From the NCBI GenBank assembly GCA_963675745.2, contig CAXXWX010000023.1, forward strand, positions 64,001 through 128,000: DNA of 64,000 bases. The letters are read 5' to 3'. This document shows, one piece after another, positions 1-64,000 of this stretch. The stretch's first letter is position 1. The number at the start of each line of letters is the position of its first letter. Origin of the DNA: Phycisphaerae bacterium. GTDB taxonomy: Bacteria; Planctomycetota; Phycisphaerae; UBA1845; Fen-1342. A program made the translations under genes and the position numbers. Below the pieces are notes generated by a model. That model had not been told where the DNA came from, ran no database searches, and worked only from the letters and a program-made list of their open reading frames with translations.

Positions 1-46
1 CACTTTCGGCGCGGCACGGCGCTATACACACCGCGGAGGCACGCCC

Positions 47-1858
47 TTGGATTGGGGCTGGGAAGGATGGTACACCATCGGCGTGGTGGTCCTGACCTTC
101 ATCGGGTTGGTGCGCGGATTCCCTACCGACGCGGTTTTGCTCGGGGCGGCCATCTTGGTGGCCGTGGCCCGCATCATCTCGCCGGCCGAGATGTTCAGCG
201 GCTTTTCCAACCAGGGCATGCTGACCGTTGCGGCACTGTTCGTCATTTCTGCGGCGATGCGCGAAACCGGGGCGCTCGATCGTCTGGGGCGCGTCATGCT
301 GGGCCGCATACGCACGGAACGCCGGGCCCTGCTGGTGCTCGCGCCGCAGGTTGCCGCCCTGTCCGCATTTCTCAACAACACCGCCGTCGTGGCCATGCTG
401 GTCGGGCTTGTCGGCGACTGGTGCCGCAAGAACCACGTGTCACCCTCCAAGCTGCTGATGCCGCTGTCATACCTGGCGATCCTCGGGGGTATGTGTACGC
501 TGATCGGCACGAGCACCAATCTGCTCGTCAACGGGTTGATGGTCGGCATGACGCGCACCATGCAGGATGGTGCCGCGCGTGATGCCTTGCGCGAGTTTTC
601 GCTGTTCGAGCTGGGCGCCGTGGGGTTACCGATTGTACTCGTCGGCGCTGCGTACCTGTGGCTCGTGGGTATGCGCCTGCTGCCGGATCGGCGCGATCTG
701 CTCGAGCGTTTTGAAGGCTCCTTGCGCGAGTATTTGGTCAACATGCGCGTCGAGCCGGGATGCTCGCTGATCGGCCAGCAGGTTGAAGAGGCCGGCCTGC
801 GCCGGCTGCCCGGTTTGTACCTGATCGAGATCGTGCGCGACGGCCGTGTGATCGCCCCGGTTGAGCCCGACCAGGTGCTGTTCGAGGGCGATCAGCTCAC
901 CTTCACCGGCGCGGTCAAGACGATTGTGGATCTGGAGCGCCTGCGCGGGCTCGTGCCGGTTCAGAATGACATCGACGAAGCGCCGCCCGTGCCCCATGCC
1001 AATCGGCGTTACTGCGAAGCCGTCGTCTCCAGCACCTCCCCGCTGTTGGAGCAGACCATCCGCGACTCAAACTTCCGCGCGCGCTACAACGCCGCCGTCG
1101 TCGCCGTTCATCGCGGCGGGACGCGTCTGGCCGGCCGCGTCGGCGACATCGTCTTGCGGCCCGGCGACACGCTGCTGCTCCAGACCGGCCCGCACTTCGC
1201 CGCCGCCAACCGCAACAACCCCGGGTTCTTCCTGGTCAGCAGCATCGAAGAGGCCCGCCCCGTACGTCATAACCGGGCCACGATCGCCACGATTATGCTG
1301 GCCGCACTGGTCGCACTGATGTCGCTGCACATCCTGCCGACGGCGGTGGCGGCGTTTCTCGTCGCCGGGCTGATGGTTGGGTTTCGCTGCATTTCGGCGT
1401 CCGACGCGCGCCGGGCGGTGCCGTGGGATGTGCTGCTGACCATCGCCGCCTCGTTCGGCCTGGGCAAGGCGCTGGAGAACTCGGGGGTGGCGGCGGGAGT
1501 GGCCGGTGACATCGTCGAACTGACTCGTGCCTGGGGTCCGATCGCCGCGCTGGCGGCGGTCTATTTGTTGACCACGATCTGCACCGAGACAATCACCAAC
1601 AACGCCGCCGCCGTGCTGCTTTTCCCCTTTGCGATCGCGGCGGCCACTCAACTCGGCGTCGATCCGCGGCCGTTCGCCGTCGTTGTCGCCATCGCCGCCT
1701 CCGCCAGCTTCGCCACGCCCATCGGCTACCAGACCAACATGATGGTCTACGGCCCCGGCGGCTATCGCTTCACTGATTTCCTGCGCGTCGGCCTGCCGCT
1801 GAATCTGCTAGTCGGCATCGTCTCCGTCTGCCTGATCCCCTGGATCTGGCCGCTGTAG
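47..1858 (+). CDS. SLC13/DASS-family permease with two TrkA-C (RCK_C) domains
   Basis: 603 aa; SAFLNNTAVV, LGGMCTLIGTSTN and ATPIGYQTNMMVYGPGGY motifs; central soluble region with two RCK_C-like repeats. Confidence 0.92.
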   Translation: MDWGWEGWYTIGVVVLTFIGLVRGFPTDAVLLGAAILVAVARIISPAEMFSGFSNQGMLTVAALFVISAAMRETGALDRLGRVMLGRIRTERRALLVLAPQVAALSAFLNNTAVVAMLVGLVGDWCRKNHVSPSKLLMPLSYLAILGGMCTLIGTSTNLLVNGLMVGMTRTMQDGAARDALREFSLFELGAVGLPIVLVGAAYLWLVGMRLLPDRRDLLERFEGSLREYLVNMRVEPGCSLIGQQVEEAGLRRLPGLYLIEIVRDGRVIAPVEPDQVLFEGDQLTFTGAVKTIVDLERLRGLVPVQNDIDEAPPVPHANRRYCEAVVSSTSPLLEQTIRDSNFRARYNAAVVAVHRGGTRLAGRVGDIVLRPGDTLLLQTGPHFAAANRNNPGFFLVSSIEEARPVRHNRATIATIMLAALVALMSLHILPTAVAAFLVAGLMVGFRCISASDARRAVPWDVLLTIAASFGLGKALENSGVAAGVAGDIVELTRAWGPIAALAAVYLLTTICTETITNNAAAVLLFPFAIAAATQLGVDPRPFAVVVAIAASASFATPIGYQTNMMVYGPGGYRFTDFLRVGLPLNLLVGIVSVCLIPWIWPL

Positions 1859-2106
1859 TCCCGCGCCGGTCCCATAGGTAGCGGCCCCATCAGTCGGTCG
1901 CTTGTGCGAACCGGTCGAGGCTTCAAATGCGGAATGAAGAATGATGAATGCAGAAACCGTAGAGGCGGCACGTTGCGAGGTTCTGCATTCTTCATTCCGC
2001 ATTCTGCATTCTCCACCGCCGTGGGCGACTAACGTTGGCTGCCCCACGGCGTTTCTGCATTCTGCATTCCGCATTCCGCATTCCGCATTCTGCATTCTGC
2101 ATTCTC
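1852..2106. repeat. Composite repeat copy 1: GTAG REP-like unit plus GAATGNN/NNCATTC heptamer inverted-repeat hairpin and an extra heptamer tract
   Basis: 1863-1954 is identical to 4790-4881 (92 nt); tandem GAATG heptamers followed by CATTC heptamers. Confidence 0.9.
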
Positions 2107-2148
2107 CACCGCCGCTTGCCATCCACCGCACCGCGGCCCACACTCCCG

Positions 2149-3721
2149 ATGATGGAAGCATCCGATACGACATTTCCCCCAACGCGCGACGCCGCGCACC
2201 AGCCGCGTCCGATCCCGCCGCGCTTCTGGTGGACGAAGCGGATCACGATCGGTATTGCCGTACTGCTGATCGCGGTCATCGGCATTCGTCTGTGGTGGGG
2301 TTGGCACGCGGAGCGCGAACTGCAACGTGCGATCGCCGAATGCCGCGCCGACGGCCAGCCCGTGCTGCTTGAGGATTTCCTCGAAGAGCCCATTCCGGAC
2401 GAGGAAAACGGCGCCCACTTCCTCTCGCTCGCCTCGGCAAAGCTCGATGCACCACACCGCGCCCTGATCGAGCACCTGAGCTCCATAGCCGGCGACGCGG
2501 CGGCTCGCGAGCAGTATCGACAGACGCTGGACCGAATCGTGTCGGACAGCGTCGAGGTGCGCGACCTGATCCGCCAGACGCGCGCCCTGGAGCGCGCTCA
2601 GTGGCCGATTGTCCGCGCCACGGCGCTCATCAACACACCGCTGCCGCACCTCAATGAGCAGCGCAGGCTTGCAAAGCTGCTCCGCCTCACGGCCGCACAC
2701 CAGCACGACATCGCCAACGACAGCGCGGCGCTCGAGTCAATTCGGGATATGTCGGCCATCGGACGCCATCTCGGCGATCGGCCCTTCTCGCTGATTGTCT
2801 ATCTGGTCGGCAGAGCCATCCGCAATATGGTTGCTCACACCATCGAGTCTATAGCCCCGACTCTGGATATCGAAGGTGTGCCGCATCCTGGCCAGGCAAG
2901 CGTTGCCACGCGCGCACAGGTTAGAGCGCTGCAGGAGGAGTTGCTCGACGAACGGTCAATCGGCGCCTCGTGGTTTCATGGCATATGCGGCGAGCGTCTC
3001 AGCCATATCGACCTCCGGCGACACATTTGGCAGGGCAAAACACTACCTAATATGTTCACGAAATCATCCAGCGCCAGAGTGTTCTCGGTCCTGTTCGGGC
3101 CGGCAGTGAAACTCGACGCCGTTAGGCTCATTCGCCGCGAAGCGGTGATCGCGCGCGCGTGCAGTTCGCCACACTACACACCGGCTGAGGTGCAGCTTGC
3201 CCCCTCTCGCGGCGCCTGACTCGATGCCGGAGGTGATCGCCCGATTCGCGAGCATTCTCGGTGATTTGAACAGCGGGCACGTCACCGGGCATTATTGCTC
3301 GCTGGCCGAGAGCCGCATGGCCGCGACGGCGCTGGCGATCCGCTTATATGAGCTTGACCACGGTCGTCGCCCCGAGCTCCTTGGCGCCCTCGTCCCGGAT
3401 TATCTCTCAGAAATCCCGCTCGATCCGTTCGATTCCCACGGCGTTGAGATTCGCTACCTTCCCGATGCCAATCCGCCGCTGCTATACAGCGTGAGCGCGG
3501 ATGGTGTGGACAGCGGCGGGGCTTTCACGTTAACCAAGCGCGGCGGCGTCGACACGCAATCGCCGGACCTGCCGTTCTTCCTCAATGGCGACCGGCCCAC
3601 GGGAGATCGGGAACGCACTTTGGCCGAACTGCGGGACGCCCTGGCCGATGACTCGGAGCTACTGAAGACTATGGTAGACGACCAGCGCCCAGAAGATCAG
3701 GATGGGGCCGCCGAAGAATAG
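2149..3721 (+). pseudogene. Membrane-anchored helical protein with GspG-like C-terminal motif, frameshifted near 3200
   Basis: N-terminal TM helix in ORF 2035..3219 continues into ORF 3197..3721 with LAIRLYELDHG..PLDPF..LLYSVSADGVDSGG; single frameshift, real or sequencing error. Confidence 0.65.
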
Positions 3722-4539
3722 CAGCGCGACCAGCACCAAGCCCGCCGCGTTCCACAGCAGTGTCCGTTTCCAACGTCCCGGGTACTTGAGCGGCGGAATG
3801 CGGTACATTAGTCCGCGGTTGCATTCGCTATGAATGAAGAACAACGTCGCCGCCGCCACAATACCTATTGCGCGAAGCAAAGATGGTGTCAGCGCCACTG
3901 GCGACCAAAACGCGGTCCCCACGAGCATTAGACCCATCGGAATCGGCATGAACGCCAGCGGAGCGCAGGTGTAATAGCTCAACGCAATCGCGCGGTTCTC
4001 CTGCTCCACGCTCATCAGCGGCGAGTAGTATATACAACTGGTCATCCCAGGCACGATGGCCAACAGCACGGCCGCCGCCACGTTCATGTACGCGAACAGC
4101 CACGGCGTCTCCCAACGCTGATCGGCCAGGCGTACACATAATGGCACGCGTACCACGTCAGCGTCGCCAGCAGCACGCAGGCATAGGCGATCGCCGTCGT
4201 CGTCCAGCGGAACGACTGGCTGTCGCCCCAGTCCACCTTGCGCACCATCTCCAGGGCGAGCGTCTTCGGCCGCCGAAACACCAGCCAGACCGTCTTCCAA
4301 TACGCCCGCCAGAAGCCGACGTGCTTGCGGTGTACCCAGGGGATCAGCGACTGGCCGCCGTGCAGCTCGACAATCGACACGCCGCACTCCGGGCAGCGCT
4401 CGCTGGTCAGCCCGCGCAGGTCATAGCCGCAGTCAACGCAGAACACCCCCGCCGGCAGCGGCGCGGCTGTCGCTGTCTCGTCTGACACGACGGCGGCACC
4501 ACGGTCGGAGTCGCTCGGATTGGGTGTGCTCCCCGACAT
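3659..4539 (-). pseudogene. Zinc-ribbon (CxxCGYDLRG..CPECG) multi-TM membrane protein, frameshifted near 4130
   Basis: ORF 4084..4539 carries CVDCGYDLRGLTSERCPECG and the first TM; the remaining TM helices are in ORF 3659..4387. Confidence 0.65.
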
Positions 4540-4778
4540 ACGCTGGCAATCCTCGGCCGCGCGTGGTTTCGTTCAACCAACCCGAAGCTTAACCCACCAG
4601 CCCCTGAAAGCCAAAAGGCCGAGACCGCAAGCGTAGCAACCGACGCCCCAGTCGGCCGCGAAAACCGCCGATACGACCAGCAGTCCGCGCGACCCCACAA
4701 CGTAACGGCCTGCGCCTCCCAGGCCGTCGATACTCAGTCGGGACATGCCGACGCAAACAGCCGTCGGCATGGCACCCG

Positions 4779-4959
4779 GCTGTAATCCAGCGCCGGTCCC
4801 ATAGGTAGCGGCCCCATCAGTCGGTCGCTTGTGCGAACCGGTCGAGGCTTCAAATGCGGAATGAAGAATGATGAATGCAGACCCCCCCAACGTGCCGCCT
4901 TGTCGGTTTCTGCATTCATCATTCCGCATTCTGCATTCTCCGCGCGTGCCCCACGGCGT
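4779..4959. repeat. Composite repeat copy 2 (REP-like unit plus heptamer hairpin)
   Basis: 92-nt identity with 1863-1954; downstream TGCCCCACGGCGT is also shared. Confidence 0.9.
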
Positions 4960-5101
4960 ACCGTAGGGGACTGACTGCGGCCTCGAACATTGTCTCAGAA
5001 GCCGCCAGAACCCGCCAAACATCTCTTGAAAACACGCCAGCGACCGATCCGCGTTTTTGGTAGGTTCCCCGGTGGCAGATTGCGCATTGTCTCTGGCTTC
5101 C

Positions 5102-5144
5102 TTGATTGTCCCCTGGTGCGTTGCTATAGTGATAATGGTTACGA
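5102..5144 (+). promoter_or_regulatory. Sigma70-type promoter with an overlapping Fur/Zur-like half box
   Basis: TTGATT (5102-5107), 17 nt, TGn-TATAGT (5125-5130), then TGATAATGGTTACGA. Confidence 0.5.
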
Positions 5145-5166
5145 GTTTATTCTCCACAGTGTATCC

Positions 5167-5469
5167 ATGCGCCTGCGTTCACGACTCTATCCCTGGTTTT
5201 CCGCGTTGGCTTCGCTGGCATTTGTGCTGGGGCCGGCTACGGGAGCCGGGCGCGCGCTGCACCTGTCCTTCCACCACGACAGTCACGATGAGGAAAACTG
5301 CCCTGTCGGCGTTGCTTTCACCGTAGGCACCGCGGCCGCCGAGACGCCCGTTCCGCTCGTGATCGAGCGTTTCGAGCCGGCGGTCACACAACTGCTGCCG
5401 GCGGAGTACATTGCGCCGGCGACGACATTTGCCTACCAGCCACTTGCCCCACGACCGCCTCCAGCCTGA
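5167..5469 (+). CDS. DUF2946-like small protein, putative metal-responsive leader peptide
   Basis: 100 aa; signal-like N-terminus, HHDSHDEENCPVG, C-terminal LAPRPPPA. Confidence 0.65.
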   Translation: MRLRSRLYPWFSALASLAFVLGPATGAGRALHLSFHHDSHDEENCPVGVAFTVGTAAAETPVPLVIERFEPAVTQLLPAEYIAPATTFAYQPLAPRPPPA

Positions 5470-5659
5470 TCTCACGCCGCACTACTGATTCGTACTACAG
5501 TCACGACCGTGTTCTACTGCGCGGCCTGCGCCGGTACATCCTCGGTGTAGTCCCGTTGTGTGGTTAACGCGCACTTTCACCGTTTACTCCTGGTAAGAGG
5601 TGGCGGTGTCGTTGCGCGCCGGGTGCACTCCCGACTTTGGAATGTCGTGAGGTTCTGTC

Positions 5660-6400
5660 ATGAGACAACGTGCCTTTACTTTGATCGAATTACTGGTAGT
5701 AGTTGCGATCATCGCTCTGTTGATTTCGATCCTGCTGCCCAGCCTGAGCCATGCGCGCAAGATAGCGCAGGCAACGGTCTGCGCCAGCAACCTGCGGCAA
5801 ATGGGACTGGCCATCCAGATGTACGCCGAGAACAACGACGGGCACCTGATCACCAAGGGCATGCCGCATGGCGGCAACGTTGACGAGCACGCCGCCTGGA
5901 TCAACACGCTGCGTCAGGACTACCAGAACGCGCTGGTCGCGCGCTGCCCGTCCGACCGCAGCAGGTACTGGAGCGAGCCCGTGCCACCGGCTGATGTATT
6001 GCGCCGGTCGAGCTTCGCCCTCAATTACTACCTCGATCCGACCATCAGTCTGCCCGGCCGTCATCATCTTTACGACCGGCAAGACTGGATCAGCAGTCCG
6101 GCCACCACACTCGTTCTGGTCGAGCTGGTCGACGATGAGAAAAAGGACCGGGCCGGCAACACGGTCAACTACGCCGCTTCCGACCACGTGCATCCCGAGA
6201 CGTGGTGGTCGTCAGGCGATCCAGAGGAGACTGCGGCGACGCAGGTGTTCCTGGATCGTCATCGTGATAAGGCGAACTACCTGTTTCTCGATGGCCACGT
6301 GGTTCCGCTGTCATTTGCGGCCACGTACGACATTGAACGTCCCCCCACTTTTCCACCGGTTTTCGTACACAACTTATACGACCCCGACATCGCCCACTAA
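5660..6400 (+). CDS. Prepilin-type N-terminal cleavage/methylation protein with H-X9-DG motif (DUF1559-like)
   Basis: [43 protein letters not shown]. Confidence 0.92.
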
Positions 6401-6468
6401 GGGCGCGTGACGCGGCACCAAGGTCCGCCGATCGCCCACGGGGCGACTTGATTGACAGGATAACTGAC

Positions 6469-7074
6469 ATGAATTTCCGCAAACACGCGTTTTGTCTGGC
6501 TTCACTTACCATCGCTCTCGCAACGGCGCTGCCCGCCTTCGCACATGAGCATGAAGGCGATCTGATCGTCGGCCGCAACAGCGCCCGCGAACTGGCCATC
6601 GAATTCGACTTCGGCGATACACATGCTCTGCCGGCCGTCAGCGGGCTGCTCGAGGGCTTCGCCTCAAACGCACCCGGCTTCGACCATCTCGCGGCCGACG
6701 AACCGGCCGAGGACTTCTACATGCTCGAAACGGGTGCTGCGATCCGCTTTGAGGTGATCTCGTTTTCGCCGGCGTTCAAGGCCTGGACACCCGGCCTGGG
6801 CGCGGCCTTGCAGAACCCGGGCGACTTCTTTGACTTCCCGGACGGCCCCGCCCTCCACGCGCACCTCAACTGGCACATCGACAGCACCGACCCCGCGTTC
6901 GACATGGGCGACAGCCCCTGGACCGCGAGCTTCCAATTGGTCGACACGGGTACGACTGGCTACGACCCGTCGCCGATCTACACGATGACGTTCACACCGG
7001 AACCGAGTTCGCTGATCGCACTCGCCCTCGGCGCCGTCGCACTGCTGCGCCGCCGGGCCGCGGCACGCGCTTGA
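6469..7074 (+). CDS. His-rich secreted PEP-CTERM protein
   Basis: Signal peptide AFA|HEHEGD; LHAHLNWHI; TPEPSSLIALALGAVALLRRR. Confidence 0.88.
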   Translation: MNFRKHAFCLASLTIALATALPAFAHEHEGDLIVGRNSARELAIEFDFGDTHALPAVSGLLEGFASNAPGFDHLAADEPAEDFYMLETGAAIRFEVISFSPAFKAWTPGLGAALQNPGDFFDFPDGPALHAHLNWHIDSTDPAFDMGDSPWTASFQLVDTGTTGYDPSPIYTMTFTPEPSSLIALALGAVALLRRRAAARA

Positions 7075-7086
7075 GGAGAGTCACCC

Positions 7087-7866
7087 ATGCAGCTTCGTTA
7101 CCGATACTCGCGCCTCATGTGTGCTGTGCTCGTGGCAGCCGTTGGTGCTGGACTCGCGTCGGCTCAGCACGCCGGCGACGTCTGGGTCGGCCGCACGACG
7201 CAGGGGCGCGTCGCCATCAGCCCACAGGGCTTTCTGCCTGAGCTGAGTTACCACGGCCTTTCGCCGGTCGGCGGCGTGCTCAACGGATGGAGCGATGCCA
7301 ATCCGGGCTTTGACCATCTGACCACCGGCGATCCGAACGACGACGTCTTTCCATTCCAGTCGGGCGCGGCGATCTGGCTCGAGGTCATTACGATCGATGC
7401 GGCGTTGCGCATCATCGACGGCGGCTTCAACGTCCTCGATGAGCCCGGCGAAGATACGCTTCTCGGCGGCGCCGGCCTGCACGTACACAACACCTGGCAC
7501 ATCAACAGCGACGATCCGGCCTTTGATCCCAACCAGTGCGTGTGGCACACGACGGTCCTGCTGCGCGACGACGGCGGCACCGGCTACGACGATTCCGCAC
7601 CGCTTACCTTCAGCTTCGCCAATGTCCCCGTCCGGCCCGCCACCGAGCCCGCGGACGGCGACTTCGACGAGAGCGGCGCGGCCGGTGCCACCGACCTGCC
7701 GGCGGTCTTTGAGTGCCTCAGCGGCCCGGGCACACGCCCACAGCCGGACGATCCGGCGATCACAACGTGTGAGGTGCTCTGCCTGAACGCGTTTGACTCC
7801 GACAACGACCTCGACATCGACCTGTGCGACGTCGAGGTGTTTCAGCAGCTCTTTTCGGGAGACTAG
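7087..7866 (+). CDS. Paralogue of the preceding protein with a C-terminal dockerin-like double EF-hand
   Basis: QHAGDVWVGR, NPGFDHL and LHVHNTWHI are shared; tail DGDFDESG..CLSGP..FDSDNDLDIDLCD..FQ. Confidence 0.85.
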   Translation: MQLRYRYSRLMCAVLVAAVGAGLASAQHAGDVWVGRTTQGRVAISPQGFLPELSYHGLSPVGGVLNGWSDANPGFDHLTTGDPNDDVFPFQSGAAIWLEVITIDAALRIIDGGFNVLDEPGEDTLLGGAGLHVHNTWHINSDDPAFDPNQCVWHTTVLLRDDGGTGYDDSAPLTFSFANVPVRPATEPADGDFDESGAAGATDLPAVFECLSGPGTRPQPDDPAITTCEVLCLNAFDSDNDLDIDLCDVEVFQQLFSGD

Positions 7867-8086
7867 CTTGATGCACCAATCGACAAAAGCCAGAGCATCA
7901 CCGGCAACGTGACGGCCTGGGCCCCGCAGACCGCCGGTGCTCAATACCTCGGCCGGTGCGGCTCAACCACAAGATCCCCATCCCGCGCTACGCCGCGGGA
8001 TGGGGCGCCATTTCTCCCCCCAGTGCGCGCCCCCCTTTTTCGTCCGGTCGCTGTGCGTTAGCGCGGCGCCCGGTATGATAGCCGCC

Positions 8087-10234
8087 ATGATGGCACCGCG
8101 CGACAAACCCCGCTGGCTGGGCTACTTCGGCCGCTCGCTGCGCTTCCTCGGGCCGCACAAGCGCCCGCTGATCCTCGGGTTCATCGCCGCGCTGGGCGTC
8201 GGCGTGTTCTACACGGGTAGCATCTCCAGCATCATCCCCGCGCTGAAGATGCTCTTTGCCGACCATGAGACGCTTGCCGACTGGCTGCATCGCAGCGAGA
8301 CCGAGCACCGCGTCGGCATTGATCTGGCCGCCGATGTCCCCGACGACCCCCGCGGCTTGCGCATCGTCGGCGTGCATCCCCAATCGCCCAACGCGCACAA
8401 TCTCACCGCCGGCGACTATATCGTCGCCGTGGACTATCAGCGCGGCGACTCGTTCCGCATCGCCGAGTTGCTCTCCCAGCGGCCCGGACAGACGGAAACC
8501 GTCAGCATCGTCGTCGCCGACGGCACCGAGCGCGACGTGGCCCTGAAGCTGACGCCCTACCGCCCGTGGTGGGGGCTGTTTCGTGACACGGCGGCGCGGC
8601 TGCCGCAAGGCCGCACGCCCGGCGACCGCTTCACAACGCTGGCGATCGTGCTGGCGGTGATCGTGGCCGTTTCGACACTGGGCAGTCTGTGCCGTTTCGC
8701 CAACGAGGCGCTCGTGGCCATCGCGGTCCAGCGCACCATGCACGACCTGCGCTGCACGCTCGCCAGACGCGTGCTCAACCTGCCCGTGCCGTGGCACAGC
8801 GCCCGGCCGATCGGAGACACGCTGGGACGCTTCGCCAACGACCTCAACCGCGTCGAAGTCGGCGTGACCACGCTGTTCGGCAAGACAATTCGCGAGCCGA
8901 TCAAGGCCGTCGGCGTCCTCACGCTGACCATCCTCATCGACTGGCGCATCCTGGTGATCGCGCTGGTCGGCCTACCGATCGCCGCCCTGCTCATCCGGCT
9001 GTTCGGCGGATATGTGCGGCGCGCCCAGAAGCAGGCATCGCGCGCCTGGGGCGTGCTGTTGGACCATCTCGACGAGCGCCTGGCCGGTATCCGCATTGTC
9101 AAGGCCTACAACATGCAGCGCGCCGAGACTCAGCGTTTCGAGCACGAAGGCCGCGCCCTGACCAAGGCACAGACCAACATCGAGGTCGCCGACGCCGCCA
9201 CCAAACCGTCACTTGAAACGCTCGCGATCCTGGCGATCGCCGGCTTCATTCTCTACGGCGGCAGCCGCGTGTTTCACAATCAGCTTGAGCCGCATATGTT
9301 CTTCGGCGCGGTGGTGTGCCTGGCGGGCATGTTCGATCCCGTGCGCAAGCTGGGTAACGTCAACAACCGCGTACATGCCGCCGACGCGGCGGCCGCACGT
9401 GTTTTCGAAGTCATCGACACCAAACCGGAAGAGATACGCGACGACAACGGCTCACGCCCCGCGCCGCCAGCTTTCGAGCACGCGATCGAGTTTCGCAACG
9501 TCTCGTTCGCCTATCCCGGCAATCGCGGCAACATGGTACTGAGTAACGTGAGCCTCGAGGTCGGCCATGGGCAGGTGGTGGCGATTGTCGGCCCCAACGG
9601 CTCTGGCAAGACCACGCTGGTGTCGTTGCTGCTGCGGTTCTTTGAACCGCTGTCCGGCGAGATTCTGATCGACGGCCGAAACATCGCCGAACTCTCGCTG
9701 CACGGGCTGCGCGCTCTGATGGGTCTGGTGACTCAGGAAGCGATCATCTTCTCGAGCACGGTGCGCGAGAACATCGCCTACGGCGCCGGGGACGTGCCGG
9801 AAGACGCCATCCGCCGGGCCGCCCGACTGGCACATCTCGACGAGTTTCTGGATGATCTCGCGCGCGAACGCGATGGTGAGGTCGGCCGCGGGCTCGACGC
9901 CGCCATCAGCGCCAAGCAGCTTTCCGGCGGTCAGCGCCAGCGGATCGCGATCGCGCGCGCCATTCTGCGTGACCCGCCGATCCTGGTGCTTGATGAAGCC
10001 ACCAGTCAGGTTGACAGTGAATCAGAGCGGAAGATCCAGGAAGCCCTCGACGACGTCACGCGCGGGCGCACGACCTTCATCATCGCGCACCGCTTCAGCA
10101 CGATCGCGCGGGCCGACCGTGTGGTTGTGCTGAATGAGGGTAAGATCGTGGGTGTCGGCCGCCATGACGAGCTGACCGACGCCTGCCCGGTCTACGACGC
10201 GCTGTGCCAAACACAATTCGCCAGCCAGCCGTAA
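8087..10234 (+). CDS. MsbA-like ABC exporter (TMD+NBD) with a PDZ-like insertion
   Basis: GPNGSGKTT, LSGGQRQR, LVLDEATS and IAHR motifs; start approximate. Confidence 0.9.
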   Translation: MMAPRDKPRWLGYFGRSLRFLGPHKRPLILGFIAALGVGVFYTGSISSIIPALKMLFADHETLADWLHRSETEHRVGIDLAADVPDDPRGLRIVGVHPQSPNAHNLTAGDYIVAVDYQRGDSFRIAELLSQRPGQTETVSIVVADGTERDVALKLTPYRPWWGLFRDTAARLPQGRTPGDRFTTLAIVLAVIVAVSTLGSLCRFANEALVAIAVQRTMHDLRCTLARRVLNLPVPWHSARPIGDTLGRFANDLNRVEVGVTTLFGKTIREPIKAVGVLTLTILIDWRILVIALVGLPIAALLIRLFGGYVRRAQKQASRAWGVLLDHLDERLAGIRIVKAYNMQRAETQRFEHEGRALTKAQTNIEVADAATKPSLETLAILAIAGFILYGGSRVFHNQLEPHMFFGAVVCLAGMFDPVRKLGNVNNRVHAADAAAARVFEVIDTKPEEIRDDNGSRPAPPAFEHAIEFRNVSFAYPGNRGNMVLSNVSLEVGHGQVVAIVGPNGSGKTTLVSLLLRFFEPLSGEILIDGRNIAELSLHGLRALMGLVTQEAIIFSSTVRENIAYGAGDVPEDAIRRAARLAHLDEFLDDLARERDGEVGRGLDAAISAKQLSGGQRQRIAIARAILRDPPILVLDEATSQVDSESERKIQEALDDVTRGRTTFIIAHRFSTIARADRVVVLNEGKIVGVGRHDELTDACPVYDALCQTQFASQP

Positions 10235-10314
10235 CAATCAACACGTACTCGACTCATGAGTAGCGCCCACCCCCGAGTCGGACGCAAGCCCCAAGTGTAG
10301 ACGCAGCCCCCCAA

Positions 10315-10396
10315 TGTAACGGCCTGCGCCCCGCAGGCTGCATAACGCAAACAACGCCATCACCCACGAACGGCCGGCGAAGCCCCGGCCGCTACA
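10315..10396. repeat. 82-nt REPIN-like doublet of inverted palindromic units
   Basis: TGTAACGGCCTGCGCCCCGCAGGC...CGGCCGGCGAAGCCCCGGCCGCTACA; homologue at 57150-57231 and a half unit at 4702-4727. Confidence 0.75.
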
Positions 10397-10471
10397 AATC
10401 GCGTGTGCTCTAACCCCGTCGAGGACGCCGACCGCTACGCGCTGAGCGCGTAGCGTGGCGGCCCCCCAACA

Positions 10472-10903
10472 CTACTCGTCGTCGTCATCCTTGTCCTCAA
10501 AGATGAACTCGACGCCGATCAGATAGCCGACCGACGCCTGCGTGCAGTGGCGTGTGTGGGCGTGCCCATAGCAGCTCAGCATCGGCTGGTGCAGTGCAAA
10601 CGAAATCTTGATGCCGGCCGGAATCGGACGACGCGTGCGCATGGCAAGTCCATCACGACTCAGATTGTGCAGCGTCGCCAGCACGTGCCGGTCACCGTAA
10701 CACTCCTCCGGCAGCCACACCTCGACCGTGCCGGCAAATGGCCAGCGTTCAGCCCGCCGGTTCTCACGCGGCACATCTTTGGCAACGGCCTTTGTGGCGT
10801 TCGCTTCCAACAGCGCCATAACGACGTCGGGGGAAAGCGCGACAATCTCATCGGCGTCCATCTGCGGCATCCCATGTGGGTCGGTGCGATCCATGGCTGA
10901 CAT
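10472..10903 (-). CDS. PilZ-domain protein
   Basis: ENRRAERW (RxxxR) and NLSRDG (D/NxSxxG) motifs; IGVEF. Confidence 0.8.
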   Translation of the reverse strand: MSAMDRTDPHGMPQMDADEIVALSPDVVMALLEANATKAVAKDVPRENRRAERWPFAGTVEVWLPEECYGDRHVLATLHNLSRDGLAMRTRRPIPAGIKISFALHQPMLSCYGHAHTRHCTQASVGYLIGVEFIFEDKDDDDE

Positions 10904-11247
10904 CTCCTTCGAGCTCCTGAGATAAATCGGCCAGATCGGGCCTCGGCATCAGTGTCGTCGCAAAGGGCGCCACCGCTGTCACACCAGAGCATCGCGGCCG
11001 GCTGGCGCGCATTATCGGGCTGCTCCCAAGCGCTCCGCAGCGCGATTGACGCCAAACGACTTTCAGGCGCGGCCAAGTCATTTGAATACTTCTCATAGCC
11101 CTTTGTTTCAGCCGCTCGCGGACAGCGCGTGCGAGACCGCCGACGGCCTGCGCCACCCGTGCCGACCGTTCCCACGACGTGGGAGTCTTGCCAGGCTGCC
11201 CCGAGGCGTTGTGGTACCGGCCCGCACTCCCTCGGGGAGGGCGGCAC

Positions 11248-12462
11248 GTGCGAATCACAGCTTCCATTGCACTACTGAGCGGTGTTCTCGGCGCACTCGT
11301 CGGGTGCGCTCCCATTGATTTATCCGATGGCGGTCTGCTCGGCGACCTGTCGCTGGCCAACGACCCGCTCGGCCTTGCCGGGCTTGTGTCACCGTCGCTC
11401 GCATCAAGTCGGCGGCCAACGCTCGAAGGCGACACGCTGGTCAGCGGTGCCCTGGATGTCGGCGACTATGCCGTCTACTCGCTCGGCCCGGCGCAGGCCG
11501 GTCAACTGTGGTCCATTTCCCGACGCGACCTCAACCTGAGCACGTTCGTAGTCGTCTTGTTCAATCAGGACTACGAACTGCTGTATCGGTCGATTACCCA
11601 GTATGACGACGCATTCGAACACGTCATGCGCGAGGACACCGGCGACCTGTTGGTGGGCATCGCGCCGGCCGTCTCCAGCAGCGGTGGCTCGTTTGAGCTG
11701 CACACCGGAACTGTGGGCGAGGCCGACGTGCCGGCCCCTCGTCGCCAGTTGGTGTACCTCGACTATCGAGCGGCCGATAACCTCGCGATAAACAACCGCA
11801 CCGGGATCAGTTTTGACGCGTTCGACTCGGCCTACCTCGGCGACAGCTATGTGGGCCAGACCGCCGAATTCAAGGCGCTGATTCTGGAAGAAATGCAGCG
11901 CGATTACGCCGCCTTCGACGTGGATTTCGTGTCCTCGGATGACGGACCACCGCCGGCGGAGGCTCATTCGGTGGTGCATTTTGGCGGCAACGGCAACGGG
12001 CTGCTCGGGCTGGCCGATAACGTTGACAACTACAATGCCGATGAAAGCCAGCGCGCGATAGTCTTTGTGAACACGTTCTCGATCTACTGGACGATGCAAT
12101 TGACCACCGCCGAAATGGCCCAGATGATCGCAAATACCGCCAGCCACGAGCTTGGACACCTACTGGGCCTCTATCATGTAGCAGACCCCGACGAACTCAT
12201 GGACACGACCGCCGGGGCGTGGGAAATGGTCGAGGACCAGGCCTTTGGCGGGCCGGCCGCGTTGGAGCAGCGCGTGTTTCCGGTCGGCACCGAGAACAGC
12301 ATCGCGCTGCTGGAACAGATTGTCGGCCAGCGGCCCGGCGGACCATTGCCGCTTGCCAAGGACGATGGCTTGCGTAAGCCCGTCAGCCGCGCCAAGATTC
12401 GCATGCTGGCCAAACAGGAGTTGTCGCTGCGGTGTGGTAATTGCGCGAATCCGGATCGCTGA
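11248..12462 (+). CDS. Lipoprotein, metzincin (matrixin-like) zinc metallopeptidase with PPC-like domain
   Basis: GTG start after GGGAGG; lipobox LVGC; HELGHLLGLYH followed by Met-turn LM. Confidence 0.8.
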   Translation: MRITASIALLSGVLGALVGCAPIDLSDGGLLGDLSLANDPLGLAGLVSPSLASSRRPTLEGDTLVSGALDVGDYAVYSLGPAQAGQLWSISRRDLNLSTFVVVLFNQDYELLYRSITQYDDAFEHVMREDTGDLLVGIAPAVSSSGGSFELHTGTVGEADVPAPRRQLVYLDYRAADNLAINNRTGISFDAFDSAYLGDSYVGQTAEFKALILEEMQRDYAAFDVDFVSSDDGPPPAEAHSVVHFGGNGNGLLGLADNVDNYNADESQRAIVFVNTFSIYWTMQLTTAEMAQMIANTASHELGHLLGLYHVADPDELMDTTAGAWEMVEDQAFGGPAALEQRVFPVGTENSIALLEQIVGQRPGGPLPLAKDDGLRKPVSRAKIRMLAKQELSLRCGNCANPDR

Positions 12463-12508
12463 CGCCGCCCCAACGCCGCACAGCCAAAAAGTCCCAGGGA
12501 GGGACATC

Positions 12509-13600
12509 TTGAAACGCACACTGCCCTTTGTGATTGCGATGCTGGCGCTGCTGCCGGCGCTCACCGGTTGCCCGACACCTTTCGATCCGACGGGCGCTGA
12601 CACGCCATATCTCGACGAAGCCAACAACGGCACGTTCAAGGACGCGACGGCGTTACCCTTGTCCGATACCCGGTCCCTGCGCTTCCGCGGCGAGATCTCG
12701 GCGGAGGGCGACGTGGACGTGTATGATCTCGGCACCCTGGCGGTCGGTGATCGCGTGACTGTCGATGTGCAGGCGGTGGGTAACGTGCTGGATCCCATCA
12801 TGGCCATCTTTGACGCCGACGAAAACCTCCAGGCGCTCAATGATGACCGGGTCGCCGACGGCACCGATCTGAATCCGTATCTGGATTTCGTGATACGCGG
12901 AAAGGGCGGCGCGTACTTTCTGGCGATCGCCGCCTTCCCCAGTAGCCGCACGACCGGATCGTACGAAGTCGGCGTTGAGATCGACGTTGACGCCGCTGTG
13001 GCGCTGCCCGAGCCGGCGGTAGTCTTTTTCGACTGGGACGGGGGCAACGTGAGCAATCCGTCGCTCGGCCAGTATTCGCTGGTGCCGTTTGACGCCGCCC
13101 AGGTCGGTCTCAGCTCCTCAGATACCGAAGAGCTCAAGGACCGGGTCCAGGACGTCGTCGCCGATCGTTACAGCGCCTACAACTTCCTGCTGTACAACTC
13201 TGACGACGACGATGTGCCCGCCGTGCCGCACGCCACGATTTACTTCGGCGGCAACAGCCACTACGCGTTTGCGCTGTCCGAACACATCGACGTGATGAAC
13301 GCGCAGAAGGAAGATGTTGCGATTGTCTTCACGCGCGCGTTTGATGGCGCGTTCATCAGAGACCTGACGCTGGCGGAGATGGGGACGGCGATGGGCAACA
13401 CGGTAGCCCACGAGATCGGCCACCTGATGGGGCTGGTACACACCAGCGACTGCCTGGCGCTGATGGACTCAACGTGCAGCAACGAGTCACTGCTGCTCAA
13501 TCAGCAATTCAAGCGCGCCCCAATCGACGACGGCACGTTCCCGATCGGCTGGCAAGACGCCGCCGAACTGCTCGGCTGGATGCTGGGTCTGTCTTCGTAA
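12509..13600 (+). CDS. Lipoprotein, metzincin zinc metallopeptidase with PPC domain (tandem paralogue)
   Basis: TTG start after GGAGG; lipobox LTGC; GDVDVY..LDP..NDD; HEIGHLMGLVH. Confidence 0.82.
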   Translation: MKRTLPFVIAMLALLPALTGCPTPFDPTGADTPYLDEANNGTFKDATALPLSDTRSLRFRGEISAEGDVDVYDLGTLAVGDRVTVDVQAVGNVLDPIMAIFDADENLQALNDDRVADGTDLNPYLDFVIRGKGGAYFLAIAAFPSSRTTGSYEVGVEIDVDAAVALPEPAVVFFDWDGGNVSNPSLGQYSLVPFDAAQVGLSSSDTEELKDRVQDVVADRYSAYNFLLYNSDDDDVPAVPHATIYFGGNSHYAFALSEHIDVMNAQKEDVAIVFTRAFDGAFIRDLTLAEMGTAMGNTVAHEIGHLMGLVHTSDCLALMDSTCSNESLLLNQQFKRAPIDDGTFPIGWQDAAELLGWMLGLSS

Positions 13601-13696
13601 CACGCGTTTGTCCGCATGCTTCAACGTCCACGGGAACCTTGAGTCAGTGGGTCGGCCAAAAGACCCGCGGGCTTCAGCCCGCGCGGTGCCGATGTA

Positions 13697-13888
13697 TTGG
13701 AAGGGGTCGGTGGGATAGGGGAACTCCTGATCGTCAGCGACCCGAACGACCCCAATGACTCCTACGACCCACATGGCGGCGGCGTCATCTTCCACGACAC
13801 GAATGGCAACGTTTGCCAGCTATTCGGCCCACGAAAAACGTTGGCCATCCCGCGTTTGACCGGGCCCGGGCCGCGCGTGTTGAAATGA
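13697..13888 (+). pseudogene. Possible RHS-core fragment
   Basis: GVGGIGELLIVSD...FHDTNGNVCQL resembles the GGVGGLL..YDxNGNV segment of RHS proteins. Confidence 0.35.
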
Positions 13889-13897
13889 GGTGAGAAT

Positions 13898-14176
13898 ATG
13901 TTTGCCAGTGTATGGCCGCTCGCGGTACTGCTCATAACAGACGCCATTGGCATCTGCTGGGTAGCTTCGCTGATCTTGGCCAACCAAGTAGTTGAAGGCG
14001 CGTATCTTGCTTGGGGGCTTGTGATACTGCAAATACCATTCTGCCTGCGAGGTGTCATCGCGTCCTGCAAAGCCAGACTCTTCTGGCTCACTCTCGTATA
14101 CATCGGGCATGCAGCGTTTTCGATCGTGCTTGGCATCTTCGCCAGCCAGCGACATGACCTAGCCAGGTTCCTCTAG
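13898..14176 (+). CDS. Small three-TM hypothetical membrane protein
   Basis: 92 aa, hydrophobic, GAGG RBS, visibly lower GC than flanks. Confidence 0.55.
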   Translation: MFASVWPLAVLLITDAIGICWVASLILANQVVEGAYLAWGLVILQIPFCLRGVIASCKARLFWLTLVYIGHAAFSIVLGIFASQRHDLARFL

Positions 14177-14308
14177 TGCGAGAACCGGCTGGTCACCGTG
14201 CGGCTGATCGCAGGTTCATCCGCAACGGTTGATCGTCGGCGTAATCCAAATGGTCCCCGGCATTCGACGGCTGACGGGAACATCGGCCGCTACCTGGGAT
14301 GCGGGTCG

Positions 14309-15118
14309 TTATCCCGGAAGCGCCTCGGCCAGCTCGTCGATGAACGCGCATACGCTGTCCGCGATCGCCGTTGCATCGTCGCCGCGCGACACGCCGTCGT
14401 TCATTCGACGGACGATGGCGCTGCCGACTATGACGCCATCGGCCGCCTGGCAGACGGCGGCGACCTGGTCCGGGCGGGCGATGCCGAAGCCGACGCAGAT
14501 GGGCTTGTCGGTTTCCGCGCGCAGCTCCTCGAGGTGTTGCCGCAGATCGTCGGGCAGCGCCGCCCGCTCGCCGGTCACGCCCGTGAGCGACTGGTAATAG
14601 ACCCACGGCTCCGACAGGGCGGCGATGCGCCGGCGGCGGCTTTCGTCGCTCGTCGGCGCGATCATCATCGCCAGCGGAAAATCGTGCTTTCTCCCCAGGG
14701 TGACCAGCTCATCCGCTTCTTCCAACGCCAGGTCAGGCACGATCATGCCATCAATGCCGGCGGCCCGGGCGGACTCTATAAAGCGGGCCGGCTGCTGGCG
14801 ATAGACGACCGAATAGCTCACCATCACCATCAGCGGCACGCGTATCTCGCCGCGGGCCGACTTCAACGCCGACAGCAGCGGCGCCAGGCGAAAGCCCGCA
14901 TCCAGCGCGTGCGAGAACGAAGTCTGAATCACGGGCCCGTCGGCGATCGGGTCGGAAAACGGTATGCCCAACTCGGCACAACCGATCCGCCGCGGATCAA
15001 GCCGCTTTAATATCTCGACGGTGGTCGCCACGTCGGGATAGCCGCCGGTGATATAGGGAATCAGCGTGTGCCCGCCGCCGGCCTTCAACCCGTCAAATGC
15101 CTGTCTCAGTCGATTCAT
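14309..15118 (-). CDS. trpA: Tryptophan synthase alpha chain
   Basis: LIPYITGGYP, ELGIPFSDPIADGPVIQ, GVTG, VGFGI, ADGVIVGSA. Confidence 0.97.
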   Translation of the reverse strand: MNRLRQAFDGLKAGGGHTLIPYITGGYPDVATTVEILKRLDPRRIGCAELGIPFSDPIADGPVIQTSFSHALDAGFRLAPLLSALKSARGEIRVPLMVMVSYSVVYRQQPARFIESARAAGIDGMIVPDLALEEADELVTLGRKHDFPLAMMIAPTSDESRRRRIAALSEPWVYYQSLTGVTGERAALPDDLRQHLEELRAETDKPICVGFGIARPDQVAAVCQAADGVIVGSAIVRRMNDGVSRGDDATAIADSVCAFIDELAEALPG

Positions 15119-15467
15119 GGTGGTTCGTATCGTATGCGGCCGCGAGTCCGGCGACAACGGCGAACCGGCGGGGACCACGTGCTATCGTTGCGTCCGCCCC
15201 CGAGCCGGACGTCGTGTGCACGCCGGTGGCGCTGACCGGTAATCAACCGGTGCCACATGATACCGGCAGAATCGAGTTCGCCGGCGCGGATCGGCTGCAG
15301 CCGGCCGGTCCTTGCCACCGGTTTCAGCGGGCGGTGCCGGTTTACCATCACCACTCGGGCCGGCTTCTCGCTGCGCCGTTCGAAGCCCGGCTGAAGCCGG
15401 CTGCGTGGGGATGGGAATCCGAGTAAGCCCTCGTCCACCAACTGAAGTTGGTGGCAAGTGCTGGTCG

Positions 15468-15616
15468 GCTGAAGCCGACCGACGGGGGCGACGCGTCAAC
15501 TCACAAGCGACAACGACCTGAATATGCCCATCTGCTGAAGCCGACCGACGGACCGACGTGTCAGCTCACAGACGTCAACAATCTGAATGTGTGCAGTTGC
15601 TGGAGCCGACCGCCGG
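15468..15616. repeat. Degenerate ~66-nt tandem repeat (about 2.3 units) in a palindrome-rich intergenic region
   Basis: GCTG(A/G)AGCCGACCG at 15468, 15534 and 15599; whole units are similar. Confidence 0.75.
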
Positions 15617-15818
15617 CGCACCGCGGACGCGAACAGCGCGCGGCGGTGCCGGTTTACGCCAGCCTTACCAGATCGTAAACTAGCGTCTGGTCGCAAACGC
15701 GTGTCGGCGCACTGCCGGCGGGCGTTACCGAGCGGCCGCCCGCACCCGCGCTGAATGCGGGTTCTGGGTGTTTGACAAGTGAATGGGCCCATAGCTCAGT
15801 TGGTTAGAGCAGCCGACT

Positions 15819-16194
15819 TAACGCGTCGCCGGCGCTAAAACACTCCCGCGTCTTTCAGATGCACTCACAAGCGGGCGTGTCATGCTCGACGGCGCAGGGT
15901 CTTTCCGGCGGGAACGTCGGATTAGCAGGTTGTCAAAGTCGGGGAAAGCTAAGGGCGGAAACGCCTATGCCAATCCCGAGCCAAGCAGGAGATGAGAAGC
16001 GAATGAAGAATGCGGAATGATGAATGCAGAAGGCCGGCGACGCGTGCCGATCCATGAATCGCCAACCCTATTCTGCATTTCGCATTCACCATTCTGCATT
16101 CTCCGTCTCCGGGCGTGTGTAGAGACTGGACGGCAACCCACCCAGGCCGGGTGAAGGGACAGTCCGAGCCCACGGGAAACCGTGGAACAAGTCG
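15819..16194 (+). ncRNA. Group I self-splicing intron (376 nt, no ORF)
   Basis: 5' exon ends in U, intron ends in G; IGS GGUC 15898-15901; P3 GGTTGTC/GGCAACC; P AAAGTCGGGGAA, Q AATCCCGAGC, R GTAGAGACT, S AAGGGACAGTCC; GNRA-capped P2, P5 and P9. Confidence 0.92.
16001..16102. repeat. GAATGNN heptamer inverted-repeat hairpin inside the intron
   Basis: GAATGAA GAATGCG GAATGAT GAATGCA GAA ... TTC TGCATTT CGCATTC ACCATTC TGCATTC. Confidence 0.9.
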
Positions 16195-16531
16195 CATAAT
16201 CGGCTGGTCGCAGGTTCGAGTCCTGCTGGGCCCAATAACCACATCTTCAACGCAGACCACTTCCTCGATCAATCTCCGCGCCAAATGGACGGGAGGCCGA
16301 CACTCTGAGCCAGCGCTGTTGGCCCCGCGCGCACTAACCGACCGAAGTCGGGCCGGCCGGCCGATACGGCGATGGCGGGCCGGTTCGAGCTAACGCGTTT
16401 TACCTCATAGCGCAGCGGCCGACCCCCGAGTCGGCCGTGACCTCGAGAGAGTGCATGCTGGTTGACCACGTCCGACTCTGGGGTCTGACGCTACAGGTAA
16501 ACGTCAATTGCTCTAATGCGTGCGTTCACTC

Positions 16532-16574
16532 AAAACACAGACGACCGCGCCGGGAAGTAACCCGGGCGCGGTCG
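16532..16574 (-). terminator. Probable intrinsic terminator
   Basis: Minus strand CGACCGCGCCCGGG/CCCGGCGCGGTCG stem then TCTGTGTTTT, just after the stop at 16605. Confidence 0.55.
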
Positions 16575-16604
16575 CCGATTCTCGCTCACTCGCGTCGAGC
16601 GATC

Positions 16605-19600
16605 CTAGCTGCTGAGCAGGGCGACAAACGGATCAATGTCGCCGTTGTTGACAAAGCCGTCGTCGTTGATGTCCGCCAGGTTAATGTCGCAGTCCGGATA
16701 CGCCGTGGCGTAGGCGCCCGGGTCCGAGACAGCCAGCACGAACGGATCGATATCGCCGTTGTTGACAAACCCGTCGCAGTTCAAGTCGCCGAGCTCGTAT
16801 TGGGACACCTCACCGAAGGTCAGATTATCGACGGCCAATGAGCCGCCGCCGCCCCAGGTGAACATGCCGTCGGCCATCGAGAGCTGCACCGCAAAGGCGT
16901 CCATTCCGGTCAGGAAGCCCGGCACCGGGCCGACCACGGTCTCGAAACCCTCCGAAACCACCGAGCCGCCCGCGTCGGACACCGAGACATTGTCGAAGTA
17001 CACGGTCGCCCCGGTGCCCCACGTCGGCGTGCGATAGCCGAACACGATGATGGTCGCGATGTAGGTCGGGGAGTTCGGATCGAACCCGCTCTCCGCGCTG
17101 AAGGTGTTCAGCGTGCCGCCGAGGGTATGGAAGCTGCCATCGACCGCCGAGCTGTCCCAGGATATCCGCTTGCCGTACTGGTCCTCGAGCCGGAGCGTGA
17201 TGATGCCGGCCGACTCACCGGCGTTCGGATCCCAGATGCCCTTGCAGTCGGCGGTGAACGACACCTGGTTGAGGTTGCTCAAGTCGAGCGCAAGACCAGG
17301 CCAGGCCACGCCGGCCCAGTACCAGCCGGGCGGCGACTCGATGCCCGTGACGTTGAACATACCGCCGCCACTGCCGCCGACGCCACAGGTGGCGCATCCT
17401 TCGACGGTGGCGGTCTCGATCGACGAGCCCCAGCCGAAGCCGGCGAACGCGGTCTCGCCTTCAAGCCCGATGTCCCAGGACGTGAGCGTGGAACCCCACT
17501 CGGGGTAGAACTGGCCACCCTCCGGCGGCCAGGTGGACTCACCGTCCGCCACCAGCCCGCCCACGGACTGGAAGCTGCCGTCCGCCGTGCCTGTGAAGGC
17601 CACGTGGCCGCCTTCCTTGAGCTTCGGGGTCGGGGATGGTGACAAGTAGACGTCGTCAACCGTCAGCGTGCCGCCCCAATTCCCATAGGCCGAGAACGGC
17701 GGCCCCTCGCCGATGAACATGATGACGATGTTGTAATCCAGGCTCGTATCGATGTCGAACACGCCGTTGCTTCCGTCGACGAAGCCGCTGACAGTGTAGC
17801 CGGACAGCGGACCGCCGATGGACTGCCAGGTGCCGTCGTAAACCTCGTCGAAGCCGATCCAGTCGCCGTCCGGGTCTTCGATCCGCAGGATGTACGTAGC
17901 CGGATCCTGAAGCCACTCCTCGTTCCAGGTGCCCTTGGCCTTTGCGGACAGGGTCACCTCCGACAGATTCGCCGAAGCCAGCGCCTGCTCGCGCCAGACG
18001 GCGCCGGCGTACCAGTAGCCGTCCTCGTCGGGCCAGACGTCGAGCACCTCGATCTGCATGCAGCTCCCGTCGTCGCCGTAGCCGCCGCTGGTCAACGCGC
18101 GTACCCACACGCCGCCGGTGGCGGTCACCACGGCGTCCAGCGTGCCGAAGAACACCTCATCGTTCTCGATCTGCGAATTCCAGTTGACGACGGTGCCGCT
18201 GGTGTCATCGGGACCGGCCACCTCGACTTCGGTATCAGAAGTGATCGCCGAGAAGTCCTCGTCCACGTTGGGGGTGGCTACGTAGCCCTGGAGACGGAGC
18301 TCGTAATTCGCGCCGGCGATGCTGCCTTTCACGTCGGCGGCCAGTGTCAGTTCCCGTGGATCAAGCACGCTGAGCGACGGCACATCCCAGATCAGCGCGC
18401 CGCCATAGTCACTTCCGTCGGGCCGATTGTTGGTGAGCACCACGTTGTCGACTGACAAGGTTCCACCGGTACCCCAGGTCGGAGTGCGATCAGGGTCGAA
18501 CAGCAGGACAACCTTGAAGGTGTCCGAATCCAGATCGAACACGCCGGTAGCGGGCACATCCGACGAGTCCTTTTCGATGGCCTGATCCAGCGTGTCGCCG
18601 ATGGTCTGCCAGGTGCCGTCCGCCGCGCTGATCGACTCAAACACCAGCCGATCGCCATCGCTGTCTTCGATGCGCAACTGGTAGTGGCCGTAGGCCTCGC
18701 CGGCGGGGATGTTGGCATCACCCAGGACGTCGGCGGTCAGGCTGTAGTCACTCAGATCAAAGGCCGGCGGACCGGCAATCACGCCGAACGAAACCGTGTC
18801 GAAGAAGACCGCGCCATTATCAGCATTCGGGCTGACCAGTTGCAGGACCGCCCGCACTGTCAGCGTGCCCGCCGGGGCCGTGAGCTGAATCGGCGTGTTG
18901 TCGAACCACGTGTCCAGCGCCGACGAGCCATCGAGCACCGTGGCGGCGGTGGTGGAAAGCGGTTCGGAGTTGATACCGTCATAGAACTCGATCCGCATTT
19001 CCGCGTAGTTGGTGGTGCCGTCGATTCCGTCGGCGGCGTGGTGCGAACTCCAGCAGTCGAGTTCCCAAGTCTGTCCCGGCTCGGCGCGCAGCGTCTGAGC
19101 AACGCCCGCCGAGTCCATGCCGGGGGCCTGGCCCCAGACCTTCAGATCCTGCACCCCCGCCTGCGGACTGGATGTGACGATGAGCACGCTCGGATAGGAG
19201 CCGCCCGTATCACACCACACATCCCAGCCGGCAACCGTGTCCCACAAGCCCAGCTCGAAGCCCGGATTCTGGAGAGTGCCCGAGCCGCCGGGAAAACCGG
19301 AGAGCGACCACGATAGTCCGGCGAACCAGCTTCCGCTGTTCAATATGACGTCGGTCACGTCGATCTGGCCCGCGCCGGTGCCCCCGACGCCGCCGGCGAG
19401 CAGCCCCTGGGCCGACGCGTCTCCGTCGAGGACCGCGCCGTCGCGTGTGTAGCAGAACGCCGCTTCTTGCTCGATGCCGTCGTCCCAATCAGACGTTGAC
19501 CCGGACACATTCGGCGTGACACCGTCTCCCGCGAGGAAGACGCCGCCGCCGGTGCCGGTCACGTCGGCAAAATCCTGGTCGATCATGTTCAGGGAGTTGA

Positions 19601-19904
19601 GTATGACCGCCAGCTCGCCGGCACCGGAGCCGTCCACGCCACCTGTGGGCAGGCCCTGGGCTGACATCTCAACGCGGGCGATTCCGGTCGCCTGGCCGAA
19701 GGCGTACTCCCCGCTGATGCCGTCGTCCCAGCCGAGGAGCCAGTCCGAGCCCAGCCCATCCAGAAACACGCCGCCGCCGGTGCCCGTCACCGAATCGAAG
19801 TTCTCATCCAACGACTGGGCCGTCGTTGGCACACCACCCATGAATCCCAGCAGCAAAACGACGATTGCCACCCGCAATCTCACTCGCTGATTCCCAGCCG
19901 CCAT
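16605..19904 (-). CDS. Large secreted protein with four nested beta-sandwich-like repeats, a CBM4/9-like domain and a C-terminal dockerin-like domain
   Basis: Signal peptide; AAGGAG RBS; LQNPGFE..FFDTVSF; tail GDLNCDGFVNNGDIDPFV x2. Confidence 0.85.
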   Translation of the reverse strand: MAAGNQRVRLRVAIVVLLLGFMGGVPTTAQSLDENFDSVTGTGGGVFLDGLGSDWLLGWDDGISGEYAFGQATGIARVEMSAQGLPTGGVDGSGAGELAVILNSLNMIDQDFADVTGTGGGVFLAGDGVTPNVSGSTSDWDDGIEQEAAFCYTRDGAVLDGDASAQGLLAGGVGGTGAGQIDVTDVILNSGSWFAGLSWSLSGFPGGSGTLQNPGFELGLWDTVAGWDVWCDTGGSYPSVLIVTSSPQAGVQDLKVWGQAPGMDSAGVAQTLRAEPGQTWELDCWSSHHAADGIDGTTNYAEMRIEFYDGINSEPLSTTAATVLDGSSALDTWFDNTPIQLTAPAGTLTVRAVLQLVSPNADNGAVFFDTVSFGVIAGPPAFDLSDYSLTADVLGDANIPAGEAYGHYQLRIEDSDGDRLVFESISAADGTWQTIGDTLDQAIEKDSSDVPATGVFDLDSDTFKVVLLFDPDRTPTWGTGGTLSVDNVVLTNNRPDGSDYGGALIWDVPSLSVLDPRELTLAADVKGSIAGANYELRLQGYVATPNVDEDFSAITSDTEVEVAGPDDTSGTVVNWNSQIENDEVFFGTLDAVVTATGGVWVRALTSGGYGDDGSCMQIEVLDVWPDEDGYWYAGAVWREQALASANLSEVTLSAKAKGTWNEEWLQDPATYILRIEDPDGDWIGFDEVYDGTWQSIGGPLSGYTVSGFVDGSNGVFDIDTSLDYNIVIMFIGEGPPFSAYGNWGGTLTVDDVYLSPSPTPKLKEGGHVAFTGTADGSFQSVGGLVADGESTWPPEGGQFYPEWGSTLTSWDIGLEGETAFAGFGWGSSIETATVEGCATCGVGGSGGGMFNVTGIESPPGWYWAGVAWPGLALDLSNLNQVSFTADCKGIWDPNAGESAGIITLRLEDQYGKRISWDSSAVDGSFHTLGGTLNTFSAESGFDPNSPTYIATIIVFGYRTPTWGTGATVYFDNVSVSDAGGSVVSEGFETVVGPVPGFLTGMDAFAVQLSMADGMFTWGGGGSLAVDNLTFGEVSQYELGDLNCDGFVNNGDIDPFVLAVSDPGAYATAYPDCDINLADINDDGFVNNGDIDPFVALLSS

Positions 19905-20054
19905 AGTCCTGACTCCTTCTTTTCCGACTTCCGATGGCCACCGCACGACGCGGTCACCGAGAAGCGTTGCTCGTTTCCCCGCTGGTCCGGTTCCGCCGCC
20001 GACGGCGGCAACATTGGGAACCGCAGCGCCTTTTCAATCAGCTATTGCCCTGTT

Positions 20055-23000
20055 TCACTCGCCGTTCTTGCGGATCTCCAACGTGTTCAGGTAATAGAAC
20101 CCGTAGGAGTTCGTGTTTGTTGCCCCCTTGTCGATCGTGATCGTGATCGTGTCCTGGGCGTTTCCTCCCATGCCGAAAACGCCGGCGATTTGCGACTGGT
20201 TGTTGGCCGCGTCCAGCGTATCCATCGCCGGCGCATCGCCGAGCACGAGGTAGTCCGTGGTCCTGATATCCGAGGCACTCATGCGCGACGCGCAGAAGAT
20301 CAGGTCGTAGCTCGCCGTCGGATCGAGACCCGACAGCACGATGCGCGCGACCGGAAACGTCCCGCCACCGAATTCGACATCATTGCCAAACAGCGAATCC
20401 TGCAACGCCGTCACGGGATACTGCAACAAGTCCATATCGCTGCCCGGTGTCGGGCTGGTCGTGCCGTTGGTGTTGGTCCCGTTGAAACGAAGCGACGAAT
20501 CGATCGTCAACGTGATCCCGCTGGAAACCCCCGCAACCGTGTCCAGCGCATGGACACTGAGCATGTTGTCCGTGTGTACGTTGTTCCAATACCGCGGTGC
20601 GCCGCCGGTCTGAATCGTGGGGCTGCCAAAGTCGACCAGAACGGTCTCGTCGGAAGCGGTAGGCGTCACGGCCAGGAACACGTCGAGCGTGCCGTCCACG
20701 TAACCCAACGCCGACGCCGTTACGGTCGCCGAGTAGCTGCCAACCGCCAAACCGGTGGCGTCCACATCGAACGTGATCGGCGTACGGGCGGGCCACAAGG
20801 CCGGCAGGCTCAGCCAGGTCGGGGCAACCAGCGTGTCGTTGTCGATCGCCGCCAGGTCCACCGTCGGCGTGCTCGCATCGCCGGCCACAACAGTGGACGC
20901 ATCCTGGTCGGTCGCGTCCTGAACCACGACGAACGCCAGTTCGTCCGGCTGAAACTCCAGTTCCGGCGGCGGAGGCACGTACGCGGCCTGGAATTGGGCG
21001 AAGTCGGGCAGATCCACGTCGCCGTCGCCGTTGGAGTCAACGGTGCAACAAAGGCCGCTGTAGGCGGGCGGCTCGCACAAAGCTGTCAGGCACGGGCCCG
21101 TCATACACTCGTCCGACGTCGCGGGAGCGTTCGCCGGAACGCTGACACTCACGTTGTCGAAAATGACGAACGCGCTGCCCGTCGTGTTCTGGCCGGCGTC
21201 GTGATCGAACAAGCCCAGCATGATGTTGCCGAAGTCAAAGCCCGACGCGTTCACCTTTTCATAGACGACGGTGCCATTGAGCTTCCAGGTGACCACGCCG
21301 TCCCGCTGAGTGATCTCTCCCTCGACCCATTGACGGCCTGGAGCGCCCGCCTGCGAGTTGCCGACCGGGTCGCCGCCGACACTGGGAAAAAGGTCGAGCA
21401 GCAGCGGCTGGGCCTCGTCCCAGTGCATCACCGGAAGCCGCGTCGGCGAATTGCCATCGTTCCCGTAAAAGGCGTTGTAGTCCTTGATCGTGCCGTCGGT
21501 CGGGTAAATGCCGGCGGAGAGGCCGCCGTCGCCGGAGACGGCAAAGAAGACGCCGTCGGTGTCGGACGTGACCTCCGCCGACCCGATGAGCTTGGACGCG
21601 CCGTGGTTGATGCCGATGCACGCGTGCTCCGTCGATTCCGGCGAGTCCCAGCTTATGTACATGTCCCAGCGTAAGGTGAAGTCGCCATCGAAGGCATAGC
21701 CGGTGGGGTAGGCGCATATGCCCGACGGTGCCGCGGGCCCCGCCGTTGTGTTGGCCTCCATTCTCATTCCAAGCGTTGTGCCCCCTTGAGTATTCGGCGC
21801 GCTCGGGATTGACGCGGTGCTGTAGTCGAAACTGAAGACGGCCAGGTCACCGCTGCCGCCCGCCACGATCGTCCAGTTCGACGACGTATCGGTATCGAAA
21901 TCGTCCGACCACACCGTGGTCGGAATCTGCCCGCACTCATCGGGAACAGTGTCGGCGTCACAATCCTCGCTCGTGCCGAGGCTGATGTCGCAGTCGTCGG
22001 GAACTCCGTTGCCGTTGCAGTCCGGTTCGCGGTCGTCCGGCACGCAGTTCGAATTGCAGTCTGTCCCGGTAAACCCGCAGGGATAGGGAATCACCGCGTC
22101 GGCATACGCCTGAAGCTCAGCCGCCTCCGGTTCGGTCAGGCTGCCCAGCACCTTGGGCAGTCCGACAACACTTTCGTTGTATATCGTGCCATAAATGACC
22201 AACGCGGCCAGATAGGTTCCGCGCGAGTTGGCGTGATAGAGATCGGTAGCGTGAAGATTGTCCCACTCCGTGTCCTCAAAGGCATCGCCCACCGGCGCGA
22301 CAACCGCGCGATCGGCCGCGAGCGTGATGTCAACGTCCTGCTCGGCCTGCCGGTAGCCATCCCTCAGTTCCTCCTGCATCTGCGCGGGACCGTCCGGAAA
22401 CGACGGGGGAGACCCGGTGTACACGCTGTGTCCCGGCGCGCGGGCCCACGTCTCGTACAGGATGGCGCCGGCGGCGGGACTATGGCTGCGGACCTCGCCA
22501 TACAAGGCGGCCAGGTCGGTGCGGAATGTGTTGAGCTCTCCGATGTGAGTGGGACGCGTCGAATACCCCTGGAGAACGACAAAGTCCCACTGATACCCCG
22601 GCTCGGGGACAAAGTCCTGCGGGCTGCTGATGACGGCCAGGTTGTTGGCCAGGTGCCAGCTTAGTGTCTGACCGCTGACGGCGGCGTTCTCGATGTTGGG
22701 GGCCGCGTGACCGGCGGCGACCGCCAGCTCGCCGACGACGCCCGGCACGCCTCCGGCCGCCTGCGCCTCCGTCGAGCCCGACCCCAGCGTGAAGCTGTTG
22801 CCGTAGAACAGGATGGTCAGTGGATCATCCGCCCGAGCCGCGACCGGCAGAGTAACCAGGAGCATTACCCCGAACACCAGCACCAGATGGGTCGCGCCAC
22901 ATCGCGTGATGAGACGCCCCCCTCCGCTGCTGCGCCACTCGTTACACACGCGGCACCTCCGCCTTTCGAAACCGGTCCCGCGACGCAAGGCGGCGGCCAT
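20055..23000 (-). CDS. Secreted multidomain SGNH-type (DUF4886-like) hydrolase with Cys-rich linker, lectin-like fold and internal dockerin-like motif
   Basis: FYGNSFT, WDFVVLQGYS, YETWAR, DLYHAN; DCNGNGVPDDCD; DSNGDGDVDLPDFAQFQ; start uncertain. Confidence 0.75.
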   Translation of the reverse strand: MAAALRRGTGFERRRCRVCNEWRSSGGGRLITRCGATHLVLVFGVMLLVTLPVAARADDPLTILFYGNSFTLGSGSTEAQAAGGVPGVVGELAVAAGHAAPNIENAAVSGQTLSWHLANNLAVISSPQDFVPEPGYQWDFVVLQGYSTRPTHIGELNTFRTDLAALYGEVRSHSPAAGAILYETWARAPGHSVYTGSPPSFPDGPAQMQEELRDGYRQAEQDVDITLAADRAVVAPVGDAFEDTEWDNLHATDLYHANSRGTYLAALVIYGTIYNESVVGLPKVLGSLTEPEAAELQAYADAVIPYPCGFTGTDCNSNCVPDDREPDCNGNGVPDDCDISLGTSEDCDADTVPDECGQIPTTVWSDDFDTDTSSNWTIVAGGSGDLAVFSFDYSTASIPSAPNTQGGTTLGMRMEANTTAGPAAPSGICAYPTGYAFDGDFTLRWDMYISWDSPESTEHACIGINHGASKLIGSAEVTSDTDGVFFAVSGDGGLSAGIYPTDGTIKDYNAFYGNDGNSPTRLPVMHWDEAQPLLLDLFPSVGGDPVGNSQAGAPGRQWVEGEITQRDGVVTWKLNGTVVYEKVNASGFDFGNIMLGLFDHDAGQNTTGSAFVIFDNVSVSVPANAPATSDECMTGPCLTALCEPPAYSGLCCTVDSNGDGDVDLPDFAQFQAAYVPPPPELEFQPDELAFVVVQDATDQDASTVVAGDASTPTVDLAAIDNDTLVAPTWLSLPALWPARTPITFDVDATGLAVGSYSATVTASALGYVDGTLDVFLAVTPTASDETVLVDFGSPTIQTGGAPRYWNNVHTDNMLSVHALDTVAGVSSGITLTIDSSLRFNGTNTNGTTSPTPGSDMDLLQYPVTALQDSLFGNDVEFGGGTFPVARIVLSGLDPTASYDLIFCASRMSASDIRTTDYLVLGDAPAMDTLDAANNQSQIAGVFGMGGNAQDTITITIDKGATNTNSYGFYYLNTLEIRKNGE

Positions 23001-23264
23001 CCGCCGTCATGCGAGGCTCTCTACACTCGGTGCGTTCTCGTTTGTCGGATAGCTTCCGGCTACATTGTCCCACGATCCAATATACTGCCGCGCGCCCTCA
23101 ATCCTGCAGGCCAATCCGCGGTTCACGCCCTGTGGTGCGGCAAGGCGACGACACCAGGCCACGGCCGCTGTCGCTGTCGCTGCCCGCCAGGCCAGACCCG
23201 TTCGTCAACGCCGCTCAGCAACCTGCGCCCTCAATTACTATGAGACCTTTCACGCACAACCGGC

Positions 23265-24164
23265 TCACCGCCGCCGACGGAGCGTCACAATCCCGCCGGC
23301 AAGCATGAGCAGCCCGATTGACGGCTCGGGGACAATGAACTGATCCGCCACGCCGGCGAGATAGTCGCCGTAGGGTGCTGGCATACCCAGGCTGTCCAGC
23401 ACGTCCGTCAGATCGAGGTCGCTTACGTCGTCCTGGTAGATCGTTCCGTAGATGACCAGTGACGCGAGCAGCGTGCCGCGGTTGTTCGCGTGATAAAGGT
23501 CCGATGCGTGCAGGTTACTCCAGTCGGTGTACTCCCAGGCATCACCCACTGGGGCCACGCGCGAGGTCTCCGCACCGGCCAGCGCGTTGACATCCGCCGT
23601 TGATAAGGCGTAGCCGTCCCGCAGCTCCTGCTGCATCTGGGCTGGTCCACCCGGGAATTCCGGCGGACTCCCGTCGTAGATCTCGTGCCCCGGCGCTCTG
23701 GCCCAGGTCTCGAATCCGATCACCTGCGCGTCCGGGCTGTGGGCCGCGACCGTCTGGTACATTGAAACGAAGTCAGCCCGATGCGCCGCCAGGTCGCCGA
23801 TGTGCGTGGGTCGCGTCGAGTAGTCCTGCAGGATGACGTAGTCCCATGTCTGCCCGGCGGGGATTCCCGACGAGATCACGTCGGTGTTGCTCGCCAGATG
23901 GTCCGCCAGACTCCAGCCCCCCACCGCCGCGGTCACCACATACGGATCAGGCTGGCCGGCCGCCACGGCGATGTCATTCACCAGGTCGGGCACGCTCCGC
24001 GTGCTCCACGAGCCAAGCGTGAAGCTGTTGCCATAGAACAAGAGGTTCTCATCGGCGTTGGCCGGGGCGGACAATGCGAGCATCGTCAACAGGACGATCG
24101 CCGGGCCTGTCAGGATTGCTCGCGCTTGGTCGCCGTGCCGACGAGCCTTCGCGTCTCGAGCCAT
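23265..24164 (-). CDS. SGNH-type (DUF4886-like) PEP-CTERM protein
   Basis: FYGNSFT, WDYVILQDYS, DLYHAN; VPEPSIGLLMLAGGIVTLRRRR. Confidence 0.85.
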   Translation of the reverse strand: MARDAKARRHGDQARAILTGPAIVLLTMLALSAPANADENLLFYGNSFTLGSWSTRSVPDLVNDIAVAAGQPDPYVVTAAVGGWSLADHLASNTDVISSGIPAGQTWDYVILQDYSTRPTHIGDLAAHRADFVSMYQTVAAHSPDAQVIGFETWARAPGHEIYDGSPPEFPGGPAQMQQELRDGYALSTADVNALAGAETSRVAPVGDAWEYTDWSNLHASDLYHANNRGTLLASLVIYGTIYQDDVSDLDLTDVLDSLGMPAPYGDYLAGVADQFIVPEPSIGLLMLAGGIVTLRRRR

Positions 24165-24277
24165 GATTGCCTCCGCCCGCGAGCCGCTTCCGCTGCCAGG
24201 GACTCCCCGAGGTCCGTGCAAACATCGCACGGACCTTTACCCTGCAACAATCCCACGGACATCTGAGCGACGTTTGT

Positions 24278-24973
24278 CTAACGCCGACGCAGAACGACTG
24301 CGGCGCCACCAATCACGAGCAGCATCAGCGAAGTCGGCTCCGGGACGACATCCATCTTCATCGCGCCCCAGTAGTAGAAGCCCAGGCTGTTGTTGTTGTT
24401 CGGGCCGGGCTGCGCCTGGATCACGATCTCGCCGGCCGGCGTGGGGCTGATGCCGCCGATGAACGCGATCTCGCTCACGTTGCCCACCGAATTCAGATAG
24501 TCGGTTCCGCTGTTGAGCCCGAGGACGTCGTACTGCGCCTCGCGGTTGTCGCTGGCCCCGAGTCGCGCTGCGAAGATCGAGAAATCGTAGGTGAAAGCGG
24601 GGTCCAATCCTGTGAGCGTAACACCCATCGTCGGCTGGGTCTGACCATACCAGTCCCCGGTGCAGCCGTAGAGGCTGTCGCGCGTGGCCTGCGGGTCGAA
24701 CATCGCCGCATCACCGGACGGCGACTGCGTGCCGTTGTTGTTGGCTGAGGTCGTGTAAAACGCGTCGTGAACCGTCAGCCCGATTCCGGTCAACGCTCCG
24801 CTGTCGTTTATGCAGTCGGCGATCGGGTTCTGGTGCCAGTCGAGGTTGTTGTAGTTGCCGCCGGTGGGATAGGGCTCATCGCCGAAATCGAAGTAGAGCG
24901 ACTCCGCCATCGCCGGAGTTGCCATCCCTAACACGCACGCCACCAACACCACACTCGCTACTCCACGGTACAT
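24278..24973 (-). CDS. PEP-CTERM protein (beta-sandwich-like passenger)
   Basis: GGAGGAG RBS; signal peptide AMA|ES; VPEPTSLMLLVIGGAAVVLRRR. Confidence 0.88.
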   Translation of the reverse strand: MYRGVASVVLVACVLGMATPAMAESLYFDFGDEPYPTGGNYNNLDWHQNPIADCINDSGALTGIGLTVHDAFYTTSANNNGTQSPSGDAAMFDPQATRDSLYGCTGDWYGQTQPTMGVTLTGLDPAFTYDFSIFAARLGASDNREAQYDVLGLNSGTDYLNSVGNVSEIAFIGGISPTPAGEIVIQAQPGPNNNNSLGFYYWGAMKMDVVPEPTSLMLLVIGGAAVVLRRR

Positions 24974-25759
24974 GTCTGTCTCCTCCTCCAAACGTTGGTT
25001 AAACGCCATGCCGCCGCCCACCGGCTTCCCACGAGCAACCTCGATGACCGGCTGGGCAACAGCGACACGGCAACGACCACGCCTCCTGATCGGCGCGAGA
25101 TGAACAAGTAACACTCACCGTTACAGTTGCGGATCATAACCGATTCGGACATACGATGCAATGCAATTCGCCACGAATCCGGTGGCGGATCGCCGGGCCC
25201 GGCTAAGCCCTTGACGGCGCGCATTTCTCTCTCAGACAACCGGTTAGGAGACCGGCGTGCGGCGTGACAATCCAAGGCGCGAGAATCCACCCGGATTTTT
25301 GCCAGTATGTACTCGGCCGCGACCTGCGAAACAGGCGGCCATGCGCGGCATTACCGAAGCCCAACCCCGACGCCGCTCGACCAAACGCCGTCCGTACCAT
25401 TCGCGCCCGTCTCGAAGCTGGAATAGGCTGTTTTCAACGCATCAAACCGCCATCGGCCTCGCGCGCAAAACGCCCCCTCGTCGCTGCGCAAACATGCGTT
25501 GCGCTCGCGGGCGAACCGAGCCCGCCAGCGTACCACCGACCCCCGCTTCCAGCGTGGCACCAGCCGGGCACCGAGCGACGCCTGACCGATGCACGGTTCC
25601 ATTGCCACCCTTCGGGCGGTAAAATTACGAACCTGCCCATTGACGCGGGCTTCCGATTTACGTTAATGTAACGTGTACCGTATCAGTCACGCCGGCTCGT
25701 AACGATAAGCGGAACACACCGCCTGTCCGTCCGGCGTGGAGTGGAGGTGAGTGCATACA

Positions 25760-26818
25760 ATGGCCTCTGTACGAAAAATCGCGGATCAGGCTGGCGTGTC
25801 GATCGCGACCGTCTCGCGCGCTCTTCACAACGAACGCGGCATCAGTCCCGACACTCGGAGGCGAATTCTGGCAATCGCAAACAGGTCTGGATACTTCCGT
25901 TCAGCGCCCCAGCGCAGTACCTCGCTGGTGGGCTTCGTCTATATCGGCCCGCAGACGCTTTCCCATCCCTTTGATGCCGCCGTGCTCGACGGACTCTCCA
26001 AGGGTTTGCGGCCTGACGGCTATGACCTCGTCATTCTCAATCCGCAGCGGCGCCGCCGGTCGGCCATGGAGTTTGCGCAACTCATCTGCCGATCAAACGT
26101 GCAGGGTGTTGTGCTGCGCACGATGTCCGAGTCGCGCGACGTCTGCGCCGCGATGGCCGAGATCGGCTTTCCCCACGTCGTGATCTCGGAGCGCTTCGAA
26201 TTCGACGAGGGCGTCAGCTACGTGGACTCGGACTCACACGCCGCCAGCATGCAGGCCACCGAGTACCTGATCTCGCTGGGCCATCGCCGCATCGCCTTTG
26301 CCACGCACAACGTGGCGGACCACGATCACATGGACCGCTACGACGGGTATACCGAGGCCCTCGCGAAGCACGGCTTGAGCGTCGATGAGAACCTGGTGTT
26401 CCAGCACCCGGCGGACGTGGCGGGTGGCGCTACGGTGCTGAAGATGGCGATGAGCATGAAGGACCGGCCCACGGCCATCTATCTGGCGGACTGGCTGCTG
26501 GCGATTGGTGCGTTGAAGGCGGCTCATTCGATGCGCATACGCGTGCCGGAAGAGCTCTCAATTGTGGGCGTCGACGATGCGGAATTGAGGCACACGGTCC
26601 ATCCGACGCTGACCGCGGTGTGCCAGAACGCCTTCGATCTTGGGGCGCGGGCCGGACAGGCGCTCGGAAGATCTCTGGCCGGGCAGGCCTCAACGCCCCT
26701 GAGAATCTCGCTTCCCGGATACTTCGAGATCAACGAATCAACCGGGCCGCCGCGGCGCACCGAGGACAACCCGCGCGGGCCCGGCAACGAAGGCAACGGC
26801 GGTTCACAGCGGTTCTGA
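25760..26818 (+). CDS. LacI-family transcriptional regulator
   Basis: SVRKIADQAGVSIATVSRAL HTH; LISLGHRRIAF; VPEELSIVGVDD; PTLTAV. Confidence 0.95.
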   Translation: MASVRKIADQAGVSIATVSRALHNERGISPDTRRRILAIANRSGYFRSAPQRSTSLVGFVYIGPQTLSHPFDAAVLDGLSKGLRPDGYDLVILNPQRRRRSAMEFAQLICRSNVQGVVLRTMSESRDVCAAMAEIGFPHVVISERFEFDEGVSYVDSDSHAASMQATEYLISLGHRRIAFATHNVADHDHMDRYDGYTEALAKHGLSVDENLVFQHPADVAGGATVLKMAMSMKDRPTAIYLADWLLAIGALKAAHSMRIRVPEELSIVGVDDAELRHTVHPTLTAVCQNAFDLGARAGQALGRSLAGQASTPLRISLPGYFEINESTGPPRRTEDNPRGPGNEGNGGSQRF

Positions 26819-26843
26819 ACGTGGGAACACGGAGCGATGTATC

Positions 26844-27950
26844 ATGCGTACTTCATGGTCTACCGGGTCAAGCGGATGCTGCCGCCGGGCCTGGGCATTC
26901 ACGCTGATTGAACTACTGGTTGTCGTAGCGATCATCGCCCTGCTCATCAGCATCCTCCTGCCATCGCTGTCGATGGCGCGCCAACAGGTGAAGGCGACCG
27001 TGTGTCTGTCCAATATGCGCAGCATGGGGCAGATGATCCACGCCTTCGCGACCGAGCGGGATGGGCGGTTTCAGATCGTCGCGACGGCCAACGGGCTGCT
27101 CAAGGCTGACCCGGACAAAGGAAAGTACATGTATGACGACGACGGGGAGCTGCTCGCCTGGCCCGTCGCCCTGATGCGAAACGACGGCAACATCTGCCGT
27201 AGTAACCGGGACTGGGGTGTCCGCGCCGAGCGAACCGACGCGATGGCCAAACGCGGCCGCATGAGCAAGCAGTTCCCGGTCGCCGTGTGTCCAGCAGACA
27301 AGGTGCAGGTCGCCACGCCGTACTTCCCGCGCGGCCAGGCACTGGTGGGATACGATCCGAACGGCGTCTCGGGCCCCAACGTCTCCTACTGGGGGCGTCT
27401 GAGCTACGGGTTGAACGAAGACATTGCGGGCGTTGAGGACGCGAGCACAATGGTGCGCTGGCCGGCGTGCTGGCGCTCCACGTACCAGAATGGGGAGTGC
27501 TACGAGTGCGTCGGCGGCGTTCTCTACGGCCCAAGCAGCCCTTGCTTCCGTGCGAAAGGAGAGCGGCTGCGCGGCGAACTCGACAAGGTTTACCGGCCGG
27601 GGACGGTGGCGCTGCTGATTGACGCCGGGCCAAACAACGGCGCTGCTCCGGGCATGACCGGGGGTATGGCGGACGACGCCAACCTGTTCAATAGTTGGCA
27701 ATACAATGCCCCCAGCTCCGACGCAGAGGGGCCATACCTGGGCAACTGTGTACAGTTCATGGGTCCGCGAATCCCAACCAACCGGCATCCGGACGGGAGG
27801 GTCAACATCCTGTATGCCGATTGTCATGGTGAGTGGGCCAAGCCGGTTGGTGAGTGGTCAGCCCCGCGCGGGACCTGGCCGGCTTTGCCCAAACGCTATA
27901 CACCACGGGTGCGGGTCTCGCCGTACAGCGACGGCGGTGCGCAGCCCTAA
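26844..27950 (+). CDS. Prepilin-type N-terminal cleavage/methylation protein (DUF1559-like)
   Basis: [49 protein letters not shown]. Confidence 0.9.
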   Translation: MRTSWSTGSSGCCRRAWAFTLIELLVVVAIIALLISILLPSLSMARQQVKATVCLSNMRSMGQMIHAFATERDGRFQIVATANGLLKADPDKGKYMYDDDGELLAWPVALMRNDGNICRSNRDWGVRAERTDAMAKRGRMSKQFPVAVCPADKVQVATPYFPRGQALVGYDPNGVSGPNVSYWGRLSYGLNEDIAGVEDASTMVRWPACWRSTYQNGECYECVGGVLYGPSSPCFRAKGERLRGELDKVYRPGTVALLIDAGPNNGAAPGMTGGMADDANLFNSWQYNAPSSDAEGPYLGNCVQFMGPRIPTNRHPDGRVNILYADCHGEWAKPVGEWSAPRGTWPALPKRYTPRVRVSPYSDGGAQP

Positions 27951-28090
27951 GCCCTGGGCACGACCGACGATATCAACGGGGTGCAAGGCGGCCAACGCTC
28001 GCAGGACCCGGGCGTTTTCGGGAACGAACCGTGCGGCTGTCCACCCGACCGCGCCGACGGCCCGGCGCCGCTCATACGGAGCATCGACAC

Positions 28091-30145
28091 GTGATTCGTA
28101 CGTGGCAATCTGCTTTTGTCGTCGCGTGGCTCTCCCCCGCCCTGGCCGCGGCCGCCAACCTGCTGGCCAACCCGGGGTTCGAGCAGCACACCGCCGGCTG
28201 GCCCGATAGCTATGATGGCTGGGGGCACATGCAGAGCGTTGTCGCCGTGGACCTGGGCTTGCCGGCACACGGCGAAGAGCGCGTGCTGTGCGGCGAAGAC
28301 GTGTACGGTGACGCCTACAATGCCGGCGGTGTACACCAGTTCGTGCCGGCCGCGCCCGGCGAGATGTTCCGCACGCAATGCTGGATCTACCACCACACCG
28401 GTCATCTTCTGGTCGGCGACAGCTCCCTGTGGATCAAGCTCGAATTCAAGGATGCCGGCGGCGCGATCCTGGCATCGCAGTCCGTCCAGGTCATGGACGC
28501 CACGGCGCCGACGGATGTGTGGCAATTAGCCATCGGCCCCCAGGCCATCGCACCGCCCGACACGGTGAGCGCGGGGATTGTGCTGGTCTTCATGCAGCCC
28601 AATGAGACCGACGACGGAGCAGGCATCTTCGACGACGCGTTAATAGAACGCGTGGACCCGGAGACCATCGCGTATGACATGACCCAGCGCGGTCCCGCGT
28701 TTGCCGGCTTCGGCGCACAACTTTGGGGTTACTGCTACAGCCCCACCCAGCAGCTTCAGGCCCTGGACAACCTCAACACCCGCTACATCCGGCTCGAGCG
28801 CGAGAGCGCCTCGTGGTCGCAGATGCAGGTTACCCGGCAGATGACCGACCTGTTCGGCATCCAGTGGATCTACATGATCTGGAGCGCCCCGTCGCAGTTC
28901 GTCGACGCCCAGAACCGACTGCGCGACTCCCAGCTTTCAGCATTCGCACAGTGGTGGGCGGCCGAGGTGGACGAGCTGTACGACAACGGCATTCCCATCG
29001 AGTACGTCGAGCTCATGAACGAGCCGGACAGCGACGGCCAATGGAGCACCGGCATTACTCCCGTGCAGTACAACGCTCTGGTTCAGCAGGTACGGGCGGC
29101 GTTGGATAGCCATGGCCGCACTGACGTGGGCATCGTCGGCCCCGGCACGTCGAACCTCGCCAATGCGACCGGTTACCTGGTCGCACTCGACGCTGCGGGT
29201 GTCGCCGCCCACGACATCTGGTCCGCACACGCATGGGGCGCCGACGATGGTTGCGGCCCGGCCTGCATCCAGAGCGCATGGGACACCTTTGCGGACGCCG
29301 CCGCCGCCCGCGACCCGAACCTGCCGCTGTTTGTGACCGAATACGCCACGCATGAGCAGACCTGGTTCGGCGTGACGTATCCCAGTGCTGACGATTACGG
29401 CGGTTGGGACCCGAATGCCGTGTTCCCGTATTACAGCGTGACGAACACGATGCCCTACGCGGTGCGCGTCTATGGCAACACGCTTGCTCTGCTTAACGCC
29501 GGCGCGAACGCGCCTCTGATCTGGCAACTGCTCGACTTCCCGTCGGCGGTGCAGGAGGTTGGCAAGGCCTGGGGCCTGATCGACCTGTGGGGCGATCCCA
29601 AGCCGGTCTATGGCACCCTGCTGACGCTGTATCCCGAGATTCCGGTGGGAGCCCAGGCGCTCATCGGGTCTGGCACACATCCGGGCGTATATACCGGGGC
29701 ATATGTGCTCGGGAACCGGTTGGTGATCGGCCTGGCAAACGAGACCCGCTCACCACAGACTGTCACGATCCATCTGGCCGGCGCCGCCTGTGTCGAGGTG
29801 CTTTCCGCGACGGCATTCGTGCAAACCTACGCCGGCGACCCGGCCATCGGCGAGCCGGATGTCGGCACAGCCACACCCGTGAGTGTGGCGTTTGACACGA
29901 ACTTCGAGCTGACCACCACCCTGCCGGCGATCGGCACGCTCACCATCGTCGCCACGGTCACGCCGTCTGCCACGGACCTTGACGGCGATGGCAGCGTGTC
30001 GGTCGGTGACCTGCTGGTGCTCGCAGACTGCCTGGCCGGCCCGGATGTCCAGCCCGCCGCGGGCTGCGCGTGCGCCGACCTGGACGCCGACACTGATGTT
30101 GATCTGGGCGAGTATGTGCTCTTACAGGGCGCCCTCGCGCCGTAG
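28091..30145 (+). CDS. Secreted clan-A glycoside hydrolase (GH5/30/39-like) with N-terminal CBM4/9-like and C-terminal dockerin-like domains
   Basis: NLLANPGFE; ELMNEPD (acid/base); LFVTEYA (nucleophile); DLDGDG..CLAGP..DLDADTDVD. Confidence 0.8.
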   Translation: MIRTWQSAFVVAWLSPALAAAANLLANPGFEQHTAGWPDSYDGWGHMQSVVAVDLGLPAHGEERVLCGEDVYGDAYNAGGVHQFVPAAPGEMFRTQCWIYHHTGHLLVGDSSLWIKLEFKDAGGAILASQSVQVMDATAPTDVWQLAIGPQAIAPPDTVSAGIVLVFMQPNETDDGAGIFDDALIERVDPETIAYDMTQRGPAFAGFGAQLWGYCYSPTQQLQALDNLNTRYIRLERESASWSQMQVTRQMTDLFGIQWIYMIWSAPSQFVDAQNRLRDSQLSAFAQWWAAEVDELYDNGIPIEYVELMNEPDSDGQWSTGITPVQYNALVQQVRAALDSHGRTDVGIVGPGTSNLANATGYLVALDAAGVAAHDIWSAHAWGADDGCGPACIQSAWDTFADAAAARDPNLPLFVTEYATHEQTWFGVTYPSADDYGGWDPNAVFPYYSVTNTMPYAVRVYGNTLALLNAGANAPLIWQLLDFPSAVQEVGKAWGLIDLWGDPKPVYGTLLTLYPEIPVGAQALIGSGTHPGVYTGAYVLGNRLVIGLANETRSPQTVTIHLAGAACVEVLSATAFVQTYAGDPAIGEPDVGTATPVSVAFDTNFELTTTLPAIGTLTIVATVTPSATDLDGDGSVSVGDLLVLADCLAGPDVQPAAGCACADLDADTDVDLGEYVLLQGALAP

Positions 30146-30171
30146 GTTATGGAGAGGAGACGACAGAACCC

Positions 30172-31729
30172 GTGATGCGCGCATGGATCAGTGCCATTGG
30201 GCTGATGGTTGCCGCCGCCGGCGTGGCACTCGCGGCGGTACAGCCCAAGCCGGACCAGGCGCCGGCCACGCCGAAGCTTGATACGACGGTTCGCATCGAC
30301 TTCGCGGAACCTGTTTCGAAGGCGTTCCTGGGCATCGGTGTGCAGTGGGCATCGTATCCGTGGTTCGAGGTCTCGCCCGCCGACTGGGAGAAGGTCACGC
30401 GGCGGGTCGAGTTCCTGCGCATGCCGATCAGCCGCGTGATGCTGGATGCGTTCTGGTACTGGCGCGGGTTTGACGCGGCGGCCGGCCGATCTTCGACTGG
30501 GACACGCCGTACATGCGCAAGCTGCACCTGCTGCTCGATTTCTGCGAGCGCAACGGGACGACGGTGATGCTGGGCGAATGGGGCCGCCCGTGCGGGGAAG
30601 GCGTCGAGCTCGCCAGTGCCGACCCGCGCTGGACAACCTCGTCGGTGAATCACTCGAGCACTTCCTGCTGCGCCGCAAGTACACCTGCATTCGCTACTAC
30701 AACCTGATCAACGAACCGCACGGCTCCTGGAGCAACATCACCGTCGAGGACTGGCACACCGCGCTGCAGAACCTCGAACGCGAGCTCAAGCCGCCGCGGG
30801 CTCGACCAGCGCGTCCGCGTCGCCGCCCCGGACGGCGACCGCTACCTGACGACGCGGTCCCTGCGCGATCCTGATCTGCGCCGTCTGACCGGGATCTACG
30901 ACGAGCACTGGTACGTGTTCCGCGAGGAGATCCACCGCGGGCTGCTCGAACTCTACGCCCGCGAGCAGTTGCGCCAGATCCGCCGCGCCGATCCCGGCAA
31001 GCCGTTCATCCTCGGCGAGATCGGGATCATGGATGGCAAGACCGAACGCGATCAGAACCCGGACGTGTTCCGCTTCTGGTACGGCCTGACCATGGCCGAC
31101 GCCGCGATTCAGGCCCTGCGGGCCGGCGTTGAGCGGCGTCATCGCCTGGAACCTCGACGACGCCATGTACTTCCTCGGCGACGGCGAGGAGTACATGAAC
31201 GCCCTGACCGACGAAGCCGCCGCCCGACGCCTACGACCGCCGCAAGATCTGGGGCATGTGGAACATCCTCGGCGCCGAGCACGGCCACCCGGAGGAGGAG
31301 CACGCTTCGGCCGTGGTTCTTCGCCTGGGCGGCGCTGGCACGATCGTTCCCGCCGGCTGCCAGCCGGTCGAGGTTCAAGCAACCGGCATCCCCGGCCTGC
31401 GCGTGGCAGCCGCGCGTCTGGTGTCGCCGGCCGGATACTCGATCGCGATCGTCAATCACGACAAGTGGCCGCGGCGTCTGCGCCTGCACGCGCCCGCCGC
31501 GACCGAAACACTGACGTTCGAGCGGTGGGAATACCGCGATAAGGACGGCGACGAGCGCGTGGATTGCTGGCCCGTAACGGTGGATGCCGACGGGCGCGAT
31601 ATCTTTCCCCGCCCGGTGGGACAACTCCGGGATGTACGGATGACGGACGGTTTGACGCTGGATGTCCCTGCCAACACCCTGCTGGTGCTGACCACGGTGG
31701 TGACTGAGACACCGGCCAACTCGAACTGA
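30172..31729 (+). pseudogene. Secreted clan-A glycoside hydrolase interrupted by several frameshifts
   Basis: Fragments in successive frames: signal+FLGIGVQW, YYNLINEP, PFILGEIG, GVIAWNLDDAM, YSIAIVNH; may be intact in vivo. Confidence 0.7.
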
Positions 31730-31744
31730 GAGGCGCGACGAGCA

Positions 31745-33777
31745 ATGGCGACACTGAACAGCCTGGATTACACGATCATCAGCCTGTACATCGTGGGCCT
31801 GGTGGTGTTGGGCGTGTGGTTCCGGCGGCTGGCCTCGCGGAACATGGACTCCTATTTCCTGGCGGAAAAGCGCCTGCCCTGGTGGATGCTCGGCATTTCC
31901 GGCATGGGCTATTCGCTCGACCTCGCCGGGACCATGGTCATCATCTCGCTGCTGTACATCTTCGGCCCGCGCGGCCTGTTCATCGAATTCCGCGGCGGCC
32001 TGTCGCTCGCGATGATCTGCCAGATGCTCTGGACCGGCAAATGGCACCGTCGTTCGGGCTGCATGACCGTGGCCGAGTGGATGACGTTCCGCTTCGGCGA
32101 GGGGCAGGGCGCCAGATTCGCCCGTGCCGCCACCGCCATCGTGTTCATCGTCTTCACCGCCGCCATGCTGACCTACCTCGCGGTCGGGACCGGCATGTTC
32201 CTCTCCCAGTTCGTCCCCTTCACCCCGTTCCAGTGTTCACTCGTGCTCATCGGCGCCGCCGCCGTCAGTACGGTCATGTCCGGCCTCTACGGCGTAGTGT
32301 TCGCCGACCTGTTCCAGTGCGCGCTGATCGTTGTCGGCATCGCCATCGTCGCCATCCTGGCGCTGACGCGCATGGACGACGCGGCGACCTTTGCCCACGT
32401 GGCACAGACGGTGACCGGCGCGGCGGAGTGGACCGACTCGTTCCCCAACTGGACGGCCACCGTCCCGGCCGGCTACGAGCAGTACAAACACCTCTTCCTC
32501 TACACGATGGTGTTTCTCGTCACTGAACAAGCTCATCATCGGCGGCTTCGGGACCGGCCACGAGCCGCAGTTCTTCGCCGCCCGCAACGAGCGCGAGTGC
32601 GGGCTGCTGGCCTGCCTGTGGTCGGTGCTGATGCTCGCCCGCTGGCCGTTCATGATCGCGTTCGCGATCCTGGGCATCTACCTGGTGCAGGGCTTCTTCC
32701 CCGACCGCGGGCCAGATCGCCGAAGCCACCGCACTGATCAAGCAGCACGTCCCGGCCGACCCGGCGACCTGGCGTGAAGTCCTCAGCCAGATCAAGCTGC
32801 ACCCCCAGGAACACGCGAGCTGGTCGCCTCCCTGCAAAGCGTGCTGGGCGCCGGTTGGGCCGGCAAGCTCGAGCTGCTCAGCTACGAGGGCACCATCAAC
32901 GCCGAGCGCATCGTCCCGGTCGTGATCATTCACAACATCCCCGGCGGCGTGCGCGGCCTGATGCTGGTCGCGCTGATGGCCGCTTCGCTGTCGACGTTCA
33001 ACGTGACCGTCAACAAGGCGGCGGCGATGTGGACCAACGACCTGTACCGCGCGTTCATGCGGCCGCAGAGCCGGGACGCGCGAGCTGTTGGGCAGCACGT
33101 ACGTGTTCTGTGCCCTGCTCATCGGCCTGTCGTTTGCCGTCGCCTACGTCGTGCCGACATCAACTCCATCTGGGGCTGGATCACCATGGGGCTGGCCTCC
33201 GGCATGGGCATGCCGCTGCTGCTGCGCTTCTACTGGTGGCGGTTCAACGGGGCCGGGTTCGCCGCGGGGATGTTCGGCGGCCTGATCGCCGCCCTGCTGG
33301 TCATGGCTTACAACACGTACTATCCGGAGCAGGCCCTGAGCGAGGTGACGCAGTTCCTGCTGCTGACACCGATCTCGCTGGTCCTGGCGATCATAGGCAC
33401 TTACCTGGGCCGCCCGACGCCGACGCCGGTGGTCGAGCATTTCTACCAGACTGACGCGGCCGTTCGGGTTCTGGGGGTGACTATCCGCAGCCGACTCGCT
33501 CCGGAGGTGCGCGCCGCGACGCGTCGTGAGCATCGCAACGACCTGATCGCCCTGCCGATCGCGTTCGTGTGGATGGTCACGATGTACCTGGCGCCGATGC
33601 AGTTGATGATTGGCCGGTACGCCGCCGGCGGTATTTCCGCCGCGCTGTTTGCCCTTAGTTGTGCCGGCCTTTATGTGTTCTGGTATCGCAACCTTCCGTC
33701 CCCCACGCCGCGCACAGTATCCGAGCCCGCTTCGGCGGCGCCCCCTGTCACGGAGACAAAGAAAGTCAACACCATGA
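31745..33777 (+). pseudogene. Sodium:solute symporter (SSS), frameshifted
   Basis: LDYTII..SYFLAEKRLPWWMLGIS; GVVFADLFQ; GVRGLMLVALMAASLST; LLRFYWWRFNG; several indels. Confidence 0.8.
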
Positions 33778-34783
33778 GGCTGCAGCGCTACGAAGGCAAC
33801 CCGATCCTGAAACCAAATCCGGACCATCCCTGGGAGTCCATGGTCACAACCAACCCCGGGGCCTGGTACGACCGTGAGCGGCGTGAAGTGCTGCTGCTTT
33901 ACCGGGCGGCGGGTTTCGACGAGCAGCATGTCATTCGGCTCGGGCTGGCCCGCAGTAGCGACGGCCGCCACTTCGAGCGGGAGCCCGAGCCCGTCTTTGG
34001 ACCGAGCCGCGACGGGTTCGACGCCGGCTGCGTGGAAGACCCGCGCATCACCAAGATGGGCGACTACTTCTACATCACGTATGCAAGCCGCCCGTTCCCC
34101 CGGGGCAGTATTGGCTGAACGACCACGCCCCCTACCGCCTGCCGAAGTGCCCGCCCGAGTTCCCGCAGCGCCTGCGCACGAATGCCACCGCCACGGGGCT
34201 CGCGCTCACGCGCAACTTCAAGACCTTCATCCGGGCCGGCCGGATCACCGATGCGCTGGTCGACGATCGTGATGCGATCCTGTTCCCTGAGCGGATCGAC
34301 GGCGAGTTCTGGATGCTGCACCGCCCGATGGAGTGGCTGGGGCGCGGATTCGGTACGGAGCATCCCGCGATCTGGATCGCCCACGGCCGGGATATGCTAA
34401 GCATGCGTGACACACGCCTGCTCTGCACGGCCCAGCAGCCCTGGGAGCGCAAGCTCGGGGCCAACACGCCCCCGTTACGTACCGAATACGGCTGGCTGAC
34501 CCTCTACCATGCCGTTGGACCCGACGGTCTTTATCGCCTCGGTGCCCTGCTGCTGAAGCTGGATGAGCCGGCCCGCGTGCTGCATCGCACGCCGGAATGG
34601 CTCTTGCAGCCTGAGATGGAATACGAGATCGACGGCATGTACGCCGGCTGCGTGTTTCCGTGCGGGAAAGTCGTGATCGACGGCGTTCTGCATGTCTACT
34701 ACGGGGCCGCGGACCGCTTCGTCGGTCTGGCAACCTGCCCGCTCGATGAGCTGCTGAAGTACCTCCGCACTTGTCCCGCGTGA
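33774..34783 (+). CDS. GH130-family glycoside phosphorylase/hydrolase (frameshift near 34100)
   Basis: RYEGNPILKP, NPGA, LLYRA, GCVEDPRI, MLHRP, WLTLYHAV, CVFPCG, YYGAAD. Confidence 0.85.
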
Positions 34784-34921
34784 ACTGGCGGCACGCCGGT
34801 CCGCGGCAGCTCACTGCGGGCAGCCGCCGAGAATGCTGATCGTGCCAACCGAACTGGTGTTCGCGCGCGGTACAATAGAAACGCACATCGTCTTGTGGCC
34901 GAAAGTAGGGAGGAAACGCCG

Positions 34922-36019
34922 ATGAGCCTGGGGAACGAAAGCCCGTCTTTGCCGGAAACGGGAGCGTCGAGGCTATGCGCGTCGCCGCGCGCAGCCGGTT
35001 TCACCATGGTCGAACTCGCCGTGACAGCGGCCTGTCTGGCCCTGCTGGCATCGGCTCTGCTGGCTGTGCCACGCACACTACAGAACTGGTCCAGGCACGG
35101 TGGCTGTCTGAACCACCTGCGAAGTCTCGGAGCAGCCGCGCAGTCGTTCGCTTCGGAACACGACGGCCGGCTTCAACTCGCGGCCGACCAGCTTGGTGTT
35201 GATATCGCCGATCCGAACCGGGAGCTGTTTGCCTACGGCGGCGGAGAGCTGCTCGCCTGGCCGGTGGTCCTGGCACAGTCAGCCGGGCTTGGCTATGAGT
35301 ACAACTGGGATTGGGGCGTGCGGGCAAACTCGTTCGCGCAGGCACTCGAACGACAGGCATTCATGGCTGATGACTTCAGTATCGCAACCTGCCCGGCCGA
35401 CACGGTCAAGACCTCAACGCCGTACTTCCCGCGCGGCAGCGGTCTGCACGGCAACGGTGACCCGGACTACCCCGTAGCCCCGACAGTCTCGACCGCCTAC
35501 TGGGGCAGACTGAGCTATGCGGTCAACGAGGACATCGTCGGTATCGAATCGCAGGATGGCCCGGCGTGGCCGGCGTGTTGGAGAACGGTGGCGTGTGCGG
35601 ACGATTGGTGCGAATGCCTGGGCGGGTATGCGTATGGACCGTCGAGCCCATGCTTCGGTGACCATGGCTCGCGCCTGCGCGGGCGCTTGGACGACGTTTA
35701 CGAACCCGAGTCGGTCGCCTTGTTCGTCGAGGCGGGGCCGAACAACGGCGCCGATCTCGATCCGCCCGGCATCGCGGCGGACTACGCCAATCTGATCCCC
35801 AGCATCTACGCCCACGGTCCCGGCCTGGCAGACGCGCAGCAGCAGCATCCGGCGCGCATACCCACCAACCGGCACCCCGGCGGTCGCATAAACGTCCTTT
35901 TCGCTGATTTCCACGCCCGGCCGGTGCATCCGATCGAGTACGATGCCGACAGCGGTCTGCCCTCGACATACCGCCCGCGCGTGCGCGTGTCGCCATATGA
36001 CCCGCACGGGATGTTCTGA
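34922..36019 (+). CDS. Second DUF1559-like pilin-type protein, paralogue of 26844..27950 with a degenerate N-terminal helix
   Basis: GFTMVELAV; shared GELLAWPV, DWGVRA, TPYFPRG, YWGRLSY, WPACWR, YGPSSPCF, RIPTNRHP, PRVRVSPY. Confidence 0.85.
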   Translation: MSLGNESPSLPETGASRLCASPRAAGFTMVELAVTAACLALLASALLAVPRTLQNWSRHGGCLNHLRSLGAAAQSFASEHDGRLQLAADQLGVDIADPNRELFAYGGGELLAWPVVLAQSAGLGYEYNWDWGVRANSFAQALERQAFMADDFSIATCPADTVKTSTPYFPRGSGLHGNGDPDYPVAPTVSTAYWGRLSYAVNEDIVGIESQDGPAWPACWRTVACADDWCECLGGYAYGPSSPCFGDHGSRLRGRLDDVYEPESVALFVEAGPNNGADLDPPGIAADYANLIPSIYAHGPGLADAQQQHPARIPTNRHPGGRINVLFADFHARPVHPIEYDADSGLPSTYRPRVRVSPYDPHGMF

Positions 36020-36135
36020 AAACAACCGTGCGCGTGCATCGTCCAAACGGGAATGTGAACTTCGACGAGCAAGCCCCGAGGGGGCCATGTCGCCCTGTTG
36101 CCGGCCGACGTGGCGCCCGTCACTCTGCGTGGCAG

Positions 36136-36801
36136 TTATCGCCGCCGGCGCCACACGAGGGCGGCAACTCCCAGCGCCAGCATGCCGAGCGTCCCCGGTT
36201 CGGGCATGAGCACTACGTTGTCCAGCCCACTGGTGTCGCCTTCCAGCCCTTCACGAAACTCGGCCGAGATCACCAACCCATCCAAGGCCGTGAGAACCGC
36301 GATCATCTGCGTGTGCGTCGGGGGCTGTAACGTATCGGGGTCAAACCAGCCGGCGGTCTCGGTCATCCACAGCGTATGGGAGTGCCAGGCGGGGTACGTG
36401 GTGGCCGGGGCGTCAAACGTACAGACAAACTGATGGCCCGCGCCTTCGATACCCACCCAGCCGGCCATATTGGGGTCGGGCATGTTGTACGCCGCGATGT
36501 CAAACGTCAACGCCTGACCGTACGCATCGAGTACATAGTGAAGGAACTTGTCGGGTGCGGAAAACCCCCAAGCGCCGTTGTCCGGATCGGTAGCGTAGAT
36601 CAGCCCATCCGGGTTGCCACCGGTGGACGAGTACATTGGCGCCCCGACGTATCCCTGCGTCGTGCGGATCAGCCAACCTTCGTCGTCGGTGTCAAACGTG
36701 CTGACCGCGACGGGGTCGGCGATCACCGTGGGCGTGATGAGCAGCGCCCCCATAAAACCAATCGCTAGCAACAACGGCATGTAGTGACAAGATGTGCGCA
36801 T
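36136..36801 (-). CDS. PEP-CTERM protein with laminin B (domain IV)-like passenger
   Basis: STFDTDDEGW..GGNPDG..FSAPDKFL..AYGQALTFD..LDNVVL; MPEPGTLGMLALGVAALVWRRRR. Confidence 0.8.
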   Translation of the reverse strand: MRTSCHYMPLLLAIGFMGALLITPTVIADPVAVSTFDTDDEGWLIRTTQGYVGAPMYSSTGGNPDGLIYATDPDNGAWGFSAPDKFLHYVLDAYGQALTFDIAAYNMPDPNMAGWVGIEGAGHQFVCTFDAPATTYPAWHSHTLWMTETAGWFDPDTLQPPTHTQMIAVLTALDGLVISAEFREGLEGDTSGLDNVVLMPEPGTLGMLALGVAALVWRRRR

Positions 36802-37324
36802 TCCCTCTTCCTCCTGTGCCACCTTGAGATGAAATGCAAACGGCGCGAGCAACCACGCCATTGTAAGAGGACACCCTCTCCCCCTGCCCCTCTTCCGACA
36901 TCATACACGATACGCTGACTCGACATCAAGACGCACGCCTCCCGGTGGCGCTTAATCGGGGTGACCATTCCTGGTAACGCAGCGGCAGCGGCGCGCCCCG
37001 ACCTGCACGGCTGTCACGCGCCTCGGGGGGGCGACCGGGGGCGCACAGTTGCCGTCTTCCCGGAATCCGTTCCCCAACTTCCGGAAACCAAGAAACCGGA
37101 CTCGCAGGATCGTCTATGAACGAGAGTAATTCTAGGTGGTGTCCGCCGTCCGTGGCTGCCGGCGCACGGACAGCTTTGGTAAAATGCCCATGGCGAAAGC
37201 GGTCAAGGGGAAACCGTCATCATGATGGTTACACATCGCCGCTCACTCGCCGGCAAATGAGTGGTCGTATCAGCACAGGCGGCCGCTGATGGGCGGGCCT
37301 TGCCTTGATTGGGAGGATACCAAC

Positions 37325-39220
37325 ATGTCAGAACTCGAGCGGCACACACGTCTGTCTGCGCCCGCGCGCGGCAAATGGCAGACCCGTCGAACCGTACAGG
37401 AACGCCAGTCGTGGCGTTGGATCTTACCGGTCGCCGGCCTGCTATCGGTGATCTGGGTTCTCGTCCGCGTGGTGCCCAAGCCGGCGCGCGCCGCGTATCC
37501 GTGCCAGCGCGTCGCGATGCCGCTGGCAGCCAGTTTTGTAGTGTGGCTGGCGGGAGGGCTCGGTATTGTTGCGCTGGCCCGGAAAGTGCAGGCGTTGTTG
37601 CGCGGCGCGCGGATCGACCGCGTTCTCGGCTCACTGGGACTGGCCGCGCTGGCCGCGGCCATCATGATCTTCCACATTCCGCCGCGCATAAGCTCCGCCA
37701 GCAGTGGACTGCCTCCCAACGCGCCGATGGGCGTGGCACGCGGCATCCACCCCGGCCGCGTTGTCTGGGTGCATGATCCAACCGCCACCGATTGGGAAGG
37801 CACCGACGACGATGGCAATGATATCGGTGACGGCTATTGGTGGCAGAGCGAGCACACCGACCAGGATGTCGTCGATAACATGTTCAGCCGCGCTGTCCGG
37901 GCGCTGGCCGGTGAAGGCACCACCACCGACGCGTGGGACGCCATCTTCCGGCACTTCAACATCGAGCACGGCAAAGGTGACGTCGGCTATCAGCCCGGCG
38001 AGAAGATCACGGTCAAGGTCAACCTGATTACTACGCAGCCCTCCGTCAACTGGTCAACCGGCGAGCAGACCGGGATGCTCGGCTTTGTAAACACGTCGCC
38101 GCAGATGATCCTGGCGTTGCTGCGCCAACTGGTGTACGTCGCCAATGTCGATCAGGCGGACATCACCGTTGGCGACCCCCTGGACTGGTTCCCCAATCAC
38201 TACTGGGATCACTGCCACACCGAGTTTCCAGACGTGCACTACGTGCAAGCCCTCGCCCGATGGGGACGCTACGGCGTTGTCTCGTCGGAGGGCACGCCGT
38301 ACGAGACGCGTATTCACTGGAGCACCAGCGACGCCGACGGAAAGATACCTGACTACCTGCCCGTCAGCTACGCCGAAGCCGCGTACATGATCAACTTCGC
38401 CTGCCTGAAGGGGCACGGCAGCGGCATAACACTGTGCGCGAAGAACCACTACGGCTCGCTCGGATACCGCCAGCCACCCGCGGCCGGTTACTATGACCTG
38501 CACGCGAGTCTGGCGCGCTCAAACCCAGGCATGGGGCACTACCGCGCACACGTCGACATTACGGGGCATTCCCATCTGGGCGGCAAGACGGTGCTGTATC
38601 TGATCGACGGTCTCTACGCCGGCTATTACTGGGAAGGCCACCCCTACAAGTGGGCGTTGCCGCCCTTCGGCGACGGACAGGGCGGGACCGATTGGCCGTC
38701 AAGCCTGTTTGCATCACTCGATCCCGTGGCTATCGATTCCGTCGCCTATGACTTCCTTCTGTCCGAGTGGCCGGACGTGGTCACCGGCGGCGGCGGGACG
38801 CCCGGGTGCATGGCTGGTGGGGAGGAAGACTACCTGCACGAGGGGGCGCTGGCCAACGATCCGCCCTCAGGGACATTCTACGACCCGGATGGTTCCCGGA
38901 TGGGGCTTTCCAGCCTCGGTGTGCACGAACACTGGGACAACAGTCTCGATAAGCAATACACGCGTAATCTGGGTACCGGCGACGGCATCGAACTCCTGGC
39001 CGTCAACGCGCCGCACGACGGTGACTTTGACCACGACGGGGCGGTATCGCTCGGCGACTTCATTACACACATCGACTGTCTGGCCGGGCCGGCGACATCG
39101 CCCGCCCCGACAGATCCCGTAACACCCGCAGAGTGCCTGGCCACCTTCGACTTCGACTTCGATACCGACGTCGATACGGTCGATTACGCGGCATTTCAGC
39201 CGACGTTCACAGGACAATAG
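37325..39220 (+). CDS. DUF362-like membrane-anchored protein with C-terminal dockerin-like domain
   Basis: PMGVARGIHPGRVVWVHDP; EKITVKVN; INFACLKGH; TLCAKNHYG; SLDPVAIDSV; GVHEHW. Confidence 0.75.
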   Translation: MSELERHTRLSAPARGKWQTRRTVQERQSWRWILPVAGLLSVIWVLVRVVPKPARAAYPCQRVAMPLAASFVVWLAGGLGIVALARKVQALLRGARIDRVLGSLGLAALAAAIMIFHIPPRISSASSGLPPNAPMGVARGIHPGRVVWVHDPTATDWEGTDDDGNDIGDGYWWQSEHTDQDVVDNMFSRAVRALAGEGTTTDAWDAIFRHFNIEHGKGDVGYQPGEKITVKVNLITTQPSVNWSTGEQTGMLGFVNTSPQMILALLRQLVYVANVDQADITVGDPLDWFPNHYWDHCHTEFPDVHYVQALARWGRYGVVSSEGTPYETRIHWSTSDADGKIPDYLPVSYAEAAYMINFACLKGHGSGITLCAKNHYGSLGYRQPPAAGYYDLHASLARSNPGMGHYRAHVDITGHSHLGGKTVLYLIDGLYAGYYWEGHPYKWALPPFGDGQGGTDWPSSLFASLDPVAIDSVAYDFLLSEWPDVVTGGGGTPGCMAGGEEDYLHEGALANDPPSGTFYDPDGSRMGLSSLGVHEHWDNSLDKQYTRNLGTGDGIELLAVNAPHDGDFDHDGAVSLGDFITHIDCLAGPATSPAPTDPVTPAECLATFDFDFDTDVDTVDYAAFQPTFTGQ

Positions 39221-39456
39221 GAGGCGAACCGGCCGACGGGCTGCGCCTTGGTAAGCCTCGTGAACCAGCGTCACAGGGGTGAATCCCGGATGTCTGCTAC
39301 GCTGTGTGCTGAGCGTTGATCGGCTTACCATGAACAGGGCTGACCGGCGACCGGATCACAGGGTAAGCCGGAGGTACGGGAAGCACAGTTGCGGGGTGCC
39401 CTCCCATATAATGGAGGAACGCCGCCCGGCGGTGGAGCCGAGCGGGGCCATGTGGG

Positions 39457-40635
39457 ATGCCTCGGATGAAAGGAGCAGTGACGCTTTCCGGCACCTTCCG
39501 CATTTGCGAGCGCATCGCGCCGGTCGCCGTGCTCATACTCCTAGCGCTCTGCGCGGGATGCACCAACGTCAAGTATCGAGTCAGCGCCGCGCCGCCTGCC
39601 TACCGCGGGCTCCTGTGGCGCTTCCGATCACCCTCCTTTGGAGTACACACCGCCCGCTTCTCGCCTGACGGGCGTTACATCCTGGTACGCGGCTCATACG
39701 CCTGCCGGGTGCTGGAGACCGATTCCGGCTCTGTCGTCAGCGTGTTTGAGAACAAGCGGGAAATCCTCCGGCCACTCGACTGCATTGTCAGCATCCCGGC
39801 CGTGATCGGCCTGACGTTGCTCGGGCCGATACGCACGCCCCGCGGGCCCATCGACGACTCGCCGACCGGACCGAGACCCCCAGTGAAGATACGTCCGTCG
39901 CCCGAACGCGCGCTGCTCACCTGGGCAGGCGATTCACGGCGGGCTTTCTACATTGACATAACCAGACGCCTGCAAACCCGAGATGTGGAAACCGGTCGAC
40001 GCGTGGCGGAAGATCGGGAAGTGGCCCTCGACCGGCAACGCCACGTGCTTGCGATATCCCCAGACGGGGAGGTCCTGGTGATCCGCACCAACCATCGAAA
40101 GACAGTGGAGTTGCGCTGTGAGTGTCGGGGATGGACACGTGAGTATCCGAGGCCAGCTCGTATCGCGTTCGCGGCGTACAAACCAGTGATGGCGATATCC
40201 CAATCAGACGGCGATGTCGACCTGATCGACTGCCGCACGGGCGCCAGAACCGCGTCCTTCGAATCCAAGCCGACCCGCCAAGTGCGGCTCAGCGACGATG
40301 CGGCCTTCCTTCTCATGGACCATGCGGACCGCACAACCCTGGTCGATACGGCAACGGGCCGCGTACTCAGCGAGATCAAACCGCCGGACCTTGGCCTGGG
40401 TGTGTTCTGTGGATGGTCAAGTCGCAATAGACAGGCCGTGTATTGCTCGATATCGCCCTCTGAAGATGAACGGCCGCCGCACGAGGCCGTCATCGTTGAC
40501 CTTATGACCGGGCAATTGACCCATCGTGCCAAGCTTGCCGTCGGGGAAGTCGTGACGGGTCTCTCGCCGGACGGCCGGCTGATCTTAGCGAGGCGGTGGA
40601 ACTCGCACGTATCGCTGTACAAGATCGACGATTGA
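39457..40635 (+). CDS. WD40/YVTN-like beta-propeller lipoprotein
   Basis: Lipobox CAGC; FSPDGRY, ISPDGEV and LSPDGRL blades; start uncertain. Confidence 0.65.
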   Translation: MPRMKGAVTLSGTFRICERIAPVAVLILLALCAGCTNVKYRVSAAPPAYRGLLWRFRSPSFGVHTARFSPDGRYILVRGSYACRVLETDSGSVVSVFENKREILRPLDCIVSIPAVIGLTLLGPIRTPRGPIDDSPTGPRPPVKIRPSPERALLTWAGDSRRAFYIDITRRLQTRDVETGRRVAEDREVALDRQRHVLAISPDGEVLVIRTNHRKTVELRCECRGWTREYPRPARIAFAAYKPVMAISQSDGDVDLIDCRTGARTASFESKPTRQVRLSDDAAFLLMDHADRTTLVDTATGRVLSEIKPPDLGLGVFCGWSSRNRQAVYCSISPSEDERPPHEAVIVDLMTGQLTHRAKLAVGEVVTGLSPDGRLILARRWNSHVSLYKIDD

Positions 40636-40767
40636 TGCGCATCTTGAGTGGGCCACGATTCTGATGTGTATTCGGTCGCACTGCCTGCGGCGACAGTCGG
40701 GGGCGCGTATAATTGTCCTCGAATGGGCCACAACCGCGTTCGCGTTCAACAACATAGGGGTCTACAG

Positions 40768-42732
40768 ATGCGGAAGGCGACGACCTGCGCACTACGTGCC
40801 ACGAATCTGGCGGCGTTTGCCCTCACACTGCTTTTGATGCTCTTCGTCCGCGGCTGCGCGCTGGCCGATGACGGCGCGCTCCAGGAAAACGAGCCGACCG
40901 CCCCGGACAATGACGCGCAGATCGTCGACCTGGCGCGCGAGATCGAAGAGGCCGACATCGTCAAGGTCGAGGCCGGGTTGTTCTACATCGTCAATCCCTA
41001 CAAGGGTCTGATGATCATCGATGCCAGCGCGCCGGCGCAGCCTGTGCTGCTTGGCCGCCAGGCCCTGGGAGGTCGCGGCGTGGAGATGTTCCTGCGCGAG
41101 ACGACCGCGCTCGTATTCACGACCGCCGACTTTTTCCTCTGCGCCGGGCGCCGCGTCGGCTTCGACGAGTCCGACTTCGATCAGACCGTTCGCCCCGACT
41201 ACGCGGGCAGCCGATTATGGGCCATCGATATCAGCGTGCCGGCCGAGCCGACGGTCCTCGGCACCGTGGACTTCGACGGCTTCGTGAACGCCACTCGGCG
41301 CGTGGGCGACGTGGTCTACGCCGCCGGCGCTTACGCCGACTACATCGCGCGCGAAGCGGACGACGACGGCGCGCATGGCGACGATGCTGACGCGAACGAG
41401 CCGGGCGACGGCGCCTGCCCTGAGATCTGGGCGCCGGTGTGCGGCACCGATGGTCAAACATACCCGAACGACTGTTTCGCGCGGCAGGCGGGCGTTGATA
41501 TCGCCTACCAGGGCGCGTGCGATGATGTGCTGTGGACCTACGACCCCACGGCGGCCGTCAACACGGGCGTCTTTGTGACTTCGATTGACATCTCCGATCC
41601 GCCCAACGCGGTTGCCGTCGAGACCGAACGGTTTGCGGGGACCGCTCTCGATATTCACGTCAGCGAATCAGCGCTCTACGTACTCGGTGACGATACGTCC
41701 GACGTCAGCACGACGTTGGTCACCTATGTCGATATCAGCGACCCCGCCGGCAACATCATCCCGCGCGACCAGTTCCGCGTCCCCGGCCATGTCCAGAGCC
41801 GCTTCTTCGTGGATGAACATGAAGACGTCTTTCGCATCATCACCGAGGATTTTGACTCGCGCGACTTCGTATCCCGCGTGCGCCTGTACACCTATGACGT
41901 CGCCGATCCCAACGATGTCGTTCGTCGCGCCGATCCCGTGACGATTATCACCGGCGAATCGCTGCGGGCCGTGCGATTCGACGGCCCGCGCGGATACGCG
42001 GTCACCTTCCTCCAGACCGATCCCCTTTTCGTGCTCGATCTGAGCAATCCCGATCTGCCGGTTGTCGCCGGCGAACTGGAAGTCCCCGGCTTCAGCACCC
42101 ACCTGGTGCCACTCGGAACACGGCTTGTCGGCGTGGGCTTCGATGACACTGACGGCGCCAGGCCCGCCGTGGCGCTGTACGACGTGAGCGACGCGGCCAA
42201 CCCGACGCAGTTGTCCCGCATCGTCGTCGGGCAGGAGGGCAGCTACGGCGTTACGTCGGCGGCAACTGTGGATGAGAAGGCTCTCAAGGTCTTGCCGGAC
42301 GCAGGCATTATTCTGCTCCCCTTCGCCGAGTACGACCCCAATTCCGGCGACTATCGCGACTCCCTTCAGATCATAGGATTGGGCGAGGACACGCTCGGCG
42401 CGCACGGCGTCATCACGCACCGGGGGCTGATTCGCCGCGCCGGCTTGATCGACGGCGCGCTGTGGGTGTTGTCCGATCTCGCGTTCCAAACGGTGGATAT
42501 CACCGATGCGGACGCGCCGCTGACACTCACACAACTGGACCTGGCGACTGAACAGGAACTGCTCGATGCGGGCCTGATGGACTGCGTGGACTCGGCACGC
42601 TGGTCCGGCACGTCATTGTGGTTCGGCGCGCCACAGTTCTGCATGCTGACGGCTACGTCAATGCTGGCGCTCACCGTCGTGGGCCTGGTGCGGACACGTC
42701 CGAGCACCCGCCCCGCGCGCCGTCTCCGTTAA
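40768..42732 (+). CDS. Secreted beta-propeller protein (Beta_propel-like) with an inserted Kazal domain
   Basis: EEADIVK; AVRFDG..YAVTFLQTDPLFVLDLSNP; GELEVPGFSTHL; CPEIWAPVCGTDGQTYPNDC. Confidence 0.85.
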   Translation: MRKATTCALRATNLAAFALTLLLMLFVRGCALADDGALQENEPTAPDNDAQIVDLAREIEEADIVKVEAGLFYIVNPYKGLMIIDASAPAQPVLLGRQALGGRGVEMFLRETTALVFTTADFFLCAGRRVGFDESDFDQTVRPDYAGSRLWAIDISVPAEPTVLGTVDFDGFVNATRRVGDVVYAAGAYADYIAREADDDGAHGDDADANEPGDGACPEIWAPVCGTDGQTYPNDCFARQAGVDIAYQGACDDVLWTYDPTAAVNTGVFVTSIDISDPPNAVAVETERFAGTALDIHVSESALYVLGDDTSDVSTTLVTYVDISDPAGNIIPRDQFRVPGHVQSRFFVDEHEDVFRIITEDFDSRDFVSRVRLYTYDVADPNDVVRRADPVTIITGESLRAVRFDGPRGYAVTFLQTDPLFVLDLSNPDLPVVAGELEVPGFSTHLVPLGTRLVGVGFDDTDGARPAVALYDVSDAANPTQLSRIVVGQEGSYGVTSAATVDEKALKVLPDAGIILLPFAEYDPNSGDYRDSLQIIGLGEDTLGAHGVITHRGLIRRAGLIDGALWVLSDLAFQTVDITDADAPLTLTQLDLATEQELLDAGLMDCVDSARWSGTSLWFGAPQFCMLTATSMLALTVVGLVRTRPSTRPARRLR

Positions 42733-42759
42733 CGGCCGGTGCGTCACTTCGCGCTCGCT

Positions 42760-43344
42760 CTATGAAACCGGATAGTCGTTCTCGATCCATGCACGATCCG
42801 GGACGAAGATGCGGACGAGCTCGTCCATCTCCGGGGCCGCGATCTCGAAGTGACCGTAGCAGGGGGATAGTTCCTGCTGCGCCTGTTCTTTCGGGTCGCC
42901 CAGAACCACCATCCGCCAGATCGCCGCGGCCGCGCCGGTACGATCCGCGCCGGCCCGACAGTGAATCAGGATCGGCCCTTCCGCCGACAGAAACGCGTCA
43001 TACAGCGCCAGCAATTCGGCCCGCGGCGGCAAGGCATGGGCGCTCATGCGAATGTTGACCAGCTCGACGCCCCTGCCGGCCAGCACCGCCTGCTCGTTGT
43101 CATACCACGCGGACGACTCATTCTCGCCGCGCAGATTGATCACGGTGCGGATGCCCAGCGAATCGACCACCAGTGCCAGCGTCTCCGCGTCCAACTGTGC
43201 CGAGCGATAGGCGCGTTCGGGCTCGATGATACGGAAGTTGTCGGTCAGCCGCAGCGGCGCCCAACCATCCAGCTCCCCCAGGCCACAGCCGACCGCACTC
43301 AGCAGCAGGGCCGCGAGACACCCTCTGACTATTCGCTGATTCAC
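42760..43344 (-). CDS. Tyrosine/dual-specificity phosphatase-family lipoprotein
   Basis: Lipobox AVGC; YRSAQ; GIRTVINLRG; HCRAGADRTG (CX5R). Confidence 0.88.
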   Translation of the reverse strand: MNQRIVRGCLAALLLSAVGCGLGELDGWAPLRLTDNFRIIEPERAYRSAQLDAETLALVVDSLGIRTVINLRGENESSAWYDNEQAVLAGRGVELVNIRMSAHALPPRAELLALYDAFLSAEGPILIHCRAGADRTGAAAAIWRMVVLGDPKEQAQQELSPCYGHFEIAAPEMDELVRIFVPDRAWIENDYPVS

Positions 43345-43386
43345 TGAATCGCTCCGGGCCCGCCGACGCCACGTGCGATCATGGCG

Positions 43387-46300
43387 TCAGCTTGCGCAGT
43401 TCGGATCGGCGGGTACGTCCGTACCGCCGTAGCAACGCTGGAGAATGCCAAAGTCCGCCAGATCAGTGTCATCGTCACAGTCAAGGTCGGCGTTCTGACA
43501 ATCGGGATCAGGCACGATCACGCCGACGCCCAACTGACAGTCGCAAAACTGCGCGAAGTCACCCGTATCGACATCGTCGTCAAGGTCAACATCGCCGGCG
43601 ACGGAAACGGTGACTCGATAAACGCCGACTTCTTCGGCAGCCAGCGAGACGGCGAAACGCGCCTGTCCACTGCTCGCAAGGCGTTCGGCCGGCAGGGCCA
43701 CATCCGACACCACATCCCACACGCCCAGCGGGGCACACGCCGTCACCTGCCCCATCCCAACCAGGTCGATCGTAATCACATCTTCGAGTCCGGCCTGATC
43801 GGCCCCTCTGACCGTGAGCAGCACGTCACCGCGCGCGAAGTCGCCAAACCGCTCAACCTCGGCGCTCGGGCCGCCGGTCGCATGTGTGATGGGCTCCCAG
43901 CCGGCGGTGCTCAGATCGCGGATAATCGGTATATAAAACTGGAATAATGGTCGATCGCGCTCGTAAAGCTCCGGGTGCAGGAAATAACGGTCTGGGGCAC
44001 CGCCGACCACGGCGCCACCGGCCGAGCTCACCGCCGGATAGAACCCCCAGAAGAGCTGCCCGCGGATGAACTGCTCCATCTGGTCATAAGTGATGTATTC
44101 CGGCAGATCCCAGCCCCATTGCAGCAGGTTGCTGACGATGCGTTGTCGCGCCAGTGTGCGACGCATCCGGCTGTCCGTGTCGCTCTCCACAAGCTGCCAA
44201 ACCTCCGATCCCAGGACGTCGCCGCGATGGGAATGGAAGCGCATCGCCGACGGGAAGATGTTCAGCATCATCAGCTTGCCGCGACTGTGGACTTCGGCCG
44301 CAACCGCCTCCAACAGCTCAGCCTGCGCCTGGGGCGCGATCTGCGCCGCCTCACCGTCGTCCCAGGAGAATGTGAGCGGCGAGTCGGATACCGCCAGGTG
44401 CTCCGCCCGACGATTCTCCCACGACGATATCGAGTTTGTGGTCACCGAGTCGATGTAGACGCCGGCGTTCTGGTCGAGCTCGCGATACAGCCACTCATCG
44501 CTGGCGTGCAGCTCGAACGTGCTGGGGGTGGGCAGATCGGGATCAGGATTCACCGGCCAGGCCTGAAACATGCTCGCCGTAACACCACCCCATTCGTGCC
44601 AAAGGTACGAGCTGCTATCAATGAAGTAACGGCCTTCGGCATCCAGCGGCGATGAATTGACGACCGCCTGGGCGGTTTGCTGCCGGGGAAACCGCAGCCA
44701 GATCGGCCCACCGTCGTCCCAGTTGGTGTTCTGCGCCGACGCCCAGTTCTGGTCGTCCACATCAAACGGCAGGGACAGGTACGTCACCGCATCATATGTG
44801 CTCTCGACCAGCAGATCGTCAATGTGGACAAAATGATCACCGCCGGTCCAATGCCTGATGGACACCCGCATCGCCACGGCGCTGGCGGGCAGCTCATACA
44901 CATATGAGAAAGGCTCCCAGGTATCCGGCGTGGTGTTGACAATACCGGGGACAACGTGAGCGGCCGATCCGGATGACCAGAACCATCCGTCCGGCGCGGG
45001 CGTCGCCTCGGTGATATCATACCCGGCGCTGTCAAAGATCCGGACCGAGGCGATCTGGGTCGTCTCGATCGAGAGCGTACGCGCCTGCCAGGCTATTCTG
45101 ACCGCGTCGCCGCCGGCCACGGCGAATGGCTCCGCAGTGGCCATGCCGGCGCCGGTCGATAGTCCGTCGCCGAGCAACAGGTGACCGGTGTTGTCCACGC
45201 CACCATCAGGTAACCAGGTCACGACGCCGCCGGGGGCAGTGGCCCAGTCTTCAAGCCGGGCCACACGCTCTTCATAGGGTGGCTTTTCATCAACCTCGCC
45301 CCATGGCTGCCAGGGACACCACGGCTCGGTGTAATAGAAGACTCCGATTCCCAACTGGTCACACAGATCCCGTTCCGCCTGCGCGAACGGGTGCGTTTCC
45401 AGAAACGCGAAGCCGAAGTCCAACGGGTCGGGAATCAGGCTCGGGTGGATCGGGTACATCCACGCCCCTTCGAGCGTGGTCCGCTTGGTGAAGTAGTCGG
45501 GATGAAGCTCGTAGTAGCGATCAACCGCGGCCCGGAAACCCCAGGTCGGATCGTGGTGCAACACCGATAGCGTAAGATCGGCGTGGCCCGGCCCCAGCTT
45601 GGTGGTCACCGGCGACAGGCAGATTTCCCAGGCGGAACTGAGTCCGACGGCCGTGTCGTACTCGAAACGCTGCGCCGCGGGACGGTCTTGCGGCACGCAC
45701 AGCGACAGTCCGTAGTCGGCAGATGTGATCGAACTGAACGGATAGAACGAAACCGGGTGCCGATTGTGATCAAACGTGTTGCGGTAGAGTATGCCCGGCG
45801 CGATCAGCCGCGCGCTGTCGATGTCGTCCCACCACTGCTGAGCATCCGCCTGCACCGGCAATGTCCAACACACTTGCAGGGCGCGATCGGCCAGCGGCGC
45901 GGACGTATCCTGCAGCGCCAGGTCAATCTCCAGGTGTCCGCCGGTTGCCGTGACCGCCGTGTCTACGTGCAGACTTCGGCCCGGCACATCGACGCTCTGC
46001 GTAAAGCCGCCCGCCGCGGGCACAATCGGCCCCGAAATCGGGACCCGGTCACCCCATTCGGCGCCGCCCACCACGTCGAGATTGAAATCGTCAATGTGCA
46101 GCAGGTGGTCGCCGCCAGTCCAGTGACGCAAGGACACGCGGGCGAACGCGGCGTCCGTTGACACCGGGTAGAAGCGCTCGAACTGCTCCCAGGTGTCTGT
46201 TTCAGCGCAGCCGAATCCCCATACGCCGTGGGCCAGTGATGTACCGGTGTAACTCCAACCAGTGGGAGTGTTGGAGCTGGACGTGATGTCCTGCCCCAGT

Positions 46301-46803
46301 GCATCATAGATGCGCACGCACAGAATGTGCGTTGTCTCGGTGGAGGCGGCCAGAGCCTGCCAGGCGATTCTCACCTTACTGCCGGGTGCAACTGGTATTG
46401 CGGCATCCATGGCCATACCGGCCCCTTCCGCCGATCCATCGCCCAGCAGCAAGTGGCCGCTGTTGTCGGGACCGCCGTCCGGAAGCCACGTCACATACGA
46501 ACCATAGTTGTCCCAAGACGCATTCCGCGCAGAGACAATCGGGCCGGTGCCCGCATCGAAATCAAGATGTTGCAACACGTAAGGCGCTATTGGCTCGCCA
46601 ATCCGCATGGACAAGCCGCCGGGCTCGCCCGGCACGAGCGGCACCGGTATGCCGTTTACGCTCACCGCGGTCACCGAACCATCGAGATCAGAAAACGTCA
46701 CGCTCAGCCCGTCGCCCGTATCCAGCGTCGTGGCCGCGACCGGGCAGACAACCGCGGCGACAGCAATCACCACGCACAGCATTCGAACAGGTGCGGCGGG
46801 CAT
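43387..46803 (-). CDS. Large secreted putative glycoside hydrolase with two CBM-like repeats and a dockerin-like tail
   Basis: Signal peptide; duplicated VTWLPDGG..HWTGGDH..HIDD; GVYIDS; tail GDVDLDDDVD..ADLDCDDDTDLADF. Confidence 0.7.
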   Translation of the reverse strand: MPAAPVRMLCVVIAVAAVVCPVAATTLDTGDGLSVTFSDLDGSVTAVSVNGIPVPLVPGEPGGLSMRIGEPIAPYVLQHLDFDAGTGPIVSARNASWDNYGSYVTWLPDGGPDNSGHLLLGDGSAEGAGMAMDAAIPVAPGSKVRIAWQALAASTETTHILCVRIYDALGQDITSSSNTPTGWSYTGTSLAHGVWGFGCAETDTWEQFERFYPVSTDAAFARVSLRHWTGGDHLLHIDDFNLDVVGGAEWGDRVPISGPIVPAAGGFTQSVDVPGRSLHVDTAVTATGGHLEIDLALQDTSAPLADRALQVCWTLPVQADAQQWWDDIDSARLIAPGILYRNTFDHNRHPVSFYPFSSITSADYGLSLCVPQDRPAAQRFEYDTAVGLSSAWEICLSPVTTKLGPGHADLTLSVLHHDPTWGFRAAVDRYYELHPDYFTKRTTLEGAWMYPIHPSLIPDPLDFGFAFLETHPFAQAERDLCDQLGIGVFYYTEPWCPWQPWGEVDEKPPYEERVARLEDWATAPGGVVTWLPDGGVDNTGHLLLGDGLSTGAGMATAEPFAVAGGDAVRIAWQARTLSIETTQIASVRIFDSAGYDITEATPAPDGWFWSSGSAAHVVPGIVNTTPDTWEPFSYVYELPASAVAMRVSIRHWTGGDHFVHIDDLLVESTYDAVTYLSLPFDVDDQNWASAQNTNWDDGGPIWLRFPRQQTAQAVVNSSPLDAEGRYFIDSSSYLWHEWGGVTASMFQAWPVNPDPDLPTPSTFELHASDEWLYRELDQNAGVYIDSVTTNSISSWENRRAEHLAVSDSPLTFSWDDGEAAQIAPQAQAELLEAVAAEVHSRGKLMMLNIFPSAMRFHSHRGDVLGSEVWQLVESDTDSRMRRTLARQRIVSNLLQWGWDLPEYITYDQMEQFIRGQLFWGFYPAVSSAGGAVVGGAPDRYFLHPELYERDRPLFQFYIPIIRDLSTAGWEPITHATGGPSAEVERFGDFARGDVLLTVRGADQAGLEDVITIDLVGMGQVTACAPLGVWDVVSDVALPAERLASSGQARFAVSLAAEEVGVYRVTVSVAGDVDLDDDVDTGDFAQFCDCQLGVGVIVPDPDCQNADLDCDDDTDLADFGILQRCYGGTDVPADPNCAS

Positions 46804-47007
46804 GGACCGTAGTCTCCAGATCAACCTGAGCGCGGATGAGCCGGACGACATCCCACATCGCCAGCTCACGGACACGCCGATACTGCCACTATACCCCGTC
46901 CAAGGCCACAACCCACCATCTAATCGCCGGCCGATAAGCTCGCGCTACAGGGCTGAGAGTATTCGGCGCTTGATTGACGCGTTGCGGCGGTCGCCGACGC
47001 GGTACGT

Positions 47008-47934
47008 TCAGTCCGGTAGGGCCCGCCGATGAGCGTCAAGCACATCTCTGGGCAGCAGGAGGATTTCGACGCGCCGGTTTTTGGCCGGATCGTCGCTGAT
47101 CGGGCGGTATGAGCTGCACCCCATCACGGCTATCCGCGCTTCGGGCAGACCGGCTTCGACCAGGGCGCTCTTCACTGCGATGGCGCGATGCACCGAGAGA
47201 TGCCAATTGGTCGGGTGCCGTGCCAGAATGTCCGGACGCGTGATCGGCGAATCATCAGTGTGTCCCACTACGACAACGTCATACATCCGGTCGGCGTGGG
47301 TCTTAAGCGCGTCGCCCAGCAATTGGGCAAAGTCGCTGATCCCGCGCGCGGCGTCGGGGCGCACCGTGTCACTGCCCGGCCTGAAAAGCCGATCGTTCGC
47401 GAACGTCAGCCCGCCTCGCAAGCGGTCATAACGCACGCGACCGCCCCAGCGGCTGGCAAAAGCCCGCAGCTCCGCGTCAAGCGCGGGGGGCAACGGCGAC
47501 ACGCGCACATCCGGTTCCCCCGAGACGTGCGCGTCTTGCACGACGATTAGCGCGCTGAGCTCATCCACACGCGCCGCAAGACTGTCGGCACGCTCGCGCA
47601 GCGTGGCGGCTTCGGCCTCACACGCCGCCCGGCGCTGCCGCGCCTCGGAAAGTTGCGCTTGCAGCCCGGCGTCTGAATCTGCATGGGGTGTAGCCGCCCG
47701 CGCGGCCGGCTTCGATCGCGGTTCCGTCGGGGGCGTGGGTTTACGGCCGACCGCGCAGCCGCCGAGCAAAACAACCGCCGCCGGCACGAGCATTAGCAGG
47801 TGGGCGCGCACGATGGTATCCGCCAAAGGTGAATGCGGGTGTGGACGACCGTGTGCGACACTAGCGCCGCTTCCGGCTTGGTCGTTTCGCGTGACGCGCA
47901 TCGTAACGGCCTGGCCGCTAGCGCCGCGCGCCAC
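47008..47934 (-). CDS. OmpA/MotB-family peptidoglycan-binding lipoprotein
   Basis: LGGC lipobox, coiled coil, VVGHTDD, NWHLSVHRA, KNRRVEI; true start probably downstream. Confidence 0.85.
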   Translation of the reverse strand: MARGASGQAVTMRVTRNDQAGSGASVAHGRPHPHSPLADTIVRAHLLMLVPAAVVLLGGCAVGRKPTPPTEPRSKPAARAATPHADSDAGLQAQLSEARQRRAACEAEAATLRERADSLAARVDELSALIVVQDAHVSGEPDVRVSPLPPALDAELRAFASRWGGRVRYDRLRGGLTFANDRLFRPGSDTVRPDAARGISDFAQLLGDALKTHADRMYDVVVVGHTDDSPITRPDILARHPTNWHLSVHRAIAVKSALVEAGLPEARIAVMGCSSYRPISDDPAKNRRVEILLLPRDVLDAHRRALPD

Positions 47935-48817
47935 CCGTCGCGCGCCCCATGAGCCACCCGATCAGTACCGACACTCCCACCACACCGACAGCTCCCGGCA
48001 GGAAGTAGATCAGGAAGTGCTTGGTGAGCCAATCGGCGTAGGTCGGCACGTAGTTTTGCAGCCCGGCCGCCGCAACGCTCCCCGCCAGCGCGATCAGCAG
48101 CAGCGCGCCAACCAGCAAGCCACCCATGATCCCCTCGACCGGGTCACCTACGGCCGCCGTCGAGATCGGCACGATAGCCTCGCCGGCTTCGATGTCTTCT
48201 TCTTCGGCGACGGGCTCGGCCGGTTCAGCCTCTTCTTCTTCGACCTCCTCAGCCGGCTCGGCCTGCTCGGTCCGGTCCTCGGCCTCTTCCTCGCCGGGAT
48301 AGATCTCATCAAGCAGCTCGGCGCCGAGCGATGTATCGTCAGCTTCACGCGTCAGATCGAGCAGGCCGGAGCCGCTACCGGCCCCATCAAGCTGAACCTG
48401 ATCATCGGTAGGCGTGTCGGTGATCTGCGTCTTCGCCATCGGGTCGGCGTCGATTTCGAGCTCGTCGTCATCAAAGACGCCGATACCGCTCGCGGAAATG
48501 ACCGTGTCTTCTTTCTCTTCGGGTGGTTGCTCCTGAGCCGGCTCGAGGCCGATTATGCTCGTGCCGCCACCAGTATCCGCCAGTGTGGGCAATTCCTCAT
48601 CGACGGATTCCAGCGTCACCTCGTCCGGCTGTTCCCCGGCGTCAGCGCCGGCGTCGGCGCCAGCGCCCAGCCGATCGACATCCTCAGCTTTGAAGAAAAC
48701 CTTGCCGGCATCGCGAAACTCGCGCAATTCACCGTCGCGCACCAGCGCGCGGATGTCGTCCTCCGACTTGCCAAGCTTGGCACACGCCTCTTCCATCGAA
48801 TAAAACGGCTTGGCCAT
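47918..48817 (-). CDS. Excisionase-like HTH protein with acidic linker and two C-terminal TM helices
   Basis: FYSMEEACAKLG..LVRDGELREFRD..FKAEDV; GSGLLDLTREADDTSLG. Confidence 0.75.
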   Translation of the reverse strand: MAKPFYSMEEACAKLGKSEDDIRALVRDGELREFRDAGKVFFKAEDVDRLGAGADAGADAGEQPDEVTLESVDEELPTLADTGGGTSIIGLEPAQEQPPEEKEDTVISASGIGVFDDDELEIDADPMAKTQITDTPTDDQVQLDGAGSGSGLLDLTREADDTSLGAELLDEIYPGEEEAEDRTEQAEPAEEVEEEEAEPAEPVAEEEDIEAGEAIVPISTAAVGDPVEGIMGGLLVGALLLIALAGSVAAAGLQNYVPTYADWLTKHFLIYFLPGAVGVVGVSVLIGWLMGRATGGARR

Positions 48818-48844
48818 ACTGCAAACTCCTTGTGTCAGGCAGCG

Positions 48845-49333
48845 CTAGTCGCCGTCCGGCTGTCGAGCATCAGTATTGTGTCCTGAATCCGCTTGCGCGT
48901 CGAGCCCGCTCTCGTCGCGGGACTGTTCGAGACGCCGCTCGTGCTCGACGAGTCGCTGCACATCTCGAAAACTCGGGGCCACGCAGTTGAAATCCCGCAG
49001 GTAGCGGTCGTAAACGAACGTTCGCGCCGCGACCAGCCGCAGGTTGCGCGCGCCGTCCTTGGTCGTCTGAATCTCGTACGCCCACAGAGTGCTCTGATCG
49101 ACGTCCAGCATGAACAATCCGTAGCTGTTCCTGTCGAGCTGGCCGGTAAAGGCAAAGATGCCCCGTGCTCCCGCCAGTGGCTGGTTTTGCGCGAGGGCCA
49201 CCTGACTGACGCCCGGCAGCGGACGCACACACAGGGCCGTCGCGATGATCGCCAGCAAGAGCGCGATAATCCAATAGACCGTCTGATGCTGGCGTGCCGG
49301 TCCCATGGTGGTTTGCCCCGCTGGGGATGTCAT
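48845..49333 (-). CDS. Hypothetical exported protein
   Basis: N-terminal hydrophobic helix; co-oriented with and adjacent to the next gene. Confidence 0.7.
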   Translation of the reverse strand: MTSPAGQTTMGPARQHQTVYWIIALLLAIIATALCVRPLPGVSQVALAQNQPLAGARGIFAFTGQLDRNSYGLFMLDVDQSTLWAYEIQTTKDGARNLRLVAARTFVYDRYLRDFNCVAPSFRDVQRLVEHERRLEQSRDESGLDAQADSGHNTDARQPDGD

Positions 49334-49515
49334 CGTCGCCTCGCTCAGCCGCGGGAGGTTCTATGCCGCTCCCCCACGATTGGGATGTTAGCCAGCGCCG
49401 CGTGCCGTCGCAAGCAAAAGCCGCCCCAATTGTCCCGACGCGCCGCCCAGCGGGCATGCATTGATAATCCGCGCGGAGGCCGGGATTCCGGCTGGCACCA
49501 ATGCGCCGGGGTGCC

Positions 49516-49521
49516 TATAAT
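49516..49521 (+). promoter_or_regulatory. -10 box upstream of the putative 6S RNA and rny
   Basis: Perfect TATAAT just before the long rod-like fold. Confidence 0.55.
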
Positions 49522-49524
49522 GCC

Positions 49525-49688
49525 CAGCGTGTTTTAGGCGTCTGTATCATGCTGTGACGTCGATGGTTGCGCAGAAATCGGCGAAAGAACAGAACAGGTC
49601 GCTTCAGCGGCAAGAACTAGCGGTATCGACAATACGGCCCGCACCCGAAAGTGCGAGTGCTGTTCATGGAAACGCCGGGCGTCGGCTG
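49525..49688 (+). ncRNA. ssrS: Putative 6S RNA
   Basis: Rod-like pairing CAGC/GCTG, GGCGT/ACGCC, GCTGTG/TACGGC, GTCGAT/ATCGAC with a central bubble; lies upstream of rny. Confidence 0.55.
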
Positions 49689-49928
49689 AGATTCCTGACC
49701 GTCAGTATCTGAATCAATACAGTTGTACATCATACCGGCCTGACGGTCACCAAGTGCGGTTCCCGGTAATCCGTACTGTGCGTGTGCCCCCCCACCGCTG
49801 ATCGCGTTGTTCGCGCGACCTGTTCTGCGACAAACCGCTGGTCAATCCCTGCCCGCCGTCTGCGTCCCAGGTATATGGGGTCAGGCAGTGGTTATTCCTG
49901 CCGATGCAAAAGCGAAACGGACAAAACC

Positions 49929-51524
49929 ATGGGACCGCAGGATCTATTGCTTGCGGCTACCTTGGGATTGGACTGGGTATTGTTGCTGTTGGTCTCGGCG
50001 GCCGTGGGAGGAGCGGCGGTCTGGGGGATCGACAAGCTACGAGACCGGGCCGCCAGGGTAGCGCGCGAAGCCGACGCTGAGCGAACTCTCACTGAAGCAC
50101 GCCAACGCGCCGAGGAGCTCGTCCGCACCGCGGAAGTTCAGGCAAAAAAAGAGTTCCTGGAAATGCAGGAGCGTTTCGAGCGCGAAACCGTCGAAACGCG
50201 CAATGAGCTGAAGGGGGCTGAACGCCGGCTGGCCAAGCGCGAAGACACGCTTGACAAGCAGATCGAGGTGCTCGACACCAAGGAGCGTAAGCTCGAGGAA
50301 CGCTCGCAGGAAACCAGTCGTCGCGAGAGCGCGGTCAAGGAACAGGCCCAGGCCGTGGAGTCAACGCTCGCCGAGCAGCGCGCCGAGCTATTGCGTATCT
50401 CCCGACTCACTCCCGAACAGGCCCGCGAAGTCTGCCTGAAACGCATCGAGGAAGAGGTCGAGCACGAGGCCGGCCAGATGGTCGACCGTGTCATCGGCGA
50501 GGCCCAGGACACGGCCCGCGAGCGCGCCCGGCATATCGTCATCGGAGCCATCGAGCGCTACGCCGCCGACCACACCAGCGAAACAACCGTTGCCTCCATC
50601 GATGTTGCCTCGGATGATATGAAAGGCCGCGTCATCGGACGAGAAGGCCGCAACATCAGGGCCTTCGAAAAAGCCACCGGCGTGACCGTCGTGGTCGACG
50701 ACACACCCGGTATCGTCAGCGTGACCGCGACCGACCCCATCCGACGCGAGGTCGCGCGCGTCGCACTCGACAAGCTCATCCGCGACGGGAGAATTCACCC
50801 CACACGCATCGAGGAAATCGTCGAGGCCACCAGCACCGAAATCGAGCAGCAGATCAAAGAGGCCGGCCAGAAGGCAACTCTGGAGGCCAACGTTCACGGC
50901 GTTCCGAAGAAGATGATCGAGCAGCTCGGACGTCTGCACTTCCGCACAAGCTACGGCCAGAATGTCCTGCGCCACAGCGTCGAGGTTTGCTATATCGCCG
51001 GCATGATGGCCGATGAGTTGCGACTTGACGGTGCGTTGGCACGGCGTTGCGGATTGCTGCACGACATCGGCAAGGGATTTGCGCACGATGAGGGCCTGGG
51101 CACACATACCAAGATCGGGGTCGACTATTGCCGGCGTTTCAACGAACACGAGGCGGTCCTGAACGCGGTCGAAGGCCATCATGGTGACATCCCGGCGACC
51201 ACGCCTTACACACCCTTGGTGATGGCGGCCGACGCCATCAGCGCCGCCAGGCCGGGAGCGCGGCGCGAGTCCCTGGAGCGCTACATCAAACGACTTGAGG
51301 AACTCGAGGGTATTGCGACGGGCTTCAGTGGAGTCCGCCAGGCACACGCGATCGAGGCCGGTCGGGAGGTACGCGTGATCGTTGATGCGGGCCAGGTCAA
51401 CGACCAGTCGGCGCTCAAGCTGGCGCGCGATATCGCCAAGCGCATCGAAGAATCAATGACCTACCCCGGCGAGATTCGCGTCACGGTCCTTCGCGAGCTG
51501 CGCGCGGTGGAGTACGCTCGCTAA
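49929..51524 (+). CDS. rny: Ribonuclease Y
   Basis: N-terminal TM and coiled coil; [17 protein letters not shown] (KH); [16 protein letters not shown] (HD); [14 protein letters not shown]. Confidence 0.97.
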
Positions 51525-51608
51525 TACAACCGGGGCCGAGAATCAGAGGACGCAACCGCCCTCGGACCCTCGACCCCTTCACCCTTCGGCCCCCTCGGCT
51601 GATTCCTT

Positions 51609-53834
51609 CTAACGGGCCAGCAGCGCGACGAACGCGTCGATGTCCCCGTTGTTGATGTACCCGTCGCCGTTAATGTCGCCGAGCATCACGTCGCAGTCGG
51701 GGTACTCATCCGGGTACTGCTCCGGATACGACAGGGCGAAAACGAACGCGTCGATGTCGCCGTTATTGACCCAGCCGTCGCAGTTCATGTCACCGACCGC
51801 GAATTCCTGGTCCACCACCTCCAAGGTTACGCCGACGGCGCCGTAGACCACGCGCCAGTAGCGTCCGGCGGGGAGAGTCGGCAGCGAGACCTGGTTGAAC
51901 GTCCCCGAGCGCGCGCCGAACTTCACGACGCTGAATGTGTCCCCGATGTTGGGTACAAAGCCGTCGATCAGGCGCACGTCAAGTTTGCCGCCCAGTGTCG
52001 CCAGGCCGGTGATAAGAAGCTGATCGTATTCGCTTACCACCGATGTGCCGCTCAGCCTGATTCTGAGCTCGGCTGAGCTGGAGGCGGTGAAGTCGCCGAC
52101 CACACGCAACCTGCCGGTGGCCAGCGTGTTCGCCGTGGGCAGGATGTAATTGTGGTTGACCAGCGGGCCGGCGATGGTGGTGTTGTCTGCGATGGTGCCG
52201 CCGCCGTAGATTGCCCCTTCGTTCAGGAACGGCTTGCCGCCGCCGGCGGTAACCGTGCTGCCGCCCCAGATGGTCATGTTGCCGTAATTCTCGATTGCGT
52301 TGGTATAGCCGCCCCCGGTGGCGGTAATCGGCCGGGTTGATGTCGCCGTGATGTTCGCATGGTTGACCAGGTGGGTACAGGTGAACGGTCCCACGTTGTT
52401 GAACGTGCCGTAATTCGTCAGTGTGCTGCCGCTGAAATCACCGGCGTAGTAGTCAAACGTGCCGTTATTGGTGAGGTGGCCGCTGAAGGTGCCGCCGTTC
52501 GTTGCCGCGTCACCCATCTGGAACGTGCCATCGTTGGTGAAGTTGCACATGAAGTAAACACCGGGCATCACCCGCGGGCCGCGCACGTGGCAACTGTCGT
52601 ACATCTCGAACAGGCCCGCCGTGTTGCTCAGGTTGAGTGCGCGAAAATCGGAGCTGTTGTAGAGCGTGGCGCCGAGCGGCGAATTGTTGGTGTAGTCGCT
52701 GGTCGTAAGAATGCCGCCGAGCTGCTGGTAGTAGCCTGAATGGTTGATCACCTCGCCTTCGACATCGATCGTACCGGCGCCAGTGGAGAGGTAGACGTAG
52801 CTGTAGGCGCTGCCGGCGTCGCCATCCCAGATTTCGAGGTTGCCACCGACGGTAACATCGCCGCCGTAGTTTGTGAACTTCGCCAGCGTGTAGGATCCCA
52901 CGAACAGATTCGTGCCGATGTCGAGGATTGTGTCGCCGTCGTCTTCGTTGGTCGTATACACGGCGCGCTGCGTGTGCGACCCGTTCGCCCCGATGGTAAC
53001 GGCCCCCGTGGTCGTGACCGTACCGCCCGACTGTGTGAACTCACCGTTGCCGTTGAAGCAGATCGTGATGTGGCTGCAGTCCAGCTCCCCACCCCTCATC
53101 AAGTACTCGCCATAACCGCCCGTGTTCAGGCCCAGCATGACGGCGGCGGCATCAAAGGTCCCGCCGGTCTGTTCGAACGTGCCCGTGGAGCCGTTGCCGA
53201 TGACTGTATTCGAATGAACGGTCAGCGTCGTGCCGGAGGTCGAGTCCTTCAACCAGTAGGTGCCGGGATCGTGGTCACCCACGTAGAGAGTCTGGATTTC
53301 GGCGTCGCCGGAGACATGGTCGAAATCCCCCGGCGCGTAGTACCCGACCGAGCAGTAGTGGCCGACGTACAACCCGCTGCCCGGCCCGCTGGTGGCCATG
53401 TAGAAGTGCCCCGTGTAGTCGCCGTAGTTGCCGACGAACAGGTCGTCGTTGACCCAGAGGAAGGGCGGGCCCTCCATCCAATGGAAGGCCTCACCGTCGC
53501 CACCGATCTGCATGTCCGTGGTCGTGAGCGCGTACTCAAACTGCCAGATCGCACCGTAGAGCGTACCATCGCCGTCGATCTTCACGTTGCCGAAACCCGA
53601 GATTCCCGACCAGTCATAGGTAACCGCCTTGTGCGCCGGGCCACTTACGATGATCTCAACGAAGTCGTTGGCCTGTGGGCAGTGTCCCAGGCTCCAATTG
53701 CCGGGCACATTCCAGTCACCACCGTTGGCCGGCACGTAGGAAATCGTTGCCCCCATTGCCATGAACGGCGCCAGCGCCCCCAATAGCAGCGCGGCTCCGA
53801 ACGCCGTCGGTTTGTAATCTTGTTTGTGGCGCAT
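51609..53834 (-). CDS. Secreted beta-helix/autotransporter-passenger-like repeat protein with dockerin-like tail
   Basis: Signal peptide; repeated G-x-F/Y-x-Q-x-GG units; YDQLLITGLATLGGKLDV; GDMNCDGWVNNGDIDAFV. Confidence 0.8.
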   Translation of the reverse strand: MRHKQDYKPTAFGAALLLGALAPFMAMGATISYVPANGGDWNVPGNWSLGHCPQANDFVEIIVSGPAHKAVTYDWSGISGFGNVKIDGDGTLYGAIWQFEYALTTTDMQIGGDGEAFHWMEGPPFLWVNDDLFVGNYGDYTGHFYMATSGPGSGLYVGHYCSVGYYAPGDFDHVSGDAEIQTLYVGDHDPGTYWLKDSTSGTTLTVHSNTVIGNGSTGTFEQTGGTFDAAAVMLGLNTGGYGEYLMRGGELDCSHITICFNGNGEFTQSGGTVTTTGAVTIGANGSHTQRAVYTTNEDDGDTILDIGTNLFVGSYTLAKFTNYGGDVTVGGNLEIWDGDAGSAYSYVYLSTGAGTIDVEGEVINHSGYYQQLGGILTTSDYTNNSPLGATLYNSSDFRALNLSNTAGLFEMYDSCHVRGPRVMPGVYFMCNFTNDGTFQMGDAATNGGTFSGHLTNNGTFDYYAGDFSGSTLTNYGTFNNVGPFTCTHLVNHANITATSTRPITATGGGYTNAIENYGNMTIWGGSTVTAGGGKPFLNEGAIYGGGTIADNTTIAGPLVNHNYILPTANTLATGRLRVVGDFTASSSAELRIRLSGTSVVSEYDQLLITGLATLGGKLDVRLIDGFVPNIGDTFSVVKFGARSGTFNQVSLPTLPAGRYWRVVYGAVGVTLEVVDQEFAVGDMNCDGWVNNGDIDAFVFALSYPEQYPDEYPDCDVMLGDINGDGYINNGDIDAFVALLAR

Positions 53835-54191
53835 GGTCAGACTCCTATCTGAGTGGTGGGTGTCGTCACTGTTTCGGAATCACCCGTTGTGTCGCACTGC
53901 CCCGGCCGCTCGTCGGCCAAACTCCGTTGGACAGCCCCTGTCCACTAGAGATCACGACAAATCCTGCTGCGGACCTTGGCAAAAGCCCCCACGCGCACCG
54001 TGAGCGCAAGGAAACCAGTTGACTCGAGGTTCGGAGTGCCGGGGTGTGAGTCTGGCGGTGAATCAGGCAGGCAGGTCAAGCGCGGCCAGACGTGCTGGTC
54101 GGATCGGAGCCGGCCCGCGGCCCGCTCTGGCAACGGTGCTCAACCGATGGGAATCGCCGGCGCAAACCTGTGCCGCAGCCCCGCGCAGGTT

Positions 54192-55361
54192 TCAGACATG
54201 GGCCGCGGCGGCGGCGCGCTCCTGCAAACGCGGCAATTGCTCGCGCAATACGGCGGCTTGCGGCGAAGTCGGATACTTGCTGATCAGTTGGCGAGCGATC
54301 GCCAGCGCCTCGGCGAAGTGCTGCTCTCTGATCAGGTCGCGAATCTGCCCTTCCATCCGCTGGCGCTGCTGAATCTCGACATTGTCGCGCAGCGTCGGGA
54401 GCTGTTGGCGCAGAGCCTCGGTCTCGGCCGCATCCGGGTAACGCTCGATCAGGAGATTCGTCAGGTCCAGGGCCTCGTGCCAGTCCTTGCGGTCAGTCGC
54501 CGTCTGAGCCTGGGCCAGCAGGCGCGCCCGTTCGTCTTGCTGAGCTTTGGCGCGTTGGGCGGTAATGCGATGCGCCAACTCCTCGACCTTCTTTGACGCC
54601 GGATGCCGCTGAACGAGGTCTCGTACGATGTTGATTGCGCGGTCCCAGGCGCCCAGCGTGGCCAGGTCGGAAATCTGCCGGGTGGCATTCTCAATATCGT
54701 GAGCTTCGATCTTCTCGCGCGCCTGCTCGATTTGCAGATCGAGCTCATCCCACTCGGGAAGGGTCGGAAAACGCTCGCGCGCATCCGCCAATCGCCGGCG
54801 CGCCTGTACAAACTTATGCTCACGCAACAACTGCGGGACTTCGCCGGCGAGCTCATGCAACAGCGCTTGCCCCTGCACTTCAAAACGCTTGGCGCGCTGC
54901 TCTTCGCTGAGCAGCGTCAGGTTACGAATATCGACCAGCAAATCCCGCAACTGGCCCAGCGCCAACTCCACGCCATCACGCGAGCGGCGCGCCGGCGCGC
55001 TCACCGGGGCCGGCTGTGGCTGGAGCACGATCTGTTCCTCGGGGGATTCTGCCGCCAGGACAAGCTGGATGTTGTCCAGTTGCCGAACCGCCTCACCCAG
55101 CGCCCACAGCGCCAGGGCCCCACCCCAGGCCGCCAGCAGAAGCGCCACCACGTTGACGGTCAGGTACCATGAAAAACCGGCGGCCGCCGCGGAAACCTCC
55201 GCCGGTAACTCGGTGCCGGCCCCCCAGATCGCCCAAAGCTGCACTATCGCCCAGACCAAAGCGAACAGGCCCAGGCCCAACGCCGCCACCTCGAGCGCCG
55301 CCCCGATTACACGCGCCTTACGCGGTCCGGCCGACTCTGTCCCGTGTACCGATTCACTCAT
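54192..55361 (-). CDS. Hypothetical membrane protein with TPR-like helical repeats
   Basis: Two TM helices followed by repeated EAL....L...YP...A helices. Confidence 0.75.
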   Translation of the reverse strand: MSESVHGTESAGPRKARVIGAALEVAALGLGLFALVWAIVQLWAIWGAGTELPAEVSAAAAGFSWYLTVNVVALLLAAWGGALALWALGEAVRQLDNIQLVLAAESPEEQIVLQPQPAPVSAPARRSRDGVELALGQLRDLLVDIRNLTLLSEEQRAKRFEVQGQALLHELAGEVPQLLREHKFVQARRRLADARERFPTLPEWDELDLQIEQAREKIEAHDIENATRQISDLATLGAWDRAINIVRDLVQRHPASKKVEELAHRITAQRAKAQQDERARLLAQAQTATDRKDWHEALDLTNLLIERYPDAAETEALRQQLPTLRDNVEIQQRQRMEGQIRDLIREQHFAEALAIARQLISKYPTSPQAAVLREQLPRLQERAAAAAHV

Positions 55362-55478
55362 GTCGCACCTTCGACAATCCGCCCCCTGTCATTATTTGCC
55401 TCGGCGTGAAAAAGGCAATAGCGTCGCACGGCAGATCCCCGGCGTCACGCACCGGCGACGACGCCGGCGCAGGCTGCG

Positions 55479-56885
55479 CTAGTTCATCCCTGATAAAATC
55501 GGCAGGCCGTCCGAGCAGCGTAAGAAATTCAGGGCCGGCGGCGGCACGCCAGGTGACTCCTCAGCGGCGGCCGAAACGCGCTGCATCTGCTCCGCAACCT
55601 CGACAAACGCGTCGACAATCGTCGGATCGAACTGCGTCCCGCTCTGCGCGATGATCAGCGCGCGGACTCGCTCGTGCGACTTCGCCTGACGGTATACACG
55701 CGTCGAACTCGCCGCATCGTACACGTCGGCGACCGCGACGATGCGCGCCGCCAGCGGAATATCCTCGCCGCTGAGCTTCTGGGGATAACCTGATCCATCC
55801 CACCACTCGTGATGACTCAGCGCGATCTCCCGCGCCATCGCCAGAAAGTCGTTCTCTCCCAGACGATCACCGATCGCGGCGAGGCACTCGGCGCCGATGG
55901 CCGCGTGTTGCTGCATGATCAACCGCTCCTCCGCCGACAGCGGCCCCGGCTTGAGCAGGATGGCGTCTGGAATCCCCACCTTGCCGATATCGTGCAGCGC
56001 CGACGCAAACCGCAGCGTCTCAATCCACGCGCTGTCTATCTCAGGATGTCGCTTCGCCACGGCACGCGCCAACAGGGCGCTGAGACTCTGGAGCCGCGTG
56101 ATGTGGGCCCCGGTCTCACGATCACGGGAATCCGCCAGCCGGGCCAGACCGAACATGATCGCGTCGCGCGTCTGTACCAGGGCCGCCGTGCGCTGAAAAA
56201 CCTTCTTGCGCAATCCGCGGTTGTGTACGGCCAACTCGTTTTCGTAGCGATTCATGATGCGCAGCGTCAGCAGGCCGGTGAGCAACACCAGCACCACGGC
56301 AATCGCGAATCCCGCCCCACGCAGCGGGACACCGGCCACCGTCCGCCCGGAGCGGTCCGGCGCCAACGGGCGGTGAACAACCGCCACGTACGGCGAACCG
56401 GCAATGCGCTGGGCGGCGATCAGTTGGTCGCCGTCCGGAGTGTCCACCTGTCCAGCCACAATGCTATTGTTTCCGGCGACGCACTCCGCCAGCGGCTTGC
56501 GCTGGTCACCTTCCTGAAGCAGCCAGCGCCCCAGCCGGATGTTGCGCAAGGCCGGCTCATCACGCAGACGCCGATCCGCCACCAGCGCGCCGTCGGCGTC
56601 GATGATGCTCAGGTGCCAACCTTGAGGCAGCGGCAGTTCCTCGAGCAGCCTCTGAAGCTCCGCCAACGAGGCGGCGTGCGAATCCGGGGCGCGCTCTTTC
56701 ATCCGGATCGCGAGCTCGTGTACGGTCTGGGCGGTGATATGCTGGTGGCTGGCGACGTACTGCTCAGTGAGCGCGTGCTGCCAGGCATCCGCCTGCCAGC
56801 CCGAGTACCAGAGCACGCCCGCGGCCAGACAGATGAACTGAGCGGCCAGGATGCTGGCAACGAGAGCCCATGGCCTACGAATCAT
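55479..56885 (-). CDS. HD-GYP phosphodiesterase with an extracytoplasmic sensor region
   Basis: Two TMs; RDRETGAH; LHDIGKVG; HHEWWDGSGYP; ARIVAVADVYDA. Confidence 0.92.
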   Translation of the reverse strand: MIRRPWALVASILAAQFICLAAGVLWYSGWQADAWQHALTEQYVASHQHITAQTVHELAIRMKERAPDSHAASLAELQRLLEELPLPQGWHLSIIDADGALVADRRLRDEPALRNIRLGRWLLQEGDQRKPLAECVAGNNSIVAGQVDTPDGDQLIAAQRIAGSPYVAVVHRPLAPDRSGRTVAGVPLRGAGFAIAVVLVLLTGLLTLRIMNRYENELAVHNRGLRKKVFQRTAALVQTRDAIMFGLARLADSRDRETGAHITRLQSLSALLARAVAKRHPEIDSAWIETLRFASALHDIGKVGIPDAILLKPGPLSAEERLIMQQHAAIGAECLAAIGDRLGENDFLAMAREIALSHHEWWDGSGYPQKLSGEDIPLAARIVAVADVYDAASSTRVYRQAKSHERVRALIIAQSGTQFDPTIVDAFVEVAEQMQRVSAAAEESPGVPPPALNFLRCSDGLPILSGMN

Positions 56886-57149
56886 GCACAGTGCCTCACC
56901 CGGCGTTGGCCTGGGAAGTCACGCGACTCCCTCCTCCGCAGTCATTGTTCGGGTGAATATGCCCGCAAACTGTGCTGTCGGCCGGAAGATCGGCGTCCGC
57001 GGCGGAGATGCACGCGATTATGGGGCAGCCGGGGCCGGAGAAGTCCGAATCCCCCATCCAGCAGTTACCGGCACGGCGTGTTCAGATGCACCAGCAGCGT
57101 CTACCGCCGCTCCCGGTTCGGCCGTTTCGCGCGCCTGGCGACGTAGCAA

Positions 57150-57231
57150 TGTAGCGGCCTGCGCCCCGCAGGCCGTCGTCACGAAATGGCGTTTCCGATA
57201 TCCGGCGGCCGGCGAGGCGCCGGCCGTTACA
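57150..57231. repeat. 82-nt REPIN-like doublet
   Basis: TGTAGCGGCCTGCGCCCCGCAGGCCG...CGGCCGGCGAGGCGCCGGCCGTTACA. Confidence 0.75.
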
Positions 57232-57283
57232 CATTGCGCCGAGGGATGGCGCGAAACGCGGTACGCCGCCAGCGGAAACGGCC

Positions 57284-58390
57284 CTAACTCTCCGCCGGGC
57301 TCTCCTGCGTCGACGCGTTGACTCCGCGGGGCCGCCCTTTTCGCCCCCGATAACGCGTAACCTCCCTCACATAGCGCTTGCCTTCGGAAGTCACGTGGTT
57401 CCGCGCCGAGAACGGGACGTCGTTGGGCAGCTTGGGGAGAAGCTGCGATCTGGCCAACTCGCTGAACTGACTCTTGACGGCCGCCGCGTCGTAGTCGCCG
57501 CCCGTGCGCGCGTTCAATCCCGCGGCAATCACGCGCAGGGCAACCTCGTTCGGCAGCAGATTCGCCAACGTCACCTTGGTCTCACGATAGAGCTGCAAGA
57601 GGTGATCAACGTGCAGCCCCGGCCAGGCGCCGTTATCGCGCGTGCCGCCGTCCGTCTCGGCAACACCCGCCAGACGCTTTCGCGTGTGTTCCGCGTACTC
57701 CGGCGAAATGTCGATCCCGATATACTCCCGGCCGAGCCGTTGGGCCGCGACGGCGGTGGTCCCGCTGCCGACGAACGGATCGAGCACAATGTCACCCTTG
57801 TTGCTGCTGGCCATGATGATGCGCATCAACAGCGCTTCGGGCATCTGGCAACCGTGAAACCCCGCCCGCTCCTTGAACGTCCCGCACACGCGCGGAAACT
57901 CGTCCCACACATCATTCGGTAATCGTCCCAGCGGGCTCGCGCGCAGATCCTGGTACTCGGTGTGCCGCGCGCTTGGAAAACGCAACGCGCGGTCATTGAA
58001 GACGAACTCGCGCGCATCTTTCGTGAAGTAGAAAATGTGCGTGTGCGCCCGGCAGAACTTCGTGCGCGTGTTCTGCCCGAATGTGTAGTGCCAGATGATC
58101 CAGTTGCGCAGGTGCAGGCCCAATTCGCGGCCGATTACCCGAATGTCGGCCGCAAACTCATCACCGATCGCGATATAAAACGCCCCCGTCGGCTTGAGCG
58201 CGCGGCTAACCGCCGCCATCCACGCGCGCGACCATTCCACGTACTCCGCATCCGGCACATCGTCGTGGTACTTGTCGTAGACGTAACCGATATTGAACGG
58301 CGGATCGGCAAAAGCAAGGTCGACCCACCCCTCCTCGTCGCCGTTGAGCAGTTTGATCGCATCGCCACAATATATAGTGTTTGTATCCAT
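57284..58390 (-). CDS. Beta-class N6-adenine/N4-cytosine DNA methyltransferase with C-terminal extension
   Basis: FADPPFN (motif IV) precedes VLDPFVGSGTT (motif I). Confidence 0.92.
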   Translation of the reverse strand: MDTNTIYCGDAIKLLNGDEEGWVDLAFADPPFNIGYVYDKYHDDVPDAEYVEWSRAWMAAVSRALKPTGAFYIAIGDEFAADIRVIGRELGLHLRNWIIWHYTFGQNTRTKFCRAHTHIFYFTKDAREFVFNDRALRFPSARHTEYQDLRASPLGRLPNDVWDEFPRVCGTFKERAGFHGCQMPEALLMRIIMASSNKGDIVLDPFVGSGTTAVAAQRLGREYIGIDISPEYAEHTRKRLAGVAETDGGTRDNGAWPGLHVDHLLQLYRETKVTLANLLPNEVALRVIAAGLNARTGGDYDAAAVKSQFSELARSQLLPKLPNDVPFSARNHVTSEGKRYVREVTRYRGRKGRPRGVNASTQESPAES

Positions 58391-58471
58391 CAGATATCCC
58401 TCATATTGACATCCAGCATTATATCAGGATTGGGCGACCAGCGCCAGTCTGCACGCGATAATGGCTGGAGA

Positions 58472-58969
58472 CTACCTCCAGAACCGCTCCCGGAGCTTGC
58501 CAATCCGGCGCCAGTGCGTGCCCTCCCAGAATACGTGGCCGCAATCCGCGCAGACGTAGTACTCCGCCAGCCATACCAGCGTGCGTGCCGGCACGCGATC
58601 GGCCACCTCCGCGCGGCCGACGCGGGCGAGCGACCCGTTGCAAATCGTGCAACGTGGCGGCGCCGGTGTGATGCTCAGCGCGGGGATGACGATCTCGAGC
58701 TGCTCATCGACCGAGATGCCCACGGGCAGATGCACGCCGCGCAGCTCACCTCGTGTAAATACACGCCGCAGAAACAAGCCGTTGTCCGAAGAGACAACGA
58801 CGCGGCCTTGCGCCAGTGCCAGGGCAACCAGCTCACCGTCGTCGATCCCCTCGATATAGGTTGTATCAACGCCGAGCAGGCGCAGCCAACGGGCCAACCG
58901 CCCACAACACGCATCGCACGCAACGAGCGGCTGACCGGTATCGTCCTTCGACGGATTCATGGGAGACAT
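58472..58969 (-). CDS. Mut7-C RNase-domain (PIN-like, DUF82) protein
   Basis: CDACCGRLARWLRLLGVDT; RCTICNG..CADCGHVFWEGTH. Confidence 0.88.
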   Translation of the reverse strand: MSPMNPSKDDTGQPLVACDACCGRLARWLRLLGVDTTYIEGIDDGELVALALAQGRVVVSSDNGLFLRRVFTRGELRGVHLPVGISVDEQLEIVIPALSITPAPPRCTICNGSLARVGRAEVADRVPARTLVWLAEYYVCADCGHVFWEGTHWRRIGKLRERFWR

Positions 58970-59221
58970 GATACCGCACGGTTTCCGCCGACTCGGCGCG
59001 TAGCCGCGCGTTGTACACGCGGTGCGCACGAAGGGGCATCCGGATTATGCCGCTGGTAGTTAACCGTAGCACGGTGACTGCACGTCGCCCCCGCGCCGCG
59101 TGAGCCGTCGACGCACCAACCCTGGACAGGCCGAACCGATTGAGCCGGTCTCCCCCCAGATCAACGGCGTCGCAATATGCGCGACGACCGCTCTGTGTGC
59201 TTCCCGCCGGGCGGAAGGCGA

Positions 59222-61108
59222 TTACTCCTCGGCGGCGATGTGCATCTTCGCCAGGCGCTCCTGCCGCAACTCCTGCAACACGCCCGGATATGCATTCAAC
59301 ATCTGGTCCAGAATATCCAGCGTACGATCAACGGCGCCGCCCTCGGCGGTATGCGCCGCGTCCGTAAGCCGGGCCGCGTCCGGAATCTGCCGCGCTTTGT
59401 CAAAGAAGTGCGTCTCGATCGTCTCCATCAGCAAGGCACGTTGTCGGTCGCGTTCACGACGCCAATGGTCGTGGTCCGTCTTGTGGCGGTCGCGGAACCG
59501 ATTATGCGCGGCCCGGAAAACGTGTGCCTGGATAACCAGCAGCTCGTCCTGAACGGTCGAGGCATCGGGATCGTCGGCAATCACCTCGCGCAGACGTTCG
59601 GCCAGCGCGGCCAGTCCGGGATAGCTGGTGACGCGGAAGACGTTCGTGCGCGCCGTGCTGACGATGTTGTGAAACAGGCAACTCGCCGCATTGACCTTCG
59701 CGTACGTGCGAATGCGCCGCAGCGTGACGGCGTTCTCAAACTCTGGCGTCTCGTCGAGTTCGCTTTCACCTTTGTGGCGGGCCAGTTCATCGCAGCGATC
59801 GACCACGGCCCGGTTCACATCCACATACGCCTGCCACTGCTTACCGAGGTGCAGCAGGTGCGAGTATGCCAGCAACACCTGCAACCGTTCCGGGCTGGTG
59901 TGGTGCTGTACGCGCGCGGCGTCCAGCAGAAAAGCGCCGCTGAGCTTGTAGGCCTCATCGAGCTGGTTGCGCTCGAGCGCATCGCAGATCTTGAGGATCG
60001 TCTGCATCTGCCGTTCGAGCACGGTGCGCTGTTCATGCACCTCGGCCAAAGAGCGCTCGTCGAGCAGCACGTTTATGGCGCCGCTGAACTCCGCGCGGTC
60101 GAGCAGCTTCGCGCCCTTGGCGATCGCGTCATCGGGGCCAAAGCTGAACGCCAGATCGCGCGCAAGCCGGAACATCTCTTCGCGCAGCTCGGCGTCCGCC
60201 AACGAGCCCCAGGGCTCGGACGCAAACTTGAGCAGGCGCTTGTGCACCTTGCGGAATTGCCGCCGTGGGGTCTCGCGCACCGGCGCTCCCTCCTTCCGAA
60301 CGATGCGCATGATCTTCGTGACCTCTCCCGGCGTCAATCCAAGCATGCCGGCCAGCGCCCGTGCATCAAGCGTACCCTCGTCATTCAAAGGCGATCGATC
60401 CGCGCGCGGCTCATCCGCCCACGCCTCGAGGTACTTGAGGACTTCGGCCGTGTGCGGCGGCACCCACTGTCCATCCAGCACGCGCGCAAACCACTCGCCC
60501 AAGCCGACGTCGTCACGATGCTCACGCTGCCGCGCGGAAGTCCGTCGATCCTCTTCCTCCGCAAGCAACTGGGTGGCACCCTGCTCATACCTGGCCAAAA
60601 ACACGCGACGCGAACGTTCGCACTGCCGCTGAACCGCATGCGCGAAGCTGCTTCGCAGCCGATGTGGCGCCGAAACCGCTTCTGGGAGTTTCCGAAGCGT
60701 TGGCTTGAGTTTCGCACAAATCTCGTTGACAAACCGTTCCTCGAAGTTCGCATCGTTGAACTTCGAACACGGCGGCGGTAACGGGACGCGATTATCGACC
60801 GCCACCGAGACAATATGCCTCAGCACCTCCTTGGCGGGCGCAACCAACTCCTTGTCCGCGCTGTCAAGATCACTCAAGAGTTGCGGCAGCCCTCCGTACC
60901 TGCCGACCAACTCGTCGACTATTCTGCCAAAGGCGGTTCCTGAACCGCCTACCGCTTTCGACGTGACCGTTTCACCCCGCCCCACACCCTGCGCTGGAAG
61001 GCCGTCGTCCAACCCCGGGGACACCGGACCTTCTATTGGCTTCACGCGCGCGCTGCGGGTTCCCCCCGGCCGATCTTGTCGTCTGTATGGATGAATTGCC
61101 CCATTCAT
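59222..61108 (-). CDS. Hypothetical protein; possible divergent ECF-sigma-like N-terminus plus helical C-terminal domain
   Basis: 628-aa ORF; HTH-like ARALAGMLGLTPGEVTKIM; start uncertain. Confidence 0.55.
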   Translation of the reverse strand: MNGAIHPYRRQDRPGGTRSARVKPIEGPVSPGLDDGLPAQGVGRGETVTSKAVGGSGTAFGRIVDELVGRYGGLPQLLSDLDSADKELVAPAKEVLRHIVSVAVDNRVPLPPPCSKFNDANFEERFVNEICAKLKPTLRKLPEAVSAPHRLRSSFAHAVQRQCERSRRVFLARYEQGATQLLAEEEDRRTSARQREHRDDVGLGEWFARVLDGQWVPPHTAEVLKYLEAWADEPRADRSPLNDEGTLDARALAGMLGLTPGEVTKIMRIVRKEGAPVRETPRRQFRKVHKRLLKFASEPWGSLADAELREEMFRLARDLAFSFGPDDAIAKGAKLLDRAEFSGAINVLLDERSLAEVHEQRTVLERQMQTILKICDALERNQLDEAYKLSGAFLLDAARVQHHTSPERLQVLLAYSHLLHLGKQWQAYVDVNRAVVDRCDELARHKGESELDETPEFENAVTLRRIRTYAKVNAASCLFHNIVSTARTNVFRVTSYPGLAALAERLREVIADDPDASTVQDELLVIQAHVFRAAHNRFRDRHKTDHDHWRRERDRQRALLMETIETHFFDKARQIPDAARLTDAAHTAEGGAVDRTLDILDQMLNAYPGVLQELRQERLAKMHIAAEE

Positions 61109-61163
61109 CGCAACCGTGCCTTTGCGCTATCGATCCCACTCAACGTTCAGACAAACCCGGCCT

Positions 61164-61343
61164 CTATTTCGATTTACCGGCGCAACCGGTTGGGTCTGTC
61201 CCGAATCGGGTCTTCTCGAGCGTGAACTTCGGCACGACGGATGGGTCACCAAGCTTGGTGGCGAACTCGTCACAGCCGGTCAGACCGACAATGAACGCGG
61301 CAACCAGGCCACACATCAGTATTTTGGTCACACGGCGAGACAT
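61164..61343 (-). CDS. Small lipoprotein (59 aa)
   Basis: GAGGAG RBS; MSRRVTKILMCGLVAAFIVGLTG|C. Confidence 0.7.
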   Translation of the reverse strand: MSRRVTKILMCGLVAAFIVGLTGCDEFATKLGDPSVVPKFTLEKTRFGTDPTGCAGKSK

Positions 61344-62593
61344 GGCACATCTCCTCAAAACATGTTCCGCTTCGCCAACGAGATGTCGCGGGCCAGACAC
61401 CCGCGCAGTCATTATGTAACGTACTCGCGCCCGGCGGGCCAGGCGAACAACCAGGGCACACTAATCCCGGTAACCTATTTTATCACAACGACTTAAAAAA
61501 TACGAATTTTTCCAGATCCAGCTCGCGATTCGGCCGGCCCAAGTGTCTGGCGGCACACTCGGACAGTCCTCACGCTGACCAGCCGATCGCCACGGACAAC
61601 GGGCTAAGGCGGCTCCGACGCCTCGAAACAACGCTGTAAGCATGGCCGGCCTTGATTGGGCAGCGGCTCGCGGGCGCTTGTCGCCACGCCACGTGCAGGA
61701 ACGCGAAACGCGGTCGATTCTGACGCCGTCGAAAAAAAGTAGGCCGAATCTCTGTCCGAGGCGCTCCGCGCGTACCAAGCGCCCATCCCATACATCTTGG
61801 GCAGGCACGGTTCGGATAACGAGCCGAATCAGGTTTGACGACTGCTCTGTGCGGTTGCGTGCCCGAGACATGCTTGCTCGCCGGTTCGTGGGAGCCGGAA
61901 ACACGGGTCAAAAGTACCAGGACATCTGTTTTGGCCATTAGTGAATCAACATTTGGCTTCTGTGCCGCCGCAACCGAGCGGGTGGCATCATTGATAGACC
62001 GGAAGCGCGACGAGTGCGATCGTGCTCCCGGTCGCTCCGTCCCGCTTTGGCCGCCACGGCAGGACGTTGCCGCGGAAACCGCAGGTCCGTGCCCCAACAC
62101 GCGGACCGGTGATTTCACCGTGCATGTGCGCCGCGCTGACTCGGCCGGCGCGCGCGTCGCCACCCTGGCCGCCTCATCCAAGCGGTTGAACCAGACCACC
62201 AGTAACGACGTCGTCATTGCTGATGCGGCGCGAACCGGGTATCGCCCCTCGGCCGCGGAACTTGACCGCAGCGTTACGCGCGAGCTGTTGCTCGGAGTAG
62301 TCGACCGACCGGCCGACAGGCTCCGCAGCCCGGCCCGACAGGCTGGTATCAAGGAGGCACTCCCCACTGGCGGAGGACGTTTCGTGATCGATTCTCGTTG
62401 TCAGAGAGCCAACACTTCCCAATTGGTCGCGTCGAGATCGTCCGCGGAAACAACCCACAGTGATGCGCCCGGTGGTGCGGCGGTTGAGTATCCGGCCGAG
62501 GACACGCATCTCCTCGCGCCGGCGTTTAACGACGCTGTTCTAATATTCGCCCTTTCTCCTCCAGGCTTGCGCCAATGTAAGACTAGGTTTGAG

Positions 62594-62865
62594 CGCGTGA
62601 GCCGGTAATGCCGAGACCGGATGGTGCGTTCCGGTCTCGGCTACATGTTGACCGACGGCACTCGGGTGGATTAACCCAATCCAATGCCCCCTGCCCTCCC
62701 GAGTGCCCGATTAGCGGGTCGGTGCCAGACCCCCCTCCTCTTGGCGCCGGCTCGCCGGGACGTTTCGCAGAGCTACCCCCCCGGCTCACGCGATACGCCC
62801 CCGCGGCCCGGGGTCGGGCAAGAGTCCCGTGCCCCAGCTTGCTCGACCCGGGCGCACTTTTTTTT
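62594..62865 (+). ncRNA. Unassigned structured RNA candidate ending in an intrinsic terminator
   Basis: 12-bp closing stem around three hairpins, then a long hairpin and T8; G-U pairs favour the + strand. Confidence 0.5.
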
Positions 62866-62979
62866 GATCGTCCCTTATCAATGGGGAGTAGTCGAAACTC
62901 CGGCTGGCGCCGGCCTGAGGTGGGATTCCCGCGCCCGAGACAAACGACTCGGGCCCAAACTGCGATCATGCGCTACAGA

Positions 62980-63052
62980 TGAGGATGCAGGGACTCGAAC
63001 CCTGGACCCACGGCTTAAAAGGCCGTTGCTCTACCGACTGAGCTACATCCCC
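62980..63052 (-). tRNA. tRNA-Lys (TTT)
   Basis: Reverse complement GGGGATGTAGCTCAGTCGGTAGAGCAACGGCCTTTTAAGCCGTGGGTCCAGGGTTCGAGTCCCTGCATCCTCA. Confidence 0.96.
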
Positions 63053-63281
63053 GATGCTCAGGCCCGACCACGACACGATACACCTGGGCCGGTCCGGGCG
63101 CCGCGAACGTTGGATTATAGCAATCCCGCATCCGCACACAACGCGTTACCGTGCCCGGGCCGGCGTGGGAGCGTCCGCGCGGCGACACTGAGTGGTATAG
63201 GCCCGCGGCGGCTGGGCGGTCGGACCCGCCGATGTCCTGCCAACAGCTTGCCGCTGGGCGTGAGCATGCCACAATGATCCC

Positions 63282-64000
63282 GTGAGCAGTACAGGCCCCG
63301 ACGAGAATGGAGCACCGACCCGGCCACGCCGGCGGCGATTGCGCCGACGGTTGACCTATGGAGTCGGCTGCGCGCTGCTGATCGCGGTGGTCGGATTCGG
63401 CGCGCTCTTTGCGTATCGCACGCGTCCGGCGCGCCTGCGCGCCGGCATCGCAGAACTCTTCACCACCGTCGCAAACGCGGACGTGCGAATCGACAGCGTC
63501 ACCTTCTCTCCGTGGTTTGGCCTCCAGGTCACCGATCTGGATGTCGGACTCGGCGCGGATGCCCCGTTGCACCGCCAGGTGGACGAACCGGCGCAGCTTC
63601 CGATTCTGCGCATCAACGATCTGCGCGTGCGCTGCAAACTGTGGCCTCTGCTTTGGGGCCGCTTCGAGCCGACATCCGTACACGCGGGCAGCGTAACGTT
63701 GAGCCTGATCAGAAGCTCAACCGGCGATGGCAACATAACGTTCACCGGCTTGAGCAAGCCGCGACCCTATTCAACCGGGCAGCATCTGCCATTGTTCAAC
63801 CTCGACCGCGTGCAGATCCAGTTGTGGTCGGTTGAAGAGCGACGCTTACGCCTGCGCGAGCAATGGCGGGTCTCGGTACACGGGCGCACGGAGAAGACGC
63901 GGTCCATCGTGCGCGTCGACCACGTCGGCGGCCCCGCCACCCAGCCGCTCGCCCAAGCCGAACTCGCAGCCGCGAGTGGCGCGCTGCAAATCAGCGTCGG
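63282..64000 (+). CDS. AsmA-like membrane-anchored protein (partial, runs off the window)
   Basis: RRRRLRRR then a TM, then VRIDSVTFSPWFGLQVTDLDV; no stop seen. Confidence 0.55.
   Translation, partial: MSSTGPDENGAPTRPRRRRLRRRLTYGVGCALLIAVVGFGALFAYRTRPARLRAGIAELFTTVANADVRIDSVTFSPWFGLQVTDLDVGLGADAPLHRQVDEPAQLPILRINDLRVRCKLWPLLWGRFEPTSVHAGSVTLSLIRSSTGDGNITFTGLSKPRPYSTGQHLPLFNLDRVQIQLWSVEERRLRLREQWRVSVHGRTEKTRSIVRVDHVGGPATQPLAQAELAAASGALQISV

Follow-up and report, generated by a model that had tools for sequence, protein, structure and literature searches.

Results

A group I intron splits a tRNA gene with a CAU anticodon

The locus described here lies in a window of 64,000 nucleotides (by which we mean the whole stretch of DNA analysed), part of contig C23 of a planctomycete assembly of 5.2 Mb that is 91% complete. 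There, a tRNA gene with a CAU anticodon is divided into two exons by a group I intron, whose elements are listed in Table 1. Run without its intron mode, ARAGORN missed the split tRNA; with the intron mode (-i), a check proposed by an earlier, sequence-only reading of the locus, the program called a tRNA(cat) with a 376-nt intron at this position, along with about 50 further intron calls in the genome. Seven of these further calls were inspected and none was tRNA-like. The Rfam group I models, also proposed as a check, gave a divided answer: a regional cmscan (14500–17500) returned chance or tRNA-like matches and no group I match, while RF00028 used alone matched the intron at 31.2 bits (E 8e-6), under the gathering cut-off of 50 bits for this model. 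Scores of 18–20 bits have been used for bacterial tRNA introns (Williams 2020, bioRxiv 10.1101/2020.01.27.920355). Across the whole genome this was the single match to RF00028, which thus detected no second group I intron.

Table 1 Features of the split tRNA gene and its intron (window coordinates).
Feature	Position	Strand	Remarks
tRNA 5' exon (positions 1–33)	15785..15818	+	ends C32-U33; U33 is the splice-site U(-1)
Group I intron, 376 nt, IC3-like, no ORF	15819..16194	+	ends in G
P1 extension hairpin	15819..15896	+	lower stem forms in free fold
Receptor 5' half, GCUAAA	15834..15839	+	11-nt-type tetraloop receptor
Receptor 3' half, CAUGC	15881..15885	+	11 nt before the guide sequence
Internal guide sequence, GGGUC	15897..15901	+	G15898 wobble with U33
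P2, GGAA loop 15911–15914	15904..15921	+	GNRA in 10/10 family introns; putative partner P8
P3 5' strand	15928..15934	+	pairs with 16132–16138; two pairs with compensatory change
P4-P5 domain	15939..15979	+	P5 receptor 15948–15953/15966–15970, putative partner L9
L5 GAAA	15958–15961	+	putative partner the P1-extension receptor
Palindromic 7-mer repeat element in P6 extension	15995..16108	+	114 nt; genome-dispersed family
P7, P3 3' strand, P8, J8/7	16122..16165	+	P7 16122–16127/16161–16165
P9.0 and single P9 hairpin	16166..16194	+	GAAA loop 16176–16179; terminal omega G 16194
tRNA 3' exon, C34 to discriminator A73	16195..16234	+	starts with the CAT anticodon; CCA not encoded

The splice junction had been placed between the U preceding the anticodon and CAT, and intact alleles agree: in relatives without the intron the exon halves abut at CT|CATAA (21 of 23 non-intron loci parsed, and a 22nd read separately), which fixes the junction at U33|C34. 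Pairing points to the same site, since U33 pairs with G15898 and the next base, a U or C, stands opposite G15897, so that the cut falls after U33. A cut after U15819 was ruled out, this base being C in two of ten relatives and the intact alleles having a 7-nt loop. Contigs from two sequencing runs of one sample span the locus, one of them identical over 15500–16232. Joined tRNA forms in the sequencing contigs carry differing letters, derive from other tRNA genes and are uninformative on splicing.

A scan of the locus for promoters and terminators gave nothing that reached threshold. A weak, sub-threshold sigma-70-like hexamer pair (window 15653–15681, 17-nt spacing, 8/12 matches) is a possible promoter about 100 nt upstream of the tRNA. 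The region upstream also holds a dispersed repeat (about 15420–15620) in two degenerate copies, with 42 BLAST matches in the genome. Downstream lies an ORF of 1113 aa on the minus strand (16605–19946) that has no NCBIfam match and ends in a repeated, Asp/Asn-rich motif, presumably dockerin-like.

The intron has a complete and conserved core

All helices from P1 to P9 can be drawn on the intron, which has the P3-P7 pseudoknot core, a P4-P6 domain and a guanosine site with a bulged A in P7 (P8 occupies 16139–16153). This agrees with the complete core claimed from the sequence alone and is borne out by ten introns of the same family, in which pairing is kept in 96.6% of 560 cells from P1 to P9. 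Both sides have changed in 12 of the 56 pairs (none of 500 shuffles was as high, and slid controls gave 30–44%). The window's own intron served as the template for the structure, a choice that gives the structure an advantage over the slid controls, and relatedness inflates covariation tests. The compensatory changes are located in P2, the P3 pseudoknot, P5, P9.0 (two pairs) and P9. P4, P6, P7 and P8 are invariant and therefore give no covariation signal, yet form a conserved core, and the P1 and P6 extensions have diverged. The window copy carries one mismatch in P9.0, at a position paired in all nine relatives.

The wobble pair U15818-G15898 is present in 10/10 family introns; the neighbouring G15897 can pair with intron position +1 and then with exon C34, giving a P10 of about 1 bp. 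In the computed ensemble of the free precursor, P1 has a pair probability of 0.08, and P2, P4, P5, P8 and P9 reach 0.7–1.0. None of 100 shuffles folded as well as the intron region (z -4.2), a result due in part to the repeat hairpin in P6. Judged by eye, the architecture is IC3-like, with a compact periphery and putative L2-P8 and L9-P5 contacts, and we take the intron to resemble the Azoarcus intron in sequence. In none of the six frames does a stop-free stretch exceed 81 codons, so there is no endonuclease gene, as had been noted, such as a homing intron would have.

The repeat in the P6 extension belongs to a palindromic 7-mer family with 43 motif matches in the genome, in 25 clusters of which 15 have both arms (none was found in 1.5 Mb of shuffled DNA). 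Relatives carry unrelated P6 extensions of varying length, and the repeat therefore looks like a tolerated passenger. Further copies stand in the window at about 1926–2103 and 4853–4937; one cluster in the genome adjoins one of four four-helix-bundle genes (TIGR02436, C1:217514-217831), and the P6 loop of another genome (G001) contains a related half-repeat.

The host is most likely a tRNA-Ile2 on which AUA decoding probably depends

Genomes of the family have three kinds of CAT tRNA. This genome has intact genes of the elongator-Met-like (C27:168933) and initiator (C28:138530) kinds, and the split gene is distinct from both, as expected of the Ile2-type host proposed earlier. It has the pairs C4-G69, U12-A23 and C29-G41, which we take to be Ile and TilS determinants; the elongator-like gene differs at 4-69 and 29-41. 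The host is thus most likely tRNA-Ile2. Among annotated phage matches to an intact allele, some labels read Ile and others Met, and PMC13494906 gives no identity elements.

TilS is encoded in the genome, with both its N and C domains exceeding the cut-offs (TIGR02432, 156.5 bits against 93.6; TIGR02433, 36.8 against 20.2). A pattern search of the 91%-complete assembly found no second Ile2-like or UAU tRNA gene. Together with the presence of TilS, this makes it probable that AUA decoding depends on splicing of the intron, as the sequence-only reading had supposed. Across 1212 long ORFs, taken as a crude set, ATA accounts for 2402 of 38971 Ile codons (~6%) and occurs in 984 of the ORFs. The plain ARAGORN list also lacks genes for Glu(UUC), Pro(UGG) and Val(GAC), so that another Ile2 gene could have escaped assembly. 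Two extra 3' halves of initiator tRNAs, in opposite orientation and about 29 kb apart on another contig (G000 C26:52989 and C26:82339-82364), look like integration scars.

The same intron was found in six relatives when 61 genomes were searched and, in a family-wide search, in 10 of 72 genomes. The intact third-kind CAT gene is absent from all five intron-bearing genomes among 41 searched and present in 34 of 36 intron-free ones, with a 35th read separately. A DNA search with the family intron in 400 other genomes of the phylum, scoring two candidates per genome, gave nothing at E 1e-5. In one comparison, intron-bearing and intact alleles (L120, L122, L123 and L238 with L128 and L129) have neighbouring genes in common, which indicates gain or loss at one locus; the neighbourhood in the window (trpA upstream, on the other strand) is not common to this set. 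The planctomycete context assumed from the sequence also stood, the nearest named introns in public genomes being from Phycisphaerae or Planctomycetales. Other planctomycete records (L090, L100 and L361) hold Ile2-like introns at the same site, two with two P9 hairpins and one close to the type of the window family.

Introns at U33|C34 of non-initiator tRNAs are common

The combination of host and site had been thought unusual. It is not, since our scans recovered this kind of intron in more than 130 non-initiator tRNAs from many phyla. A scan with a pattern joining the 3' end of a group I intron to a CAT 3' exon gave at least 116 loci, and among the 116 matches listed there were 46 introns at the 33/34 site of non-initiator tRNA(CAT) and 24 in initiator tRNAs. 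Pooling three scans yielded at least 170 distinct introns (155 parsed, 15 unparsed), the parsed ones comprising at least 133 that are Ile2-like, by which we mean non-initiator (some may be elongator Met), and at least 22 in tRNA-fMet. The Ile2-like introns come from Acidobacteriota, Chloroflexota, Pseudomonadota, Patescibacteria lineages, Planctomycetota, Armatimonadota, Bdellovibrionota and Bacillota.

The classical cases named in the sequence-only reading, tRNA-fMet at the 33/34 site and tRNA-Ile2 after the anticodon, correspond to fMet.2Ug and Ile2.5Ug among the four classical classes of Williams 2020, which lists 17 new ones besides. By its naming rule (loop site 2, U(-1) and omega G) the window intron is Ile2.2Ug. 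This host and site pair, common in nature, has probably been catalogued; our literature search, in which most matches were judged from listings, found no text naming a U33|C34 Ile2 intron. The window intron is accordingly a further member of a widespread class, with a variation in structure that may not have been described before.

The P1 extension carries an 11-nt-type tetraloop receptor motif

The long P1 extension seen earlier (about 15819–15897) is real, and it contains a receptor motif on which the sequence-only reading was silent, as it was on the P6 repeat. This 11-nt-type motif is present in 10/10 family introns, its 5' half at intron +16 to +18 and its 3' half 11 nt from the guide, and the stems around it differ among the ten. 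The window copy is a variant form whose first pair (G-C) and last pair (A-C) depart from consensus. In a first set, among the matches listed, the receptor was found in 45 of 69 parsed Ile2-like introns, 43 of them with 11–13 nt between receptor and guide (at most 2 in 300 shuffles), and in 0 of 19 fMet introns. The full set gave 101 of 133 and 0 of 22, again among the matches listed; fMet introns at U33|C34 thus do without a P1 receptor. Positions flanking the receptor were counted whether or not they could pair: 101 of 102 cases had a standard bottom pair, of five different types, and the top pair was G-U in 72 and A-C in 21 (among the matches listed).

The putative donor sits in one of two places. 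Among the matches listed, Ile2-like introns mostly have two P9 hairpins, the second nearly always capped by GAAA (fMet introns included), which fits the classical L9-P5 contact. The first is capped by GAAA in 35/35 receptor-bearing and 15/23 receptor-less Ile2-like introns and in 0/18 fMet introns (same scope). In the window family, with its one P9 hairpin, the L5 GAAA is invariant. Since P5 keeps a receptor of its own, L9 is accounted for and L5 is spare.

Before a further scan, which selected solely for an L5 GAAA, we predicted that such introns would keep the receptor and have lost the first P9 GAAA loop. The scan gave at least 119 loci (68 mapped to both exons, 51 not mappable), mostly from Blastocatellia among the matches listed. 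Within the same scope, 47 of 54 new Ile2-like introns had a strict receptor, and a P9 donor was found in 1 of 52 two-hairpin introns by script and in about three more by eye. Altogether, the 101 receptor-bearing introns among the matches listed comprise 54 with only the L5 GAAA, 42 with only the first-P9 GAAA, one with both and four in which the script saw no donor and the eye did. The reverse case, a donor without a strict receptor, occurs in 21 Ile2-like introns among the matches listed, where the receptor is mostly degenerate by eye; one of the 21 (L199) has no P1 extension. In addition, three tRNA-Phe introns (L272, L295 and L352) combine an L5 GAAA with a 6-nt P1 that has no extension and no receptor.

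The L5-donor type falls into two lineages. Two independent origins are unsupported, as a single origin is not rejected (p-AU 0.74). Of the independent pairs, 5.8 ran in the same direction and 0 in the opposite one (median p 0.03), a result weakened by a tree of 103 columns that is not the best one, its free search being suboptimal.

Several further introns were noted in these scans. Many Ile2-like introns of about 600–650 nt (L002, L047, L053, L071, L177, L251 and others) have a P1 extension of about 400 nt with the receptor at its base; five tRNA-Phe introns (the three above with L253 and L254) lie at U33|G34 and have a very short P1; and two acidobacterial introns (L267 and L315) show low-complexity inverted repeats in the first P9 hairpin, where the GAAA loop is lost. 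A 50-nt segment of P4-P5 has matches (84%, E 1e-5) in Rheinheimera phage records, in a stretch annotated as 'hypothetical protein' that may be an intron missed in annotation.

Discussion

It is very probable, in our view, that the tRNA-Ile2 gene of the cell is interrupted in the window by an IC3-like group I intron that is vertically kept and has no endonuclease, its activity and the isotype of its host being deduced from sequence. In the established two-step pathway of group I splicing (passages of PMC3984707; Williams 2020), the precursor would fold so that exon residues G30-U33 pair with the guide as P1, with U33 opposite G15898. A free guanosine bound in P7 would cut after U33; the terminal G16194 would then replace it via P9.0, C34 would pair with G15897, and U33 would be joined to C34. 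The 3' exon begins with C34, so that there is an anticodon loop only once the exons are joined; TilS would then convert C34 to lysidine and AUA would be read as Ile.

P1 would take two pairs from the anticodon stem, a competition in which it appears weak, given its standing in the computed ensemble. This weakness, together with the geometry of L5 and the receptor, suggests that docking of L5 holds the substrate helix. The L5 GAAA would dock in the P1-extension receptor, roughly one helical turn away from the splice site, and would clamp P1 for the first step, beside the usual L2-P8 and L9-P5 contacts. Measured from the place where the U-G pair and J4/5 meet, both L5 and the receptor are about one helical turn away, a placement that would suit side-by-side packing, judging from the Azoarcus geometry. 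More generally, the P1 receptor and the spare GAAA loop seem rather likely to form a third long-range contact with a swappable donor, seen in few independent events. We incline slightly towards the broader view that most U33|C34 tRNA-Ile2 introns have such a contact: a GAAA/11-nt clamp would link the P1 extension to the ribozyme and hold the splice-site helix against the competing anticodon stem, and its donor would have moved between P9 and P5. On this broader view the donor would sit on the extra P9 hairpin in most phyla and at the tip of P5 in the window family and Blastocatellia, a natural module swap.

An ordinary intron whose P1 motif is not docked by L5 is a possibility that we take seriously and lean against. 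The motif might then be a stable internal loop, a protein site or a partner of L9 or of a loop on another molecule, with the L5 GAAA just a cap. The tRNA-Phe introns that have the loop and no receptor would fit, as would a donor swap that may be a single event, the off-consensus first and last pairs of the window receptor and the Azoarcus intron, which has only two long-range contacts (according to passages of PMC4201826). This reading is at odds with the fixed distance between receptor and guide and the covarying flanking pairs, and, among the matches listed, with the spare GAAA of every receptor-bearing intron and the near exclusivity of the two donors; L9, for its part, is accounted for by the receptor in P5.

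The remaining alternatives concern the host gene, and we give none of them much weight. That the intron is decaying in a dead gene, crippled by the P6 repeat, with a working Ile2 gene elsewhere, is unlikely: the assembly is incomplete, other tRNA genes are missing from it and P9.0 has its mismatch, but exons and core are intact, the repeat forms a closed hairpin where relatives vary freely, and none of the five intron-bearing genomes has an intact copy. Slightly less likely still is an elongator tRNA-Met host, with AUA decoding independent of the intron. Such a gene would have the same CAT anticodon, and the labels of the phage matches are mixed; against this, the genome has separate elongator-Met-like and initiator genes, and across the family the split gene is the third kind, with the 4-69 and 29-41 pairs that the elongator-like gene lacks. 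Least probable of all, in our estimate, is that splicing serves as a regulated checkpoint on AUA translation, an idea to which the single gene and the spread of AUA over most long ORFs of the crude set lend some appeal, but which sits poorly with an intron confined to 10 of 72 family genomes and with possible sensor extensions that are unconserved save for the receptor.

As an intron, that of the window is ordinary. It matters for annotation, because its gene is invisible to default tRNA finders and the intron falls under the Rfam cut-off, so that such genomes seem to lack an AUA reader. If the clamp is true, it would show how a weak splice-site helix can be secured in a small ribozyme with no help from protein, and the collected introns would be a natural experiment in the swapping of tertiary modules that could inform the design of compact splicing ribozymes; the clamp would be testable in vitro with the 376-nt intron or with a family intron of 255 nt.

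Comparison with known systems

The window intron shares the site, U(-1), omega G and a compact core with the classes named fMet.2Ug and Ile2.2Ug under the scheme of Williams 2020. Unlike most of the Ile2-like introns collected here, which have two P9 hairpins, the window family has one, together with its invariant L5 GAAA. The text of Williams 2020 does not mention a P1 receptor. In Acidovorax and Burkholderia, too, tRNA-Ile2 genes escaped annotation on account of a group I intron (the tRNAscan-SE 2.0 paper, bioRxiv 10.1101/614032, which in the part consulted leaves the insertion site unstated).

The 11-nt receptor comprises a C-G pair, a UAA/AU loop and an adenosine platform, with a variable bulged base and an A-to-C platform variant (passages of PMC2275092 and PMC3494683). 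The receptor in the window shares these features and differs in its first (G-C) and last (A-C) pairs. In the same passages, the natural places of the motif are P5, P8 and P6 of group I introns, domain I of group II introns and RNase P, unlike the P1 extension in which it stands here. Passages of PMC2275092 and PMC2219692 contain no P1 receptor in a splicing group I intron, nor did our literature search, which judged most matches from listings and left older tetraloop-receptor papers outside its scope, find one; the proposed third contact may be undescribed for tRNA introns.

The closest structural comparison is the Azoarcus pre-tRNA-Ile intron (IC3; Ile2.5Ug; PDB 1U6B), which occupies the same type of host tRNA and has in common with the window intron a small architecture, a P2 loop, a P5 receptor and a GAAA-capped P9. 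The Azoarcus intron lies after the anticodon, whereas that of the window lies between U33 and C34. Two GAAA/11-nt contacts are described for Azoarcus in passages of PMC3494683; the window intron differs in having a plain P8 helix that ends in three C-G pairs and a GNRA L2, long extensions of both P1 and P6, and one more receptor.
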